In this document: positions 1-64,000 of the stretch, in pieces
How positions within the stretch are numbered: the first letter of the stretch is position 1
How the letters are laid out: each line of letters starts with the position of its first letter
Virus record (IMG/VR): IMGVR_UViG_3300045970_000794
Span: 124,001 to 188,000 of that record
Length of the DNA stretch: 64,000 bases
Direction: 5' to 3' (one strand)
Made by a program: the position numbers and the translations under genes
Notes under the pieces: model-generated
The model's input: the letters and a program-made list of their open reading frames with translations, nothing else
What the model was told of the DNA's origin: nothing
The model's database searches: none

Positions 1-660
1 ATAATCTGATAGACCACTATAACTCAATATTTCACATTCCAATGTCTCACCAGAAACTGAATAATCAATATAATTTTCAGTGAAGTTACGTAAATCGAAT
101 AAATCAGTATGTAATGGTGTGATAAATCCACTATTAGTATAATTTATATCAAATTTATTTACAATATTGTTTATTGGAATTTTAAATGTTGAGAAATTAT
201 TAAGTGTATCATATGCATAATCTTGTACTGTATTACCAGTATATCCTTGATAATATCTATAAACGTATAATGATGCTGGCCATTCGGTTAATGTTTCCTC
301 TAATGCTACTCTAATGAACTCTCTAAATGAACCAAAGAAAGCATAATTAGTTAATTTTGTTTTATCTAAATTAAGTTTTAATTCTGTAGTACTAGGTAAT
401 ATAGAGATTGATTGATTTGTAGTTACATTTAAATCATTTAAACTATAAAAACTAGAAAACATTCTAGTATTGAATAGTTTAGAAATTCTAGGGTCAACAT
501 TTTCTGTAATCGTAAAATTACCGATAGTAAATAGAGCATCGCCACCTCCCTCGGTGAATTGCTGACCCACTAATGAGTCGCTAAAATTACGATATTCTAT
601 TCCTCCATCGTAGAATACTCTTTGAGCGTATCCAACTACTTTAACTCTACCAGTTCCCAT
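1..660 (-). CDS. Hypothetical virion-associated protein (partial, runs off the window start)
   Basis: ATG at 660 (MGTGRVKVVGYAQRVFYDGGIEYRNFSD...). The frame stays open to position 1. It follows 666..1571 after a 5-bp gap. Confidence 0.6.
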   Translation of the reverse strand, partial: MGTGRVKVVGYAQRVFYDGGIEYRNFSDSLVGQQFTEGGGDALFTIGNFTITENVDPRISKLFNTRMFSSFYSLNDLNVTTNQSISILPSTTELKLNLDKTKLTNYAFFGSFREFIRVALEETLTEWPASLYVYRYYQGYTGNTVQDYAYDTLNNFSTFKIPINNIVNKFDINYTNSGFITPLHTDLFDLRNFTENYIDYSVSGETLECEILSYSGLSDY

Positions 661-665
661 ATTAA

Positions 666-1571
666 TTATACATTAGTAATATCATTAAATTGTTTAGTGA
701 AATCAATAGAAGTTCTTTCTTCTCTAACCTCAAACAATGGTTTACCATTGAATTGTTCTTTGATTTCATATAAATTGTATTGTTTATAGATTTGACCTTC
801 GAAATTGTAAATAGTGTAAACACCATCTTCAAGTGATTTGGTTTGATTAGCTAATAACGCATATGCTAATGTTTCAATATCATGGTCAACTAATTCAATT
901 TCCAACATTATTGGATTGAAGAATGTATTAGTGATAATTACACTCTGACCAGCGGTTCCAATATATGGGGTCGCATTTGGTCTTACACTTGGTGATGATG
1001 ATGGTGAAACAGTACAAAACGTTAAAGTTCCATTATCATTAAATGAATATCTAGTACTAGAAATATTAGTATTTGATTGGTCGGCATTCACAGCCTCAAC
1101 TTTATTATTAGAAGTTACAATTCTAAAAAAATTATTAATTTTAACATCATCTGAATTAGCTGTTGAAAGATATTCAATACGATACCCAATTAATCCATTA
1201 TTAATAAATCGATTAACAAATTTCTGGTCAATTGTATTAATATCAAATACAATACCTTTATTATCTGGTAAATTACTTAATACACCACAATCAACAATAG
1301 TAGTTCTGATTTCAATCGGTTTTATTATTATGGTATAAATTCCTTTAAGGTTGAAATTAGCTGTTGGCAATTTCAATGTATATAAACCGCCAAATAATTC
1401 AACACTTGTATTATTTGGATTAGTAGTTTTAACTAATAAATCCTCACCATTGTATTTAGTTAGAACATTATCACCACTTTGACTTCTACTTGGTGTGAAG
1501 TGAACAAATATTTCAGCATCACTTGGTTGAATGTCGGCGGGTCTTACTGTCCCGTATGCGCCAGTTGCCAT
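666..1571 (-). CDS. Hypothetical structural protein
   Basis: 301-aa ORF tightly packed in the baseplate/virion operon. No recognisable motif. Confidence 0.5.
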   Translation of the reverse strand: MATGAYGTVRPADIQPSDAEIFVHFTPSRSQSGDNVLTKYNGEDLLVKTTNPNNTSVELFGGLYTLKLPTANFNLKGIYTIIIKPIEIRTTIVDCGVLSNLPDNKGIVFDINTIDQKFVNRFINNGLIGYRIEYLSTANSDDVKINNFFRIVTSNNKVEAVNADQSNTNISSTRYSFNDNGTLTFCTVSPSSSPSVRPNATPYIGTAGQSVIITNTFFNPIMLEIELVDHDIETLAYALLANQTKSLEDGVYTIYNFEGQIYKQYNLYEIKEQFNGKPLFEVREERTSIDFTKQFNDITNV

Positions 1572-1574
1572 ATT

Positions 1575-2519
1575 TTATAAATTATTTTTTACTACGTTAT
1601 AATATCCATTACCATATCGAACTAAATGTTCAACACTTTCAATTTCTGATAATCTTAGATGATTTTCAAGCGCACTCGTCACACCTCTATCTATAAATAC
1701 ATCAGTTTGAACTTCTGGTGAAGAAACTATTCCTAAATATATTTCTTCTTTTACAACCGCTGATAGTGTTGTATTACCTGAGTTCCAACCCTCACCAATA
1801 TATGAAATTGTTGTATTAACTTCTTCTGGCACATCAAAATCTAAACTATTCCTTAAATTAATTAAATTAGGGAAATAATTAATTATTTTATTATCACCGC
1901 TTAATGGATATGTTGTGTATTTAAACCCAGTTGTTTGATTTGGGGTTCCTATATTAGCATCAAAATTTGCTTTATTCACATATGTAATTGCAGATTGTGA
2001 TGGATTAATAGGGTTTTGTGGATGTGTAATTCTATTTCGACCATCAACTAAAATCCCCAAATAATTATTATAAACTTCAATATTAACATCAAAATTTTGA
2101 ATGTATTTATTAAGCCTATTATATGTATTGTATGCACCTAACTTAGAATCGGTAAATCCAGTTACTCGATACCCATAATTATAATAATGATTTGCTAATC
2201 TACCATCAACTCTTAAATCATCGTTAAAATTTGGTACAGTATAGCTAACACTAGTGCCATACATGAATGGAAATGTAAGTCCACTCATAGTTAAATTCTG
2301 TACTAAGTTATTATTCAAATTTGGTGAACCACCTATCGAAGCTGGAACAGCCCATGGCTCATCAACATATGGCATATCAGTAAAAATACCTAAATCATCA
2401 ATATTTTGAGTTAAAAACACATTTAAATGTATAGTCGAAGCAGTAATAGTCCCATAACTAATGTCTGGACTATGACTTTTAAGTGTTTCTAATAATATTT
2501 TTCGTTTAATTACTTCCAT
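1575..2519 (-). CDS. Hypothetical structural protein
   Basis: 314-aa ORF, overlapping start/stop with 2519..3331. Confidence 0.5.
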   Translation of the reverse strand: MEVIKRKILLETLKSHSPDISYGTITASTIHLNVFLTQNIDDLGIFTDMPYVDEPWAVPASIGGSPNLNNNLVQNLTMSGLTFPFMYGTSVSYTVPNFNDDLRVDGRLANHYYNYGYRVTGFTDSKLGAYNTYNRLNKYIQNFDVNIEVYNNYLGILVDGRNRITHPQNPINPSQSAITYVNKANFDANIGTPNQTTGFKYTTYPLSGDNKIINYFPNLINLRNSLDFDVPEEVNTTISYIGEGWNSGNTTLSAVVKEEIYLGIVSSPEVQTDVFIDRGVTSALENHLRLSEIESVEHLVRYGNGYYNVVKNNL

Positions 2520-3331
2520 TAGATTACGTTTGATTCATATAATTTAACTGTTACTTCATCTGGTGTGCTATAATCAACATTAGTTGAATATGTCTCATCA
2601 ATTGCATAATAATATCCGTCTGAATCCCTTTTTAGTAAATATTTAGTATGTAGATATTGTACTAAATCACCTAATATTATTGGACCTACCTTAGTAACTA
2701 ATTTGGTTGATTTCCCATCCTTTGCATTATTAAATTCAGCCTTCATATATAAAACTTTTGGTAATAATGGGTCTATATCGATATCATCTTTGTAATGATA
2801 AAGGTAAAACCCTTCAGCATACCCAGCTGGGTTCTTAATTGGGTTTGAGTATACAAATTTAACTGGTAAATTAAGTAAATTAGCGTAAGGGTCTTTTATA
2901 TTAACAAATAAATCCTGTACTGCAATCAAATTTTGGTCAGTTGGTATATCATTATCAAAAAATCTAAGCCTTAAAAAAGTATTTGATAGATTATTATTCC
3001 TAAATTTTAAATCATCATTAATAAATGAGTTATTAGTTGTTATATCACTAAATGTTGATATGTTAGTTGGTGTTGTTGCAGTAAAAACTAAACCATAATT
3101 AACAAATTTTAATAAATTCTGACTAGTTACACCAGAATATATTGGTAAAAACCTAACCCGTTCATTATCTACTGGTACATTTATTACATTTTTAACTTCT
3201 TTTTCAACAAAATTAGTCTTAATTAGCTCAGATTGGTCCACAGGAATGTAATCCATACTAATTGGAATGTTAATTGTTGTTGCAGTAACACCACTGAACT
3301 CAGAAAAATTTATTTTATACCTAGCAACCAT
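2519..3331 (-). CDS. Hypothetical structural protein
   Basis: 270-aa ORF with coupled overlaps to its neighbours. Confidence 0.5.
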   Translation of the reverse strand: MVARYKINFSEFSGVTATTINIPISMDYIPVDQSELIKTNFVEKEVKNVINVPVDNERVRFLPIYSGVTSQNLLKFVNYGLVFTATTPTNISTFSDITTNNSFINDDLKFRNNNLSNTFLRLRFFDNDIPTDQNLIAVQDLFVNIKDPYANLLNLPVKFVYSNPIKNPAGYAEGFYLYHYKDDIDIDPLLPKVLYMKAEFNNAKDGKSTKLVTKVGPIILGDLVQYLHTKYLLKRDSDGYYYAIDETYSTNVDYSTPDEVTVKLYESNVI

Positions 3332-5234
3332 TTGTTATTATATTATAGTTATAATTATCATCAAAAAATTTATCACCATATGGGTCTCGAGGAAATGTTG
3401 AATAATATAATCCATATTTACCGTATGGGTCTTGTCTTCTGAGTGATAAAATGTAATTTTTGTATATATAATGTGCACCGTTTAAAAATGGGTAATCAAC
3501 TAATTCACCATTAATTAAATATTGCTGACCAATATCCATGAAATCACGCCATACGAATCTGCCATCAGTAAATTCAGCGTAATCTGGTATATTAAACGTT
3601 CTTGCAACCTTCACAATTTCATTACCAATCATTTGTTCAGTCATACCAGTATTACCATATTCAACATAATTGGACCAACTTCTTAATTGAATCTTATAAT
3701 GTGGTTTATAATAGTAACCCTCTTGTCTTTGACCCATTGATATCGTTGAAGTAGTATAACCAGTCACATTAGTAAATGTAACACTTGAATTCATTGGTAT
3801 TGGTATATCTGAATTATAAGCTGGCTCACCCCATCCATTTAACGTTGAATATGTAATCGATGGTAAATAATCAATAACAGATATTGTAACTTGATTATTT
3901 GTTAAAACTCTATTATAAAGATTAAATCTATGATGAACTTCACCCAATACATTTTCAATGAAAGATTCTCGATTATATTCGACTACATCACCATAAAATA
4001 AAGTATCATTACCCAATATATCATCCTCAATTGGTGTGTGGGTCATAATTGGTGTTAAACCACCATCATGAATCCTATGAATATCAGATAAACCAAGATA
4101 ATCACCATTACCTTGCGCATCCGATTGAACATTGCTATTATATGGCATTTCAAGACCAGACTTAACATTGGTGAATATATTAGTTAATTTTGGGTCGGAT
4201 GATAAATCCGTTTTAACTATTGTTAAAAATAATTCAGTCAATGGCCTATTTCTATTATCTTTATAAGCTGAAACATCAATATCAACCGTTGTTCCAGAAC
4301 CACCATTAAATACAAATTGATATTGAGTATCATTGTATATTGTATTTGAAAATACTAATGGAAATATCTCATAATCATTACTTTCAGTTATTCTCTTTAA
4401 GATTCTAAAATAATATTCAGAATCAGCACCATTATACACTTTTTTCATCCTAGTAGCGATGAAACTAGGCATTATGAATGGTGTTGTTGATAATAATGAT
4501 TTATCTATTATGAATACATAATCAGTCATCGTACCATCTGGTAAACCGTTGTTCTTAACTGTAAAGGTTGTACCAGTTTGGGACCCGATAATACCAAAAT
4601 TAATGATTTTAACTTTATCACCCTCTTGTAACCCATGTTTTATTGGTGTATAGAACGCTAATAATGGTCTACCACCTAAGTTTACTACTTGAACATCAAC
4701 TATTTTTAAACCACCATCAACTAAAAAATGTTTTGTATCAGCTGAATAAGGGTATGTTACCATTAATTCCCAATTAGATTGGTCTCTGGTAATCATTTCA
4801 AATTTATCCTTTTTAGGATTTAATTCAACTCGATTAATCGTATTACTTTGACCAGTTAATATTTTAGGTTCATAACCATACCAACCATCCTTTTCTTTTA
4901 AATAATAATCCAATGATTCATTGTATATTAAAAGCCTTTCACCTACATCTTGCCTATCTCTAAATTCTGAATCTTGGAAGCTAGCTAAACTATCTGGACC
5001 CGTGGTATTATGTAATGTATTGTGAAATAATGTATTCACATTACCAAAAATTCTATATTTAGTTGCTTCTTGACGTTCAGTACTATATAATTCACCTTGA
5101 TTAATAATATAATTAATATCAGTATCTGGTATTAATTTATTACTATTAACCAATAGCACTTTAGTCGAAAAATCAGAATTAATCGATGTTACACTATTTG
5201 TTTTATCTCTTCTTTTGGTAAATCTAGTTTCCAT
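3321..5234 (-). CDS. Hypothetical structural (baseplate-associated) protein
   Basis: 637-aa beta-rich ORF in the virion operon. Confidence 0.5.
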   Translation of the reverse strand: METRFTKRRDKTNSVTSINSDFSTKVLLVNSNKLIPDTDINYIINQGELYSTERQEATKYRIFGNVNTLFHNTLHNTTGPDSLASFQDSEFRDRQDVGERLLIYNESLDYYLKEKDGWYGYEPKILTGQSNTINRVELNPKKDKFEMITRDQSNWELMVTYPYSADTKHFLVDGGLKIVDVQVVNLGGRPLLAFYTPIKHGLQEGDKVKIINFGIIGSQTGTTFTVKNNGLPDGTMTDYVFIIDKSLLSTTPFIMPSFIATRMKKVYNGADSEYYFRILKRITESNDYEIFPLVFSNTIYNDTQYQFVFNGGSGTTVDIDVSAYKDNRNRPLTELFLTIVKTDLSSDPKLTNIFTNVKSGLEMPYNSNVQSDAQGNGDYLGLSDIHRIHDGGLTPIMTHTPIEDDILGNDTLFYGDVVEYNRESFIENVLGEVHHRFNLYNRVLTNNQVTISVIDYLPSITYSTLNGWGEPAYNSDIPIPMNSSVTFTNVTGYTTSTISMGQRQEGYYYKPHYKIQLRSWSNYVEYGNTGMTEQMIGNEIVKVARTFNIPDYAEFTDGRFVWRDFMDIGQQYLINGELVDYPFLNGAHYIYKNYILSLRRQDPYGKYGLYYSTFPRDPYGDKFFDDNYNYNIITNGC

Positions 5235-5235
5235 A

Positions 5236-8200
5236 TTAATTTACTAGCACATTATTTATTATTGATGTACAACCATTTCCATCTGTTACTGTAAATGTGT
5301 ATTCAAATACTGATGTTGGTACATGTACCAAGAAATTAGGTACGGATACGTTAAAACTAACATTATCACTACCACCAGTGCTAATATTTGATGCATTCAA
5401 TACTAATGCCCCAGCACCGCCAACAATATCACCAGTTACATGTGCAATACCAAATGAAATTGACCCTACATTTATATTTGAAAGAATCAATTCATTAGGT
5501 CTAGTAAGATTTACTGTTTGGGTTGCTACAGTACAATTATTACCATCTTTTAATCCAATTGTATGTGAACCATACGCTAATCCAGTTTTATGGTATACTG
5601 TTGAATTTTGTGGCACTGAATTGACTCCATCAACAATAAATGTATATGGTGTTGTTCCACCAGCAGCAATCATATTAATAGCACCATCAGTACTAGAATA
5701 ACAGCTAACATTAAATCCATTATAATAACTTAAAGTTTTTGATAAAGTTAATTGTGATGGTTGAGTCATAACTGTTGTTGTTGACCATGTATCTAAATGT
5801 GAATCAGTAATGACTATATTATAAGCTCCAGCTGATAAATTTGTTAAATTAAATGTATTATAGACAGTACCAGTAGGTTGATGAGTCACAGCTATTGTAT
5901 ATGGTGGTGTACCACCATTGGCCATAATAGTCATTGTACCATTACTAGAATTATAGCATGCTAACATACTTTGTTGTGATATAGAACCTACTAATTGTGT
6001 TGGTTCCGAAATATTTAAATTACTTACTTGTGGTAATGAACCACCAGAATCAGTAACAGTTAAAACGTAATCACCAGTTGGTAAATTTGTAAATATATTT
6101 ACACAAGCTTGAAATCCACAATATAGTATATGTGTAATAGGGTTTGTTGATGGGCCAACTAATGTCATTGTATATGTTGGCGTACCACCGACAATATAAT
6201 TTACATTGATTGTACCAGTACCACCAAAAGTATAAGCATTAGTAACACTAGTTCCAAAAGATATTCCAACAGGTTCAATAATGATAACAGTAATTGTAGC
6301 TATTTTATTACTATTATCAACAACTTTAATAATATATGTTCCAGCCGCTAAGTTAGGAATCAATAAAGTGTTTGTAAATTGGACTCCATTAAATCCATAT
6401 ATTACTTGTCCATTTAATGTTACATAAGCAAGATATGGTGTAATGCCACCCTCAGCATCAATTGTGATAGTACCATCAATACCATTAGTAGTTGTAACAT
6501 TGGTTGCACTATAATTAATCATAAAATCATTTTCAACTGGAAAATCACAATCAGTAAAATACTTGTTATTTAACTTATCTAAACTAGTTTTACCAATATG
6601 CAATCCAAAATAGAAATAATATGAATTATTATATGGTAATGAAGAACCACTAGCACTAGGTATAAAAGTACTTACCATACCATTAAAGCCTTGTGCTTGA
6701 TAGCTTTCAGCATCACCAAGTCCAAATTGTAAATGATTTGGTGAAAAATGTCTATAACTATTATGCCATTCATCTTCTGGTGCTGTAGGTAATAAACCAG
6801 TTACATTCATATGTCTTAATGACCTTCTAACAAATTCATTTTCAATTTCCTTATCATCAATAATTCCATCACCTGGCCATGCATCATTTGCAAAATAATC
6901 ATATGGTGCTAAATTATCTTCATCAAGTCCACGACCAATCTCACAAATTAGTCTAATATTTTTACAATGGCGTTTATATAATTTAACACCTTTACAGTTT
7001 AAATAAAATAATACTGGCTCAATACATGACACTGTTTCATCTTTTTGGAAAACAAGATTCCCACTAGTACCACCAATTGGAGGAAATTTATATGTTGTTG
7101 GTGTTAAAAATTGATGAATAACGGGTGTTCCATAAATATTCCATTCTGTTGCACTACCTAGTAATGTAATATCAGTAGCAAATAATTTCATATAACCATC
7201 ATGTGATGAACTAGCATAATATAAATTACCATCTTGTCGTTTAATTAATCCTTCTTTGAAAGTATATTTTGTTGATACCACATTATCACATGAATTTGGC
7301 AATGTTGATAATAAACTAGTTAATGTACTTGGGTCTGGGTCCTCGCATTGAGTAGAATTCATTGCACATGAATCAAATTGAATTGTTTTGTTGCATGAAT
7401 TATCAGCAACACCATCATTATTACCATCAGCTGCGTTTGGGAAGCCTACACCACCACTATACCAATCTTCACAATCATATGCACAATATTTTATTTTACC
7501 ATTATCTTTTTGTTTAAATTTAAATAAAAACGCATATAATGCACCATTCACCCAATCATTATAGAAATCAAACCTATAAATGTTCATTGAATCAGCTAAT
7601 TCAGCCTGTTTACATGCCATATATAATTCAGTAGCATTTTCTATAACATATAAACCACTATTACAGTCATTAATTACATAAGCACCATTACATTCACTAC
7701 CATCATTACTAGTACCACAATATTCATAACCTGGTATATATTGAAGATTATCAAGACCACATTCTAGAATTATTGGCTTAACATAATTTATCATACACGT
7801 ACAACAATCATCACACGTACCTGTACTACAAATACACCAACCAAAAGTACTTAAAGTTGTACAAACCGTTTTCAATATACCATTAATTGAATGTATTACC
7901 CAATTTAACGCATAAATTATCGCACCATTTATTAATGCAATTATCTCAATAACTAATCCCATTATTAAACACATAAGTACGAACATTGGGTCCGTTTTAG
8001 TATCAGACCTATTATATGGGAATTCAGTAAATGTTTCACAATCATCAACATTTTTAATGCCGATGAAATTTCTAGATTCAACTGGTTTAACAAGTGAAAA
8101 CCTTCTTTGTATTCTAGGTATGAAGTTTCTAACTGTATAAATATTATTCCATATTAAATCAGTGAAATTATTATTAATATCTGGTGTTTCTGGACTAAAA

Positions 8201-9372
8201 GAATAATCACCTTCAATATTTGCTGGTGGATTATTTGGGACTAAAAATTTTGCTCTAGTTCTTAATCTACCCTCACCACCAGTATTATCCATACTAATTC
8301 TAAATCTAACTCTAGCTCTAGTAGCAACACCTTTTTTAGGGTTTTCAGATGGAATAATATCACCAAATTCATCAGTGATAATATAATCTATATTCATTGG
8401 TACTGGAACAACCCAAGCACCGTCTTCATCAATGTTTCTACCACCGTCAACAGTAAAATTTTCAACAGGGCTATCAGTTTTAGAATTAACTTTACGAATT
8501 AATTCAATTTTACCTTCACTTGTAGTTGTTTCAGACATTTTACCCATTTTAATTCTAGGTCTACAATGCTTATTAACACTATTTTTTTCTGAATCACTGA
8601 AGATACTACCAATAAAATAAGCTACTGGTTCAATTCTATATGGTAAATCAATATCATATCGGTTAATACCAATATTACACTCATCAGTATCACCCCAGAA
8701 CGATAAAATATCAATAGTATTGTTTTCTGTAATGATTTGTGGTAATCTATTTAAATCAGTATCAGTTTTAAACTTAGTTGGACTGTCAAAATCTTCTGGA
8801 TTTGACCCATTTCTAATCATATCAGAAGGTTTTTGTGATAAAATACCAATATCTGATAAATCAACATCAATGTGAATGTTTTGATTACCTACTGGTACAC
8901 CACAAATCATGTAATCACCAGCTTTATTGGTTGATGTGGTGTATTTATAATATTTTTCAAATATTTCCAACACATCATTATTATCCAAAACTTCTCTTTT
9001 ATTCGGGAAGCTTCCGACTGGAACATGGCATTTGGTTTGTCTGTTTTTTGGTAGTAAATTATATCTTAAACCATCTGAATCTTTATCGGAATACGCTTTA
9101 AATGGATAAACCGAACTAATTAATGGATTTGATTCATCATCATCGGATAATGGAATGAATATTGATACTTTAGCGTTAGGCACGCCAAGGCCACCATTAA
9201 CAGTTACTCGACCAACCACTACACCATAATCAGCGCAATGCTTAGGATATACATCATCTTGAGAAATTTTCAATGATAATATCTTAATAAAGTCGAAGTC
9301 CTGTTGTATTGGAACTTTAATGTATGTATCCCCACCATTAGGCGTAGTTCTAACTCTTATTGTTTCACCCAT
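5236..9372 (-). CDS. Large virion protein with an N-terminal carboxypeptidase-regulatory-like beta domain, a central hydrophobic Cys-rich region and C-terminal SprB-like repeats
   Basis: GRVTVNGGLGVPNAKVSIF near the N-terminus. Repeats such as CYNSSNGTMTIMANGGTPPYT and CYSSTDGAINMIAAGGTTPYTF match the SprB adhesin repeat pattern. Confidence 0.6.
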   Translation of the reverse strand: MGETIRVRTTPNGGDTYIKVPIQQDFDFIKILSLKISQDDVYPKHCADYGVVVGRVTVNGGLGVPNAKVSIFIPLSDDDESNPLISSVYPFKAYSDKDSDGLRYNLLPKNRQTKCHVPVGSFPNKREVLDNNDVLEIFEKYYKYTTSTNKAGDYMICGVPVGNQNIHIDVDLSDIGILSQKPSDMIRNGSNPEDFDSPTKFKTDTDLNRLPQIITENNTIDILSFWGDTDECNIGINRYDIDLPYRIEPVAYFIGSIFSDSEKNSVNKHCRPRIKMGKMSETTTSEGKIELIRKVNSKTDSPVENFTVDGGRNIDEDGAWVVPVPMNIDYIITDEFGDIIPSENPKKGVATRARVRFRISMDNTGGEGRLRTRAKFLVPNNPPANIEGDYSFSPETPDINNNFTDLIWNNIYTVRNFIPRIQRRFSLVKPVESRNFIGIKNVDDCETFTEFPYNRSDTKTDPMFVLMCLIMGLVIEIIALINGAIIYALNWVIHSINGILKTVCTTLSTFGWCICSTGTCDDCCTCMINYVKPIILECGLDNLQYIPGYEYCGTSNDGSECNGAYVINDCNSGLYVIENATELYMACKQAELADSMNIYRFDFYNDWVNGALYAFLFKFKQKDNGKIKYCAYDCEDWYSGGVGFPNAADGNNDGVADNSCNKTIQFDSCAMNSTQCEDPDPSTLTSLLSTLPNSCDNVVSTKYTFKEGLIKRQDGNLYYASSSHDGYMKLFATDITLLGSATEWNIYGTPVIHQFLTPTTYKFPPIGGTSGNLVFQKDETVSCIEPVLFYLNCKGVKLYKRHCKNIRLICEIGRGLDEDNLAPYDYFANDAWPGDGIIDDKEIENEFVRRSLRHMNVTGLLPTAPEDEWHNSYRHFSPNHLQFGLGDAESYQAQGFNGMVSTFIPSASGSSLPYNNSYYFYFGLHIGKTSLDKLNNKYFTDCDFPVENDFMINYSATNVTTTNGIDGTITIDAEGGITPYLAYVTLNGQVIYGFNGVQFTNTLLIPNLAAGTYIIKVVDNSNKIATITVIIIEPVGISFGTSVTNAYTFGGTGTINVNYIVGGTPTYTMTLVGPSTNPITHILYCGFQACVNIFTNLPTGDYVLTVTDSGGSLPQVSNLNISEPTQLVGSISQQSMLACYNSSNGTMTIMANGGTPPYTIAVTHQPTGTVYNTFNLTNLSAGAYNIVITDSHLDTWSTTTVMTQPSQLTLSKTLSYYNGFNVSCYSSTDGAINMIAAGGTTPYTFIVDGVNSVPQNSTVYHKTGLAYGSHTIGLKDGNNCTVATQTVNLTRPNELILSNINVGSISFGIAHVTGDIVGGAGALVLNASNISTGGSDNVSFNVSVPNFLVHVPTSVFEYTFTVTDGNGCTSIINNVLVN

Positions 9373-9388
9373 ATTCTATAATATATTT

Positions 9389-9658
9389 TTATTCACCTAA
9401 AATTGCTACATTTTTAGATGGTTTGCTTTTAATTTTTTTAAACATTTCACTAATACTAATATTTTTCTTCAATACAAACTTATTAAATAGAATTGCTATC
9501 ATTATTGGTATTGATAAAGGTACGAATATTAATGTCACTAAGAAAATGAAAAATCCTGTGATTCTATTCATTGTCTTATGTTCTGTTTGAGCTATCTCAG
9601 TATCATTAACAATCACTTGCCCAGAACTTTTTTGTTGTTTGCATTTAGTACATCCCAT
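9389..9658 (-). CDS. Small membrane protein
   Basis: 89 aa. CxxC at the N-terminus and one long hydrophobic segment (GFFIFLVTLIFVPLSIPIMIAILF). Confidence 0.5.
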   Translation of the reverse strand: MGCTKCKQQKSSGQVIVNDTEIAQTEHKTMNRITGFFIFLVTLIFVPLSIPIMIAILFNKFVLKKNISISEMFKKIKSKPSKNVAILGE

Positions 9659-9705
9659 AATTAATTTTTATTAAAATATAATCTTTTTAATAGTAAAAGG
9701 AAATA

Positions 9706-11532
9706 TTATGCTGTTTTAACTCTGACAATTATGTCGGAATCTGGATGCGAAACTTCGAACATACTTGTTGGTTCACCAAATAAAGTAAATTGCCCTAATA
9801 AATCAATTTGTCTAGTTGCCTCATCACTGTAAGGTTGTGAAATTTGATTATATGAATAACCACCAGGTTCACCAACTTTATTATAAACTCTCAAGTCAAT
9901 AACATTCAGCACACCAGAAACATTATTAATTTGCTCTAGTAATTGAGAGAAATAAATATTTTCACCCATACCGTGAGAATTAATATCCATAAATGTTGTT
10001 ACTTTATTAATAACTTCAGACATTACTTGACTTCTAGGTATTTGTTTCTCGATAAATAAATCAATCTCAAAACTTAAATTAACAACCCGACCATTATTTA
10101 TTTCAATATAATCATTAAGCATTCGATAATCCGATAAATATTCAGCTAAATTTTGCTTCATAGTAGAAGTAGTTGAATTTGATAATTTACCAGATTCATC
10201 TAAACCAATAACATATATGTTAATTTTATTTTGTTCTTCAAAAACACCACAACGGAATGGTACACCAAATTCACCAGGCATTAATGCAATTCTAGAATGA
10301 TAATCCTTAATAGTTACCGCTCTATTTTGAGCTGAGAAATTATATTTAATCAAATATCTAATTTCTTCAATACTTAATTCATCTTTTCCACCAATTGCTG
10401 GTGTTGGATTATTCACTTTTAATGATGCTTTAACTTGATTAACTATCGTTTGGCTACTACCATTGTTGATTATTTGAACATTACCAAGTTTAGTTAATAC
10501 ATTAGGCCCGATATTAGTATCGGCACCACCACCGACTCTATATTGAACGAACATTGTTTTATTTGGTGATGGAATCTCACCCAATGCAATATTATTGATA
10601 ATATCACCAATTCGCTCAACAAGACTTGCTGATATTTGGAAATCGCATAATGAACTAGTATCAGAAACGCCAGCACCGAAAATTAATTTAAGGAATCCTA
10701 AATTAGTGTATTCAGTTATGAATCTTCTATCAACATGTAAATATTTACCACCCTTAACACCAGAATTATCAGATACAACATTAGGGTCCTCAATAAAAAC
10801 CTTATCTTCAGCCAATGCATCTACTTCGAACCATCTATTATCTAAACTAAAGAATTGGTCCAGTGTTGGTGTAACAGTCCAATTAGTACCTTCTAAAGTT
10901 ATTACAGAATCAATTGATAAAACGTTGCTATCTGGTAATATTATCTCCATAAATGGCTTAACATCACTAGTATTAATTGTTTTAGTATAAATCTTTGTTG
11001 AACCATTAACTACTAATTCTCTTTTGGTTATTTCATAACTAGTAATTGTTTGGTTATTATCAATTATCGGTATTATTATTCTATTTGGTATACCACCAGT
11101 GGTAAAAGGTGACGTAAAATCAATATCATCAACAGCTTCAAATACTTTACCACCACCCATTACTTGAGCACCACGTCTAATTAAAGGGCAATATGATAAA
11201 TCGAATGTATCACCAAATGGTGGAACTGTTACCGTAAAATCACATATTGTAACTGATGGCCTTTTTCCTGGTATTTTCAATCCATATGTTCTAGCCAATG
11301 AAAGCATTGAATTTCTTTCTTGAGCATAATCAATTTGGGTTTCTTGAAACATACGGTCAGTATGGTAACTTAGCATATCAGCAACAGCTGCATTTAATTC
11401 TATTAACATCATACCAACGGATGCATCATTGAAATCGTTGAAGATTTCTGGGTAATATTGCCTTACAAAATTGATTAATTCGGTTCTTGCATCAGCAAAA
11501 TTACGTGCAAAATAATTTATCTTTTTAGCCAT
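9706..11532 (-). CDS. Baseplate wedge subunit (T4 gp6 / baseplate J-like)
   Basis: YFARNFADARTELINF, DMLSYHTDRMFQE, YRVGGG, GGKDELSIEEIR and QNRAVTIKDY are typical gp6/J-like motifs. Adjacent to the gp25-like gene. Confidence 0.85.
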   Translation of the reverse strand: MAKKINYFARNFADARTELINFVRQYYPEIFNDFNDASVGMMLIELNAAVADMLSYHTDRMFQETQIDYAQERNSMLSLARTYGLKIPGKRPSVTICDFTVTVPPFGDTFDLSYCPLIRRGAQVMGGGKVFEAVDDIDFTSPFTTGGIPNRIIIPIIDNNQTITSYEITKRELVVNGSTKIYTKTINTSDVKPFMEIILPDSNVLSIDSVITLEGTNWTVTPTLDQFFSLDNRWFEVDALAEDKVFIEDPNVVSDNSGVKGGKYLHVDRRFITEYTNLGFLKLIFGAGVSDTSSLCDFQISASLVERIGDIINNIALGEIPSPNKTMFVQYRVGGGADTNIGPNVLTKLGNVQIINNGSSQTIVNQVKASLKVNNPTPAIGGKDELSIEEIRYLIKYNFSAQNRAVTIKDYHSRIALMPGEFGVPFRCGVFEEQNKINIYVIGLDESGKLSNSTTSTMKQNLAEYLSDYRMLNDYIEINNGRVVNLSFEIDLFIEKQIPRSQVMSEVINKVTTFMDINSHGMGENIYFSQLLEQINNVSGVLNVIDLRVYNKVGEPGGYSYNQISQPYSDEATRQIDLLGQFTLFGEPTSMFEVSHPDSDIIVRVKTA

Positions 11533-11542
11533 ATATTGTTTA

Positions 11543-11926
11543 TTAAATTTTAATTATTATGAAATCTTCAGCACTGAATACATCGTCAGTTATTGTATAA
11601 TCAATGCGCATTATTACTAAATGGTCATTATCAGTAGATTCATCTAGGTTTATTTTATTAATTGTTAATTTTGGTAAGAATCTACTAACAACTGTATTAA
11701 TTTCTTCTTCAATTTGAGAAAATGTATACCCATCTTGAGGCTCAAAGATGAATTTTAAGAGGTTTGTACCAAATTCTGGGTCATATAGCCTTTCACCCTT
11801 TTGAGTTAAAATTAGATGCATTAAATCGGATTTAACCGCATTATTATCAGTAGTGTTTAACTTAACAAAAAACCCATTATCACTATTTTGAAAGGGAAAC
11901 GCAATATTTATATATCTTTTTGCCAT
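11543..11926 (-). CDS. Baseplate wedge subunit, gp25/GPW-like
   Basis: VKSDLMHLILTQKGERLYDPEFGTNL is the gp25 family signature. Confidence 0.88.
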   Translation of the reverse strand: MAKRYINIAFPFQNSDNGFFVKLNTTDNNAVKSDLMHLILTQKGERLYDPEFGTNLLKFIFEPQDGYTFSQIEEEINTVVSRFLPKLTINKINLDESTDNDHLVIMRIDYTITDDVFSAEDFIIIKI

Positions 11927-11988
11927 AATATCTGTTTAATCATAAATATTGTAATAAATAATTTCTAAAACTAAATGGTAATAAAAAA

Positions 11989-12017
11989 CAAAAAAAGCGT
12001 CCCCATTGAGAACGCTT
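11989..12017 (-). terminator. Intrinsic terminator after the nrdJ/endonuclease unit
   Basis: On the minus strand, AAGCGTTCTC-AAT-GGGGACGCTT followed by a T tract. Confidence 0.65.
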
Positions 12018-12043
12018 CTTTAATTTTAATATTAAAATGCTTA

Positions 12044-12601
12044 TTATAAAACTAAAGCTTTTTTAACTACCAATTCACATAATTGAATAAAATATTTTTC
12101 AGAATAATTTCTCTTCATCATATTAATATCTTTATGAGTCCATTGGATGTTATTTAAAATATAACCTTTTGATGAATCAATCCTGTCTAATGATGCTGTA
12201 ATATTACCACCAAATGTTGTTATATCTAATCCAGTTAAAGCACATTTTCGGTCTTGTTTAATAAATAAATTATGTAATTCTTCTATTGTAATATCAAACT
12301 CAAGTTTTCTTTTAATAGCAGTGCGTTTAATTTTACTATAAATTTTCCCTGGTATTTCACCATACCCTTCCCATGCTGGATTATCCTCTCTTTTCATTGA
12401 ATTACCACACTCTAAACATCGTGTAGATGTTCCTTTAACTAAAGTATAACAAGAAACCAAATTAAACTTACCACACTCACACTTACAATTAACTTTCGCT
12501 TCATGCTCAATTATTATATTTTCAGAAACTATTTCATATTTCCCAAATTTATCACCAATTTTAAAGTAATTTAAATACTTTGATTTACCTAATTTCCCCA
12601 T
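12044..12601 (-). mobile_element. Free-standing HNH (His-Me finger)-like homing endonuclease
   Basis: N-terminal CKCECG...CLECG motif and C-terminal SLDRIDSSKGYILNNIQWTHKDIN. Sits directly downstream of the RNR gene, a common homing target. Confidence 0.7.
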
Positions 12602-12677
12602 GATTTTTATTTATTAATAAATATCATATATTTTCGAAAAGTTAATAACGCATAACCCACCATTTGAAAATTAAATA

Positions 12678-14609
12678 TTATTTTTTAATTAATTTTTTCA
12701 TATCAATATCAATTTCACACGCACCTCCGCTACAAGATAATTCACCAGATAAATTCGTATTATCATCAATTTCAATTACTTTAGTTAAATCAACATCAAA
12801 TAAATTTTCCATAAGTTTATTATATTCATCTTTAGTAGAATTAGTAAAGGGGGCTTGAATATAATTTCCACCATCATATGGTAATACTGAAATACCGTTG
12901 AATGTATCTCTATTTAACCACATCCATTCACCGACTTCTGGCCATTCATTTTTAATAACAGTTTTAACACCACTATCATCACGTTTACTGAATTCTTTTT
13001 TAATTGAAATAGTTACCGATACATTATTTGTATTTTGACCATTTCTATGACCACCTCTAACCCAATCTAGGTTAAACTTTTTAACTCTTTCCAGTAATTT
13101 TAGCGGTTTTTCATAACGATAAATCGCATTTTCTGGTGCTTTTTGAGGTGCAATAATCACAGCAGTATCGTGAGGTCTAAAAAATTCATCTTCAACTAAT
13201 GCTGGGTGATTTTGTAATAAATATTGATAAATTGCTTCATTTTTACCAACTCTAACTCTTCTTATATAGTAATCATTATGCCATCCGTGGATACCAGAAG
13301 AAGTTCCAAGGACCAATGAACTACTACCACTAGGTTTAATGGTGGTTGTTCTAGCCGCATGATTAATTCCAATAATATCAGCAACTCTAGCATTTTCAGT
13401 TTTAACAATATTAGAAGATTCAATAAGGTTCAATTTCAATATAGAACCAGATGCAATACCAGTCATTCCAACACCTATCAAAGCATCTTTTTCGGTATTT
13501 CTTTGCCAAATTTCTCTTAAATAGTGAAATTCAGTATAACCAGCTTGTAATGTTCCGATAAATGCGGCTGCTCTAACACGTTTATTTAATTCTTCTTGTG
13601 AATCAACATCCGATACATTAACTTCAACAAGATTACAGAATGTAAATGGTCTTAAACCAATCTCACAACATGGATTACAACCCCAATCTTTATCATTTGA
13701 GAAATATAAACCTGGTTCACCAGACCCACTTTCCTCAATTTTACGCCATAATCCATCAAAATCTTCCTTAGTTACTTTATGTCTTAATAACACAACTGAA
13801 TTATTAGCTCTACCTCTTTGTGGATTTAATTCCCACCAATTACCAAATTTACATGACATCATTTCTTCATCATCAAAACTAAATAATGAAATTAATGCGG
13901 CTCTTCTTATACCACCAGCTAATACTGAGTCGGCAATGTGGCAAATAATATCATGTGTTTCGATTGGTGATAATTTATCACCATCTTTTTTGGAACCCAA
14001 CATTTTTTCAATGTTATGAACACAGTCTTTTAATGGTTGTGGACCTGGTGCTTTACCTCCAGATGTTACTAATAACGCACCTTTTGGTCTAATATCTGAA
14101 TAATCAAATATTGGTGTTGATGTTGAATATCCGAAATATGATTTCATTAATATTTTAATCGCATCAGCCCACCCTTCAATTGAATCGCCGATTAAATATC
14201 TCCTAGTCCTTTCTGGATTTGGCTTTCTAATCTCGGGTAAACATTCAACATGATGTTTTTGCACTGAAATACCTACACCAGTACCACCTAGTAATAAAAA
14301 CATTATTTCTGAGAATACTCTCCAATCATCTACTGGTGCGTATGCGCAATTATATACTCTATTAGGTGAAATTTCAATCGATTTACCAGCAAATTGCATA
14401 CTTCTCATTGAAGGGAGTATTTTTCGCTCGTATACTAATTTATATGCTTCATTTATTTCATCTTTTAATTGCGGAAACTTTTTAATATGCATTTTTTTAT
14501 TCCTATCAACGAGTTCTTCCCAAGTTTCCCTTCTTTTTAATACTGGTAAGTACTTTGCGTACTTCATGTGAACTGTTATGTCTGACAAAATTTTACTTGC
14601 TATGTCCAT
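12678..14609 (-). CDS. nrdJ: Class II (adenosylcobalamin-dependent) ribonucleotide reductase, monomeric RTPR type
   Basis: LPSMRSMQFAG, NCAY, GCNPCCEI (thiyl-radical Cys), TTTIKPSGS and C-terminal CSGGAC. No NrdB partner in the window. Confidence 0.88.
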   Translation of the reverse strand: MDIASKILSDITVHMKYAKYLPVLKRRETWEELVDRNKKMHIKKFPQLKDEINEAYKLVYERKILPSMRSMQFAGKSIEISPNRVYNCAYAPVDDWRVFSEIMFLLLGGTGVGISVQKHHVECLPEIRKPNPERTRRYLIGDSIEGWADAIKILMKSYFGYSTSTPIFDYSDIRPKGALLVTSGGKAPGPQPLKDCVHNIEKMLGSKKDGDKLSPIETHDIICHIADSVLAGGIRRAALISLFSFDDEEMMSCKFGNWWELNPQRGRANNSVVLLRHKVTKEDFDGLWRKIEESGSGEPGLYFSNDKDWGCNPCCEIGLRPFTFCNLVEVNVSDVDSQEELNKRVRAAAFIGTLQAGYTEFHYLREIWQRNTEKDALIGVGMTGIASGSILKLNLIESSNIVKTENARVADIIGINHAARTTTIKPSGSSSLVLGTSSGIHGWHNDYYIRRVRVGKNEAIYQYLLQNHPALVEDEFFRPHDTAVIIAPQKAPENAIYRYEKPLKLLERVKKFNLDWVRGGHRNGQNTNNVSVTISIKKEFSKRDDSGVKTVIKNEWPEVGEWMWLNRDTFNGISVLPYDGGNYIQAPFTNSTKDEYNKLMENLFDVDLTKVIEIDDNTNLSGELSCSGGACEIDIDMKKLIKK

Positions 14610-14660
14610 AAATTCGAACTTATTTTTTTAATTATTATTATTTATTTTAATAAAACACTA

Positions 14661-16082
14661 TTACTCTCTAGGTTTGTTTAAGGTAGAGCCTCGTTTTTTG
14701 TCTAAGGCGAATTTAACAGCTGTTAGATTTTTATCTTCCTTATCTTTTTTAGCCTCTAAAAACGTTTGTCCACCAGCGTTGGTTAAATCGATTACAATTC
14801 TACCGTTATCAAAAATAATATCACTAAATATGATACCATCCTTACCAAATCTGGATTTTAATATGGCCATTGTCGCTGTTCCTAATTCTTTTTGTTCTAA
14901 TGTTTTAGCAACTGATACAACAAAGTGACCAATTTGACCTCTTTTAATAGACCCGCCCATCATCTGTGCTTCAACAACTCCAGCACCTATTGATGACCTA
15001 TTACCTTGTACGGCAGTCCAGCCAGCAATATCAAGCTCTGACAGCATTGTTTCAAATGCTCTCATAACGTTACCTTCACCAGCATTTTGGTCATCAAATT
15101 GTTTTGATGGTTGAACACAATCGATATAATCTAAAAATACAATATCTGGTTTAAATCCTTGAGACGTAAGCTTTCTAATGTATTGTCTAATCATTGGAAT
15201 TGTGGTACCATCGGATGCAAATTTTTTGAGTTTAATAATACCACCCTTGCTTTTTTTATCTTTAACGATTTCTTTTACATCATCTGCATTTTCATTTAAA
15301 TCGTTAATTGTTATTTGGTCAGCTTTAGTACTATTATACCAACATGTGTAATGTTTTCGTTGAATTACTTTAGGGTTATCTTCGAAGAATATTTGAAGTA
15401 CATTATACCCAGCATCTTTAGCGTGATTAGCCATTTTAGTAATCATAGTGGTTTTACCAACACCAAATGGTGCTAAAATAACTCCTAACTCACTTTTTGC
15501 CAATCCACCATCCATGTATTCATCAAGACCACTAATTCCAGTAGGTATTGGCTTACGAAAATCAGCAGCCAATACAGAGTCTGGGTCATCACACACATCA
15601 ATAATATCATCATCACCTTGACCTAATTCTAATGCGCCTTTTATTAACTCTTCACATTCGTAATATCGGTCAACATCACCAGTATTAATGATATCATCAA
15701 TTTTTTTAACTGTTACTTTTAATTGTTGTTGTTTACAAAAATTTAATCCATACTTTTTGATGTATTCACCATCTGGCTTTGATAATATCTCAGGTATATC
15801 AGAATTTAAATATTGATTAATTCGATGTAAACTTGGGCCAGTAACATTGGCCGCAATTCTAATAAGCATTGAATCAACATCTAAAAGTACTTCATCTTTC
15901 TTCCAAGCATCTATAAATTCTTTAACAATTTTTTTTCGCCAAGTCTCTTCAAAATAATCAGTACTTAACAAATCTGAGATTTTATTTGCAAACCTCCTAT
16001 CAGTTAATAAATGTGCTATTAGTTTTTGTTGAAAATCGGTTCCTAAAAACTTGAACGTATCTTTCGTTTCTTTTTTAATCAT
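14661..16082 (-). CDS. Replicative DnaB/gp41-like helicase
   Basis: Walker A APFGVGKT, IVFLDYID, WTAVQGNR and ILKSRFG. Confidence 0.88.
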   Translation of the reverse strand: MIKKETKDTFKFLGTDFQQKLIAHLLTDRRFANKISDLLSTDYFEETWRKKIVKEFIDAWKKDEVLLDVDSMLIRIAANVTGPSLHRINQYLNSDIPEILSKPDGEYIKKYGLNFCKQQQLKVTVKKIDDIINTGDVDRYYECEELIKGALELGQGDDDIIDVCDDPDSVLAADFRKPIPTGISGLDEYMDGGLAKSELGVILAPFGVGKTTMITKMANHAKDAGYNVLQIFFEDNPKVIQRKHYTCWYNSTKADQITINDLNENADDVKEIVKDKKSKGGIIKLKKFASDGTTIPMIRQYIRKLTSQGFKPDIVFLDYIDCVQPSKQFDDQNAGEGNVMRAFETMLSELDIAGWTAVQGNRSSIGAGVVEAQMMGGSIKRGQIGHFVVSVAKTLEQKELGTATMAILKSRFGKDGIIFSDIIFDNGRIVIDLTNAGGQTFLEAKKDKEDKNLTAVKFALDKKRGSTLNKPRE

Positions 16083-16109
16083 ACAACCATAATGTTATTA
16101 TAAATATTA

Positions 16110-16580
16110 TTAGAATTCGAGTTCGCCCCATTGATTAGAATAATTTTTTTGACTTAATCCTTCACGGATTTCACTAATTATTTTAGGGATTATCTCTTTA
16201 ATATCCACTTGATATCTAACTTTTGGTGGATATACATTGCCAGTGAATTTACTTTCAATCACTGATTTTTTATCTACTCGAATTTCGAATCCATAAACGT
16301 CTTCCTTTTCATAAATGTCACCTCTTGGAACTTCTTCTTCGGTTTGTTCTTTATATGGGTTGAAAAATTCCCATAAATAATTAACGGTTTTAGCTTTTAG
16401 GTGTTCCTTAATAATATCCACACAATAGTCGTGAGTATATTTTAAATACAATGATTTAATAGAATTCTCATTGAATCCACGGATGTTGAAATATCTTTGG
16501 CAAATAATGTTACCATTAATGTATAGAAGAAACTCAAATCTTTGTTCTTCAATGCTTTTTTTGAATGTTAAATTTTCCAT
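16110..16580 (-). CDS. Hypothetical protein in the replication module
   Basis: 156-aa ORF between the exonuclease and helicase genes. Confidence 0.55.
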   Translation of the reverse strand: MENLTFKKSIEEQRFEFLLYINGNIICQRYFNIRGFNENSIKSLYLKYTHDYCVDIIKEHLKAKTVNYLWEFFNPYKEQTEEEVPRGDIYEKEDVYGFEIRVDKKSVIESKFTGNVYPPKVRYQVDIKEIIPKIISEIREGLSQKNYSNQWGELEF

Positions 16581-16607
16581 AAAAATTGTTTTTTTTTAGT
16601 TATTATT

Positions 16608-17672
16608 TTAATTTGACTTATTATAAAATTCTTTTTCTCGATTAGTTATTTTTTTAAATGGCAAGAAAAATGATTCCTTATTATATTCACTAATTAAATC
16701 GTTAATCCCATCACGCCTTAAATTAGTGTAAACTCTTATAAACCCATCAACCTTAGGGGTTATCGCATTTTCCATCCAACTATGGAAATCATCTAAAACT
16801 CTCTCATCCATCAGAGGGTTTTTAAGGTCCATTATGATGCGATTGATGTCGTATAGTCTATTGCCTTGACTTCCATCAGTTCGTTGCTCTAAAATGTTTA
16901 AATTGGATTGTAGCGGCTTTTTTCTTTTATCATTATCTTCCCTAGCTTTAATTAATACTTCTTGTAATGTAACTTTTCTATCGGCTATTTCTGGCATTAG
17001 ATTAAGTAATGTTTTTTCACCAACACCTTTAACACCTTTGATTGAATCACTTTTATCACCGCAAATCATTTTAACTAGCAAAGCATTCTCTGAATGATGT
17101 TTGAAATGTTCTCTATAATTTGCTTTTGTTATCATCCGTTTAATATCAATTAAATAAACTCTAACATCATCAGATAATAGTTGACACATATCTCTATCGC
17201 TAGTGAATATAGTTATTTGTTCATCTTCTGGTTTGTTAATGCAATAATATCCTATGAAATCATCACCTTCGATAATATCATCCCAAAATTGTCTAATTGA
17301 TAAGTCGAATAAATATTCTCTAATTAATTCAATTTGTAATAATATATCAGCTTCTGGAATATTACCATTAACATAATCTTTATTTCTATTTGATTTATAC
17401 TCTGGGTATAAAGCATATCTTTTCTGTCCAGATAGTTTACCATCCCAGAAAACATAAACTTTTTTAAATTGACTATTATCAAATAAAAAATTTCTTAAAA
17501 TAAATAGAAATTGATACAATCCACCAACGTGGACTATTTCACCATGCTTTGATTTACTAGTGAAAACATCTTTTGCACCGTGATAGGCTTGCTTAAACAA
17601 AGCATTCCCATCTACGAGCAAAACATTTTTCATTATTTTAACAGTACCAAATTTTGGTGGAAGTCGGTTCAC
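16608..17672 (-). CDS. 5'-3' exonuclease / flap endonuclease (T4 RNase H / PolA N-terminal-like)
   Basis: LLVDGNAL, YPEYKSNR, EGDDFIG, TSDRDMCQL, GDKSDSIKGVKGVGEKT (H3TH). The start may be the ATG at 17633 (MKNVLL). Confidence 0.88.
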   Translation of the reverse strand: MNRLPPKFGTVKIMKNVLLVDGNALFKQAYHGAKDVFTSKSKHGEIVHVGGLYQFLFILRNFLFDNSQFKKVYVFWDGKLSGQKRYALYPEYKSNRNKDYVNGNIPEADILLQIELIREYLFDLSIRQFWDDIIEGDDFIGYYCINKPEDEQITIFTSDRDMCQLLSDDVRVYLIDIKRMITKANYREHFKHHSENALLVKMICGDKSDSIKGVKGVGEKTLLNLMPEIADRKVTLQEVLIKAREDNDKRKKPLQSNLNILEQRTDGSQGNRLYDINRIIMDLKNPLMDERVLDDFHSWMENAITPKVDGFIRVYTNLRRDGINDLISEYNKESFFLPFKKITNREKEFYNKSN

Positions 17673-17702
17673 GACATAATTTTTAAAGGGTTAAACAATA
17701 TA

Positions 17703-18842
17703 TTAACTTACTAAGCTTTCTATGATTTCGTCTTCACTTGGTGCTTCTTCAACTAATACAATCTCAGCATCACCAGATACATTTAATTTCTCTAAGAAAA
17801 ATGCTCTATATTCTTTTAAATAAGCATCTTTTCTTTCTGGGGAAACATAACCATGAACAGTTGAAATCAATTTACCTTCCCAAGTAAGGCCATTAATGTG
17901 GTTTTTCTCTATTTTAACTCTAGATTGAGTACCATAAAAGAATGTATTACCATTACTAGTTGCACTAATATTAGTAGTACCACGAGCTGCAATGCCTCCC
18001 ATATGGAAAACTAAACGAGCTGCATGATAAATAGCATCACCATTTTTATTATCGGTAGATGCTGCACCACCAGATGCGCCTATATTTTTTCTAATTTTTT
18101 GAATTGCTAAGAATGTATTGGTAAATGGTTGACCTTCTTTTTTAGAAGCTGGAATCCTAGAATTCACAATACCCATAAAGCTACGTTCAACAGCTTGTGC
18201 ATCCCATGCGTTGTTATCAGCATCAGACGTAATTCTTTTGTATGATTTAAGGGTTCCAATAGAATCCCACATAAAACATAATTCATAATTTAATTCACCA
18301 TCACGTTGTTTATCTAAACATTCATCAACATAGCGAGCACAATCTTCAATACATGCTTCATAACGCATTTTTTTTGCATCTTTAAACATTTTTCTTTCAA
18401 CGTAATCATACATACCATATAAAGTTGATAATGTATTTGTATTGATATAAATAAAGAATCCTTTATAATCAATAACTTCACCAGTTTCTTCATCAACAAC
18501 ATCTTCGAATACCATACCAATATCTCTAGCATGTTCCCAACTCCAAGCATTTTCAGTGTCAATAATTACTGGTATTATACCAAGTTTTTGACAACCAACG
18601 GCAGCCTCATAAATTGATGTTGATTTACCTGTATCTGAAAAGCCTTTAAATATTGTTACATATCCTTTTGGTATTCCTGGTAATCCAGTTTCTTCTTGGA
18701 AATCTTTACTAAATGGAATCCATTGTAATGGTTTATCTTTAACGCTAATGTTACTTAAACCATTATTCTTTTTAAAATCATCTAAATTAGACTCTGGTAA
18801 AGTAATAGCTTTTTTGGTTGGTGCTTTTCTTTTTATCGGCAT
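17703..18842 (-). CDS. uvsX: RecA/UvsX-like recombinase
   Basis: Walker A GFSDTGKST, IDTENA, WDSIG and KIEKNH. Confidence 0.82.
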   Translation of the reverse strand: MPIKRKAPTKKAITLPESNLDDFKKNNGLSNISVKDKPLQWIPFSKDFQEETGLPGIPKGYVTIFKGFSDTGKSTSIYEAAVGCQKLGIIPVIIDTENAWSWEHARDIGMVFEDVVDEETGEVIDYKGFFIYINTNTLSTLYGMYDYVERKMFKDAKKMRYEACIEDCARYVDECLDKQRDGELNYELCFMWDSIGTLKSYKRITSDADNNAWDAQAVERSFMGIVNSRIPASKKEGQPFTNTFLAIQKIRKNIGASGGAASTDNKNGDAIYHAARLVFHMGGIAARGTTNISATSNGNTFFYGTQSRVKIEKNHINGLTWEGKLISTVHGYVSPERKDAYLKEYRAFFLEKLNVSGDAEIVLVEEAPSEDEIIESLVS

Positions 18843-18886
18843 AAAAATAAAATATTAATTTTTTGTTATCTTTTGAAAGGCATTAA

Positions 18887-18917
18887 AATGAAAATGGGCG
18901 TTACCGCCCATTTCATT
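18887..18917. terminator. Hairpin/terminator after the SSB gene
   Basis: AAATGGGCG-TTAC-CGCCCATTT perfect 9-bp stem (18892-18913). Confidence 0.6.
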
Positions 18918-18929
18918 CAATGGTTGTGA

Positions 18930-19892
18930 CTAAAATGGTAAGTCATCAGTTTCTTCTTCAGTTGCATTTACTTCAACAACAGCTGGTTTCTTTTTAGCCG
19001 CTGGTGCTTTAGTAGTTTTAACTGTAGTTTCAGCAACTGTTGTTTCAACAGCTGGTGCTTCAACGTCTTTTTCACCACCAATAGTCAATGTGTTTTCTAA
19101 ATCAGAAGCTTCAGATTCAGCTAATTCTAATTTATCAACCCATTTGTTTTTTGTTTTGTCCCATACAGGTTCTGCACCTCTAACAACAAGTTCAAGATAA
19201 TCATAAGTTCTGATGCTATAAACATCTTCCCATGTACGAGTATCATTCAACCATTCAGCTGATAATTCTTTATCTTCTGAAATTGGAGCTGGGTCAGCAT
19301 CAACAATAGACTTGATAATTGTAGCATTGTTTTGGTTTTTACCCATATCAATGATAAGGTCACGTCCACTTTCAGCGTCAACGATGTTACCCTTTGCGCC
19401 TCTAGTTTTAATAATACCAATGATTTTGTCAAAGATACCTTCACCTCTATAATCATGGTTAAATCTCCAGAATTTTACACCTTCATCTTCCGCATCACGG
19501 TCAATTACTTTTACAACATATGCTTTACGAGCACCATAATCTTTAGCAAGTGTCTTATCTGATTCAACGCCAGTAGCTAATAAAGCTTCTCTTGCTTCAC
19601 AAAATGGACAATCTTTGTCAAAATTATGATTCAAACATACGAATTTTTTCCATTCACCTTTGATTTGTAATTTGTGAATATAAACTTCTTTAAATGGAGT
19701 TCCACCTTGGCTATCTGGTAGAATACGAACGTGTTTACTTCCGTTTTTTTCTTTATCACCAAGTCTTGGTGTAAAATAATTTTTTAAATCGTAAGATTTT
19801 TTTGTAGTACTTTTACTTTGTTGATTGTTGTTGTACTGGTTCAAAATTGCATTTACTGCGTCTAATTCTTGGTTCTGTTTTTCTGTACTCAT
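18930..19892 (-). CDS. Single-stranded DNA-binding protein, gp32-like
   Basis: VRILP, CxNHxxxxxCPFC zinc motif, YVVKVIDR, GRDLII and an acidic tail ending DDLPF. Confidence 0.8.
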   Translation of the reverse strand: MSTEKQNQELDAVNAILNQYNNNQQSKSTTKKSYDLKNYFTPRLGDKEKNGSKHVRILPDSQGGTPFKEVYIHKLQIKGEWKKFVCLNHNFDKDCPFCEAREALLATGVESDKTLAKDYGARKAYVVKVIDRDAEDEGVKFWRFNHDYRGEGIFDKIIGIIKTRGAKGNIVDAESGRDLIIDMGKNQNNATIIKSIVDADPAPISEDKELSAEWLNDTRTWEDVYSIRTYDYLELVVRGAEPVWDKTKNKWVDKLELAESEASDLENTLTIGGEKDVEAPAVETTVAETTVKTTKAPAAKKKPAVVEVNATEEETDDLPF

Positions 19893-20095
19893 TTTTTTTT
19901 CGTTTTTTTTAGTTTTTGTTATTAGGTCATTTATTTGTTCAAATAATTATAATTAATATAATAATATTCTGTAAAAAGTAAACAATTATAATTAATTATT
20001 TTCATCCGATTGAAACAAAAATACATCCTTTTTCATCATATGTCCACTAATTTTAAATAAAAATTCAAAATATTTTTTAATCAACTGATTTTAAA

Positions 20096-20127
20096 TAAAA
20101 AAGGGAACTACCATGAATTCCCTTTTT
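20096..20127. terminator. Bidirectional-looking intrinsic terminator
   Basis: A tract, AAGGGAA-N10-TTCCCTT, T tract, just downstream of 20150..20938. Confidence 0.55.
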
Positions 20128-20149
20128 ATACGTAATTTATTTTTGTGCG

Positions 20150-20938
20150 TTACACATCTTCTTCTTCATATTCATCAAAAGTTTTTTTAACAGTGCCATG
20201 GCTATAATCAGAGCCAACATCGTCTTGTGTTAAAACATATTCCTTTTCTTTTTCTTCATTTGGGTTTATTGCTCCTAATCCCCTACCAGTATCATAATTT
20301 CCATCTTTTTCAGCCCAAAAATCAGTCAATTTTAAGTTATATGGGTATGAATCTAATGAGCGCATTTCTAGTTTCTCAACAGGTGTTGGATTTCTCTTTT
20401 CAATTTCAACTTCTAAATCTTCAATCTTTTTAGTTATAACATCCATTTTACTTAATTGACCTGTTAATTGACTAAATTGATTTAATAATTCTTCCATTTT
20501 TTGTCCATTCATCTGAGCCATTTGTTTAGCTTCTTCAGTTCCTTGAACTAATTGTGTTACATCAACATCAACTTCATCTTCAGCTGGTGCTTCAACTGGG
20601 GGTACATCCATATCAATTTCTTCACCACCATTTTCATCACCAAATCCAGTCATTTCAGTATCATCAGTAGCACCATCAGCACCACTAACATCTACATCAA
20701 TATCTTCAGCGTTAGCATCTTCTGGAGCGTCTTGATTAGCTTCATCACCAATTGGTGGCTCACCATTAACATCGGCTTCTTGGTCAGTCTCTGGGTCAGC
20801 TTGTAGAATTAATCCTTTACCATCATCATTTTGACCTAGAACGTCAATATCATCGTCTTCGTCAACATAAAAAGAGTATTCTAATAACTGTTTATGTCTT
20901 TTTAGCTCTTCAGCTAATAATTTCTTATTAATATCCAT
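20150..20938 (-). CDS. Highly acidic hypothetical protein with a coiled coil (possible internal head/scaffold protein)
   Basis: D/E-rich low-complexity middle, coiled coil (EELLNQFSQLTGQLSKMDVITKKIEDLEVEIEKRN), N-terminal LLAEELKRHKQLLEY. Confidence 0.45.
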   Translation of the reverse strand: MDINKKLLAEELKRHKQLLEYSFYVDEDDDIDVLGQNDDGKGLILQADPETDQEADVNGEPPIGDEANQDAPEDANAEDIDVDVSGADGATDDTEMTGFGDENGGEEIDMDVPPVEAPAEDEVDVDVTQLVQGTEEAKQMAQMNGQKMEELLNQFSQLTGQLSKMDVITKKIEDLEVEIEKRNPTPVEKLEMRSLDSYPYNLKLTDFWAEKDGNYDTGRGLGAINPNEEKEKEYVLTQDDVGSDYSHGTVKKTFDEYEEEDV

Positions 20939-20951
20939 TTTAAATAATTAT

Positions 20952-21140
20952 TTAAACAAGTAATTGTCTACCATCCTCAACGATGATTTGTTTATTTATA
21001 CGAACTCGTTCAATTAAACCATCTTTTGATTTAACTTTACATTCTGAACCACTACACACTTCTTCTGGGTTAGTTTGTTCAGTTTGACCTAGAAAACTAT
21101 CTAAACCATTTTGCAATTCTTTATCTTCAATATTTTCCAT
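20952..21140 (-). CDS. Small hypothetical protein
   Basis: 62 aa, ATG start, preceded by the ATATTTAT motif. Confidence 0.5.
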   Translation of the reverse strand: MENIEDKELQNGLDSFLGQTEQTNPEEVCSGSECKVKSKDGLIERVRINKQIIVEDGRQLLV

Positions 21141-21190
21141 AAATTTATTGTTTAATATGTTTATTGTTAACTATAAATATACTGAAAGTA

Positions 21191-21592
21191 CTAAAAAATA
21201 CGCTCAATGTTGTAAATAATGAGTTCTTCTTTGTTATTTAATATAATTTTGTTTTGATAATTATCCCAATTTATTTTATGCTCTTTGTAATTTATATTAC
21301 CAAGTTCACCACCACATTCAGATTCTATAAGCTTATTTAATGCATTAATAGTGTAAATTGCATTCCCTTTTTTGTGGATTGGGATTGTATTTGGGAAGTT
21401 GTTATTTAAATCAATTTTCTTACCATCAAGTAATATTAATTTGAATGTAACAATTAATTTAGATTCGTCATCTAAATTTTTGTACACGAATACTTTTTCT
21501 TTATTTACTTTGAATTTAAGATTTAAATAGTTGTAAAACCAGTCTAATCTCTCTGGGAAAATAAATGAAGCCAATAATAAAGTCTTGTCCAT
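21191..21592 (-). CDS. Hypothetical protein
   Basis: 133 aa, preceded by the ATATTTAT motif, TAG stop. Confidence 0.55.
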   Translation of the reverse strand: MDKTLLLASFIFPERLDWFYNYLNLKFKVNKEKVFVYKNLDDESKLIVTFKLILLDGKKIDLNNNFPNTIPIHKKGNAIYTINALNKLIESECGGELGNINYKEHKINWDNYQNKIILNNKEELIIYNIERIF

Positions 21593-21650
21593 TTTTTATT
21601 TTATTATAAATATACTATCCAATCGCACAGTACATCAATAAAGTAAAAAA

Positions 21651-22274
21651 TTAAGAATTATTATCTAACTCATCTAAATAACATAAATATGGGGTGTATT
21701 TTAAGCCATTATTAAGGTAAAACATATCATCATTATATTGTTCGGGTAATTCTTTTTGAGTTATTAACCCATTGGCTAATGCGCTGAAGTTTTCCTTAAC
21801 TTTTTCTGGGTCCTTGCCAGTAAACTTAGATAATTCTAGGTCAAATCCGAATATTATCCCATCACCGTATAAATAAATCATTCGATTATCGTGAATATAT
21901 CCAATTAATTTATCAATGCTTTTAAGTTTATCATATGTTTTGACTAGGCTATCATGTGATAGGTGAACTATATCAATGAAAAAATATATTATATCTGATT
22001 GTAGTTTTTCATAGCAAAAATTAACAAATAACTCAATATCAGATTCATATTCTCTAACCGCTTCACTTTTAGTGAATGTCCAATGAGTATTTTCATCAAT
22101 TTTACGGGTCTTAATTATTAATTCAGTATCTGGAAATAACCCACACGCATATTCATAACCAACAATTAGTGTTGGTATACCTTCATAACAATCATCTAGT
22201 GATGTGACCACATTAAAGCGGTCACTCACGTTAACTTTTTGTTTGGTTGAAACAATATTTCCGATTTTTTTCAC
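21651..22274 (-). CDS. Hypothetical protein
   Basis: 207 aa, GTG start, preceded by a perfect Bacteroidota-type promoter. Confidence 0.55.
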   Translation of the reverse strand: MKKIGNIVSTKQKVNVSDRFNVVTSLDDCYEGIPTLIVGYEYACGLFPDTELIIKTRKIDENTHWTFTKSEAVREYESDIELFVNFCYEKLQSDIIYFFIDIVHLSHDSLVKTYDKLKSIDKLIGYIHDNRMIYLYGDGIIFGFDLELSKFTGKDPEKVKENFSALANGLITQKELPEQYNDDMFYLNNGLKYTPYLCYLDELDNNS

Positions 22275-22278
22275 AGTA

Positions 22279-22310
22279 CAAATATACTATAAAAAAATTA
22301 AAAATACAAA
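22279..22310 (-). promoter_or_regulatory. Bacteroidota primary-sigma-type promoter (TTTG-N20-TAnnTTTG)
   Basis: Minus strand: TTTG (22307-22310), 20-nt spacer, TATATTTG (22279-22286), 5 nt before the GTG start. Confidence 0.65.
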
Positions 22311-25300
22311 TTAAACATATTCATCTGTCATATAATCACTATATTTTGGTACATATGCCGTCCATCCATAACGTGATAATGGTCTTGGTGATGGTGTACC
22401 ACTTAATGGTGGTGTTGGTGTGTCAAATGTAGTTTGTTTTTGTATTACTTGTACTGGGTCGTTAACAATCGATGATTTTAATTTATTACCACTACTATCA
22501 AGTTGACGTGAAGTTCCATTTACTAGTGGACTATTATCCCAAAACTGACTCTTATTAGTAGCTGTTCTAATTTCCAAATGTAAATGTGGTCCAGCAGTTA
22601 ATCCACCAAATGAATTACCAGCTGATGTTTTTGGACATGTAGTTGGATTTCCACCAGATTCTGCAATTTTTTGAGATTTTGTTACTTTAAGGTTGGTTGG
22701 GTACTTATAATTCGCACTACCATCTATTTGGTCATAATTACTAATACCAGCGGATGTTAATATTGCACTATCGATAGCATTCAAATGCCCATAAAGACTA
22801 AATACTTTTTCACCATTAACATCATGTTCAATTATCATATGTAAACCAAACCCACTTCCAATTCCAATATAATAAATCGTTCCATCTGAAATTGTATGAA
22901 CATTTGTGTCAACTGGACAATAAATATCAATACCATAATGTGGTGATGTATCACTCGCACCCCTTAATCCAATTGGTGAACCAATTTTATGTTTAACATC
23001 AACTGGATATACAGCATCTAATGCAAGTACAGTATCAGATTTCATTTCACCATCTTTAATCCATTGGTCGTCTTTATTTGTTGCGGTTGATAATGTACCA
23101 CCAAATATACCAGTCAATTGAGATTTAGTATTTACACTATTATTAATATCACCAATAAAATCACTAAAAATAGTGGATGCATCTAATAATTGAGTCTTTT
23201 CTCTTCTAATTCTAACACCTTTAAATTTAGTTGTCATATGATTAGGAGTTATTGAATGACTAGTTTTAATAATCCAATATGCACCTCTAAACATAGGGAT
23301 ATTATTCAATTGGAAATACATCATTGGTTGAATCATAGCATTACCTAAACATTCAACTTCACACGAATATGACCTAACCGAATATAAATTAAATAAATTT
23401 TGACCAATATGTGATTTATTGGTTGGTGAACCATTTTGTGCAATATCATCAATTATTTTTAACCCTTCATCAGTTTCAGTAAATTCTTGTTGGTCTAATA
23501 ACACATCTTTAAAAATGCTTTGGTTTTCATTACCATAATTAACAACAAATACTGGAACAGCTGTTGCATTAGATTCAAAGAAATCATCTGGAACACCAGT
23601 ACCATCTTTAACACCAAAATTAAACCCATCACTTTTAAAATTTGAATCCGAAAAATCTAAATGTTGTGAACGTTGACCTAAATAAACACAAATAAATGAT
23701 GGTCCAACAGTCATATTAGCACCATTAGCAACTTTATTATATGAATATGGGGTGAACATGGCCCTTAACTGTTTTTCTTCCTTAAAATTAACAAATGAAG
23801 GTAATGGAATGAAATCCATATAATTATCACTTAATATTCTACCGAATACATCATAGATGCTTTGATTGTAATTACCAACAATTAAATTAGCAATTGCTGC
23901 TGGGTTAATAAGTAAATCATTAGAAATATCAACATAACTCCTAGTTATAAATTTAAAAGTATCAATTAAGTGAGTATTACTATTATTTGTCCTACCAGCA
24001 CCATTACATGTTTCCCATGGATAATCGCCATTATTACCAGAAATCCATTTATCAAAAATCGCTTTAATATTTCGATAAATGTTTAATTTTAACATATTAT
24101 TATCAATGTTAGCATCAGTAAGCATTGTTGTTTCATTTTCTTCTTTTTTCTCACCAAGCTCATTAAGTTGGGCGAAAAATGCTGATAAATAATTTTCTAA
24201 GTCTTTTAAATCAATACTAATTGGGTATCTATTATGGTAATTTGAATATGTTGCTGGAAACGCATCTTTATTTGGGTCATCATGGGTTTGATTCCATATT
24301 CTCCATGTTGAATTAACAATTAAAATTGGTTTCTCAATGAAATTCATTAGTAAAGTATTGGTATTAGCTGATAATGCTGGATTTTTTATTGTTGGGTTGG
24401 CTAATAAATTAGGTTCAATACTTGAAATAAATTCAGTTGTTGCCCATGAGTTAAATAAATTAATAAACTCTTGTTTAACTTGCCATGGTAAATTAATTAT
24501 AACTCTCTCAATAGGTGATGGTGCTTCATCATGTCTAATAGTTAATGGCGCATACGCACCAGCACCACCTGGTGTTATATAGGTAAATTCATTGTAAATT
24601 AATTTAAAATTGTTTTGTTCAGCAACTGTTAATGTTCTACCATCACTTAATAATTTGTTATTAGCAATAAATATAATAGGGTCTGGTGTTTGGCTATATC
24701 TCCAAAGTATTCCACCTAAAAATAATGCCCAAGCATATGGTGCTCTAATTAATCCAGCCCTCTCTGAAAATAAACCTCTAATATCGTCTGGTCTTAAAAT
24801 ACCAATATAATCACCATTAGTTTCATATTTAAAAAAATCAGTAAAATTTAAATTACTAGTTGTATTTGATATTAATCCTTGAAATGGTAGTGAATGCAAA
24901 AATAAAAAAGCTTTTGCTTGTGGACTAGTTTGATGAGTATAAAAATCACTACCAAATAATGGTTTATAGTCATATCTATTAGTAGATATAATATCATTCC
25001 AAGAACCATATACAATACCATTAAAATATGATGAATTAGTGCCACCAGAAGTTCGATTATAAATAGCATCTCTATATGGCCATATTGGTGCTGCTGACAT
25101 GCCAGCACCGCCAGTACCACCACCAGGATGATAAATATAACTAGCCTCAGCTGGTGTTGTTATAATTTCAAAATATGTTTTTTCAGATGAGAAAAAATTA
25201 TATAACCCATCGTAAGAATCTAATTTACCATTTAATTCATAATCAATATTATAAAAATCCTGTGTTTTAAATGTAAAACCATTTGGCCTCCAATTTGAAT

Positions 25301-27878
25301 TATCTGGGTTTGGATATACTTTTAATTTATTTAATTCATTAGCTTTCATACCAGTATCAAATTTATCACTTTTATACCCATTTTTTGTTAATATTTTTTC
25401 ATAAATCTCTTCATCATAGCCAATAGTACTAGCATATTTTTTATATTCATCCCATGGAAGAATTTTAACATAAGTAGCACCATCTAAATTTAATTCATCA
25501 GCATTGGCTCTAGTGTATTTAGTAATAGTGTTAGTTGGATTAGTACTTGAATAATTTGGTGTTACACAATTACCAAAAATAGTTGATTTTAATTCTAATT
25601 GTTTTAATTCATCTCTAGATTTTAAATTATTAAAACTTTCATAGAAATAATTACCAGTCACTATTTTTTTATCATCACCAACATTATTTATATTTTCACT
25701 TCTTAATGGAATGTAAACTCTATAATGATTAGTTATTGGTATTGTAGCTGCGTCTTTTATGAATGTGTATTCATAATAATTACTAGTGGGTGATTTATAT
25801 ATAACTTTTGGTCTAGAAGTTTGTGTTGGTTTATCAACAAGTGTTTCATTGTTTTGTGCTATAGCATCATTAATTAATAAATTAGCAGCTGCTGATGTAT
25901 TAACTGATTTATAATATCTATCTTTTATAAATGCTAACATTTTTACTGGTGCATATCTATAAAGATTTGTAGCTTCTAATGCGCCCATTGTCTTTATTTC
26001 AAAATCAGTTAAATTACGATTACTATAACCCATAAATATAAATGCTCGCTCTAATATCAACAACATCATATCCCAATATTTTTCACCTCTAATATCAGTA
26101 TTTAACGTTAAATTAAATGGATTATATGATTTAGCTAACATAGTATCCATTGGATTTACAGGGAACCAACCATCTTTTGCATTGGTTTGAGAATTGAGAT
26201 ATTCTTGGTCTTGTCTAGCTGATTTTAATATACCATCCAATAATTCATTAATAAATTGAACCTCAGTTATTTTATCATGATTAGCAATTGTACCTAACCA
26301 TTCTTCATTATTAGTGGCATCACTATATTTTGGAAATGGCAAAATATCTTTATCTTTTGGATTTGTATAATCAAAATATTTAGTGTGATTTTTAAGTGTA
26401 GCTGTTCTATCAGAACTTTTTTTAGCATTGTCAGCAACTTCACTTATTCGCTGTAATAATACCTCACAACTAGTTGTGAATATTTCAAAAATATTTTTAA
26501 TCGATGGAGTAAATGTTAATGCCCGTGTTACTTGGTCTTTAACTGCATCAGATACCTTTTTTTTATTTAATTTTAACGCTTCTAATGAATCGAACTCAGT
26601 TGTAACCACTTCTTTATCCGCTTCTCTTAAATCAAACACTAATAAATTATTAAATGTTTTTAATTCAGTTGATATATTAGCCAAAGCAATTGCATCAATA
26701 CCATTAATAGGACCACCAGATGGTAATAATAAATCATTATATTTAAGTTCGGTCATCCTTCCACCTCTTAATTTAAATAATGATGGTGTAAATTTAGATG
26801 ATGGTAATTGTGAGTTAATAGTAGTAATCGTATTTTCAATATCAGTATCGTATCTATCAACAATTTCATCAATTTCGCTTTGTTTACTACTACTAGGTTT
26901 TTTAATTACAATTAGCCCAGATACTGGTGACGATATTTCACTAGCATTACCAACACTTGTTTGAATATCATCATAAAATGATTTAGTCTCTGTTTTTATA
27001 TCATCAATAAGTGACAAAATTGAATTTAAAACACCATTTTGTGTTATGGATGGGTCAGAATCTGATAATTGTTGTATTGAAATGGTTAATTTATCAACTT
27101 GTCTAATCAATTCATTAATTGATATTATATGGTTTGAATCTCTGGTCGCACCAACATCAGATTTAATACTTTCTAATATTTTTTTACCAGCATCGGTTTC
27201 CTCTACACCTCTTAAATAACCAACTAACATGTCAGTTAAAAATGCATATGTATATCCAATAAAATCACATGATATTTCGAAATTACCAGTTTTTGAATTA
27301 AATTTTGATGTAAATTTAGTTAAATGAAGACAATATTGAACTTGCATTCCATAATAACCCTTTATTTTCAAACTAAATATTGGATATGGTAATTCAAAAA
27401 ATACTCTATATTGTGAATTCATACCAGCGGCAAATATACTACCACCTCTAACATCAATCATTTCAATATGAATCATTGGTGCGTATGATGTATTAAATTC
27501 AATATTAATACTAGTAATACCTAGTGCTTCAGCATTACCCCCACTTTGACTAAGTTTAGCATCAATGTCAGTATAATTAGTTGTTAATGAATTACGAACT
27601 CGACTATTACCATCAGTACCTACAACATTACTTTCAGAACCTTTAATGAAATTAACTGACATGCTTTTGTTATTACTATTATCAACATAACCACCACCAT
27701 TACCAGTTGCTAGAATAATTGTTCTAGCTTTTTTTGCAGTTGTTAATTCAACATTAATACATAATTCTTCCAATGGCATTGAATGTCTATCATATATTTG
27801 CCCTTTTTCATTTTCTAATTGGTTTGGGTCTACAATTAAAACCCTACCATATCCATTTGATAATAATTTATCTTCCAT
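22311..27878 (-). CDS. Baseplate hub (gp27/VgrG-like) fused to a C-terminal M23 peptidase
   Basis: N-terminal LGITSINIEFNTSYAPMIHIEMIDVRG, then YSCEVECLGNAMIQPMMYFQL and GAYWIIKTSHSIT (hub-like). M23 motifs HYGIDIY and HLHLEIR. Confidence 0.72.
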   Translation of the reverse strand: MEDKLLSNGYGRVLIVDPNQLENEKGQIYDRHSMPLEELCINVELTTAKKARTIILATGNGGGYVDNSNNKSMSVNFIKGSESNVVGTDGNSRVRNSLTTNYTDIDAKLSQSGGNAEALGITSINIEFNTSYAPMIHIEMIDVRGGSIFAAGMNSQYRVFFELPYPIFSLKIKGYYGMQVQYCLHLTKFTSKFNSKTGNFEISCDFIGYTYAFLTDMLVGYLRGVEETDAGKKILESIKSDVGATRDSNHIISINELIRQVDKLTISIQQLSDSDPSITQNGVLNSILSLIDDIKTETKSFYDDIQTSVGNASEISSPVSGLIVIKKPSSSKQSEIDEIVDRYDTDIENTITTINSQLPSSKFTPSLFKLRGGRMTELKYNDLLLPSGGPINGIDAIALANISTELKTFNNLLVFDLREADKEVVTTEFDSLEALKLNKKKVSDAVKDQVTRALTFTPSIKNIFEIFTTSCEVLLQRISEVADNAKKSSDRTATLKNHTKYFDYTNPKDKDILPFPKYSDATNNEEWLGTIANHDKITEVQFINELLDGILKSARQDQEYLNSQTNAKDGWFPVNPMDTMLAKSYNPFNLTLNTDIRGEKYWDMMLLILERAFIFMGYSNRNLTDFEIKTMGALEATNLYRYAPVKMLAFIKDRYYKSVNTSAAANLLINDAIAQNNETLVDKPTQTSRPKVIYKSPTSNYYEYTFIKDAATIPITNHYRVYIPLRSENINNVGDDKKIVTGNYFYESFNNLKSRDELKQLELKSTIFGNCVTPNYSSTNPTNTITKYTRANADELNLDGATYVKILPWDEYKKYASTIGYDEEIYEKILTKNGYKSDKFDTGMKANELNKLKVYPNPDNSNWRPNGFTFKTQDFYNIDYELNGKLDSYDGLYNFFSSEKTYFEIITTPAEASYIYHPGGGTGGAGMSAAPIWPYRDAIYNRTSGGTNSSYFNGIVYGSWNDIISTNRYDYKPLFGSDFYTHQTSPQAKAFLFLHSLPFQGLISNTTSNLNFTDFFKYETNGDYIGILRPDDIRGLFSERAGLIRAPYAWALFLGGILWRYSQTPDPIIFIANNKLLSDGRTLTVAEQNNFKLIYNEFTYITPGGAGAYAPLTIRHDEAPSPIERVIINLPWQVKQEFINLFNSWATTEFISSIEPNLLANPTIKNPALSANTNTLLMNFIEKPILIVNSTWRIWNQTHDDPNKDAFPATYSNYHNRYPISIDLKDLENYLSAFFAQLNELGEKKEENETTMLTDANIDNNMLKLNIYRNIKAIFDKWISGNNGDYPWETCNGAGRTNNSNTHLIDTFKFITRSYVDISNDLLINPAAIANLIVGNYNQSIYDVFGRILSDNYMDFIPLPSFVNFKEEKQLRAMFTPYSYNKVANGANMTVGPSFICVYLGQRSQHLDFSDSNFKSDGFNFGVKDGTGVPDDFFESNATAVPVFVVNYGNENQSIFKDVLLDQQEFTETDEGLKIIDDIAQNGSPTNKSHIGQNLFNLYSVRSYSCEVECLGNAMIQPMMYFQLNNIPMFRGAYWIIKTSHSITPNHMTTKFKGVRIRREKTQLLDASTIFSDFIGDINNSVNTKSQLTGIFGGTLSTATNKDDQWIKDGEMKSDTVLALDAVYPVDVKHKIGSPIGLRGASDTSPHYGIDIYCPVDTNVHTISDGTIYYIGIGSGFGLHMIIEHDVNGEKVFSLYGHLNAIDSAILTSAGISNYDQIDGSANYKYPTNLKVTKSQKIAESGGNPTTCPKTSAGNSFGGLTAGPHLHLEIRTATNKSQFWDNSPLVNGTSRQLDSSGNKLKSSIVNDPVQVIQKQTTFDTPTPPLSGTPSPRPLSRYGWTAYVPKYSDYMTDEYV

Positions 27879-28191
27879 TTAATTCAATGTGTTTGTTAAC
27901 TTTATTTTCATAGATTTCCAAAGATTTATTAAATGGAAACGGTACTGTTAAAACCGTTCCATCTGGTATATTAAATTCTAAGCCACCATATTGTGGATTT
28001 GCTGCAAGAATTAACCATCCGTGGAAAGGATTATTATAATACGTTTGACTTATTTTGTCAAGTCTAGTAACTCCTAAACGATAAAGAATTTGTTTATCAC
28101 CTTGTTTAGGTTCTAAAAATATACCAGGAACTGGTTTTATATCACCATTGGCTCTAAATGCCTCATATCTATCGAAATATCCTCTTCCCAT
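27868..28191 (-). CDS. LysM-like baseplate protein (gp53 / P2 gpX-like)
   Basis: RLDKISQTYYNNPFHGWLILAANP...IPDGTVLTVP. Confidence 0.7.
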   Translation of the reverse strand: MGRGYFDRYEAFRANGDIKPVPGIFLEPKQGDKQILYRLGVTRLDKISQTYYNNPFHGWLILAANPQYGGLEFNIPDGTVLTVPFPFNKSLEIYENKVNKHIELNGR

Positions 28192-28193
28192 AA

Positions 28194-31100
28194 TTAACTT
28201 GTTTTAACAATTGTCATTTTACCACCACATTCGTTAGTTGAACTCAATAATTTTACATTAAGCATCGTAGAAACTTCCGTTTTTTGATACCCAGTACCTT
28301 CTGGTGCAACATATTTAACTTTAATTGCATGATTACCTTTTGATATTGTTTTACCATCTAAATAATATACAATTTTATCTGATTCAGTATGTGGTTCATC
28401 AAAATCACCTTCAAAATATAATACATCAGTTCCTATATCAGTAGTAGTACCATTAAAAATATAAAACTTAAATCTTCCAGGTGGTAATTCAGTATAATTA
28501 TCATCATTAATTTTAAATTCAACCCTAATTTCAGAACTAGAACCAGCCGTTGTATACCAAAAATTAAAGTCAACAGTTATACCACTTGTTGAAGCCATTG
28601 GATTGATTATAATATCTTCATTTTTCTTTCCTTCAATTTGATTAATACTCCTTGGCTTTGCTTTTGTCATATTACCATAAATGTCAGTACGGTCAGTATT
28701 TACATTACTATCCCATTGTCTATTTGTTCCATGTTTATAACCTTCTTTTAATTTACCATTTTCAATATAATCGGGTCTTTCACTATAAACTTCATTATTA
28801 GCAAAGAAATTAAATGATACAGCATTTTGTAATCGATTAATTGGACCTTGTAAACTTGAGCCCCCAACAAATTTAAAATTTAAATCAACTGTTGCTAACA
28901 TTGGTTGAACACCAATACCTTCTGGGTTTAAATCCCAAACTAATGGTTCGTATGTGAAATTAATTGAATCAATAACAATTTTAGTATGGTAAAAATCACC
29001 AATCCTTAAAATACAAACTGGTGGCCTACCAAATGCTAAATTTTCTGGGTTTGATGAATTTTCACCTGTTGAACCTTGTCTACCACATTGTTGTAAGAAA
29101 GTTAGTCTACTATTTAAACCTTCTGGTGTTGTCGAATGAAATGCTGGGTGGAACCATCTTAACTTTTGGCGAATATCATCATAAACATATTTGTTAATAT
29201 CCTGTAATTTAAAGAAATATTCAGCTTCATCAATATACTTAGATTTGCGAAGACTCATATTTAAATCTTCAGTTAAAAATTCGTCATCAATTATGTCTGG
29301 TGTTAATGCCCCATCTAAACTAGGGTCATAATAAAAATATAAATCAACTTTTCTAGCCATAATATCTTCTTTAGTAATAACTTGTGCTATATAATATTGT
29401 TCTTCACTCATACCATTTTTTGGAATAACTGGCACTGTTATAACACCTGTTTTTACAATCTTAACTCTTTTTTCAGCATCTAGTATATTTGCCTTTTTAA
29501 ATTTATCAATTAAAAATGTTCGTAAAGAATTAGCTCTATCTTTAGCTAAATTTTCATTATTAACTTCACCAGAACTACTAGCATAACCCTTAATATTTAC
29601 ACTTAAAGCTCCATTTTTACAAGAATTAAGTATTTTTTTAAATGTTTCATCATTTATTAATAAATTATGCCATGAATATTCACCAGTATCATTTAACATA
29701 TAAGATGTTGGATATGGGATATTATGCTGACCATATGGTGATTCTTCTTTAAATGTTTTAACACCATTTGCAGTTTCATAAATTGATGACCATGTTAAAT
29801 CGCTGACCGAATAAACTGCATTTGGAAAATAAACAGTTATTAATTGATTGTATGATAAATTACTTATTTTATTTTGACCCTCAGTTGCTTGTTTTACCTC
29901 CATAGCTGACAATTCAGCATTAGTCAATCTCATTTTAATGCTTGGTGGTAGTGTTTTACAGCCAGCCATTATATCTTCAATCTGATATTTTTCAGATGTA
30001 AATCTCAAATCATTTAACATTGAAGGGTGGTCGGCAATTACTTTAAATTGTAATGTGCCAGTTCTTTCAGTATTGCTATAAGTATAAATCGGTTCACTTC
30101 TTCCAATGAAAGTTGTTGTTTCCCAATTAACACTAGTACTATCAGTGAAATTAATATCATATGGTGGGAACCACATTATTCTACCCTTCATTGCTGGATT
30201 TAATGGGTCACCTGGTCCTTTTTCTGAATTAGGTAGATTATAATAGTCATCGGCCCACGCTAAATTTTCAATTGAAAGCATAAATCGTTTCATATTTAAA
30301 TTACCATCATTACTATCACCATAATATGGACTAACTCTTGCAAATCCATTATCATCCAATACGGATAAATGTCTATTATTTCTATGTACTGTACCAACAT
30401 CTAATCCTCTATGTTTCTGTAAATCACCAACACGGTTATATTGCTTTAATGTACTCCATGTTCTGCAAAATCTTCCATCTTCACCTTGAATTGCGCTACC
30501 TTTACTTATTGTTAAATCACCACAATTGTTTACCCTACCACCTGTTTGAATTTGGTCATATGCATCATTAGCAATTTTAGAATGTGAATTAACCATAGTA
30601 TCAATTTTTCCACTTTTGAATAATTCATAAGTTTTGTATAGAATACTACTTTTGTTTTTATATGGGTTAGGTGCTTCATATGCCGATACTGGCATTGTTG
30701 TACCGATTGGTGATTTATCACTACCACGTTTATAATCTGGCCAAACTTGATATTCTTGTTGTGATTCAACTACTGGTTGTCCATCAATAGTTTCATTTGT
30801 CATTAAATAAAAACTTCCAAATGGATTATCACTAGCTACGCTGTCTGGATAATTGTAAATATTACCATTGGTTCCATCTTTTTCTAATCTTTTATCACTA
30901 TAAGCTGGACGATACATGTTAATATCTAAGTTAGCAAATAACGCAATCACTTGGCCTTTACCAGTATTCTTAATTAATTCATTTTCACTTCTGATTTGTG
31001 TTTGAGTAGAACCCAATGTTGGTGCATATGTCCATGAATCAGCATCCATACCACTTGCTGGTGCTTGAAAGCCCATAAGTTTTGAAGTGAAATCTAAAGC

Positions 31101-32381
31101 TTTACCTAATGAAGTTTCAGATACAGTAATATCATAATTTGGTATTATTAAATCATGTCCAGTTAATAAACTCAATGGATTTAAATTAACATGTCCTATA
31201 GTTTCTTGTTGTAAATTGAAAGCTGCATTATTAGCTAAAGCAAATGCTAATTGTTGAGCACCAATACGACCTAATTCAGTATCATTGATAATTCCAATAG
31301 TTCCTAATGTTCTACCAGCTAACGTACTCCTTAAATCAAAATTAGTAACTAAACCATTTTGACTAAATCCTAAACTACCTGTTAATAAGCTTCCAATTAT
31401 ATCAGCTGGTTGTGTATCATAACCACCAACATTTAATTTATGTTTATCATCCAGATACTCAGTAGTTTGATTAGCTACATCACCTGGTACTCTACTTCCA
31501 ACGTCAACTGTAGTTTCATTATTGAAAGTATATTTATTCTTACCCATTAATGAATCCCTAAGATAATTACCAGCATTGCTTAAATTTGATACTAAATCAA
31601 CACCAGTTTTAGGATATGTTAAAGGGTGAGTATATTGTGGGAGTGGAACAATATTACCACTTGCATCAATTAAATCTGATTGAGTCATTGGTAATGTAAA
31701 ATTCTCATTAATATCAGTATAGGACCATGGCTGGCCTGATTGATATATGTTTGAATTCATAGCTTCTTCTCTTCTAATATCAGTTGAAGGACTTTCAATA
31801 GCATTTGGATTTTGTCCTACTTGCGCTAGTGTTGGTGATATACCTACTTGTACTTGGCTTCCGATAGCATCCAAACTATTTAATGTTGATAATAAATAAG
31901 GACTATTAGCTACCGTATCCAATATTAAATTTTGAGCTAATAATACAGTTCTTCTTTGAGTAGCAACATTATCAATCTCAATTGATGATTGAGTATGAAT
32001 AGTTCCATTAGTTATAAATTGCTGTGATTCAGTATCAACGAATTGTCCTAATGCATCATTCGCATTTAAAAAAGTATTATAATAACCATTCTGAATAATA
32101 GCATCGGCATATAAATCATTATTAAAGGCTTCAGCTCGTTTTTGATTGGCTACGTTGGTAATCTCAATTGATGATTGAATATGGCCACTAACAGGGTCTG
32201 AAATGAATTCTTGGGCAGTTATATCAACTGGCATACCAATAACGTCATTACTATGTAACATAACGTTATAATAAGCATTTTGAACAACAGCGTCAACTTG
32301 CAAATTTCTTAATAATAAATAATCTCTAATTTGTGGTGAACATGTATTAATATCACCGATACAGCTATAAGGAATTGGCAT
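28194..32381 (-). CDS. Baseplate/tail tube initiator-like protein with an inserted OmpA-like domain
   Basis: WFPPYDINFTDSTSVNWETTTFIGRSEPIYTYSNTERTG and PPVCILRIGDFYHTKIVIDSINFTYE (tube-initiator-like). OmpA-like IKGYASSSG...NENLAKDRANS...RKVDL. Confidence 0.62.
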   Translation of the reverse strand: MPIPYSCIGDINTCSPQIRDYLLLRNLQVDAVVQNAYYNVMLHSNDVIGMPVDITAQEFISDPVSGHIQSSIEITNVANQKRAEAFNNDLYADAIIQNGYYNTFLNANDALGQFVDTESQQFITNGTIHTQSSIEIDNVATQRRTVLLAQNLILDTVANSPYLLSTLNSLDAIGSQVQVGISPTLAQVGQNPNAIESPSTDIRREEAMNSNIYQSGQPWSYTDINENFTLPMTQSDLIDASGNIVPLPQYTHPLTYPKTGVDLVSNLSNAGNYLRDSLMGKNKYTFNNETTVDVGSRVPGDVANQTTEYLDDKHKLNVGGYDTQPADIIGSLLTGSLGFSQNGLVTNFDLRSTLAGRTLGTIGIINDTELGRIGAQQLAFALANNAAFNLQQETIGHVNLNPLSLLTGHDLIIPNYDITVSETSLGKALDFTSKLMGFQAPASGMDADSWTYAPTLGSTQTQIRSENELIKNTGKGQVIALFANLDINMYRPAYSDKRLEKDGTNGNIYNYPDSVASDNPFGSFYLMTNETIDGQPVVESQQEYQVWPDYKRGSDKSPIGTTMPVSAYEAPNPYKNKSSILYKTYELFKSGKIDTMVNSHSKIANDAYDQIQTGGRVNNCGDLTISKGSAIQGEDGRFCRTWSTLKQYNRVGDLQKHRGLDVGTVHRNNRHLSVLDDNGFARVSPYYGDSNDGNLNMKRFMLSIENLAWADDYYNLPNSEKGPGDPLNPAMKGRIMWFPPYDINFTDSTSVNWETTTFIGRSEPIYTYSNTERTGTLQFKVIADHPSMLNDLRFTSEKYQIEDIMAGCKTLPPSIKMRLTNAELSAMEVKQATEGQNKISNLSYNQLITVYFPNAVYSVSDLTWSSIYETANGVKTFKEESPYGQHNIPYPTSYMLNDTGEYSWHNLLINDETFKKILNSCKNGALSVNIKGYASSSGEVNNENLAKDRANSLRTFLIDKFKKANILDAEKRVKIVKTGVITVPVIPKNGMSEEQYYIAQVITKEDIMARKVDLYFYYDPSLDGALTPDIIDDEFLTEDLNMSLRKSKYIDEAEYFFKLQDINKYVYDDIRQKLRWFHPAFHSTTPEGLNSRLTFLQQCGRQGSTGENSSNPENLAFGRPPVCILRIGDFYHTKIVIDSINFTYEPLVWDLNPEGIGVQPMLATVDLNFKFVGGSSLQGPINRLQNAVSFNFFANNEVYSERPDYIENGKLKEGYKHGTNRQWDSNVNTDRTDIYGNMTKAKPRSINQIEGKKNEDIIINPMASTSGITVDFNFWYTTAGSSSEIRVEFKINDDNYTELPPGRFKFYIFNGTTTDIGTDVLYFEGDFDEPHTESDKIVYYLDGKTISKGNHAIKVKYVAPEGTGYQKTEVSTMLNVKLLSSTNECGGKMTIVKTS

Positions 32382-32490
32382 AATATTAGTTTTTTATATA
32401 AATACCAACTTAATGAAAATTTTGACAAAATAAATAGTAAAAATATTTAAGAATAAATTGCGATGGGATAATAATATAATAATAAAGTAG

Positions 32491-32576
32491 ATATTATAGT
32501 AATATTATAGTATATTTGTATTATTATTATATATTATAGTAATTATTATAGTAATATTTATTGTAATTATTATAGT
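32491..32576. repeat. Five copies of WTATTATAGT in a ~285-bp non-coding AT-rich gap
   Basis: Copies at 32491, 32502, 32531, 32543 and 32567. Confidence 0.6.
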
Positions 32577-32667
32577 AGTTTTGTATTATATAAAAGAAAG
32601 TAAATTTTTTGGTAAATGTCAAGTAAAATCTTAATTATTTACTAACAAAATTATAATATACTCAATA

Positions 32668-35202
32668 TTACTTACTTACATTATTGTTAACTTTACCACC
32701 ACTTGAACCTTTTTTAACTTCAGTTTGAATCATTCTAGTTAAAGTCCTCATTAATACTGGATTATTCTTTAAAATATCTTCATCAAGTGTTTTACCGTCA
32801 TTACCAACTAATTCAATTCTACCAGTAATTTTAATATCATCAAATGAATGCTTTACATTAGAAGCTCCATTACTAGAATTCATTCTTTGGTCAATTGGTC
32901 CACTTGGCTTATGTCCAATAAGCGTATCTACTTTATCACTACTATCAATTGGTATTGGCATAGCAAAATCATGATACATTGGTCCATTACTACCATATTT
33001 TGTATTACCTAATGTTTGATTACGTAGTGTTTTATCTTTAGTCAATTGTTGATATGCACCAACGCCAGTACCAGCAATGCCACCAGCTAACATACCCCAT
33101 GGACCAAACATAGAAAGTGCGCTAGCACCTTTTAAAGTAGCACTATTAATACCCATTGCTTTACCACCGAAACTATCTGGGTCAAGATTACTACCAATTT
33201 CATCAGATAAAGCAGCACCAGCACCTAATCCAATAGTAGCACCAGCACCACGTAACATTGGATTTTTACCACCCCATGAATTAGCGAAACCACCCTTTGT
33301 TGCACCTTGAAACTTTGAACCAGCTGGTATTTTACCACTAAAATTTTGTTGTGCACCATTTTTATAATAACCAGCGTTAGTACTTTTTCTATACATACTA
33401 GGACCGCTAGTACCACCACCACCACTACTACCACCACCAGGCATACTAGGACCATATCCACCACCTCCACCACCACGAGCAACTGAATTAAATCCTATAC
33501 CCAATGCAACTCCATTTGCAATCCAAGTGGCAGCTTTTAATGCAGCCCATCCACCAAGAATTACACCTATTGATAATAATGGACTTTTAGCTAATTGGTC
33601 GATAGCCCATTTTAAACCATCACCAATTTTTTGAGCAACGCTAAATAGCTTCTCAAAACTGCCTTTTTTACCCCAGTCGGTGAATTTCTTCATCGCACCA
33701 CCTAAACCCTCAAAAATACCTTTTATTGCGGGTAATAATGCTGTTTTAAATGTGTTAACAATATTAGCCCATTGTTCATCAAAATCTTTAGACGATTCAG
33801 CTCTAGATGCTATTGATTCTTTTTCATCCTTATAAGCCTTAATTTGCTCTTTAGTCAACGTATTAATTAATTGTTCTGGTTTACCACCAACCGAAATAAC
33901 GAAACCTTTTTTATCTTTACTCCAAGTAGCGGTACTTTCAATAAACTCTTTAGCACCTTTGTCACCTCTAATTGTTGGATTAATATCCATATCAATTGAT
34001 TTAGTCATAGCCATTCTATGAGCAATCTCACTTAATTCTTCAAAAGGAATATTAGTCGCTTTAGCAACTTCTCTTAATCTACTTAATTCTAATGCTGATT
34101 TATCAACTTCACCAGTTACTCTATTAAATCTAAAGGTACCAGCAGTTGCTTCACCAATTGATTTAGTAAATGATTCCATATCATTTCTAGCTTCATACAT
34201 TAATCTAAATGGGTCAGCCAATTGAGCCCAAGCACCACCTAATGTTTGTAATGTAGCAGCCGCTTCAACAGCACCTTCTGGATTTGAAACTTGTGCAGCA
34301 AACCCAGCAATACTTTGCATATTGATTTTAAGTTTTTCGGAATAAGCAGTCATTTCAATCACACCACTAATTCCTTTCTTGAAATTATATGTTTGAGCTA
34401 ATTTAAGATTTTGTTGAAGGCTTTTCAATACTTTACTAGCATTCATACCCATTTTGTGAGCTAAATCAACGGTTTCTTGTACTTTATCTCTAGCACCTAC
34501 AACACTAATACCGAACATATCCATTGATGATGCCATTTGAGCTGCACCTTCAGCACCAAGAGTAGTACCCTCGGCCATTTCTGACATAGCAATTAAACCT
34601 TGTTGAGATAAAACAACCATTCTACCAATACTTTCACTGTAATTGGCTTGCATTTTAGCTAAATCAGCCGCAGAACTACCTAAAATATTAGTTTGTAAAG
34701 CCGCCTTTGTAATATTATTCCAATAATCCCTTGATGTTGATTTAAGGATACCCATATTAAGGGCCGACATTTTAATCGCTTTATCCTGTTCAACATACCA
34801 TTTCCAATTAGCCTTACCACTTTTAACTAAACTATTACCAGCGGCAACAATTAGATTAGTAGCATTTAATTGTGATGATATTAATTTAGATTTTTCTCGA
34901 TAAGTTGCAATATCTTCTTGTTGGAGCTTAATCTTTCGTTTAAGTAATATTAATTGCTGTTCATCCTGTACACTTAATGTATTATTATTAGCGAGTTTTT
35001 TATTTTCTAATCTAGCCTCTTCTTGTCTTAGTTTTAATATTTGTTTTTCAACAAAAGCAATACTAGCCGACAATTTATGCATATCTTTATAAACTTCCAC
35101 TGAGCCTTGAAGTGAACTTCTAACCTTTTCAGCGGCAGTTTGCATTGCCCGTTGATTTTGTAAATATTCCTCTAATTCTTTCGATAAAGTACGTCTAGCC
35201 AT
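32668..35202 (-). CDS. Tape measure protein
   Basis: 844-aa helical Ala-rich protein with an N-terminal coiled coil and a Gly-rich hydrophobic C-terminal half. Lies downstream of the tube and chaperone genes and upstream of the baseplate genes. Confidence 0.72.
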   Translation of the reverse strand: MARRTLSKELEEYLQNQRAMQTAAEKVRSSLQGSVEVYKDMHKLSASIAFVEKQILKLRQEEARLENKKLANNNTLSVQDEQQLILLKRKIKLQQEDIATYREKSKLISSQLNATNLIVAAGNSLVKSGKANWKWYVEQDKAIKMSALNMGILKSTSRDYWNNITKAALQTNILGSSAADLAKMQANYSESIGRMVVLSQQGLIAMSEMAEGTTLGAEGAAQMASSMDMFGISVVGARDKVQETVDLAHKMGMNASKVLKSLQQNLKLAQTYNFKKGISGVIEMTAYSEKLKINMQSIAGFAAQVSNPEGAVEAAATLQTLGGAWAQLADPFRLMYEARNDMESFTKSIGEATAGTFRFNRVTGEVDKSALELSRLREVAKATNIPFEELSEIAHRMAMTKSIDMDINPTIRGDKGAKEFIESTATWSKDKKGFVISVGGKPEQLINTLTKEQIKAYKDEKESIASRAESSKDFDEQWANIVNTFKTALLPAIKGIFEGLGGAMKKFTDWGKKGSFEKLFSVAQKIGDGLKWAIDQLAKSPLLSIGVILGGWAALKAATWIANGVALGIGFNSVARGGGGGGYGPSMPGGGSSGGGGTSGPSMYRKSTNAGYYKNGAQQNFSGKIPAGSKFQGATKGGFANSWGGKNPMLRGAGATIGLGAGAALSDEIGSNLDPDSFGGKAMGINSATLKGASALSMFGPWGMLAGGIAGTGVGAYQQLTKDKTLRNQTLGNTKYGSNGPMYHDFAMPIPIDSSDKVDTLIGHKPSGPIDQRMNSSNGASNVKHSFDDIKITGRIELVGNDGKTLDEDILKNNPVLMRTLTRMIQTEVKKGSSGGKVNNNVSK

Positions 35203-35204
35203 AA

Positions 35205-36356
35205 TTAATTAATATTTAAAATACTGATTTTAACAGCATTGCCGTTATTTAATGATTTTTTATAATTAAGTCTATCTTCACCTTGTGGTAATAGATAAGC
35301 TTTTACTGATAAATCTTCAGTATTTACTCTTGGTTTGAAGTTACTTCCATAAAATAAGGCAATTACTTCATCATTTGCATTATTAGTTACTGCGATGTAA
35401 TTACGTTTAGCATTTATAGTACCAACCAATGTCTTATCCTTAGCCAATAAATCAGTACCATTTTCATCTTTTATTGAATCATCAATTAATTTAAATTTGA
35501 TATTACCACCTGTTAAATATTCATTATGTCCTTCTTTTGATACTCTATCAACATGTGCACCATATTTCGATAAAATATCATCCATAACGGCATATCCTTT
35601 TGGGAAGAAGAAGAAATTATTCATATTAAATAATCCTGGTGTAAATTCAGCACTTTTAAGGATTTGCACTATTCTTTCATCCCATTTAAAAATTAAATTA
35701 CGCCTTTTGTTTCTAAGTTGAGCTTTAACTTCTTCAGATTTATTGAAAACTGCCTTTATTTCTTCATTATTTAAAGGTTCTGTTTTAACTTCTTCATAAT
35801 CGGTATCAATAGTATCATTTGGTTGATTTTCATCACCATTTGATGGTAATCTTCTAACTGATATATCACCATGGATTTCGAATGTTAGGAAATCTGGTAC
35901 TAATTTGTTTCTACCATATTTAATTTCTTTTGATTCTGGATTATAGTTGCTAACACTAAGGCAATTTAACCTACATGATGATGCGGTAACAACTATTGAA
36001 TTTTGAAAAGGAATACCAATTAATGTTTTAGGTTCTAAGATTGGTGAACCAGAGTTTTGTGTATAATCAACCGAAACAATAGCCAAAACTAGCATATTAT
36101 TCAATTCATCAACGTCAACAACAATAGTTCCGTAGGTTACAACGCTTTCTTCAATAATTTTATTTTCATTATCCGTTTTACCGAATAATAAAAGTAAGCC
36201 AGTATTAACCTTAGCATTTTTAAGTGATTTTGAAAATTCTTGTCCTAATTTTTCACTGAAATCCTTAATATTCTTCTTTTTAGCTTCATCAGCCTCAAAT
36301 ATGAAGAAATTTTCCATAATCTCACGCTGATTTTCGGTTATAATTACTCTTTTCAT
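35205..36356 (-). CDS. Hypothetical protein with an N-terminal KRVIITENQ motif
   Basis: 383 aa, own ATATTTAT motif upstream. Confidence 0.5.
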   Translation of the reverse strand: MKRVIITENQREIMENFFIFEADEAKKKNIKDFSEKLGQEFSKSLKNAKVNTGLLLLFGKTDNENKIIEESVVTYGTIVVDVDELNNMLVLAIVSVDYTQNSGSPILEPKTLIGIPFQNSIVVTASSCRLNCLSVSNYNPESKEIKYGRNKLVPDFLTFEIHGDISVRRLPSNGDENQPNDTIDTDYEEVKTEPLNNEEIKAVFNKSEEVKAQLRNKRRNLIFKWDERIVQILKSAEFTPGLFNMNNFFFFPKGYAVMDDILSKYGAHVDRVSKEGHNEYLTGGNIKFKLIDDSIKDENGTDLLAKDKTLVGTINAKRNYIAVTNNANDEVIALFYGSNFKPRVNTEDLSVKAYLLPQGEDRLNYKKSLNNGNAVKISILNIN

Positions 36357-36390
36357 ATAAATTAATATTTAATAATAAATATTCAGTAAT

Positions 36391-36696
36391 TTATATTTTA
36401 CCAGAATATTCTTTAACTGCATTACCAGATATTTTACGAGTTCTTTTACCTTTACCAGTTTGTGATGACTGTGAATCCCTAGCTTCTTGCATTTTCTCTT
36501 TTTGCATAGTATTTTCACGCCTTAGAGTGTCAATAAAGAACCTACGTTCATATGTTGGTATGTTCATAGCATCATTATAAGTACAATTCATGTGTTTAAT
36601 CATCACATAAACCTCTTCTAATAACGGTATCTTAAAAGCTGAAGTCAGGCCAAAAAAAGTTGATGTTAAGGGGAAGAAAGGACTTAATGGACTCAC
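36391..36696 (-). CDS. Tail assembly chaperone second segment (gp51/GT-like); possible frameshift product
   Basis: CTYNDAMNIPTYERRFFI motif. Overlaps 36632..37837 in the +1 frame. The first ATG is only at 36603. Confidence 0.55.
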   Translation of the reverse strand: MSPLSPFFPLTSTFFGLTSAFKIPLLEEVYVMIKHMNCTYNDAMNIPTYERRFFIDTLRRENTMQKEKMQEARDSQSSQTGKGKRTRKISGNAVKEYSGKI

Positions 36697-37837
36697 CCCC
36701 AGGAGTCCTAATATCGATTCTTAAATCAATACCACTTTCAATTTCATCAACATATTTTCTAAACGGTCTGGAATCACCAACTCTCATAGATAATATTTCT
36801 TGGCGTATGAACTCTGGGTCCCTATTACCGTCAATTTCTAATATTTGTCTATCAAGTCTATGAGTTAATGAATTTGCGAACTCTAAATTCAATACATTTA
36901 ATTCATAATCTTCAATAGCAGCCAATTCTTCAATATCTCTAACGGTTAATAATCTAAATTTAATAACTCGGTGAGATTCTTCCAATGTATAAGTAAATAA
37001 TCCATGTGCATCTGGTTCAGCACCTAAATTTTTGATTTTCAATGTTGATAAATCAACTTCATAAACCCAAGGTTCACCAGTTACTTTATCTATTATTATT
37101 TGCCCTGTTGCTGGGTCAATAACATTAATTGGGTACATTACACCATAGCTAGTTGCTCTAAGCCATATCATAATAGCATTTCTGTCACCCATATGAAGGT
37201 CTTTTGGGTCAATATCTTCCAATATTTTTCTACGTAATAATGTTTCGAACCAATCACCACTTTCCAATATGTTTGGTGATGTTAAAAGGTTTTCATCTGA
37301 TGCGTTAAGATATGCAACTTTGAATCTATTTTTTCTAAACGGATATATTTTACCGTCTGATGGTATTGGAATTAAATCATATTGCACGTTTTGTGGTTCA
37401 ACAACTGGTCTATATCCAGCTGGTGCTGGTGTAGTTGCTGGCATTCTAACAGGGCTTGATGGTTGATAACTCTGTGGTGCTTGATATGATTCTTTATTTT
37501 GATATTCGGTTCTATTAGTCATTGTTTCTAGATTTTTACTTTGTTTCAAGTAATATTCACGTTCAGCATCGGCCGCTTTACCTAATTCTTCACGTCTAGC
37601 CATTGCTATTCTTTTTTCTTCAGCGAAGCGTGCTTCACGTTCAGCTAATTGTTGTTCAGTACGTCTACGCATTTCATCAGCAGCAGCTACTTCACCTGGT
37701 GGTGGTGTTACCATATTATCGTGCTTTTTAATCATTGCTTCTGCATTAGCTTTATTCATTGCTTCTGAATATGCATTAGCCGCTTCAATTTGTTCCTTAG
37801 TTGGAAAAACATTCAATTTGTTGGTATTTTCATCCAT
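36632..37837 (-). CDS. Baseplate hub assembly protein / tail chaperone (T4 gp26-like) with a long N-terminal extension
   Basis: LIPIPSDGKIY, YLNASDENLLTSPN, DRNAIMIWLRATSYG and PLNINFFWPD. Confidence 0.7.
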   Translation of the reverse strand: MDENTNKLNVFPTKEQIEAANAYSEAMNKANAEAMIKKHDNMVTPPPGEVAAADEMRRRTEQQLAEREARFAEEKRIAMARREELGKAADAEREYYLKQSKNLETMTNRTEYQNKESYQAPQSYQPSSPVRMPATTPAPAGYRPVVEPQNVQYDLIPIPSDGKIYPFRKNRFKVAYLNASDENLLTSPNILESGDWFETLLRRKILEDIDPKDLHMGDRNAIMIWLRATSYGVMYPINVIDPATGQIIIDKVTGEPWVYEVDLSTLKIKNLGAEPDAHGLFTYTLEESHRVIKFRLLTVRDIEELAAIEDYELNVLNLEFANSLTHRLDRQILEIDGNRDPEFIRQEILSMRVGDSRPFRKYVDEIESGIDLRIDIRTPGGESIKSFLPLNINFFWPDFSF

Positions 37838-37906
37838 TTCTATTAATTTTTTAAAAACTTGTTATATTTATAATATTATAACAATAAATATGACAAAGTA
37901 AATTTT

Positions 37907-38344
37907 ATGAAAAAAGTAAATCGGAATTATTGGAATAAAGAAAATTGTACAATTGAAGCTAGAAAATATAAAACTAGATTAGAATTTCAAAAATCATGTA
38001 GTGGTGGTTATAAATATTGTTTGAGGTATGGTATAATTGATGAAGAAAATATTGTTAGTTTTATTAAATTTATGAGTTCTCATAATATAAATGATAGTCG
38101 TGAAATTAATACTGAAATGTGGAATCAATTCATGGAAGAAACAAATCATACAATTGAAGATGTTAGAGAACTTTTAGAAGAGGCTGGTGATTGTATCAAC
38201 ATACCAGATTTAATGGATTTTATTGATGATTTCGATAATATAATATTAACTGGTGGTGGTATTAATGAATGTTTAAAGGAAGTAGAACTAGCTTTATTAG
38301 CTTTAAATAAACCATATTCACTTTTAAAACAATATACGTATTAA
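37907..38344 (+). pseudogene. Chimeric ORF: endonuclease-associated repeat fused to the C-terminal half of a cysteine-hydrolase-like protein
   Basis: N-terminal WNKENCTIEARKYKTRLEFQKSCSGGYKYC resembles a homing-endonuclease helical repeat. C-terminal IILTGGGINECLKEVELAL resembles the isochorismatase-like catalytic Cys segment, but the N-terminal Asp-bearing part is missing. Confidence 0.4.
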
Positions 38345-38346
38345 AA

Positions 38347-39234
38347 TTATAAATTTAATTCCTTTTTTAGCCGTATAATTACGGATTCTGTGTTTTTATT
38401 AATGTCAGACTCCCAGAAACGTAATAATTTATAATTATGTTCTTCAGCTATTCTATTTTTACGAATATCATTACCAACAGTTTTAATTTGAATTGGGTAT
38501 ATTGGTATATTATGAATACTGTTTGGATTACAGTGGTGAAAATCCCCATCAACCTCAATTATAATATTTTTATTAATAATTAAAAAATCAAAAATAGCTG
38601 AACTAACTTGATATTGGTATTTATAGTCAATATTTTCAATTAACCCTAACTCATTTAATATATTTTGAAAATCGGACTCTAATTTAGTTTTTTTATTTCT
38701 ATAATTGTTTTGAATTAATCTAGTGATTAATCTTTTTGATTGTTTCTCACGTTCATCTGGATTAGCCCATCTTAACTCAGCCGCAGCTTGTATATTAATT
38801 TTATGCTCTTCACTTTTAGAAACACCTAATAATTTTTTTGAAATATTATTTCCACGCTCTGGATTAGCCATCACTTTATCAATATTATCTCTAACTCGTG
38901 AATCATCAATTGTAAGTCCCTTATTCCAGATTTGCAATTCACCAGTATCATGCATTTTTTTCTGTGTTTCGTGTGATTTACGATTAGCTTCTGGATTATG
39001 ACCCCAATTATTACTAACTCTAGATGCATGGCCACGAATATATTCAACAAATCCTTTTTCTATCGAGAGGAAATTAGGCTTTTCACCACATCCACATTTA
39101 CATGTTGGTGGAATACCATTTAAATTATAATCAATATATGTTTGCTCAGTATTAATATTGTGCTTTTGTGAACGATGTCTTCTTAATGAATCTAATGTCT
39201 CAAATTCTCTATTACATTCTTTACAATTTATCAT
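38347..39234 (-). mobile_element. Homing-endonuclease-like protein: C2H2 zinc finger, NUMOD3-like repeats and a Vsr/DUF559-type nuclease domain
   Basis: CKECNREFETLDSLRRHRSQKH, CKCGCG, KSEEHKINI and FDFLI...IIEVDGDFHH...NDIRKN...LLRFWE. Confidence 0.7.
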
Positions 39235-39357
39235 AAAATAAAAATTCTTTTAATATATCCGTTATTATACAAATATACTAAAAGAATTTAATAAGTCAAC
39301 CATTTGACCAAGCTATTTTTTATAAAAAATTATAAGTGCTTGATAATCAAATAAAAA

Positions 39358-39846
39358 TCAAAATAAAAGTATTGCTCTATCAAATCTCAAAGTAGCGGTA
39401 ATATCTGCAATTGAATCATCGTCCATCGCTAAATCACCAAAGTTAACGTTTGTTAACATAGTACCATCAAGTAACCATTTTTCAATTACAACACCAGTTG
39501 GGTCAAGCATTTCAACTTCAACTTGTTTTTTGTAACCAGCGGCATAACCTTGACGGCCAGTGATTGATTCTGAATGAAGACGAACCCATTCCATGATTGC
39601 TTGTGATGCAGAAGGTCCAATAGGGTCACGGAAGGTAACATCTATAGTCGACCATCTAAATCTACCAATAACCCATGTTGATGTGTTAAGGAAAGGTATT
39701 TCAACTTCATCTTGTTCGATTGAAGGCCTAGCAGCGTTTTGTAACCACCATTCTTGAATTCCAAGTTCATCAGGAAATCTAATAAGCCATCTATTCTTTT
39801 TCTTAGGCTCATATGGTAGGGGCATTTTCATTAGTAAATCAGCCAT
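39358..39846 (-). CDS. Tail tube protein (T4 gp19-like)
   Basis: EPKKKNRWLIRF, AARPSIEQDEVEIPFLN, LDPTGVVIEKWLL and ATLRFDRA. Confidence 0.88.
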   Translation of the reverse strand: MADLLMKMPLPYEPKKKNRWLIRFPDELGIQEWWLQNAARPSIEQDEVEIPFLNTSTWVIGRFRWSTIDVTFRDPIGPSASQAIMEWVRLHSESITGRQGYAAGYKKQVEVEMLDPTGVVIEKWLLDGTMLTNVNFGDLAMDDDSIADITATLRFDRAILLF

Positions 39847-39972
39847 AATTTTTGTTTTTTTAAATATTAAAATATTATATTATACTAATAAATATACTAT
39901 AATTAAAAAATTTAAATAAATATGTAAATTTTATGTGTGAAAGGTATATTTCAATATATTTATTTACATAAA

Positions 39973-40004
39973 CTTGTATATTTAAAAATTATTTATTATC
40001 TTTG
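39973..40004 (+). promoter_or_regulatory. Bacteroidota-type promoter for the endonuclease gene
   Basis: CTTG (39973-39976), 20-nt spacer, TATCTTTG (39997-40004), 15 nt before the ATG at 40020. Confidence 0.55.
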
Positions 40005-40019
40005 TAAAAAATTAAATAA

Positions 40020-41651
40020 ATGGAAAAATTCAAATTAAATGATTTTATTCTAAAAGCTAAAACCATTCATGGTGATAAATATGATTACTCTATCACAAAA
40101 TATCGTAATATAACATCAAAAGTTAAAATAATATGTCCGATACATGGTGAGGTTGAATTAGTTGCTAGAGAACATCTTTATAATAAAATTGGATGTCCAA
40201 AATGTTATAGTAAATTCAATGATATTGAATTAGTAATAAATGAAGCTAATTTGATTCATGGTGATAAATATGATTATTCATTAGTTAATTATATTAATAA
40301 AAAAACTAAAGTTAAAATAATTTGCCCAATACATGGTGAATTTGAACAATTATTACATTCACATGTGAACAATAAACAAGGTTGTCCAAAATGTAGTGGT
40401 AATAAACGATTAACAACTAATGATTTTATTGAAAAAGCTAAAACTATTCATGGTACTAAATACGATTATTCATTAGTTGAATATGTTAATAATTTAACTA
40501 AAGTTAAAATTATATGTCCAATCCATGGTGAATTCGAACAATCACCATCAAATCATTTAATTGGTAGGGGTTGCAAAATATGTGGTAATATTAAATTATC
40601 AGAATTTAGAACTAAAACTAGTGATGAATTTATATCTGAGGCTAATAAAATTCATAATAATAAGTACATATATAATTTAACTGAATATATTGATTGTAAA
40701 AATAAAGTTAAAATAATATGCCCAGTACATGGCGAATTTGAACAAACACCAGATGCCCATATAAATGGTAAACAAGGTTGTCCGAAATGTTCAACAACCA
40801 ATAGCCAACCTGAAGAAGAAATTAATGATTTTATATTTTCATTGGGTATTGAAACTGTTAGACATGATAAAAAAATCCTTAATGGTAAAGAGTTAGATAT
40901 CCTAATACCATCACATAATATAGCTATCGAATTTGATGGACTATATTGGCATTCTGAATTATATGTATCATCTGATTATCATTTATCAAAAACAAATTTA
41001 TGTATAAAAAATGGTATTCAATTAATTCATATATTCGAGGATGAATGGATGTATAGAAAAGAAATAGTTAAAAGTAGATTAAAAAATATATTGGGGTTAA
41101 CCGAAAATAAGGTGTTTGCTAGGAAATGTGAGGTTAAAGAGATTCCACCCAAAATTGCAAAATCATTTCTTAACAATAATCATATTCAAGGATATACTAA
41201 TTCTAATATTAAATTAGGATTATACCACAATAATAATTTAGTTTCTGTTATGTTATTTAATAAACCAAGAAAAGGTATTGGAAATACGGTTGATGGTTAT
41301 GAATTAAGTAGGTTTGCTAGTAAATTAGATATTAATGTGCTTGGTGGTGCATCTAAATTATTTAAATACTTCATCAGTAATTATTCAGCTAATAATGTAA
41401 TAAGTTATGCTGATAGAAGATGGTCTAATGGTAATTTATATGATAAATTAGGTTTTACTTTAAAATCTATTAATAGACCAACGTATTGGTATATATTTAA
41501 TAATAAACGTAAACATAGATTATTATTTAGAAAACAATTATTAATTAAAGATGGTTATGATAAGAACTTAACTGAGCATAGTATAATGCTCAATCGTAAA
41601 ATTTTTAGAATATATGATTGTGGTACTAAAACATATATTCTAAAATTGTAA
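40020..41651 (+). mobile_element. Homing endonuclease with four DUF723-like zinc-ribbon repeats and a Hef-like PD-(D/E)xK C-terminus
   Basis: Four copies of HGxKYxY...KVKIICPxHGE...GCPxC, then ELDILIPSHNIAIEFDGLYWHS and IYDCG. Opposite orientation to the structural operon. Confidence 0.78.
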
Positions 41652-41699
41652 GGCATTTAATTTTTTATTAATAATATTAGCTAATTTATAATTTTCATC

Positions 41700-41739
41700 T
41701 TTTATCCCATTTTTCAATTAAATTTTCCATAATTTTTTT
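41700..41739. repeat. 40-bp direct repeat, copy 1 (orphan gene start MENLIEKWDKR*)
   Basis: Identical to 42118-42157. Mini-ORF 41695..41730 on the minus strand. Confidence 0.8.
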
Positions 41740-41752
41740 CTAATACACTAAT

Positions 41753-42148
41753 TTAGCTTAATCTTGTTATATGTTTTAGATATAAAGTACATAAAAAAAT
41801 TAACGACTCAGCTTCAATATCAATCTTTTTATAATCAATATGATTACTTAAATTACTTAAATTTAAACAATCATTTAAATAGTTAATTAATTTTAACATA
41901 TTTTCTTCATCAAACATATAACTATCTGGTAATTTCAAAGCAACATCACCCCAAGTAATAATATTACCAACTAAAAGTCTATATATTGCTGGAAATACAA
42001 CTTCAGTTGTTAAATTGTTCGAACAATGTTTATCTAATAATATTTTAGCACACAATTCATAAGCACTAGCAACTTTTAGTTTTAAAACCTCATCTTTAAT
42101 TGTATTTAATACAAAAATTTTATCCCATTTTTCAATTAAATTTTCCAT
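41753..42148 (-). CDS. Hypothetical protein (131 aa; probable start MENLIEKW at 42148)
   Basis: The ORF-track start at 42235 overlaps the upstream gene. The ATG at 42148 has an A-rich leader. Confidence 0.5.
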   Translation of the reverse strand: MENLIEKWDKIFVLNTIKDEVLKLKVASAYELCAKILLDKHCSNNLTTEVVFPAIYRLLVGNIITWGDVALKLPDSYMFDEENMLKLINYLNDCLNLSNLSNHIDYKKIDIEAESLIFLCTLYLKHITRLS

Positions 42149-42157
42149 AATTTTTTT
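42118..42157. repeat. 40-bp direct repeat, copy 2 (start of the 131-aa gene)
   Basis: TTTTATCCCATTTTTCAATTAAATTTTCCATAATTTTTTT. Confidence 0.8.
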
Positions 42158-42194
42158 TATAAATAATTTAATTAAAAATCTAATAAAATAAAGA

Positions 42195-42914
42195 TTAAAT
42201 AATAATTTTTTTCTTAATTTTTTCGGATGTATCAAATATTTTGAAATCTGCTGCTGGGTAAATAATCTTCAAATACTTAAATAAATCAACGGCTGCGCTT
42301 ACATTATCTAAATCATCATCACTGAAAAAAATATTTATTTTATCATATTTTTTTTCATTTAATTTATTCATTTTACCAGTTACATAGTAATTTATCGCCA
42401 AACATTTTTTATCTTTTGACTTTTCATTACCATTCATACCAAATTTTTTATTGAATTCTGGTGATGATATTGTAAAATAAGCTTGTTTTGATAAATAACT
42501 ACTAATATCACCAACGTTTTCAATCATTTGATTAATTTCATTGATACTAAATGTTCTAAATATTAACATCATAATACCACTAGTAATTATATGTGGAGAA
42601 TGCCCCTGCATTGTTACGATAGCAAAATCATCACCATTAATTAACGTTTCTTTAATAGTAACATATGATGGACCAAATGTTTTTTCTTTAATGGCCTTTG
42701 ATAAATGTTTTAAGAAAAATGAATCCTTATGAAACTCTTCATACGAAACATCCCCTAAATCTCTTATATCTTCGTTGTATTTGATTTTTGCATACATATT
42801 GGAGTTGACATTCACTGGGACCCATCGAGTGCCTAATTTCTTCTCTAAATGAAGAACTGATGGCATGACCATTATATTATCATCCCAATCATAAATAAAA
42901 AAGTTTTTAACCAT
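42195..42914 (-). CDS. HAD-superfamily phosphatase-like protein
   Basis: DWDDN (DxD motif I), AIVT (motif II) and FFSDDD (motif IV). Confidence 0.55.
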   Translation of the reverse strand: MVKNFFIYDWDDNIMVMPSVLHLEKKLGTRWVPVNVNSNMYAKIKYNEDIRDLGDVSYEEFHKDSFFLKHLSKAIKEKTFGPSYVTIKETLINGDDFAIVTMQGHSPHIITSGIMMLIFRTFSINEINQMIENVGDISSYLSKQAYFTISSPEFNKKFGMNGNEKSKDKKCLAINYYVTGKMNKLNEKKYDKINIFFSDDDLDNVSAAVDLFKYLKIIYPAADFKIFDTSEKIKKKIII

Positions 42915-42940
42915 ATTTGTTTAAAATTTTAATTTAATGA

Positions 42941-42972
42941 CAAATATAACAATAAAAATGTTGATTTGCAAG
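42941..42972 (-). promoter_or_regulatory. Bacteroidota-type promoter
   Basis: Minus strand: CTTG (42969-42972), 20-nt spacer, TATATTTG (42941-42948), just after the sheath terminator. Confidence 0.55.
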
Positions 42973-42981
42973 TATTTAAAC

Positions 42982-43009
42982 AAAAAAAGCGGACAATCGC
43001 CCGCTTTTC
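42982..43009 (-). terminator. Intrinsic terminator after the sheath gene
   Basis: Minus strand: AAGCGGGC-GATT-GTCCGCTT followed by a T tract. Confidence 0.7.
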
Positions 43010-43027
43010 TCATAGTTTTATGTTATA

Positions 43028-45853
43028 TTAAATGTTGTCGAAGCTAGCACCAGTAGGTGTTACAACGAATTCAATGTTAATATATTCAAGAGCTCTTGTT
43101 GGTTTGATGAAAATCTTACCATTAAGTTCATTTCTGTCGATTGATTCTGGGTCATTATCTACAGTTACTCTGAAATCTACAAGACCTCTAGCACTTCTAA
43201 TGTTTTCAAGAATTGGATTTACCAAGCTCAAGAATTTATTTCTCACAACTGAGTCATTTTGGTCGAAAAGTAACCTCAATGATACAGCAGAAATAAGTTT
43301 TCTTGTTTGTAATAACAATCTTCTAACATTAATTCTATTAAGAGCTGTTTCGTTAACTTGAAGAGTTTTGTTACCCCAGATTTTAACACCTTCAGTTGCA
43401 AATGTTGCAATTGGGTTAATACGTCCTTCGTACAATGTATCTCTTTCGTCAAGTGTAAGTTTTTTACGTGCTTTAATACAGCTAACATCACCTCTTTCAA
43501 TACCAGCAACTGAGAACCATGGGAAAGCAATATTATCAGTCAATGCAATATTTCTTAATACGTCTCTTGTTGGTGGTAACCAAATGTAAACGTTATTTTC
43601 AGTATCATTAACTTGAACCCATGGCCAGTAAGTACATGAGTAATTACTATCAAAAAAGTCAGTTAAATCAGCTACAATGTCTTCAACAGTATAAAGGCTA
43701 CCATTTGACATATCTGGTGTTGTTACAACATACAATGAGTCACGTCTGTCGTTTTCAACCATGTTGATTGTATCTTCAACTAAGTTTGTGTTGTTAACAG
43801 TATCAATACCTGGTGTTGCAAATACGTTAATATTTACAGCTTCTGGGTTAGAGAATGTTAAAACACCTTCTAAATATGCGTAGTAGTCGGAAGTAATTCC
43901 ATTATCACCATTGCTACTTACATAATCAGCAAAATTATCTAATGTTGTTCCTAAAAGTCCTCTAGTACCATTAATTGTGTAAGTATTAGTATTTGTTCTA
44001 CTTCTTCTGTAAATGTCCCATCCATCATAAGCACCATAAGGAGCCATAGTGAATTTACGAGCATATACTTTTTCATAATCAGTTCCTAAAACACCTAATT
44101 CACTTCTGAATTGAGCACTTCCACATTCAAATGTGTAAGAAATTGAGTTATCATCAACAGTAACACCAGTAGCAGCAATATCCATGTGGAAACCACTAGT
44201 TAATGCAGTCCATGCTGTTCCATTTCCATCTTCAGTACCTTTATAGTTGAATAATGGTTGGTCAATACCTTCAGTATCTGAAAGTCCTAAATAGAATTTA
44301 CGTTTATTTTCGTAGATTCCATATCTTGTTTTGTATAATATTGAAGGGTCAGCAACTGAAGTATTACCATTAGTTTGATAATCTCTTACTGGAACACCAA
44401 TCATACCAGCTGGGAAATACATAGATGTATTAATATCTGGATTCATTTCGATTAAAATATAATCTGATTTTGAAGGATATTCACCATCATAAGTACCAAT
44501 TTTACGTCCAACATAGTTTGTTAACGTTGGGTCCATACTACATTTTGTGAATTTTTCAATGATACTTGGTTTTGCATCAGTATCATAGAAACTTCTAACT
44601 AAAATGTCGAATTCTTTATCATCTGGTTTAATGTTAACGATAGAAATTTTGATTTCTTGGTTAGCATGGTTACCATCAGAAATTGTAATGAATCTAAATA
44701 AACTGAATATTTGATTACCAATTACCTGTGATACGGTCCAAGGTGTTGTTGCATAAGTGTATTGTGATTTGTAGAATTGGAAATCACTACTGTAGTCAAC
44801 TAAAGATAAATTAATACCTCTAACTTTTCCGTCAGCAACAAATTTATCAAGCATTGCATCGTAAACTTCTTCAGCAAAAACAGCTGTTTGTTTATCGAAA
44901 GCTTTTGTACCTAATGCATTTGTAATATAATTTTGATTTGTATTGTCTAATGAAATAGTATATGTGAATGCGCTTTGAACTGTTGATAATCCACTTAATA
45001 CAAATTCACCACTTGGGTCTAATAATGCATTACTTGAATTAGCAGCATCAATACTTACAGTATATGAACCACCACTTAATTCGAATAATAGATTTTCATT
45101 TCCATCATAAGTTGCTCTAGAACGTAATAACGCTACAACAGTATTTTGTACGTCTGCGTATGAAGTACCAGAATATAATACAACAGTACCGCTAACACTA
45201 CCACTGACTGATGATGCATCACCACTAATCTTAACCATGTCAGTAAATAAAATACCAACAAAGGCACTAGTTGATTCATTTGGTTTATAGAAGAATGTAG
45301 TACCAGTATATCCAGAACCTAATGCTAAATTAGCCATATTAGTTATTTCAATAGCAAACTCAGTATAAGTTGATGCACTAGTATTAAATAAACTTTCAAT
45401 ACCACTGAATGTTGGAGTTGTAGTAATACCAGTAACGGTTGAACCACTAACTCTAGTATAATCAATAGTAATACCAGTTGTTGTTGTTATACCAGTTGTT
45501 GAAGTATCTAACGCACCATTTAGTGTGATACCCCATGATTTGCCAGCATCATAACCAGAAAGACCAAGCACTCTAGTTACATATAACTGATTTGTTTGGC
45601 TTAAATATGATTTAGCGATATATGGAAGTTCGTATTGTGGGAAACCAGTGTCAATGAACTTTGAGGCATTTTGCCCGCCAAAGAAAGCTTTGAATTCATC
45701 ATAGTTTGAGATGAAAATTGGTTGGAATGCTGGTCCTTTAGTAGTTTCACCAACTAAGCCCAAGGTTGTTACCCCTACTTGTCTGGTTACGAAGGTTAAG
45801 TCTTTTTCAGATGTGTAAACACCTGGACTAACGAATACTCTATTTGATGCCAT
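43028..45853 (-). CDS. Contractile tail sheath protein (T4 gp18-like)
   Basis: FVSPGVYTSEKD, LVGETTKGPAFQP, INVFATPG, YWPWVQV, PWFSVAGIERG, WGNKTL, RINVRRLL and IKPTRALEYINIEF. Confidence 0.93.
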   Translation of the reverse strand: MASNRVFVSPGVYTSEKDLTFVTRQVGVTTLGLVGETTKGPAFQPIFISNYDEFKAFFGGQNASKFIDTGFPQYELPYIAKSYLSQTNQLYVTRVLGLSGYDAGKSWGITLNGALDTSTTGITTTTGITIDYTRVSGSTVTGITTTPTFSGIESLFNTSASTYTEFAIEITNMANLALGSGYTGTTFFYKPNESTSAFVGILFTDMVKISGDASSVSGSVSGTVVLYSGTSYADVQNTVVALLRSRATYDGNENLLFELSGGSYTVSIDAANSSNALLDPSGEFVLSGLSTVQSAFTYTISLDNTNQNYITNALGTKAFDKQTAVFAEEVYDAMLDKFVADGKVRGINLSLVDYSSDFQFYKSQYTYATTPWTVSQVIGNQIFSLFRFITISDGNHANQEIKISIVNIKPDDKEFDILVRSFYDTDAKPSIIEKFTKCSMDPTLTNYVGRKIGTYDGEYPSKSDYILIEMNPDINTSMYFPAGMIGVPVRDYQTNGNTSVADPSILYKTRYGIYENKRKFYLGLSDTEGIDQPLFNYKGTEDGNGTAWTALTSGFHMDIAATGVTVDDNSISYTFECGSAQFRSELGVLGTDYEKVYARKFTMAPYGAYDGWDIYRRSRTNTNTYTINGTRGLLGTTLDNFADYVSSNGDNGITSDYYAYLEGVLTFSNPEAVNINVFATPGIDTVNNTNLVEDTINMVENDRRDSLYVVTTPDMSNGSLYTVEDIVADLTDFFDSNYSCTYWPWVQVNDTENNVYIWLPPTRDVLRNIALTDNIAFPWFSVAGIERGDVSCIKARKKLTLDERDTLYEGRINPIATFATEGVKIWGNKTLQVNETALNRINVRRLLLQTRKLISAVSLRLLFDQNDSVVRNKFLSLVNPILENIRSARGLVDFRVTVDNDPESIDRNELNGKIFIKPTRALEYINIEFVVTPTGASFDNI

Positions 45854-45890
45854 TCTTTAATTTATTATTTTGAATATTATTGTTTTTATT

Positions 45891-45898
45891 ATAAATAT
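45891..45898 (-). promoter_or_regulatory. ATATTTAT motif (candidate phage late promoter) upstream of the sheath gene; representative of about 15 copies
   Basis: The same 8-mer lies about 15-70 nt upstream of many starts (see findings). Confidence 0.5.
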
Positions 45899-45974
45899 AT
45901 CCTCAATTAAGAAAGAACATATTTAATCATTCGGATTATTCATTTTTAAATGTATTTTATATCCGCAATATTAA

Positions 45975-46289
45975 TTAGCAATCAATGGCATTACTCCATT
46001 CACTCATTAATTTAATTTGTGAGTATGCATAAGCTCTCAAATCACTAGTTAAATTCATATTCATAGGAACTTCAAATCTAATATTTTCTTGTATAATATT
46101 ATCTTTATTATCATCCCTTTTTAATTTATCAACGTAACCAAGTAAAACAACTTCAAATCCATCCATAAACATAGGTGCCATGAATAAATTACTTGTATAT
46201 ACTCTATTAATGTGTGTACTTATTGATGCAATTTTCCAATAAGTTGCAACAGCTCCTGTTGCCAATTCTTTTGTTAATTCTAATCCCAT
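45975..46289 (-). CDS. Hypothetical protein (tail-fibre-associated, possibly a chaperone)
   Basis: 104 aa, last gene of the fibre cluster. Confidence 0.45.
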   Translation of the reverse strand: MGLELTKELATGAVATYWKIASISTHINRVYTSNLFMAPMFMDGFEVVLLGYVDKLKRDDNKDNIIQENIRFEVPMNMNLTSDLRAYAYSQIKLMSEWSNAIDC

Positions 46290-46330
46290 AATTTTAAATA
46301 TTAATTAATATATTATTTTATTTAAAACAT

Positions 46331-46621
46331 TTATACACCAGTAGAATCAACTTCCTTCCAATTACTACCATCCCATCTTTTTAGTTTTTTAGCGACAAAA
46401 CTACCTGTATTCACCATTAATTTCGCTTTAATCCAACCATCACCATTCCATCTTTTTAATATTCCAAAATATACTAATGGTGTTGAACCAAAAAACCAAT
46501 CATTCATCATGGTTCTTCTTTGAGTGTTATTATTAGACCAGAAAAATCCAGTACTCAACACCGTAGTTTTATTTACCCAACTTGATTTAAATGGAAATCT
46601 TCCTCTACCTGTTATCGCCAT
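46331..46621 (-). CDS. Small hypothetical fibre-associated protein
   Basis: 96 aa with two KRW(N/D)GxxW motifs. Confidence 0.45.
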   Translation of the reverse strand: MAITGRGRFPFKSSWVNKTTVLSTGFFWSNNNTQRRTMMNDWFFGSTPLVYFGILKRWNGDGWIKAKLMVNTGSFVAKKLKRWDGSNWKEVDSTGV

Positions 46622-46627
46622 AATAAA

Positions 46628-47431
46628 TTAGCCTTGTGTAAATATTATTTCTGAATTTATTGGTGTTGTTGTTGTCGTACTAGGTTGAAAAACCAAAAAT
46701 GGTACTGAATCATCAAATATTTCTGGAAATCCACCAGTTAACGCATCCACAGATGATGATAAATAAGCACCTACAATATCAACTGATGCAATTACTCTAT
46801 AAGCTACTAATGATATTGAACCACTAGTCATTGTTGTATTATGTGTCCATGTTTGTATTGATTGTACCCCAACATCCCCAGCTTGTAAACCCATTTGATA
46901 AAATGTACCTTGAATTGATGACGCAACCACTGTTAATAAACCAGCACCAGTCCTACCACTTACACCTAAACTATTTGTATAAGACATTGATAATGTTGGT
47001 GTACCAGCACCAAGGTTGGCACTTGCTTCCATTGCAATATAAATACCTGTACCACTTATTGAACCATTCATATCTCTAGGTGGTAAAGCAACTGAATTTA
47101 CGTTTTGAGCTGTTGTAGTGGTAACAGCCAAACCCGAATTATGCCATAATCTATCACATAATAATAATTTACCAGCTTGAGCTGCTTGACCTGTCATTCT
47201 AGCTAAGTATGTGTGTCCAGCAACTGGATTTGTGAATGGAATTTGACCAGCATATGTTGTTAATGCAGCACCAGTTACACCTGGAGCTGGTGCAACTGCT
47301 GCACCTGGAGCTCCAACTTGATAAATCGTTGAATGTGGTCTACCAGCAACCAATGTACCAGTAACCCCTTTTGTTATATATCTTGGTGGTTGCATTCCAG
47401 CTATCGCACCATCGAGTGTTGTTATTGCCAT
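46628..47431 (-). CDS. Hypothetical virion/fibre-associated protein
   Basis: 267 aa, Gly/Ala/Thr-rich, own ATATTTAT motif. Confidence 0.5.
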   Translation of the reverse strand: MAITTLDGAIAGMQPPRYITKGVTGTLVAGRPHSTIYQVGAPGAAVAPAPGVTGAALTTYAGQIPFTNPVAGHTYLARMTGQAAQAGKLLLCDRLWHNSGLAVTTTTAQNVNSVALPPRDMNGSISGTGIYIAMEASANLGAGTPTLSMSYTNSLGVSGRTGAGLLTVVASSIQGTFYQMGLQAGDVGVQSIQTWTHNTTMTSGSISLVAYRVIASVDIVGAYLSSSVDALTGGFPEIFDDSVPFLVFQPSTTTTTPINSEIIFTQG

Positions 47432-47471
47432 AATATTAAATTTATTCTTATTATTATAAATATCTTAATTT

Positions 47472-50400
47472 TTAATTAGTATCAACCCATAAATCACCAA
47501 TTATTGGTGAGCTTGGTGCTGTATTACTAACAGTTATTTTTGCCAACCCACTAAATGCTTCAGTCTTTAAAAATAATGAACCAATATTAGTAGTACCAGA
47601 CATAATTGTACTTGCACTTATAGTTGTCGCTGTTATTGTATTAGCTGTTAAACCATTAGTAAATATTGTTGCACCATTAACAGTTCCACCAGTAAATGTA
47701 GCGGGTGTTATTGGTATGTTTAAATAAGTAGTTGCACTTATCGTATTAGCTGTTAAACCATTAGTAAATATAGTTGCACCAGTTACGGTACCACCTGTAA
47801 ATGCCGAGCCAGTACTAGTATTAAAACCAGTTACTGTAAATGTGCCTCCTGTATTATTAGTAAAAGTAGCTGTTCCACTAGAGTATGTACCTCCTGTTAC
47901 CCTAACATCAGTAGGTAAATTACTGTAAGTAGTTGCACTTATCGTATTTGTACTTAATCCATTAGTAAATATAGTTGCACCTGTTACAGTACCTCCCGTA
48001 AATGCTGAACCAGTACTAGTATTAAAACCAGTCACAGTGAACGTACCTCCTGTATTATTAGTAAAAGTGGCTGTTCCAGTGCTATATGTACCACCAGTTA
48101 CCCTAATATCAATAGGTAAATTACTGTAAGTAGTTGCACTTATCGTATTAGTCGTTAAGCCATTAGTTAGTATTGTTGCACCAGTTACTGTACCTCCTGT
48201 AAATGGTGTACTCAAACCAGTTACAGTAAACGTACCACCTGTATTATTGGTGAATGTAATAATTCCAAAATTATATGTACCACCAGTTACTCTAATATCG
48301 GTAGGTAAATTACTATAAGTAGTTGCACTAATAGTTGGTGCTGTAATATTACCTGTAAAAGTTTGTCCAGATACATTAGCTTTATTACTTAATAAACTAG
48401 GTACTGAATCAATATATGTTTTATCAGCCGCTGACATAAAACCAGCGATTGATGTAGTTACAGTACTATGTGTTGAACCACCACTAATTGAACCGTGGAA
48501 GTGTCTGTGGTCACTTCTAGCAATAGAATTTGCAATACCATCAGCATTAGAACTATTACTAATATCAACAGGAATACCCATTGTTAATGCATCACTACCA
48601 CTATTTGGTAAATGTCGACTAGCATGAGTTTCGATTGTAACACTATTTATGGTTCCAGCACTGATTATATTATGAGTACCTAAATTTAAATTACCTTCCA
48701 TTACTCTAGTACCACTTGCAAGTAAATATTGTTGATGGTCATCAGCTATTAATCCTTGTAAATTACCATGAATCAATGTTGATGATAAATTGGATGCATT
48801 AAATGAAGCCATTGGCCTTTCATCAGTTATTTGAACAATATTAGTAGCACCTTCTTTTGTAATAATACTAGCAATAATACATGTTGAATCAACAAATTCG
48901 GTTGGTGGTATTGGTAAATTTGAAGCAACAACCTCAGTTAACCCACTATATTGTGCTTGAGCGTAAACTAATAAATATTGTTCATAATCACCTTCACCAG
49001 TAACATATAATGAATGTTTAGCATAATATCCAGCAGTCATAGCAGTTAATCCAGAACTAGGATTATAAACATTGTTTTGAACTGTTGTTGCTGTAGTCGC
49101 ACCATGTCTAAATGTTCCATCACCATTTCTCCAATGTTCTTCAAAAAATACTGGAGTACCACCAGTAGAAATGAATTCATTTAAATTATAATATCTTTCA
49201 CCACTAGTAATATTTAATTGTCTAGTTCCATTTTCAGTTACTCGTGAACCAGTAGTATACATCACACCAAATGCTTCATTTATAAAATTTGTTGTCCTAT
49301 TACCAAGCAAATTAATACTTAATGGTGTATTTTCAATATAATGAATGCGTGCTGTAGAAGCATATACACTACCTAATAAAATGTTATGAACTCCATCACC
49401 TTTACTAGCATTTGCTGATACAACAGCATTTTCATCAACACTAATATATTTTGTTGTTCCAGATGGAATTGTCAATGTTGTTGCTGACCAAATTACTTCT
49501 TTAATGAAATCACCAGTTGCATATAAATAACCATCACCAGCTGATACCCCAATCGTCAATCCACTAACTTCGGTTAATAAACCACCAGTACTTACACCCA
49601 TAGCAGCCTCAGCTTTTACCATTTTAGATAAATTAACTAATTCAGCCTTATTAGCACCTTGATAAAGGTCACCAATTACAATTGCACCACCTGTTGTAGT
49701 CCTATTAGTGAAAAATGGTGTAAATGTACTTAATGAATTAATATTAAGTTTATCCAAATCCATCGAACCAATCATACCACCAGTCGTAAATGGACTTAAT
49801 ATATCAATATCATATATTGCATTATTAGCGAAAATAGTTCCAGCAATAGAAATTGTACAACCACTACCAGTATTATTATTTAATAAACCAATATTAAAAC
49901 CAGTAACTTCATTAGCAACCATAACAATATTAGCACCATTCTGACATTCAATACCTGTATTTCCGTATGAAATAGTATTTGGGCTTTCACTACCATAAAT
50001 ACCAGCTGAATTTATAATTAATTGTGAACCAATACCAGTAACATATGCTGAAGTAAAACCACTAACAGTTGGGAATGTATAAAAATTCTCAGCATTAACG
50101 GTTGTATTAAATCCATTAGTCGCTTCAATATAAAGACCATATGACATTACACCATTAAAATCAACGTATTCTAAATATGTAACAGTATCTTGACTTACTG
50201 ATGTAATTTTAACGCAAGTATCACAATCGATAAATGTAACTTTATGTACTTGAGAAAAATCACCACCATCTATTGCTGCTATACCAACATAACCAGTACC
50301 AGCACTCATAATTGTTAAAAATGAAATTTCATTATTAGTACCTACGTTGAAAATATTATGAACATTACTATCTGGTATTACTATTGTAGTTTGAATTGAA

Positions 50401-51683
50401 GCTCCAACTATTGAAACATATGGTTTAGCACTTAAATCAATCAACGGTTCAATAAAAATACCAGCACCAACTCTAATTTGATAAATATTAGTTTCACTAG
50501 CACCAGTAATGTAATCAACAGCTGTTGAAATTGATGAGAAATCACCCCCTTTATTAGCTACAGTAATAACCTTTAAATCTTTGTTTACAATATAGAATGA
50601 ACTTAATGGGTTAATATATGTTTTCACATAATCATTCGTTCCGAAATAATTACCAGTTGAATCAGAACTTTTAATATCCAAATCCATTGTTGTATTAATG
50701 AGATTTACATCATTAAGTTTTAAACTACACCCAGAACCTAAATCTTCATTATTAATACCTGTACCACAACCATCAACAGCAACTGATACTACCTCAATAG
50801 TTGCTCCACTATAACATCTTATGAAGTTAGTTAGAGCACCACCAAATACTGATTGTACTAAAACACCAAAATTAGTTAAAATAACTTTATTATTAGCACC
50901 ACTAATGTGAATATAATCATCCATAACATTAGAAACCGAATTTTTTGAATCGGCCATCGATACTATCATAAATCCATCACCATGTATATCAAATCCAGTA
51001 GTGAATCCATTACCATATGAACCTGTAATACCTTCAAAAGCAACAATACCAAATGTACCAGCAGTTAATGATGAATTTAAAATGCTATATGTGTTACCAG
51101 CAGTACATCTTATGATTGTACATACTTTACCCATACCCATATCAGTTGATATATTGAATATTGTCTTACCAGAATCGGTTGAACCTCTAAAAATTAAACC
51201 ATTTAATGTGACATTACCAACAACATTAACACAATTTTTACTGGTTGCATTAACTTCAATAATAACAGAATTAGACGTATAAGCTTCAATATCAACGAAT
51301 TCTTTAAGTGTGATGGTATCTTCAACGTAAATACCAGGGTGTACTAAAATACCATATCTATTTGAAATTGATGCGTCTGTGATAGAATCTATTGCTGCTT
51401 TTACTGATGTAAAATTTGTAGCACCAGATTTACCAACAATAATAGTATTTTGAATATAGCCGCCAGTATATGCTGATAATGGTAAACTACCAGTCGTATT
51501 ATTTAAATCAATATTAGTTATACCAGCACCATCACCATGGATAGTATTACCAGTTAATGAATCAGCTGTAACACCACTAAAATTAGCAGTAATTGCTGAA
51601 GTACTGATTAAATCAGAACTTGTTTCTACAATTGAACCATCAGTTGTAGTTACTTGATTAATTATTTTATATTCTTGTCCCAT
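47472..51683 (-). CDS. Tail fibre/tailspike with putative parallel beta-helix domains and C-terminal tandem repeats
   Basis: Two V(G/A)xxGxx(N/D)F(T/S)S(V/I)xxA(I/V)D...G(I)(Y/F)xE beta-helix caps, FTGGTVTGAT repeats and a terminal APSSPIIGDLWVDT. Confidence 0.7.
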   Translation of the reverse strand: MGQEYKIINQVTTTDGSIVETSSDLISTSAITANFSGVTADSLTGNTIHGDGAGITNIDLNNTTGSLPLSAYTGGYIQNTIIVGKSGATNFTSVKAAIDSITDASISNRYGILVHPGIYVEDTITLKEFVDIEAYTSNSVIIEVNATSKNCVNVVGNVTLNGLIFRGSTDSGKTIFNISTDMGMGKVCTIIRCTAGNTYSILNSSLTAGTFGIVAFEGITGSYGNGFTTGFDIHGDGFMIVSMADSKNSVSNVMDDYIHISGANNKVILTNFGVLVQSVFGGALTNFIRCYSGATIEVVSVAVDGCGTGINNEDLGSGCSLKLNDVNLINTTMDLDIKSSDSTGNYFGTNDYVKTYINPLSSFYIVNKDLKVITVANKGGDFSSISTAVDYITGASETNIYQIRVGAGIFIEPLIDLSAKPYVSIVGASIQTTIVIPDSNVHNIFNVGTNNEISFLTIMSAGTGYVGIAAIDGGDFSQVHKVTFIDCDTCVKITSVSQDTVTYLEYVDFNGVMSYGLYIEATNGFNTTVNAENFYTFPTVSGFTSAYVTGIGSQLIINSAGIYGSESPNTISYGNTGIECQNGANIVMVANEVTGFNIGLLNNNTGSGCTISIAGTIFANNAIYDIDILSPFTTGGMIGSMDLDKLNINSLSTFTPFFTNRTTTGGAIVIGDLYQGANKAELVNLSKMVKAEAAMGVSTGGLLTEVSGLTIGVSAGDGYLYATGDFIKEVIWSATTLTIPSGTTKYISVDENAVVSANASKGDGVHNILLGSVYASTARIHYIENTPLSINLLGNRTTNFINEAFGVMYTTGSRVTENGTRQLNITSGERYYNLNEFISTGGTPVFFEEHWRNGDGTFRHGATTATTVQNNVYNPSSGLTAMTAGYYAKHSLYVTGEGDYEQYLLVYAQAQYSGLTEVVASNLPIPPTEFVDSTCIIASIITKEGATNIVQITDERPMASFNASNLSSTLIHGNLQGLIADDHQQYLLASGTRVMEGNLNLGTHNIISAGTINSVTIETHASRHLPNSGSDALTMGIPVDISNSSNADGIANSIARSDHRHFHGSISGGSTHSTVTTSIAGFMSAADKTYIDSVPSLLSNKANVSGQTFTGNITAPTISATTYSNLPTDIRVTGGTYNFGIITFTNNTGGTFTVTGLSTPFTGGTVTGATILTNGLTTNTISATTYSNLPIDIRVTGGTYSTGTATFTNNTGGTFTVTGFNTSTGSAFTGGTVTGATIFTNGLSTNTISATTYSNLPTDVRVTGGTYSSGTATFTNNTGGTFTVTGFNTSTGSAFTGGTVTGATIFTNGLTANTISATTYLNIPITPATFTGGTVNGATIFTNGLTANTITATTISASTIMSGTTNIGSLFLKTEAFSGLAKITVSNTAPSSPIIGDLWVDTN
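47640..48335. repeat. Tandem coding repeats of 201/201/189 bp in the tail fibre gene
   Basis: GTTGCACT(T/A)AT recurs at 47731, 47932, 48133 and 48322. Confidence 0.8.
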
Positions 51684-51687
51684 ATTT

Positions 51688-53640
51688 TTAACTTATTGAT
51701 TTGTATTTAAATACAAAATTTATCATATCTAATGAACCTGTAAATGTATCACCCACATCCGCTGGATTCCTATATATTCTAATATGCATAGCAGTGTCAG
51801 CTGATAATGTCATTGCACTTCTAACTGTTGGTGAAAATAAGAATGTATTCGCACGATTTGGAACGTCAACCAATGATAATGTTTCGGCTGGTGTAACTAA
51901 ACTTCCAAGTTCACTAGTACTACCAGTATATATCTCTAAATATGTTTTAGCTGATGTTGTACCAGTACTAGTTGTTCTCCATGTAAAATAAAAATCTGGT
52001 TCGCTATGATAATCATCTGGTGTGATAAATGAAATACCAGCATCACTAGTCGCACCACTTCCATTAAATCTAGTTACCACCATAACTAATGGTGTTAATG
52101 TAACTCTAGTCGCAGTATTCAATGTAATATCATTTGAATTGAAAATTAATTCTCTAGTTACTTTAGTGTCAGCAGTTATATTAGCAATTCCATTATTTTG
52201 CTTGATTGTTAAGGTGCCCGCTGAATTTGTAACACCAGTTACGTATGTATCACCACTTACAAAACCAGTTACTGTAAACGTACCTCCTGTATTATTTCTG
52301 TAAGTTGCTGTACCATTTGAATAAGTACCTCCTGTTACATATGTATCACCAGTCACAAAACCAGTTACAGTAAATGTGCCACCTGTATTATTTCTATAAG
52401 TTGCTGTACCATTTGAATATGTACCTCCAGTAGTATAAACATCAGTAGGTAAATTAAGGTAAGTCGTTGCACTTAATTGACCCGCAACTGTCAAACCAGT
52501 AAATGTGTTAATTGTAACTGAATAATTATTTCCTAGTGAATTATTTATTGTTAATGTATTTGCACTATACGCAAATCCAGTTACTTTAGATTCATTAGTG
52601 GTTTGAAGGAAAATTCCGTAAATATCTACTCCACCAAGATATAAATAATTTAATACATCTAACGAATCAATAACACCACTTTTGTTAATAATCGATACGG
52701 AAACTCGTCCACTAACTGCGTCATTTATCAATAACCTACCAACTCTAATTGCATAGCTAGGACTTATTGGTTTTGTGGTTGTTAATCCACCTAATACACC
52801 GTCACTTAAATATAATTCATCACCAGCAACACCACCATATAATGTTGTATTTAATTCATTTACATTACCCCTTACGGTTACATAACCATATCCATCATTT
52901 TCAATTGTTTCGGTTGTAATACCTAATACAATGGTTGATGCACTTGATGTAGCAATCGTCATTGCGATTGTTTGTGTTGTGGTGGTAGTACCACCAGCAC
53001 CAGTTACGTATACAACACTACCATTAGGTATTTGAACACCGCTATTATTATAAACATAAACTAATTCTTCTTGTCCTATTTGTAATGTAACACTATCATC
53101 AATTTCAGCGGCCATAGTTTTCCATTCTGAATCATAATAGATTCTACCAGCTGAAAATCCAGTAACAGTTGGATTACTATTAAATTGTAAAGTATTTGCA
53201 CTTAATCCATCTGTAAATATTGTAGGACCAGTTACGGTACCACCTGTGAATGTAGAAGATGGTATATTAAGGTAAGTTGTTGCACTAATCGTATTGGCCG
53301 TTAAACCATTGGTAAACGTAGTAGGGCCAGTTACGGTACCCCCTGTGAATGCGTTAGCAATACCAGTTAAATTAGAACCATTACCATAATATGTGGTTGC
53401 ACTAATAGTTGTGGCTGAAATCAACCCATTAATATAGAAATTTCCCGTAACAGTATCACCAGTTCTAGATATTCGGTCCCATCCAATTGGAATAATCGAA
53501 TTTGCTGTTGTGCCAGACGCATATAATTTAACATCAGCAACATTTATCGCCAATTCACCAAGTAATAAGTCACCATTTGATGGTACTTTCCCAACTACAT
53601 TGCTTCTTTTAAGAACAACGGTATTCTTACGTATTGCCAT
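51688..53640 (-). CDS. Tail fibre protein with a conserved N-terminal attachment domain
   Basis: LKRSNVVGKVPSNGDLLLGELAINVADVKLY N-terminus. FTGGTVTG and GGTYSNGTATYRNNTGGTFTVTG repeats, including a 96-bp tandem unit at 52261/52357. Confidence 0.7.
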   Translation of the reverse strand: MAIRKNTVVLKRSNVVGKVPSNGDLLLGELAINVADVKLYASGTTANSIIPIGWDRISRTGDTVTGNFYINGLISATTISATTYYGNGSNLTGIANAFTGGTVTGPTTFTNGLTANTISATTYLNIPSSTFTGGTVTGPTIFTDGLSANTLQFNSNPTVTGFSAGRIYYDSEWKTMAAEIDDSVTLQIGQEELVYVYNNSGVQIPNGSVVYVTGAGGTTTTTQTIAMTIATSSASTIVLGITTETIENDGYGYVTVRGNVNELNTTLYGGVAGDELYLSDGVLGGLTTTKPISPSYAIRVGRLLINDAVSGRVSVSIINKSGVIDSLDVLNYLYLGGVDIYGIFLQTTNESKVTGFAYSANTLTINNSLGNNYSVTINTFTGLTVAGQLSATTYLNLPTDVYTTGGTYSNGTATYRNNTGGTFTVTGFVTGDTYVTGGTYSNGTATYRNNTGGTFTVTGFVSGDTYVTGVTNSAGTLTIKQNNGIANITADTKVTRELIFNSNDITLNTATRVTLTPLVMVVTRFNGSGATSDAGISFITPDDYHSEPDFYFTWRTTSTGTTSAKTYLEIYTGSTSELGSLVTPAETLSLVDVPNRANTFLFSPTVRSAMTLSADTAMHIRIYRNPADVGDTFTGSLDMINFVFKYKSIS

Positions 53641-53710
53641 ATTAATAGCTATTTTGTGGCCCTATATAGGGTTTATTAGATTTGAAGATTATATAACCTA
53701 CTTAAAATAA

Positions 53711-53738
53711 ATATCCCCAAACTTGCATTTGAGGATAT
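53711..53738. terminator. Hairpin between fibre genes
   Basis: ATATCCCCAAA-CTTGCA-TTTGAGGATAT, overlapping an ATATTTAT motif on the minus strand. Confidence 0.45.
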
Positions 53739-53784
53739 AAACATTGAAATATAATTAATTTGGAAAAGTAATATATTACTCAGT

Positions 53785-55386
53785 CTAAAATGACCCACCA
53801 TCGAGCACATCCCATTCAGCAATTACTCTTACACCATTAGGTGTTGTAACATCACTACTTCGAATCACAATATCATTTAATTGAGTTACAAAGCCTCTGT
53901 TAGCGTACCCATTTAGTGCTGTATATTCACTAATATCTGGAACATTACTTGCAGTAAGTCCAGTTAATGTCTGCATTGTTCTAATATCAAGATTAACTGA
54001 CGAACCAGACGTTCCACTACCATCTTGAATGGTCCAACCAGCACCAATTGACGCTGAGGTAGTACTACCAGTAGGATTATAATTAATATAAACATTATTA
54101 TCTTCAATATATAATTCAGATGTAAATGCTGAAATTGCTTGACCAAATAATGTTAAATTACCATAAACTAATAAATCACCAGAACCAATTGTTTGACCAA
54201 CTGTTAATCCAGATACTACTGTTAAACCACCTGTTATAATATCACCAGTAACATTAACATAGCGACTATCTAAATCAATTAGTGTATGATGTACACTAGT
54301 ATCAGCAGTATGTGCAGTAAAATTAATATTATCAGTCTTAGAATCTAATGATGTTTGTAAATTAATTACAGCACTAATAGGATGAGTATGAGCACTATCA
54401 CCAATAATACTTAAAGTAATACTAGATAATGGATAATGAATAGTTGTATCACCAGTATGACTAACAAAATCAATTATTGTAACAGCAGATATTTGAGTAG
54501 TAGTTACATAATGAGGATTATTTGTATCACCAGTATGATTCGCAAAATCAGTTTGGTATGTCAACGCACTTAAACTAACACTATAAGCACTTAAACTATC
54601 ATTTCTATCAAAATAAATTGTTTTATTATCAAAAGTACTAGCTGTTGTGAATGTATTTGTATCACTACCAGTTAAAGCAAATATATTAAGTAAATTAGTA
54701 CCACCTGACAATATTGTATCACCACTTATTGTTATTGCACTAATTGATGGTGTAATTAAACCACCACTCATTGTACCACCTGTTATATTTACATATAAAC
54801 CATCTAATTCAGTAATTGTATGATGAACACTAGTGTCGGCAGTATGAGTAGTTAAATCAGATTGATAAGCTAATGTATTTAAATTAGCTGTATATGCAGA
54901 TAATTGGTCATTCCTATCAAAATAAACCGTTTTATCAATTAATGTTGCACCAGTAGTAAAAGTATCGGCACTTAATAGATTGGCAAATGACGTTAAATCA
55001 ACATCAATATCAACACCATCACTTCTATAATATCTTAAAAGATAGCCAGTATTACTTCCACTAACAACATATTTATCCAATCCATTGATAACGTCAATTA
55101 ATGGTGTACCACCGCTATAATATGTGTCAGCACTAACGGTAAGTGTACTTATTGGCATGGTGAATACCGTAACACCACTCAATAGATGAATTTCACTATC
55201 ACCGCTACATGAGTAAATATGGTTAGTAACTACACCAGTGCATGCGGTAATGCTAATGAAATCAGTTCCATTAGGTTCGATTATAACATTTTCAATAATA
55301 TTTGGTTGTGTAGGACACGTATTTTGTGATTCATACCCACCGTTTGTTATATAAATGTTCTCGTTTATTTCATTGCAATTACCCAT
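53785..55386 (-). CDS. Tail fibre-like protein
   Basis: Thr/Ser/Gly-rich. Repeats DTxTFTTxxTxxxKTxYFDRND and HTxDTxxH. Ends with LDGGSF. Confidence 0.6.
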   Translation of the reverse strand: MGNCNEINENIYITNGGYESQNTCPTQPNIIENVIIEPNGTDFISITACTGVVTNHIYSCSGDSEIHLLSGVTVFTMPISTLTVSADTYYSGGTPLIDVINGLDKYVVSGSNTGYLLRYYRSDGVDIDVDLTSFANLLSADTFTTGATLIDKTVYFDRNDQLSAYTANLNTLAYQSDLTTHTADTSVHHTITELDGLYVNITGGTMSGGLITPSISAITISGDTILSGGTNLLNIFALTGSDTNTFTTASTFDNKTIYFDRNDSLSAYSVSLSALTYQTDFANHTGDTNNPHYVTTTQISAVTIIDFVSHTGDTTIHYPLSSITLSIIGDSAHTHPISAVINLQTSLDSKTDNINFTAHTADTSVHHTLIDLDSRYVNVTGDIITGGLTVVSGLTVGQTIGSGDLLVYGNLTLFGQAISAFTSELYIEDNNVYINYNPTGSTTSASIGAGWTIQDGSGTSGSSVNLDIRTMQTLTGLTASNVPDISEYTALNGYANRGFVTQLNDIVIRSSDVTTPNGVRVIAEWDVLDGGSF

Positions 55387-55387
55387 A

Positions 55388-56434
55388 TTATAATATTATT
55401 CCTGTTAATCTAAATTTTCCTGTTATTTGTTGATTTTTAGTAAAATCAATTCTTAATGTCTGACCAGCATTAATTTCAAAAGGAAATGCTGTTACAACAT
55501 TGTCAATTCTATATATTGGGTTCGTAATTCCTTGTATTGGTACGAATGTATTAAATAATGCATGATAATTATGAATCATTTCAAAATAATTTTGAGCAAA
55601 TGGTTTACAAACAATATTCAAGTTAATTGTAGCTTGAGCTTCACATACAGTTGTTTTAACAATTGGTTTAGTTGGTTCACATAATTCGACCATTACCATT
55701 GTTCTATCAATTGATGGAACTACTTTAAAATCTTCTTCATTAATTATGTAGCCCAAAAGTTTCATTTCAAACATTTGAACATAAAATCTTCTATTTTCAA
55801 AATCATCAATTGGACTTTCATCACCAATACTTTCTAAATGAACTGGCATTGGATGACCATTAGGTGAAATATAAAATTGTCTTGATTGAAAAGTTTCTTG
55901 TATTTTAACGTTAAATTTATTCAATTCACGCATTCTATTGCAAAATAACCTTACTTCATATGTCATATCAACGGATGTTGGCTGTGGCACTCTATAAGTA
56001 TCCACACCAGCTCGTCCACCGTTCCATGTCGGAACTTTCATGTATGCATATGTGTGATGACCTGGTATATTCCATAAACTTTTTTGATTTGTACCCACTT
56101 GAACATCTGGTTTTCTAACTACTGTAATAAAAGGCATTTGCATATCCTTAAATTCATCAGTAAATTTCCAAGTTCTAGCAAATTCAGCCCATCTTTGAAT
56201 GGTTAAGAATATTACTGGGACTTTTTCACCATCAATTACTATTTGTAAATCTTCATTAACGAATTCAATAAATGTTTTATCCAAATCTTCATACATAACA
56301 CCTCTAGGAAGATAAGTACCACCTTTGGCAATATCTTCAGTAACCATTTCTTCCCTTCTTCTTGGTCCGAAATGTTCTGGATATAATTTCAAATCCTTAC
56401 GAAAACCCTTAGAAAATCCTTTTGGTAATCCCAT
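55388..56434 (-). CDS. Tail completion / sheath stabiliser (T4 gp15-like)
   Basis: YEDLDKTFIEF, QRWAEF, MPFITVVR and PTSVDMTYEVRLF. Position next to the neck genes. Confidence 0.6.
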   Translation of the reverse strand: MGLPKGFSKGFRKDLKLYPEHFGPRRREEMVTEDIAKGGTYLPRGVMYEDLDKTFIEFVNEDLQIVIDGEKVPVIFLTIQRWAEFARTWKFTDEFKDMQMPFITVVRKPDVQVGTNQKSLWNIPGHHTYAYMKVPTWNGGRAGVDTYRVPQPTSVDMTYEVRLFCNRMRELNKFNVKIQETFQSRQFYISPNGHPMPVHLESIGDESPIDDFENRRFYVQMFEMKLLGYIINEEDFKVVPSIDRTMVMVELCEPTKPIVKTTVCEAQATINLNIVCKPFAQNYFEMIHNYHALFNTFVPIQGITNPIYRIDNVVTAFPFEINAGQTLRIDFTKNQQITGKFRLTGIIL

Positions 56435-56435
56435 A

Positions 56436-57056
56436 TCACATTATTTTTTTACCTTTAACCATATTATCTTTAGCCCATAATGGTTGTAAATTACTTAATG
56501 CATTTACAACACTAGGTGGTGTATCGGCTGAAAAGCTACAAACTGGTATTTTATGGTCAATATGCCATTCACCATAATTATTCCATGACATACCCTCAAC
56601 AAATAAAGATTCTAAATGCTCTTTTAATTGGTGTGGTGAATATCCTAGTAAATCAATGGTATGACCACTTTTTTTCTGACCTAACCGCCTCAATGATAAA
56701 TATAATAAACCTCTCCATTTATCACCTATTGTTTGTTTTCGACCTTTTTTTCGTTCTTTATCATATTGTTTAAGCTTAGCATCATTTTTAATCCTATATT
56801 CCTTTTGCCATTTAGAAATTATTTCAGCATTTTCAATTGTATATGTTTTTTTCTTAATCGATATTATTTCTTTATTAGATTCACGATATATTTTAACCAC
56901 TGAACAAATTTTGTCTTTATTAATAATATAACGCTGCCCATCAATTTCTTTTTTACATGTTTTACAATATGTTGAATATCCATCTTTAGATGCTGAACAT
57001 TTATTAAAATCTTCAATTGGTTTATCAATACTACACTTATAACATATTTTAACCAT
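56436..57056 (-). mobile_element. HNH homing endonuclease (probable start MVKICY at 57056)
   Basis: N-terminal CYKC...KDGYSTYCKTC zinc ribbon. WHIDHKIP...NLQPLWAKDN HNH core. Confidence 0.8.
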
Positions 57057-57057
57057 T

Positions 57058-57836
57058 TTATAATCCCTCAAATTCTATTTTATATTTCCATAAATATCCA
57101 CCAGCTGTATTACGTTTTCCAGATAATACCGAATTTATATGTTTATGTATTTTTTTAATTTCACAAACCGATTTCCATTCTTTAATTATTTCACCATCTA
57201 ATGATAATTGAAGAACTGATTTTGGCCTTTGTTTTTCGTGTTTATTTTTAACTAAATAAACATCACGCTTTAATAATTCATCAGATTTATAACGCCAAAT
57301 AAACCCACCAGCACTACTTCTTTTTTTATTAACGACTAAATTTATATTTTTAATATTAAAATTAATTTTAACATCATTAACCGATTCCCATTCTTTAATA
57401 AAATTACCATTCAAATCATATTGGATTACTGAGTCAATTATTTTTGATTTTTTAAAATAGTCAATATTTTTTGGTGTTTTACCTTTTTTTGTTTTTGACA
57501 TTTTATTTTTAGTTTAATCACTTAATTTAACACCTAATGACCCACCATCACCACCATTTGTTAAATTTTTTAATTCAAAACCCCATGTTTTGAATTGATT
57601 TATCCAGTATATCTCCCAAAATCCCCATTCCAAATTTGGTACAATATCAATTATTTCAATTATTGGTGTTTCGTTTCGATTTATTAACGATTTAATCCAA
57701 GCATCTCGTTTAGTTAGTTTTTTTTTGTTTTAGCGTCAAAAATATGACGATATAATCTCTGTTTTAAATTATTTGTTTTACCAATATATTTAACACCAAA
57801 ACTATCACTTAAACTATATATAAATACTGTATCCAT
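57058..57836 (-). pseudogene. Inactivated GIY-YIG homing endonuclease with NUMOD3/NUMOD1 domains
   Basis: ATG at 57836 gives MDTVFIYSLSD..KYIGKTNNLKQRLYRH. A 1-nt frameshift occurs in the A9 run (57718-57726). The next frame gives EIYWINQFKTWGFELKNLTNGG, then an in-frame TAA (57514-57516), then the 147-aa NUMOD1-repeat ORF 57058..57501. Confidence 0.8.
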
Positions 57837-57839
57837 ATT

Positions 57840-58364
57840 TTATTCAGCTGAAAATTCTATTTTATCAACAGGAGCGCAGATTACAGTTCTAAATGCACCT
57901 TCAAACCCCATTATTGTATGTTTATTATCAAAATGTTTTATACCATCATTAACAACACTGAAAAATCTAAGTTCAGTTTCGGTTATTGGGTATCCAATGT
58001 AATCACCATAAGATAAATCAACTTCTAATTCAGTTAATTGTTCTTCATAGATTCCAAATGTTAATTGTCCATCTTGAATGTATCTTAAACTACCAGAATC
58101 TTTACCATATACAGCATTTTCTGGTTCCGCTATGATTGGTACTACTTTTAATTCAACAGGTGTTTTAAATCTGATATCTTTTTTACCAGCTTCACCATAT
58201 AATGAATCAGTTTCACTCAAACCCCTATCAACTTGATAAAGTACCACAACAAAATTACCATCACCTTCAATTGCTTCCCTACCTAAAGATACCTCAAGTT
58301 CAAAATCCTCCCTAGAATACCATTTATTTATCCTAGTTATAGGCATTTTTCTACTATTTCCCAT
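57840..58364 (-). CDS. Neck/head completion protein (T4 gp14-like)
   Basis: VVLYQVD...SLYGEA..IRFKTPVEL, YIQDGQLTFGIY and DLSYGDYIGY. Confidence 0.55.
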   Translation of the reverse strand: MGNSRKMPITRINKWYSREDFELEVSLGREAIEGDGNFVVVLYQVDRGLSETDSLYGEAGKKDIRFKTPVELKVVPIIAEPENAVYGKDSGSLRYIQDGQLTFGIYEEQLTELEVDLSYGDYIGYPITETELRFFSVVNDGIKHFDNKHTIMGFEGAFRTVICAPVDKIEFSAE

Positions 58365-59130
58365 GATTTTTAACGTATTTATGTATTATTTTATTTGAGC
58401 AACCATATATCTCCCCAATTTGAACTAAATTTAATCCATTTTGTTTATATTCAGTTATTTGATTAACATCTAAATTATATTTATTAGACTTAGGTTTATA
58501 TATCTCAAAACGCCTAAGATTATTATTTATAACATCCTTTGAACAATTAAAATGTTTTGCTATCTCAGTTATTTTAAAGTTTTTATTTAAAAATAAATCT
58601 CTTAATTCATCCCCATTTATTTTATATTTAAAATTACCATTATTTTCATATTTATGAATTCCAAGTAATTTAACTTTTTCACTTCGTTGTTTTAACACTT
58701 TTTTCGATAATGATTTACCGTGCATCGGGTTGTTTTTACCAATATTAATTTTCTTCATATATTCTTTGGTTTCTTCGCTATGTTTTAAACCTAAACACCC
58801 TTCACCACCTTTGGTTATATTATAACCAATAGATTTTTCAGTTGAATTATATTTTTGAATCCAATATTTTTCTTTATTATCTAATATTTCTTTAGTATTA
58901 CAATGTTCAAGAATTTCCTTAATAAAATTATTTTTACCGTATTTTTTAATAGCTAATTTTATTATTTTACCAGAACCAATATAATTAGGATTATTTTTAG
59001 AATCTTGACCAATATAAATTTTACCATTGATTAGGTTAGTTGTTTTATAAACAACCATATCAAGTTCAAAATCTTCACGAGAATAGAACTTATTAATTCG
59101 AGTAATTGGTATCTTTCTATTTGCTGCCAT
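58354..59130 (-). mobile_element. GIY-YIG homing endonuclease fused in frame to a duplicate of the neck gene's first 24 codons
   Basis: MAANRKIPITRINKFYSREDFELD, then MVVYKTTNLINGKIYIGQ (own ATG at 59058), EKYWI..YN and NUMOD3 HSEETKEYM. Confidence 0.85.
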
Positions 59131-59219
59131 AATTTTTCTTTTTAGATAAATATTTATGTATTCATAAATAAGCCAGTAAGTATTGATTTTTTATTAATAT
59201 TTAGTAAATTTAGTTCACT

Positions 59220-61076
59220 ATGATAAATATAGATGATATAAAAAATCGGTCATCATTGACATTATTAGAAGGTTATAGTGGTAATAACCCATATATTCGT
59301 AAATTGAAATGGGATTATGTACAGCGTAAAACTAAATTAACTGATAATCAAATGAAATATGTAATTGATAATCACGACAAAGAGCCAATTAAAATGGATA
59401 AAGTCGTGAGGATATCACTATTACTAGGTGAAGAGTTACAAAAACAAACAAATGTTTCATTCGTACCAGAGAAAATATTAATTGAATATTTATTGGCTGA
59501 TACTGAAAAAGCTTTCCACATAATTGGTAAATTAAAGAAAAATCAAAAGGAATCCAGAATGTACTGGATACCTAAAACTCAAATATTTGATGACATATAT
59601 TTTGATGAAATTGACATTGAAGTTGATTTTGACAAATATAAAGCTCTTGATTCACTACATAGAGAACCATTCGAACATCAAAAAACGGGTGTTAAATTTC
59701 TATTAAGTCGAAATGGGTGTATTTTAGCTGATGATATGGGTCTTGCCAAAACATGGCAAGCAATTGTTGCGGCTTTGGAGTCTAATTGTATGAAAATATT
59801 AGTAGTTTGTCCATCTTCAGTTAAAATTAATTGGCAACGTGAAATTAACTGTTTTTGTGATGATACTGTAATTGTTAGTGGTAAAAAATGGAAATCATCT
59901 AGATTCACAATTATTAACTATGATATTCTTAAAAATTTCCATACAATTAAAGAACCTAAAAAATCAGAAGAAGAAGTTACTGTTGAGGTTAAGACTCAAT
60001 TAATTAAAGGTGATTTTGATTTAGTTATTATCGATGAAGCCCATTACCTTAAAAACCCAAAAAGTATTAGAGGTAAGATTATGACTGATTTATGTATTAA
60101 ACATAATATTGAAAAAGTGTGGTTATTATCTGGTACTCCAATTACAAATCGACCTATGGATTATTATAACCTTTTAAAGCTAATTAAGAGCCCTATAACA
60201 GACAATTGGGTCTTTTATGCAAAAAGGTATTGCGATGGGAAAAAGTTCTTTAAAACGCTTAAAACTGGTCAAAGAAAGCAAATATGGCTTACAAATGGTT
60301 CTTCTAACTTAGATGAGTTGGCTCAGAAAACTAGAAACATTATGTTAAGGCGTAAAAAGGAAGAAGTATTGGATATGCCAGAAAAGACTAGAATTCCAGT
60401 CTTCCATGAGTTAGATAAAGCTGGATGGGCTGAATATGATAATCTTTGGGATGAATATTTAGAACAAAGGAAACTTGACGGTAAAACAGTTAATCTACAA
60501 CGAGATTTAACTGAAACTATTTTATTGAGACGATTCATTGCTAAACAATCAATACAACATACTATTGATTTAGCTAATAGTGCGATTGAGCAAGAACAAA
60601 AAGTAATTATATTCACAACATTTACTGATGAATTATTGGAATTGCAAGAATATTTTGGAAAAGAATGTGTTGTTCACTACGGTAAAATAAATGACCGACA
60701 AAAGCAATATGCTGTTGATAAATTTCAAACTGACCCTAATATTAAAGTGTTTATTGGTAACGTAATATCGGCTGGTGTTGGTATTACCTTGACAGCTGCT
60801 AATATAGTTATATTTAATTCATATGATTGGACACCTGGTAATAATGACCAATGTGAAGACCGTGCTTATCGTATTGGTCAAAATAATAATGTTACAGTAT
60901 ATTATCATTTATTTATGAGAACCATATCAACAGTGATGTGGAAAATATTATATGAGAAAAGAAACATAATCTCAATCATCATGAGTGAACAGAATTGTCC
61001 AGAAGATATTGCGATTGATATTATATTAAAAGATGAATTAACTAATGGAACAGAAAGTAATTGTATATCTGATTAA
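59220..61076 (+). CDS. SNF2/SWI2-family helicase
   Basis: HQKTGVKF, LADDMGLAKT, VVCPSSVKINW, IIDEAH, LSGTPITNRP, GVGITLT and QCEDRAYRIGQ. Confidence 0.88.
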   Translation: MINIDDIKNRSSLTLLEGYSGNNPYIRKLKWDYVQRKTKLTDNQMKYVIDNHDKEPIKMDKVVRISLLLGEELQKQTNVSFVPEKILIEYLLADTEKAFHIIGKLKKNQKESRMYWIPKTQIFDDIYFDEIDIEVDFDKYKALDSLHREPFEHQKTGVKFLLSRNGCILADDMGLAKTWQAIVAALESNCMKILVVCPSSVKINWQREINCFCDDTVIVSGKKWKSSRFTIINYDILKNFHTIKEPKKSEEEVTVEVKTQLIKGDFDLVIIDEAHYLKNPKSIRGKIMTDLCIKHNIEKVWLLSGTPITNRPMDYYNLLKLIKSPITDNWVFYAKRYCDGKKFFKTLKTGQRKQIWLTNGSSNLDELAQKTRNIMLRRKKEEVLDMPEKTRIPVFHELDKAGWAEYDNLWDEYLEQRKLDGKTVNLQRDLTETILLRRFIAKQSIQHTIDLANSAIEQEQKVIIFTTFTDELLELQEYFGKECVVHYGKINDRQKQYAVDKFQTDPNIKVFIGNVISAGVGITLTAANIVIFNSYDWTPGNNDQCEDRAYRIGQNNNVTVYYHLFMRTISTVMWKILYEKRNIISIIMSEQNCPEDIAIDIILKDELTNGTESNCISD

Positions 61077-61317
61077 TGAGTGCCCTTATTGTGAAAAGCT
61101 TGAAAAATTACTTAATGAAGCTAATATTGAACATACAGCTATCAATATTGACACTAAAGAAGGTGATGAATTGTTTAAGCCAGTGTATGACTTAACTAAA
61201 TCTGAAATGGTTCCAACAATTGTGATTGGGGAACGAATATTAGTACCAGAAATTAGTTTTATGACAATAGATATGGCATTTAAATTAATAAAAATGACAT
61301 TAAGTGGTGAAGTTTAA
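61045..61317 (+). CDS. Glutaredoxin/NrdH-like redoxin
   Basis: CPYC active site and VPTIVI cis-Pro motif. Confidence 0.8.
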   Translation: MEQKVIVYLINECPYCEKLEKLLNEANIEHTAINIDTKEGDELFKPVYDLTKSEMVPTIVIGERILVPEISFMTIDMAFKLIKMTLSGEV

Positions 61318-61608
61318 TTATTCTTCGCCTTTTTTGTTCATTAATTTAGTTATTCTTAAATTTAATATTTTTTTACCATTAATTGTTGGGTGACCGAACT
61401 CATCGGTATCAATATCTTTAACTTTAACCTTTTTATTTCTAAATTTACCCATTAAAACTTCATCACCAACCTCAATTGGTAATTCAATCACTTCATTCAA
61501 CTCATTAATTCTATCAATTTGAGATTCAGTTACAATAATTCTTCTAGGATTACCATTTCTGATTTTATCGTACTGTGATTCAGTAATTTTTATAGTTCGT
61601 TTAGCCAT
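61318..61608 (-). CDS. Hypothetical protein with two I(K/V)xTESQ motifs (start MAKRTI at 61608)
   Basis: KRTIKITESQY and RRIIVTESQI. SH3/KOW-like C-terminus (EVGDEVLMGKFRNKKVKV). Confidence 0.55.
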   Translation of the reverse strand: MAKRTIKITESQYDKIRNGNPRRIIVTESQIDRINELNEVIELPIEVGDEVLMGKFRNKKVKVKDIDTDEFGHPTINGKKILNLRITKLMNKKGEE

Positions 61609-61677
61609 TGGATATGTTTTTATATAAATATTGTGCTGATATTGAAAGTTATTGATATTTATATGTAAAAGATTATT

Positions 61678-61737
61678 ATGGCAGCAACACAAGCAGAAAA
61701 AGATAGATTATTCAGTATATCAAATCCAATTTTTTAA
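61678..61737 (+). pseudogene. Orphaned 5' end of the neck gene (MAATQAEKDRLFS...)
   Basis: Matches MAASEIEKTRLF at 62725 at 8 of 12 residues. Similarity ends at the endonuclease stop codon (61712-61714). Confidence 0.65.
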
Positions 61738-62482
61738 CAATATTTTCATTGTATTTTATTTCGACTAGTGTAATATTATTTTTATTACAATATTTTCGTT
61801 TAATTTCATCACTCTCAGTTGTTAACTTAAATGCATTCTCACCAAAAAGTTTGCATGGTCTATAATGTTGTTCGCCTTGATATTCAATACATGTATTATA
61901 TTCTGGAATATAAAAGTCAAATGGTAATAGATTAATTCGCTTGCAATCATCAAATTTATGTTGTGGAATGAAATTAATATTGTGTTTATTCAAATAATCT
62001 CTAATTGTTTTTTCACCATTAGATTCAGAACACATTGGGCATCCACGACCTTTTTTATGGTGATGTGGTATCTGTGTAAAATCACCATGTATTGGACATG
62101 TGATGATTATTTTAGTCGTAGAATTAACATATATAACTTTTGAATAGTTATAAAAACCATTATGTATTTTTGATAATTCATTAATATATGATTCGGTCGT
62201 TATTCTTGGTATTTTTAATTTGTATGCCTTTTCTTTAATGTCTTTAGCATCTCTTCTTAATTTTTCCCCACAATATTTACTACCAAAATTACTATAGTTT
62301 TCTTTTAAAAATAAAATTTCATCAGTACCCCAAACATTTAAAATATTTAATCCTAATTTATTTGCTTTAACACGTATTGCATTTTTATTTCTATCTAAAA
62401 ACGATGTACATCCAGCTACACCGTTAATCGGGTAGTTTTTGATTAATATATCAATTTCTTCATTAGTCCAATATGTGTTCAT
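61712..62482 (-). mobile_element. Homing-endonuclease-like protein: helical repeats, DUF723-like zinc ribbon and PD-(D/E)xK/DUF559-type domain
   Basis: WTNEEIDIL repeats, CPIHGDF...GCPMC and LPFDFYIPEYNTCIEYQGEQHY. Confidence 0.75.
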
Positions 62483-62642
62483 GTTTTATACCTATATTAA
62501 TTTTTTCCCTTATTATTTCAGATAATTTAACTATTCTATTTTCTTCATTACTACGCTTAATCGTTAAATTAACCAATTGATTATAGATATTTTCATCTAT
62601 TTTAATTGATATGTGTTTCAAATTCATTTTATTTCGTCCCAT
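62463..62642 (-). CDS. Small ribbon-helix-helix-like DNA-binding protein (59 aa, not in the ORF track)
   Basis: MGRNKMNLKHISIKIDENIYNQLVNLTIKRSNEENRIVKLSEIIREKINIGIKHEHILD*. Alternating beta strand followed by two helices. Overlaps the endonuclease start. Confidence 0.55.
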   Translation of the reverse strand: MGRNKMNLKHISIKIDENIYNQLVNLTIKRSNEENRIVKLSEIIREKINIGIKHEHILD

Positions 62643-62724
62643 AATATATTGTATTACTTTATAATAAATATACGAATATTTAAAAAATTAGTTGCATTCA
62701 GATATTTATTTAAAAAATAAAATT

Positions 62725-63894
62725 ATGGCTGCAAGTGAAATTGAGAAAACACGCTTATTTAGACAAGTTAGACATCAACTAGGTGCTCCAATGCGTAAAA
62801 TTGAGTTACCAGACGAAAATTTAGTAACTTTATTGGAATTATCTATTGAAGATTACGCTGAATATGTACATAATTGGCTAATAGATAGTCAATGGTCATC
62901 ATTTATAGGTCAACCTATTGATACTTTAGATATGGCATTCGCATTAACAACTAGAACATTAGATTTTGAGACACAATTTACTTATGCTTACTCAAAACAA
63001 GTTGGTTTACAAGCTAGAGGTCCATGGGAACTCAAAAAAGATTATGTTGAGATAGAAGCTGGTAGACAAGTTTATGAAATTCCAGCTGGTCGTGAGGTAA
63101 ATCAAGTATTATGGTTAACCCCATCGGTAACTAATCGTGCATTATTTGCTAATTTTGGTGGTTTTGATAACGGTATTGGTGGTGGTTACGCTCAAACTGG
63201 TTTTGGAGTCGGTGGTGGTGGTACTGGTGCTGGTTCTGGTGGTATGGGTGGAAGAGGTGGATATTATATCGCACCAGCATTTGATGTTTTATTGACTGCG
63301 GCCGATATGAATCTTAAACATAGATTATTAAGAAGTGATTTAGTATATAAAATAACCGCTGGGCCTAATGGTACTAAGTTATTACATTTAATTAGCACAC
63401 CAGGTTCTAAAATGACATTCGGTATGGGTGGTCAAGGTGGAAGTATGGCTGGTTCTAGTTCTTTAGGTATTGCTGGATGTCACGTATGGTATCATTATTA
63501 CGATACTAATGGTGATGTTGATGCATGTAGAGCGGCTAATTTAGATATTATTACGATGCCGAATGAAGTACCATTAACTAGATTAGATTTTGATGTGTTA
63601 AATGAACCTACAAAAATATTAATTCGTCAAATATTAACAGCTAGAGCTAAAATAACCTTAGGAAGAACTAGGGGTAAGTTTGGTGGTGTTGTTGGTCCAC
63701 CAGAAGCTGAAAGAACTATGGATTGGGAAAGTTTATTAACTGAAGGTAATGAAGAATATGGTAAAATATTTGAAAGATTAGCTGCTAGGTTAGAGCAAAT
63801 GACTAATACTAAAATGTTAGAGCGAAAAGCTAATGAAGCTGAAAACTTAAATAAAACATTAGCTTATAGACCCTTAGGATTTTACGTTATTTAG
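62725..63894 (+). CDS. Neck/head-tail connector protein (T4 gp13-like); probable start ATG 62725
   Basis: RQVRHQLGAPMRKIEL, Gly-rich insert, KITLGRTRGKFGG and LLTEGNEE. Confidence 0.62.
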   Translation: MAASEIEKTRLFRQVRHQLGAPMRKIELPDENLVTLLELSIEDYAEYVHNWLIDSQWSSFIGQPIDTLDMAFALTTRTLDFETQFTYAYSKQVGLQARGPWELKKDYVEIEAGRQVYEIPAGREVNQVLWLTPSVTNRALFANFGGFDNGIGGGYAQTGFGVGGGGTGAGSGGMGGRGGYYIAPAFDVLLTAADMNLKHRLLRSDLVYKITAGPNGTKLLHLISTPGSKMTFGMGGQGGSMAGSSSLGIAGCHVWYHYYDTNGDVDACRAANLDIITMPNEVPLTRLDFDVLNEPTKILIRQILTARAKITLGRTRGKFGGVVGPPEAERTMDWESLLTEGNEEYGKIFERLAARLEQMTNTKMLERKANEAENLNKTLAYRPLGFYVI

Positions 63895-64000
63895 TAATTT
63901 TTTTTCTAATTTTTTAATTATATCTTCATTATACCTAATAATAATTAAAGGGATGCTATTAATATAACAGTATCTCTTTTTTATTTTATCTCTTTTTCTA
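63874..64000 (-). mobile_element. C-terminal fragment of another DUF559/PD-(D/E)xK-type endonuclease (partial)
   Basis: RKRDKIKKRYCYINSIPLIIIRYNEDIIKKL...* resembles the tail of 61712..62482 (DEIKRKYCNKNNITLVEIKYNENI). Confidence 0.5.

What the first reader, a model, noticed from the sequence alone, without database searches (positions are those of the whole stretch)
61655..62762. Antisense endonuclease cassette leaves an orphan gene start and rebuilds promoter plus start for the second neck gene
Seen: motif ATATTTAT (61655) is followed by MAATQAEKDRLFS (61678), cut off exactly at the stop codon of an oppositely oriented nuclease. After the cassette, ATATTTAT (62702) is followed by MAASEIEKTRLFRQVRH (62725), with 8 of 12 residues identical. 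Inference: a third, independent case of terminus replacement, using a different nuclease family and the opposite orientation, and here the regulatory motif is duplicated as well.
Basis: partly seen in the sequence, partly recalled or inferred. Interest (0 to 1): 0.66.

Follow-up and report, generated by a model that had tools for sequence, protein, structure and literature searches.

The report
Nuclease cassette carrying spare gene start
A selfish nuclease gene cassette sits 38 bases inside a giant phage's essential neck gene and keeps that gene working by bringing its own promoter and first 12 codons. The original start is left stranded beside it.

Summary

**The insert.** Window 61716-62762 (1047 nt) is an insertion in a T4 gp13-like neck gene. 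It holds:
- a Vsr-like homing endonuclease on the minus strand (61712-62482)
- a 59-aa ORF (62463-62642)
- a minus-strand ATATTTAT motif for these two ORFs
- a plus-strand ATATTTAT motif followed by a foreign copy of gp13 nt 1-38

**The displaced start.** The native promoter motif (61655) and gp13 nt 1-38 (61678-61715) remain as an orphan.

**Decisive evidence.** Five closer relatives (70-88% gp13 identity) lack the cassette.
- Against three of these relatives, the orphan's nt 1-30 match at 24-29 of 30.
- The working copy matches at only 15-16 of 30, then 18-24 of 28 from nt 39 on.

**Recurrence.** Two other phage lineages (L182/L183, L035/L036) show the same architecture, joined at gp13 nt 36-44. 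A GIY-YIG endonuclease has done the same to a second gene in this window.

**Novelty.** Gene-end replacement by endonuclease elements is described in fungal mitochondria. A phage version that replaces a 5' end together with its promoter looks like a new variant. Nuclease activity, cleavage site and transcription are inferred, not shown.

The parts
61318..61608 (-). p96, a small minus-strand gene. It is native to this sub-clade and is not part of the insert.
   Evidence: A homologous 96-99-aa minus-strand gene holds the same place in cassette-free relatives. The blastn match to L179 runs through it. ATATTTAT on the minus strand (61632->61625) lies 24 nt before its ATG.
61655..61662 (+). Native gp13 promoter-like motif ATATTTAT, now orphaned.
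   Evidence: It lies 23 nt before ATG 61678. The 26-nt leader differs at 1 position from L014's. 20 of 26 nt are identical to L179.
61678..61715 (+). Displaced native gp13 nt 1-38 (orphan start). The open frame runs on to a stop at 61735-61737, giving 19 codons.
   Evidence: 35 of 38 nt are identical to cassette-free L179, then 4 of 22. Nt 1-30 match L179/L180/L181 at 28, 29 and 24 of 30. Profile score 23.0 bits.
61716..62762 (.). The inserted element (1047 nt): nuclease, small ORF, back-to-back promoter-like motifs, and a foreign gp13 nt 1-38.
   Evidence: Boundaries come from the blastn match to the cassette-free relative L179. The element is absent from the contigs of P0002, P0003, P0004, P0006 and P0007.
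61712..62482 (-). Homing-endonuclease-like gene (256 aa). It has two N-terminal W..EE (Myb-like) repeats, one DUF723/CapR-like zinc module and a C-terminal Vsr-like PD-(D/E)XK nuclease domain. Its stop codon lies in the last bases of the orphan gp13 fragment.
   Evidence: phrog_559 at 1.6e-53. AlphaFold2 model of residues 93-256 with pLDDT 94. VIA-align Z 10.9 to Vsr 1cw0 and Z 10.6 to I-Bth0305I 3r3p. At least 9 paralogues in the 362-kb genome.
62463..62642 (-). 59-aa ORF upstream of the nuclease, overlapping its start by 20 nt. It may be a small ribbon-helix-helix-type DNA binder (tentative).
   Evidence: Small ORFs hold the same place in L024, L035 and L182. Those have weak RHH-type Pfam hits. 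The window's ORF has no significant hit.
62664..62671 (-). ATATTTAT on the minus strand, 29 nt before the ATG of the 59-aa ORF. This is the cassette's own promoter-like motif.
62702..62709 (+). Element-borne ATATTTAT that now precedes the working gp13 start.
   Evidence: It lies 23 nt before ATG 62725. The 26 nt before the ATG match L179 at 16 of 26, against 20 of 26 for the orphan copy.
62725..62762 (+). Element-borne replacement of gp13 nt 1-38 (MAASEIEKTRLF-R).
   Evidence: Nt 1-30 match L179/L180/L181 at only 16, 16 and 15 of 30. From nt 39 identity returns to 24, 22 and 18 of 28. Codon families have switched (Ser AGT against TCA, Arg CGC against AGA/AGG) while the residues are kept.
62725..63894 (+). 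Working gp13-like neck gene (389 aa). It is a chimera of a foreign first 12 codons and a native remainder.
   Evidence: PF26809 Phage_T4_gp13 is recorded for it and its relatives. 82% DNA identity to L179 over 62701-63854.
63874..64000 (-). 3' end of a second Vsr-like endonuclease gene. It continues to about 64791 outside the window, and its last codons are antisense to the last codons of gp13.
   Evidence: It is absent from L179, where PolB follows gp13 directly.

Best explanation
**Shown by comparison.** A 1047-nt endonuclease cassette is inserted after nucleotide 38 of the gp13-like neck gene. The native promoter-like motif and first 12 codons stay on its left as a dead-end 19-codon ORF. 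The right end of the cassette supplies a diverged second copy of the motif and of codons 1-12, which joins in frame to native codon 13 onward. The neck gene therefore remains whole without an intron or intein.

**Inferred.**
- The nuclease is a homing endonuclease that cuts cassette-free gp13 alleles near nt 36-44 during mixed infection.
- The break is repaired by copying from a cassette-bearing genome. The cassette and the donor's promoter and 5' end are copied in, while both recipient 3' ends are kept up to the cut. This would explain why both junctions fall at the same gp13 position.
- Once formed, the arrangement has homology on both sides: the orphan start on the left and gp13 from nt 39 on the right. 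It can therefore spread like a mobile intron, but with a spare gene start doing the job of splicing.
- The orphan promoter, if active, would transcribe antisense across the nuclease genes and on into gp13.
For: **Empty-site relatives**
- Five closer relatives lack the cassette and have a single start.
- The blastn boundaries fall at 61715 and 62701, and 62 nt of L179 are matched twice.

**Native against foreign copy**
- Orphan nt 1-30 are 80-97% identical to three empty-site relatives, against 50-53% for the working copy.
- Identity of the working gene returns to the local level (about 81%) from nt 39 on.
- The serine and arginine codon family switches in the working copy point to long separate evolution under protein constraint.

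**Nuclease**
- It has a Vsr / I-Bth0305I-like fold.
- It has at least 9 paralogues in the genome.
- It is sporadic among relatives.

**Recurrence**
- L182/L183 have an orphan MGVNADERDKLF flush with the stop of a nuclease 49% identical to the window's. A small ORF and a new promoter-like motif with the start MSITNIERDKLF follow.
- L035/L036 have an orphan MGPTSEERERLY, a junction at nt 44, a different nuclease type and a small ORF.
- A GIY-YIG insertion in this window left the same kind of footprint in another gene.

**Assembly**
- One contig at depth 53 spans the whole region, and a contig from another study spans the right junction.
- L185, from a sister sample, spans both junctions.

**Other**
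- No intron signature was found.
- In phage T4, one-sided illegitimate double-strand-break repair, co-conversion and promoter displacement by invading endonuclease genes are described (PMC2988022).
Against: - No cleavage, homing or transcription data exist. No RNA run was found.
- The donor of the foreign 5' end was not found.
- In L035 the working copy is identical to the orphan over 38 nt. Divergence of the spare start therefore cannot be the general way the cassette-bearing allele escapes cutting.
- The three junctions are not at one identical base (nt 36, 38 and 44). L035 carries a different nuclease type, so at least two origins are needed.
- The 59-aa ORF has no significant similarity to anything.
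- ATATTTAT also precedes a replicative helicase and other endonuclease genes. Its timing class is unknown, and its role as a promoter rests on position and conservation only.
Confidence: 0.78

Rival explanations
1. A single accident in this lineage. A free-standing endonuclease gene lay upstream of gp13 in a diverged co-infecting phage. It was copied in by one-sided, illegitimate break repair. The orphan and the spare start are a by-product, and the unit has no mobility of its own as a composite.
For: - One-sided illegitimate repair at microhomology is documented for T4 intron homing (PMC2988022).
- An 8-nt near-identity (TTATTYAG) lies at the junction.
- Donor-type layouts exist: grx | nuclease(-) | promoter | gp13 without an orphan in L004 and L007.
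Against: - The same architecture, with the nuclease stop within a few bases of the end of the orphan fragment, occurs in three lineages.
- An accidental left junction should often include donor DNA beyond the nuclease stop; none is seen.
- L182 and L035 have grx directly upstream, so homology on the left was available there.
Confidence: 0.3
2. An in-place tandem duplication of the promoter and first 38 nt arose when the nuclease gene inserted. The two copies then diverged, and no foreign 5' end was imported.
For: In L035 the two copies share a perfect 38-nt repeat, as a fresh duplication would.
Against: - In the window the non-functional copy is the conserved one (24-29 of 30 to relatives). 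The functional one is the diverged one (15-16 of 30), while the rest of the gene is about 81% identical. This is the reverse of what decay of a redundant copy predicts.
- The codon family switches need multiple substitutions.
Confidence: 0.07
3. The cassette is a self-splicing intron, or lies in one. The orphan start would be exon 1, spliced to nt 39 of gp13.
For: The junction is exact, and the orphan joined to native codon 13 would give the ancestral protein.
Against: - No Rfam family matches 61300-63000 even at E <= 1.
- The endonuclease is antisense.
- A complete second promoter-like motif and start, in frame with the gene, would be redundant.
- All three lineages keep the spare start.
Confidence: 0.03
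4. Chance resemblance in AT-rich DNA, or a chimeric assembly.
For: The genome is 30% G+C and the motif occurs 47 times in the window.
Against: - The profile score is 23 bits against a null maximum of -1.5.
- The alignment with the empty-site relative ends exactly at 61715.
- Independent contigs span the junctions.
Confidence: 0.02

Closest known systems
Mobile endonuclease elements that replace gene ends in fungal mitochondria. Free-standing GIY-YIG or LAGLIDADG ORFs occur with partial duplications of atp6, cox1 or the atp9 N-terminus (PMC7487136). The Allomyces atp6-ORF360 hybrid gene is cited from my own knowledge of Paquin, Laforest and Lang 1994 and was not read here.
   Same: - An endonuclease ORF travels with a foreign copy of the end of the gene it invades.
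- The native end is displaced and persists as a remnant.
- The gene stays functional without splicing.
   Different: - Here the host is a phage.
- The end replaced is the 5' end, together with its promoter-like motif.
- The nuclease is Vsr-like and antisense to the host gene.
- A second small ORF and a separate promoter-like motif belong to the cassette.
Free-standing homing endonucleases of T4-type phages (Seg, Mob, Hef) and intronless homing (PMC2988022).
   Same: - Sporadic nuclease genes lie next to conserved genes.
- Spread is by break repair with co-conversion of flanking DNA.
- There is a known risk of displacing promoters.
- One-sided illegitimate repair has been shown experimentally for the td intron.
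   Different: - T4 examples sit between genes, or split a gene into two polypeptides (nrdA of Aeh1, gene 43, gene 60).
- None described in that review keeps the invaded gene whole by carrying a spare promoter and start.
EDxHD / Vsr-like homing endonucleases, with I-Bth0305I as prototype (PMC3239194).
   Same: - The C-terminal Vsr-like catalytic domain matches (Z 10.6 over 87 of 97 residues).
- DNA-binding modules are N-terminal.
- The host is a phage.
   Different: - I-Bth0305I is encoded in a group I intron and has NUMOD-type modules.
- This protein is free-standing and has Myb-like repeats and a DUF723/CapR-like zinc module.
- No sequence-level match to any PDB chain was found.
HEG families with repeated CapR/DUF723 zinc-finger DNA-binding modules at recombination boundaries in ICP1 and other phages (PMC10448857).
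   Same: The DNA-binding modules are of the same kind, the genes are multi-copy within one genome, and they sit near essential genes.
   Different: - Those carry T5orf172 or HNH nuclease domains.
- A term search of that paper for duplicat*, remnant, truncat* and fusion turned up no duplicated gene start.

Membership tests
Free-standing homing endonuclease gene (HEG) | Encodes a nuclease domain of a family known from homing endonucleases | tested here: met
   The model of residues 93-256 has pLDDT 94. Z is 10.9 to Vsr (1cw0) and 10.6 to the I-Bth0305I catalytic domain (3r3p). phrog_559 at 1.6e-53.
Free-standing homing endonuclease gene (HEG) | Present or absent among otherwise collinear close relatives | tested here: met
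   The gene is absent from five relatives with 70-88% gp13 identity. The flanks are collinear at about 81% DNA identity.
Free-standing homing endonuclease gene (HEG) | Cuts the gene-free allele at or near the insertion site and is copied in by repair | not testable with these tools
   This is inferred only. Both junctions fall at one gp13 position, and two other lineages have insertions at nt 36-44.
EDxHD (Vsr-like) homing endonuclease family | Vsr-like PD-(D/E)XK catalytic fold in the C-terminal domain, with DNA-binding modules N-terminal | tested here: met
EDxHD (Vsr-like) homing endonuclease family | Composite catalytic motif E...D...x...H...D (PMC3239194) | tested here: inconclusive
   In the 17-sequence alignment A1, E65, D97, E108, H114 and D133 are invariant and occur in that order. 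They were not superposed residue by residue on 3r3p.
Intron- or intein-borne endonuclease | Lies within a self-splicing intron, or in frame within an intein | tested here: not met
   No Rfam match at E <= 1 in 61300-63000. The ORF is antisense to gp13.
Gene-end-replacing endonuclease element (fungal mitochondrial type) | A foreign copy of the gene end lies next to the endonuclease ORF, the native end is kept as a remnant, and the foreign part is more diverged than the rest of the gene | tested here: met
   Working-copy nt 1-30 match at 15-16 of 30, against 18-24 of 28 for nt 39-66. Orphan nt 1-30 match at 24-29 of 30.
Transposon with target-site duplication | Short identical direct repeats and a transposase | tested here: not met
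   The repeat unit is about 62 nt and only 63% identical in its coding part. The cassette holds no transposase.
T4 gp13 neck protein family (the invaded gene) | Match to Pfam PF26809 Phage_T4_gp13 | tested here: met
   PF26809 is precomputed for the protein and all 120 listed relatives. Atlas clusters carry it in 87-98% of members. The local Pfam copy gave no hit, and my own structure model was too poor to use.

The most novel reading that the evidence does not exclude
These are a distinct class of composite mobile element in giant phages. An endonuclease gene, with a small partner ORF, carries a spare promoter and the first codons of its target gene as part of the mobile unit. It can therefore home into the coding sequence of an essential gene, using the displaced native start as its left homology arm. 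This would be a third way, besides introns and inteins, for a homing endonuclease to live inside a gene. The stranded promoter would then give antisense control of the nuclease.
Probability: 0.4. Interest if true: 0.78.

Novelty: new variant of a known kind. Interest (0 to 1): 0.62.

Why it matters
Homing endonuclease genes are usually thought to survive inside genes only if an intron or intein removes them, or if the split gene products reassemble. Here comparative data with true empty-site relatives show another solution in phages. The invader brings a replacement promoter and 5' coding end and strands the original.

- **A testable target.** The footprint marks the probable cleavage site, gp13 nt 36-44, for an uncharacterised Vsr-like nuclease family.
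- **An annotation problem explained.** It accounts for short 'orphan' ORFs and duplicated promoters that confuse annotation of giant phage genomes.
- **A recurrent process.** In this genome, a 7-kb stretch gained three endonuclease genes compared with its nearest cassette-free relative, and two of them replaced a gene start.
- **A source of chimeric genes.** The process creates chimeric essential genes and moves promoters between phage lineages.

Tried and rejected
- **GenBank phages.** tblastn with gp13 gave no match, and blastn gave only weak hits to the nuclease.
- **IMG/VR.** The 80 gp13 loci listed (of 256 matches) are only 61-66% identical. They could not show which copy is native.
- **p96 and nuclease searches.** Searches in IMG/VR and JGI metagenome contigs found no close relatives.
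- **Orphan peptide scans.** Degenerate-pattern scans for the orphan peptide in viral and metagenome contigs found nothing.
- **Reads.** Four runs showed no cassette-free joint. The joints listed are short-sided and come from other organisms or paralogues. Run X2 does not cover the left junction.
- **PDB by sequence.** Searches with the nuclease, its family profile and the gp13 profile found nothing meaningful.
- **gp13 structure model.** Its pLDDT was 48.9, so it was not used for fold search.
- **59-aa ORF.** Homology to the small ORFs of L024 and L035 is not supported by BLASTP. 'RHH-like' rests on pattern and on weak Pfam hits in the relatives only.
- **Terminators.** None is predicted in 61000-64000.
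- **Mosaic tracts in gp13.** A sliding-window identity search against distant relatives was uninformative.
- **Donor of the cassette.** The second large protein search found no close full-length homologue of the nuclease apart from its own record.
- **An earlier idea, withdrawn.** I first thought p96 was a recent insertion that blocked left-side homology. p96 is native to the sub-clade, and L182 and L035 have orphans without it.
Full report
**Setting.** The window is bases 124001-188000 of a 362,102-bp virus record with direct terminal repeats. It has 30% G+C. Around the finding the genes are:
- an SNF2-type helicase (59220-61076, +)
- a glutaredoxin, 'grx' (61045-61317, +)
- a 96-aa gene, p96 (61318-61608, -)
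- the short 'orphan' ORF (61678-61737, +)
- a 256-aa nuclease gene (61712-62482, -)
- a 59-aa ORF (62463-62642, -)
- a 389-aa gene (62725-63894, +)

The 389-aa protein belongs to the T4 gp13 neck-protein family. PF26809 is recorded for it and for all 120 listed relatives, and for 87-98% of members of its nearest ESM Atlas clusters. The local Pfam copy and GenBank phages gave nothing.

- Both ATATTTAT motifs, both ATGs 23 nt downstream, the two peptides (8 of 12 residues identical) and the overlap of the nuclease stop codon with orphan codons 12-13 are as described.
- The orphan 12-mer fits a profile of gp13 N-termini as well as the true start does: 23.0 against 22.8 bits. The next best of 1241 candidate 12-mers in the window scores -1.5.
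- The DNA similarity of the two copies runs from 61619 to 61715 and from 62658 to 62762. It then stops abruptly, with 1 of the next 7 bases identical.

**The motif is a real, conserved signal.**
- In the gp13 relatives from IMG/VR printed (about 50 distinct upstream sequences among 80 loci), ATATTTAT precedes the ATG in every case. It sits about 22-25 nt upstream in all but L079, where it lies further back.
- In the window it occurs 47 times, 34 of them on the strand that carries most genes. Thirteen occurrences lie 19-32 nt before an ATG or TTG that opens an ORF. These include p96, the 59-aa ORF, gp13, the orphan, a baseplate wedge gene, a DnaB-like helicase and other endonuclease genes.
- It is therefore a general promoter-like element of this phage group, not demonstrably a late one.
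- Each of the two intergenic regions (61609-61677 and 62643-62724) carries a back-to-back pair of the motif, one pointing each way.

**The nuclease.**
- Residues 93-256 were modelled with 16 homologues (pLDDT 94).
- Residues 152-256 superpose on Vsr endonuclease (Z 10.9, 2.5 A over 98 residues) and on the catalytic domain of the homing endonuclease I-Bth0305I (Z 10.6, 87 of 97 residues).
- In the family alignment E, D, E, H and D are invariant, in the order of the EDxHD composite motif (PMC3239194). I did not check this residue by residue.
- Upstream lie one DUF723/CapR-like zinc module and two W..EE repeats. Relatives carry three or four zinc modules.
- The genome holds at least nine further full-length paralogues.
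- The 59-aa ORF has no significant match. Small ORFs in the same position in relatives give weak ribbon-helix-helix hits.

**Distant relatives.** The usual layout is SNF2, grx, 30-50 nt, gp13, with a single start. The grx-gp13 junction is a hot spot for this nuclease family.
- In L004 and L007 a nuclease gene sits cleanly between grx and the gp13 promoter motif.
- In L052, L055 and L064 it is inserted 7 codons before the grx stop. grx then reads into the antisense of the nuclease's last codons, and the native 22-nt grx end is displaced to the far side.
- In L059, L068 and the window's own genome another copy lies just after gp13.

**The decisive comparison.**
- A protein search found gp13 relatives at 88, 87, 80, 78, 73 and 70% identity.
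- For five of them the contig context is on record (P0002, P0003, P0004, P0006, P0007). All read grx, a small minus-strand gene (p96-like, 45-99 aa), about 70 nt, then gp13, with no nuclease.
- Four of these proteins begin MAASQAEKDRLF and the fifth MAASQAEKDKLF. P0002, P0003 and P0004 continue RQVRH.
- In DNA, the cassette-free contig L179 aligns to window 59057-61715 (80.7%) and to 62701-63854 (82.2%). Its 62 nt from the motif to gp13 nt 38 are used twice.

| Segment compared with L179 / L180 / L181 | Identical bases |
|---|---|
| Orphan copy, nt 1-30 | 28, 29, 24 of 30 |
| Working copy, nt 1-30 | 16, 16, 15 of 30 |
| Working gene, nt 39-66 | 24, 22, 18 of 28 |

So the native gene is the orphan up to nt 38 plus the working gene from nt 39. 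Bases 61716-62762 are the insert. The working copy keeps the conserved residues but uses other codon families for serine and arginine. This points to long separate evolution in another functional gp13 gene, not to decay of a local duplicate.

**The architecture recurs.**
- *L182/L183.* These are two ENA scaffolds with the same sequence, and their gp13 is 67% identical to the window's. The nearest full-architecture homologue of the nuclease (P0177, 49% identity, four W..EE repeats) lies antisense between grx and gp13. To its left are the clade's normal promoter-like motif and an orphan MGVNADERDKLF, which ends 1 nt before the nuclease stop. To its right are a small ORF like that of L024, another motif and the working start MSITNIERDKLF.
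- *L035/L036.* An orphan MGPTSEERERLY lies between grx and a 537-aa nuclease of another type, which also has a small ORF. The orphan shares a perfect 38-nt repeat with the working start, and the junction is at nt 44.
- *Second case in this window.* The GIY-YIG gene at 58354-59130 is fused in frame to the native promoter motif and first 24 codons of a 174-aa gene. That gene restarts with a more diverged copy of those codons, and L179 lacks the insert.

**Reality of the assembly.**
- A Logan contig from the probable source run spans 60400-64000 at even depth without differences. A contig from another study covers 62551-62778 with 3 differences.
- A 1595-nt JGI contig from a sister sample (L185) carries the gp13 start, the 59-aa ORF, the nuclease and the orphan start.
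- No cassette-free variant was seen in the reads.
- No Rfam family, and so no recognisable group I or II intron, matches 61300-63000.

**Mechanism.** The insertion, its boundaries, which copy is native, and the recurrence are shown. The rest is inferred.
- The nuclease probably cuts cassette-free gp13 near nt 36-44.
- Repair by copying from a cassette-bearing genome, with both recipient 3' ends preserved, would place both junctions at the cut. It would also bring in whatever lies between the cut and the nuclease gene in the donor, namely the donor's promoter and first codons.
- T4 work shows co-conversion, one-sided illegitimate repair at microhomology, and the danger of displacing promoters (PMC2988022).
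- Once the composite exists, the orphan provides left-hand homology, so the unit can home like an intron.
- I cannot tell whether the window's copy arrived as such a composite or arose by a fresh one-sided event. The composite reading is favoured by three lineages whose nuclease stop lies within a few bases of the orphan's end. The one-sided reading is favoured by the 8-nt near-identity at the junction.
- L035, whose working copy still has the native sequence across the junction, argues against divergence of the spare start as the general source of self-immunity.

**Comparison with what is known.**
- Endonuclease ORFs accompanied by partial duplications of atp6, cox1 or the atp9 N-terminus are described in fungal mitochondria (PMC7487136). 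The Allomyces atp6 hybrid gene is the classic case; I cite it from memory and did not read it here.
- In phages, the cases reviewed are intergenic insertions, or insertions that split a gene into two polypeptides (PMC2988022).
- My text searches found no phage case of a replaced 5' end with promoter. This is not proof that none exists.
- I therefore rate it a new variant of a known kind.

Noticed in passing
window 57840-59153 (minus strand): A GIY-YIG endonuclease ORF (58354-59130) is fused in frame to the native ATATTTAT motif and first 24 codons (MAANRKIPITRINKFYSREDFELD) of a 174-aa gene. That gene restarts at 58364 with a more diverged copy (MGNSRKMPITRINKWYSREDFELE) and no motif of its own. 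The cassette-free relative L179 has a single start, and 56 nt of it match both copies.
   Followed up: partly
window 41699-42164 (minus strand), next to the endonuclease gene at 40020-41651 (+): A perfect 41-nt direct repeat, including a start codon and MENLIEKWDK, flanks a 131-aa gene. The second copy opens only an 11-codon ORF that ends close to the stop of a converging 543-aa DUF723-type nuclease gene.
   Followed up: partly
window 63874-64000 and beyond (genome 187874-188791): A second Vsr-like endonuclease gene converges on gp13. Its last six codons are the antisense of gp13's last six codons. The same arrangement occurs in L059 and L068. It is absent from L179, where PolB follows gp13 directly.
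   Followed up: partly
L052 2867-4080, L055 4805-6000, L064 4797-6000: In these relatives the nuclease gene is inserted 7 codons before the grx stop. grx acquires a new 16-codon tail read from the antisense of the nuclease's C-terminal codons, and the tail resembles the native one. The native 22-nt grx end is displaced to the other side of the cassette.
   Followed up: partly
window-wide, for example 11949, 12624, 16107, 21613, 36382, 59153 (minus strand): ATATTTAT lies 19-32 nt before many gene starts of mixed function. In relatives the palindrome ATAAATATTTAT serves divergent gene pairs. The short, fixed distance to the ATG suggests very short leaders.
   Followed up: partly
L028 and L031, 5983-6399: Directly after grx lies a 138-codon frame with a TTG start. 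Its first 55 or so residues are 47% identical to the gp13 N-terminus. It is followed by an unrelated tail, then the normal motif and gp13. It may be an old orphan start or a small paralogue.
   Followed up: no
L024 4454-5782: An IS605-type OrfB/TnpB gene (Pfam 3.6e-25) has replaced most of a Myb-repeat nuclease gene. Only that gene's first 43 codons and its small upstream ORF remain next to gp13.
   Followed up: no
L184 1-580 (own genome, PolB) and L181 2030-4948: The window genome's PolB gene product is 1454 aa, with a faint LAGLIDADG_3 hit, against 1088-1095 aa in relatives. The SNF2 gene of L181 is 972 aa with a weak intein-splicing hit. Both are likely inteins.
   Followed up: no
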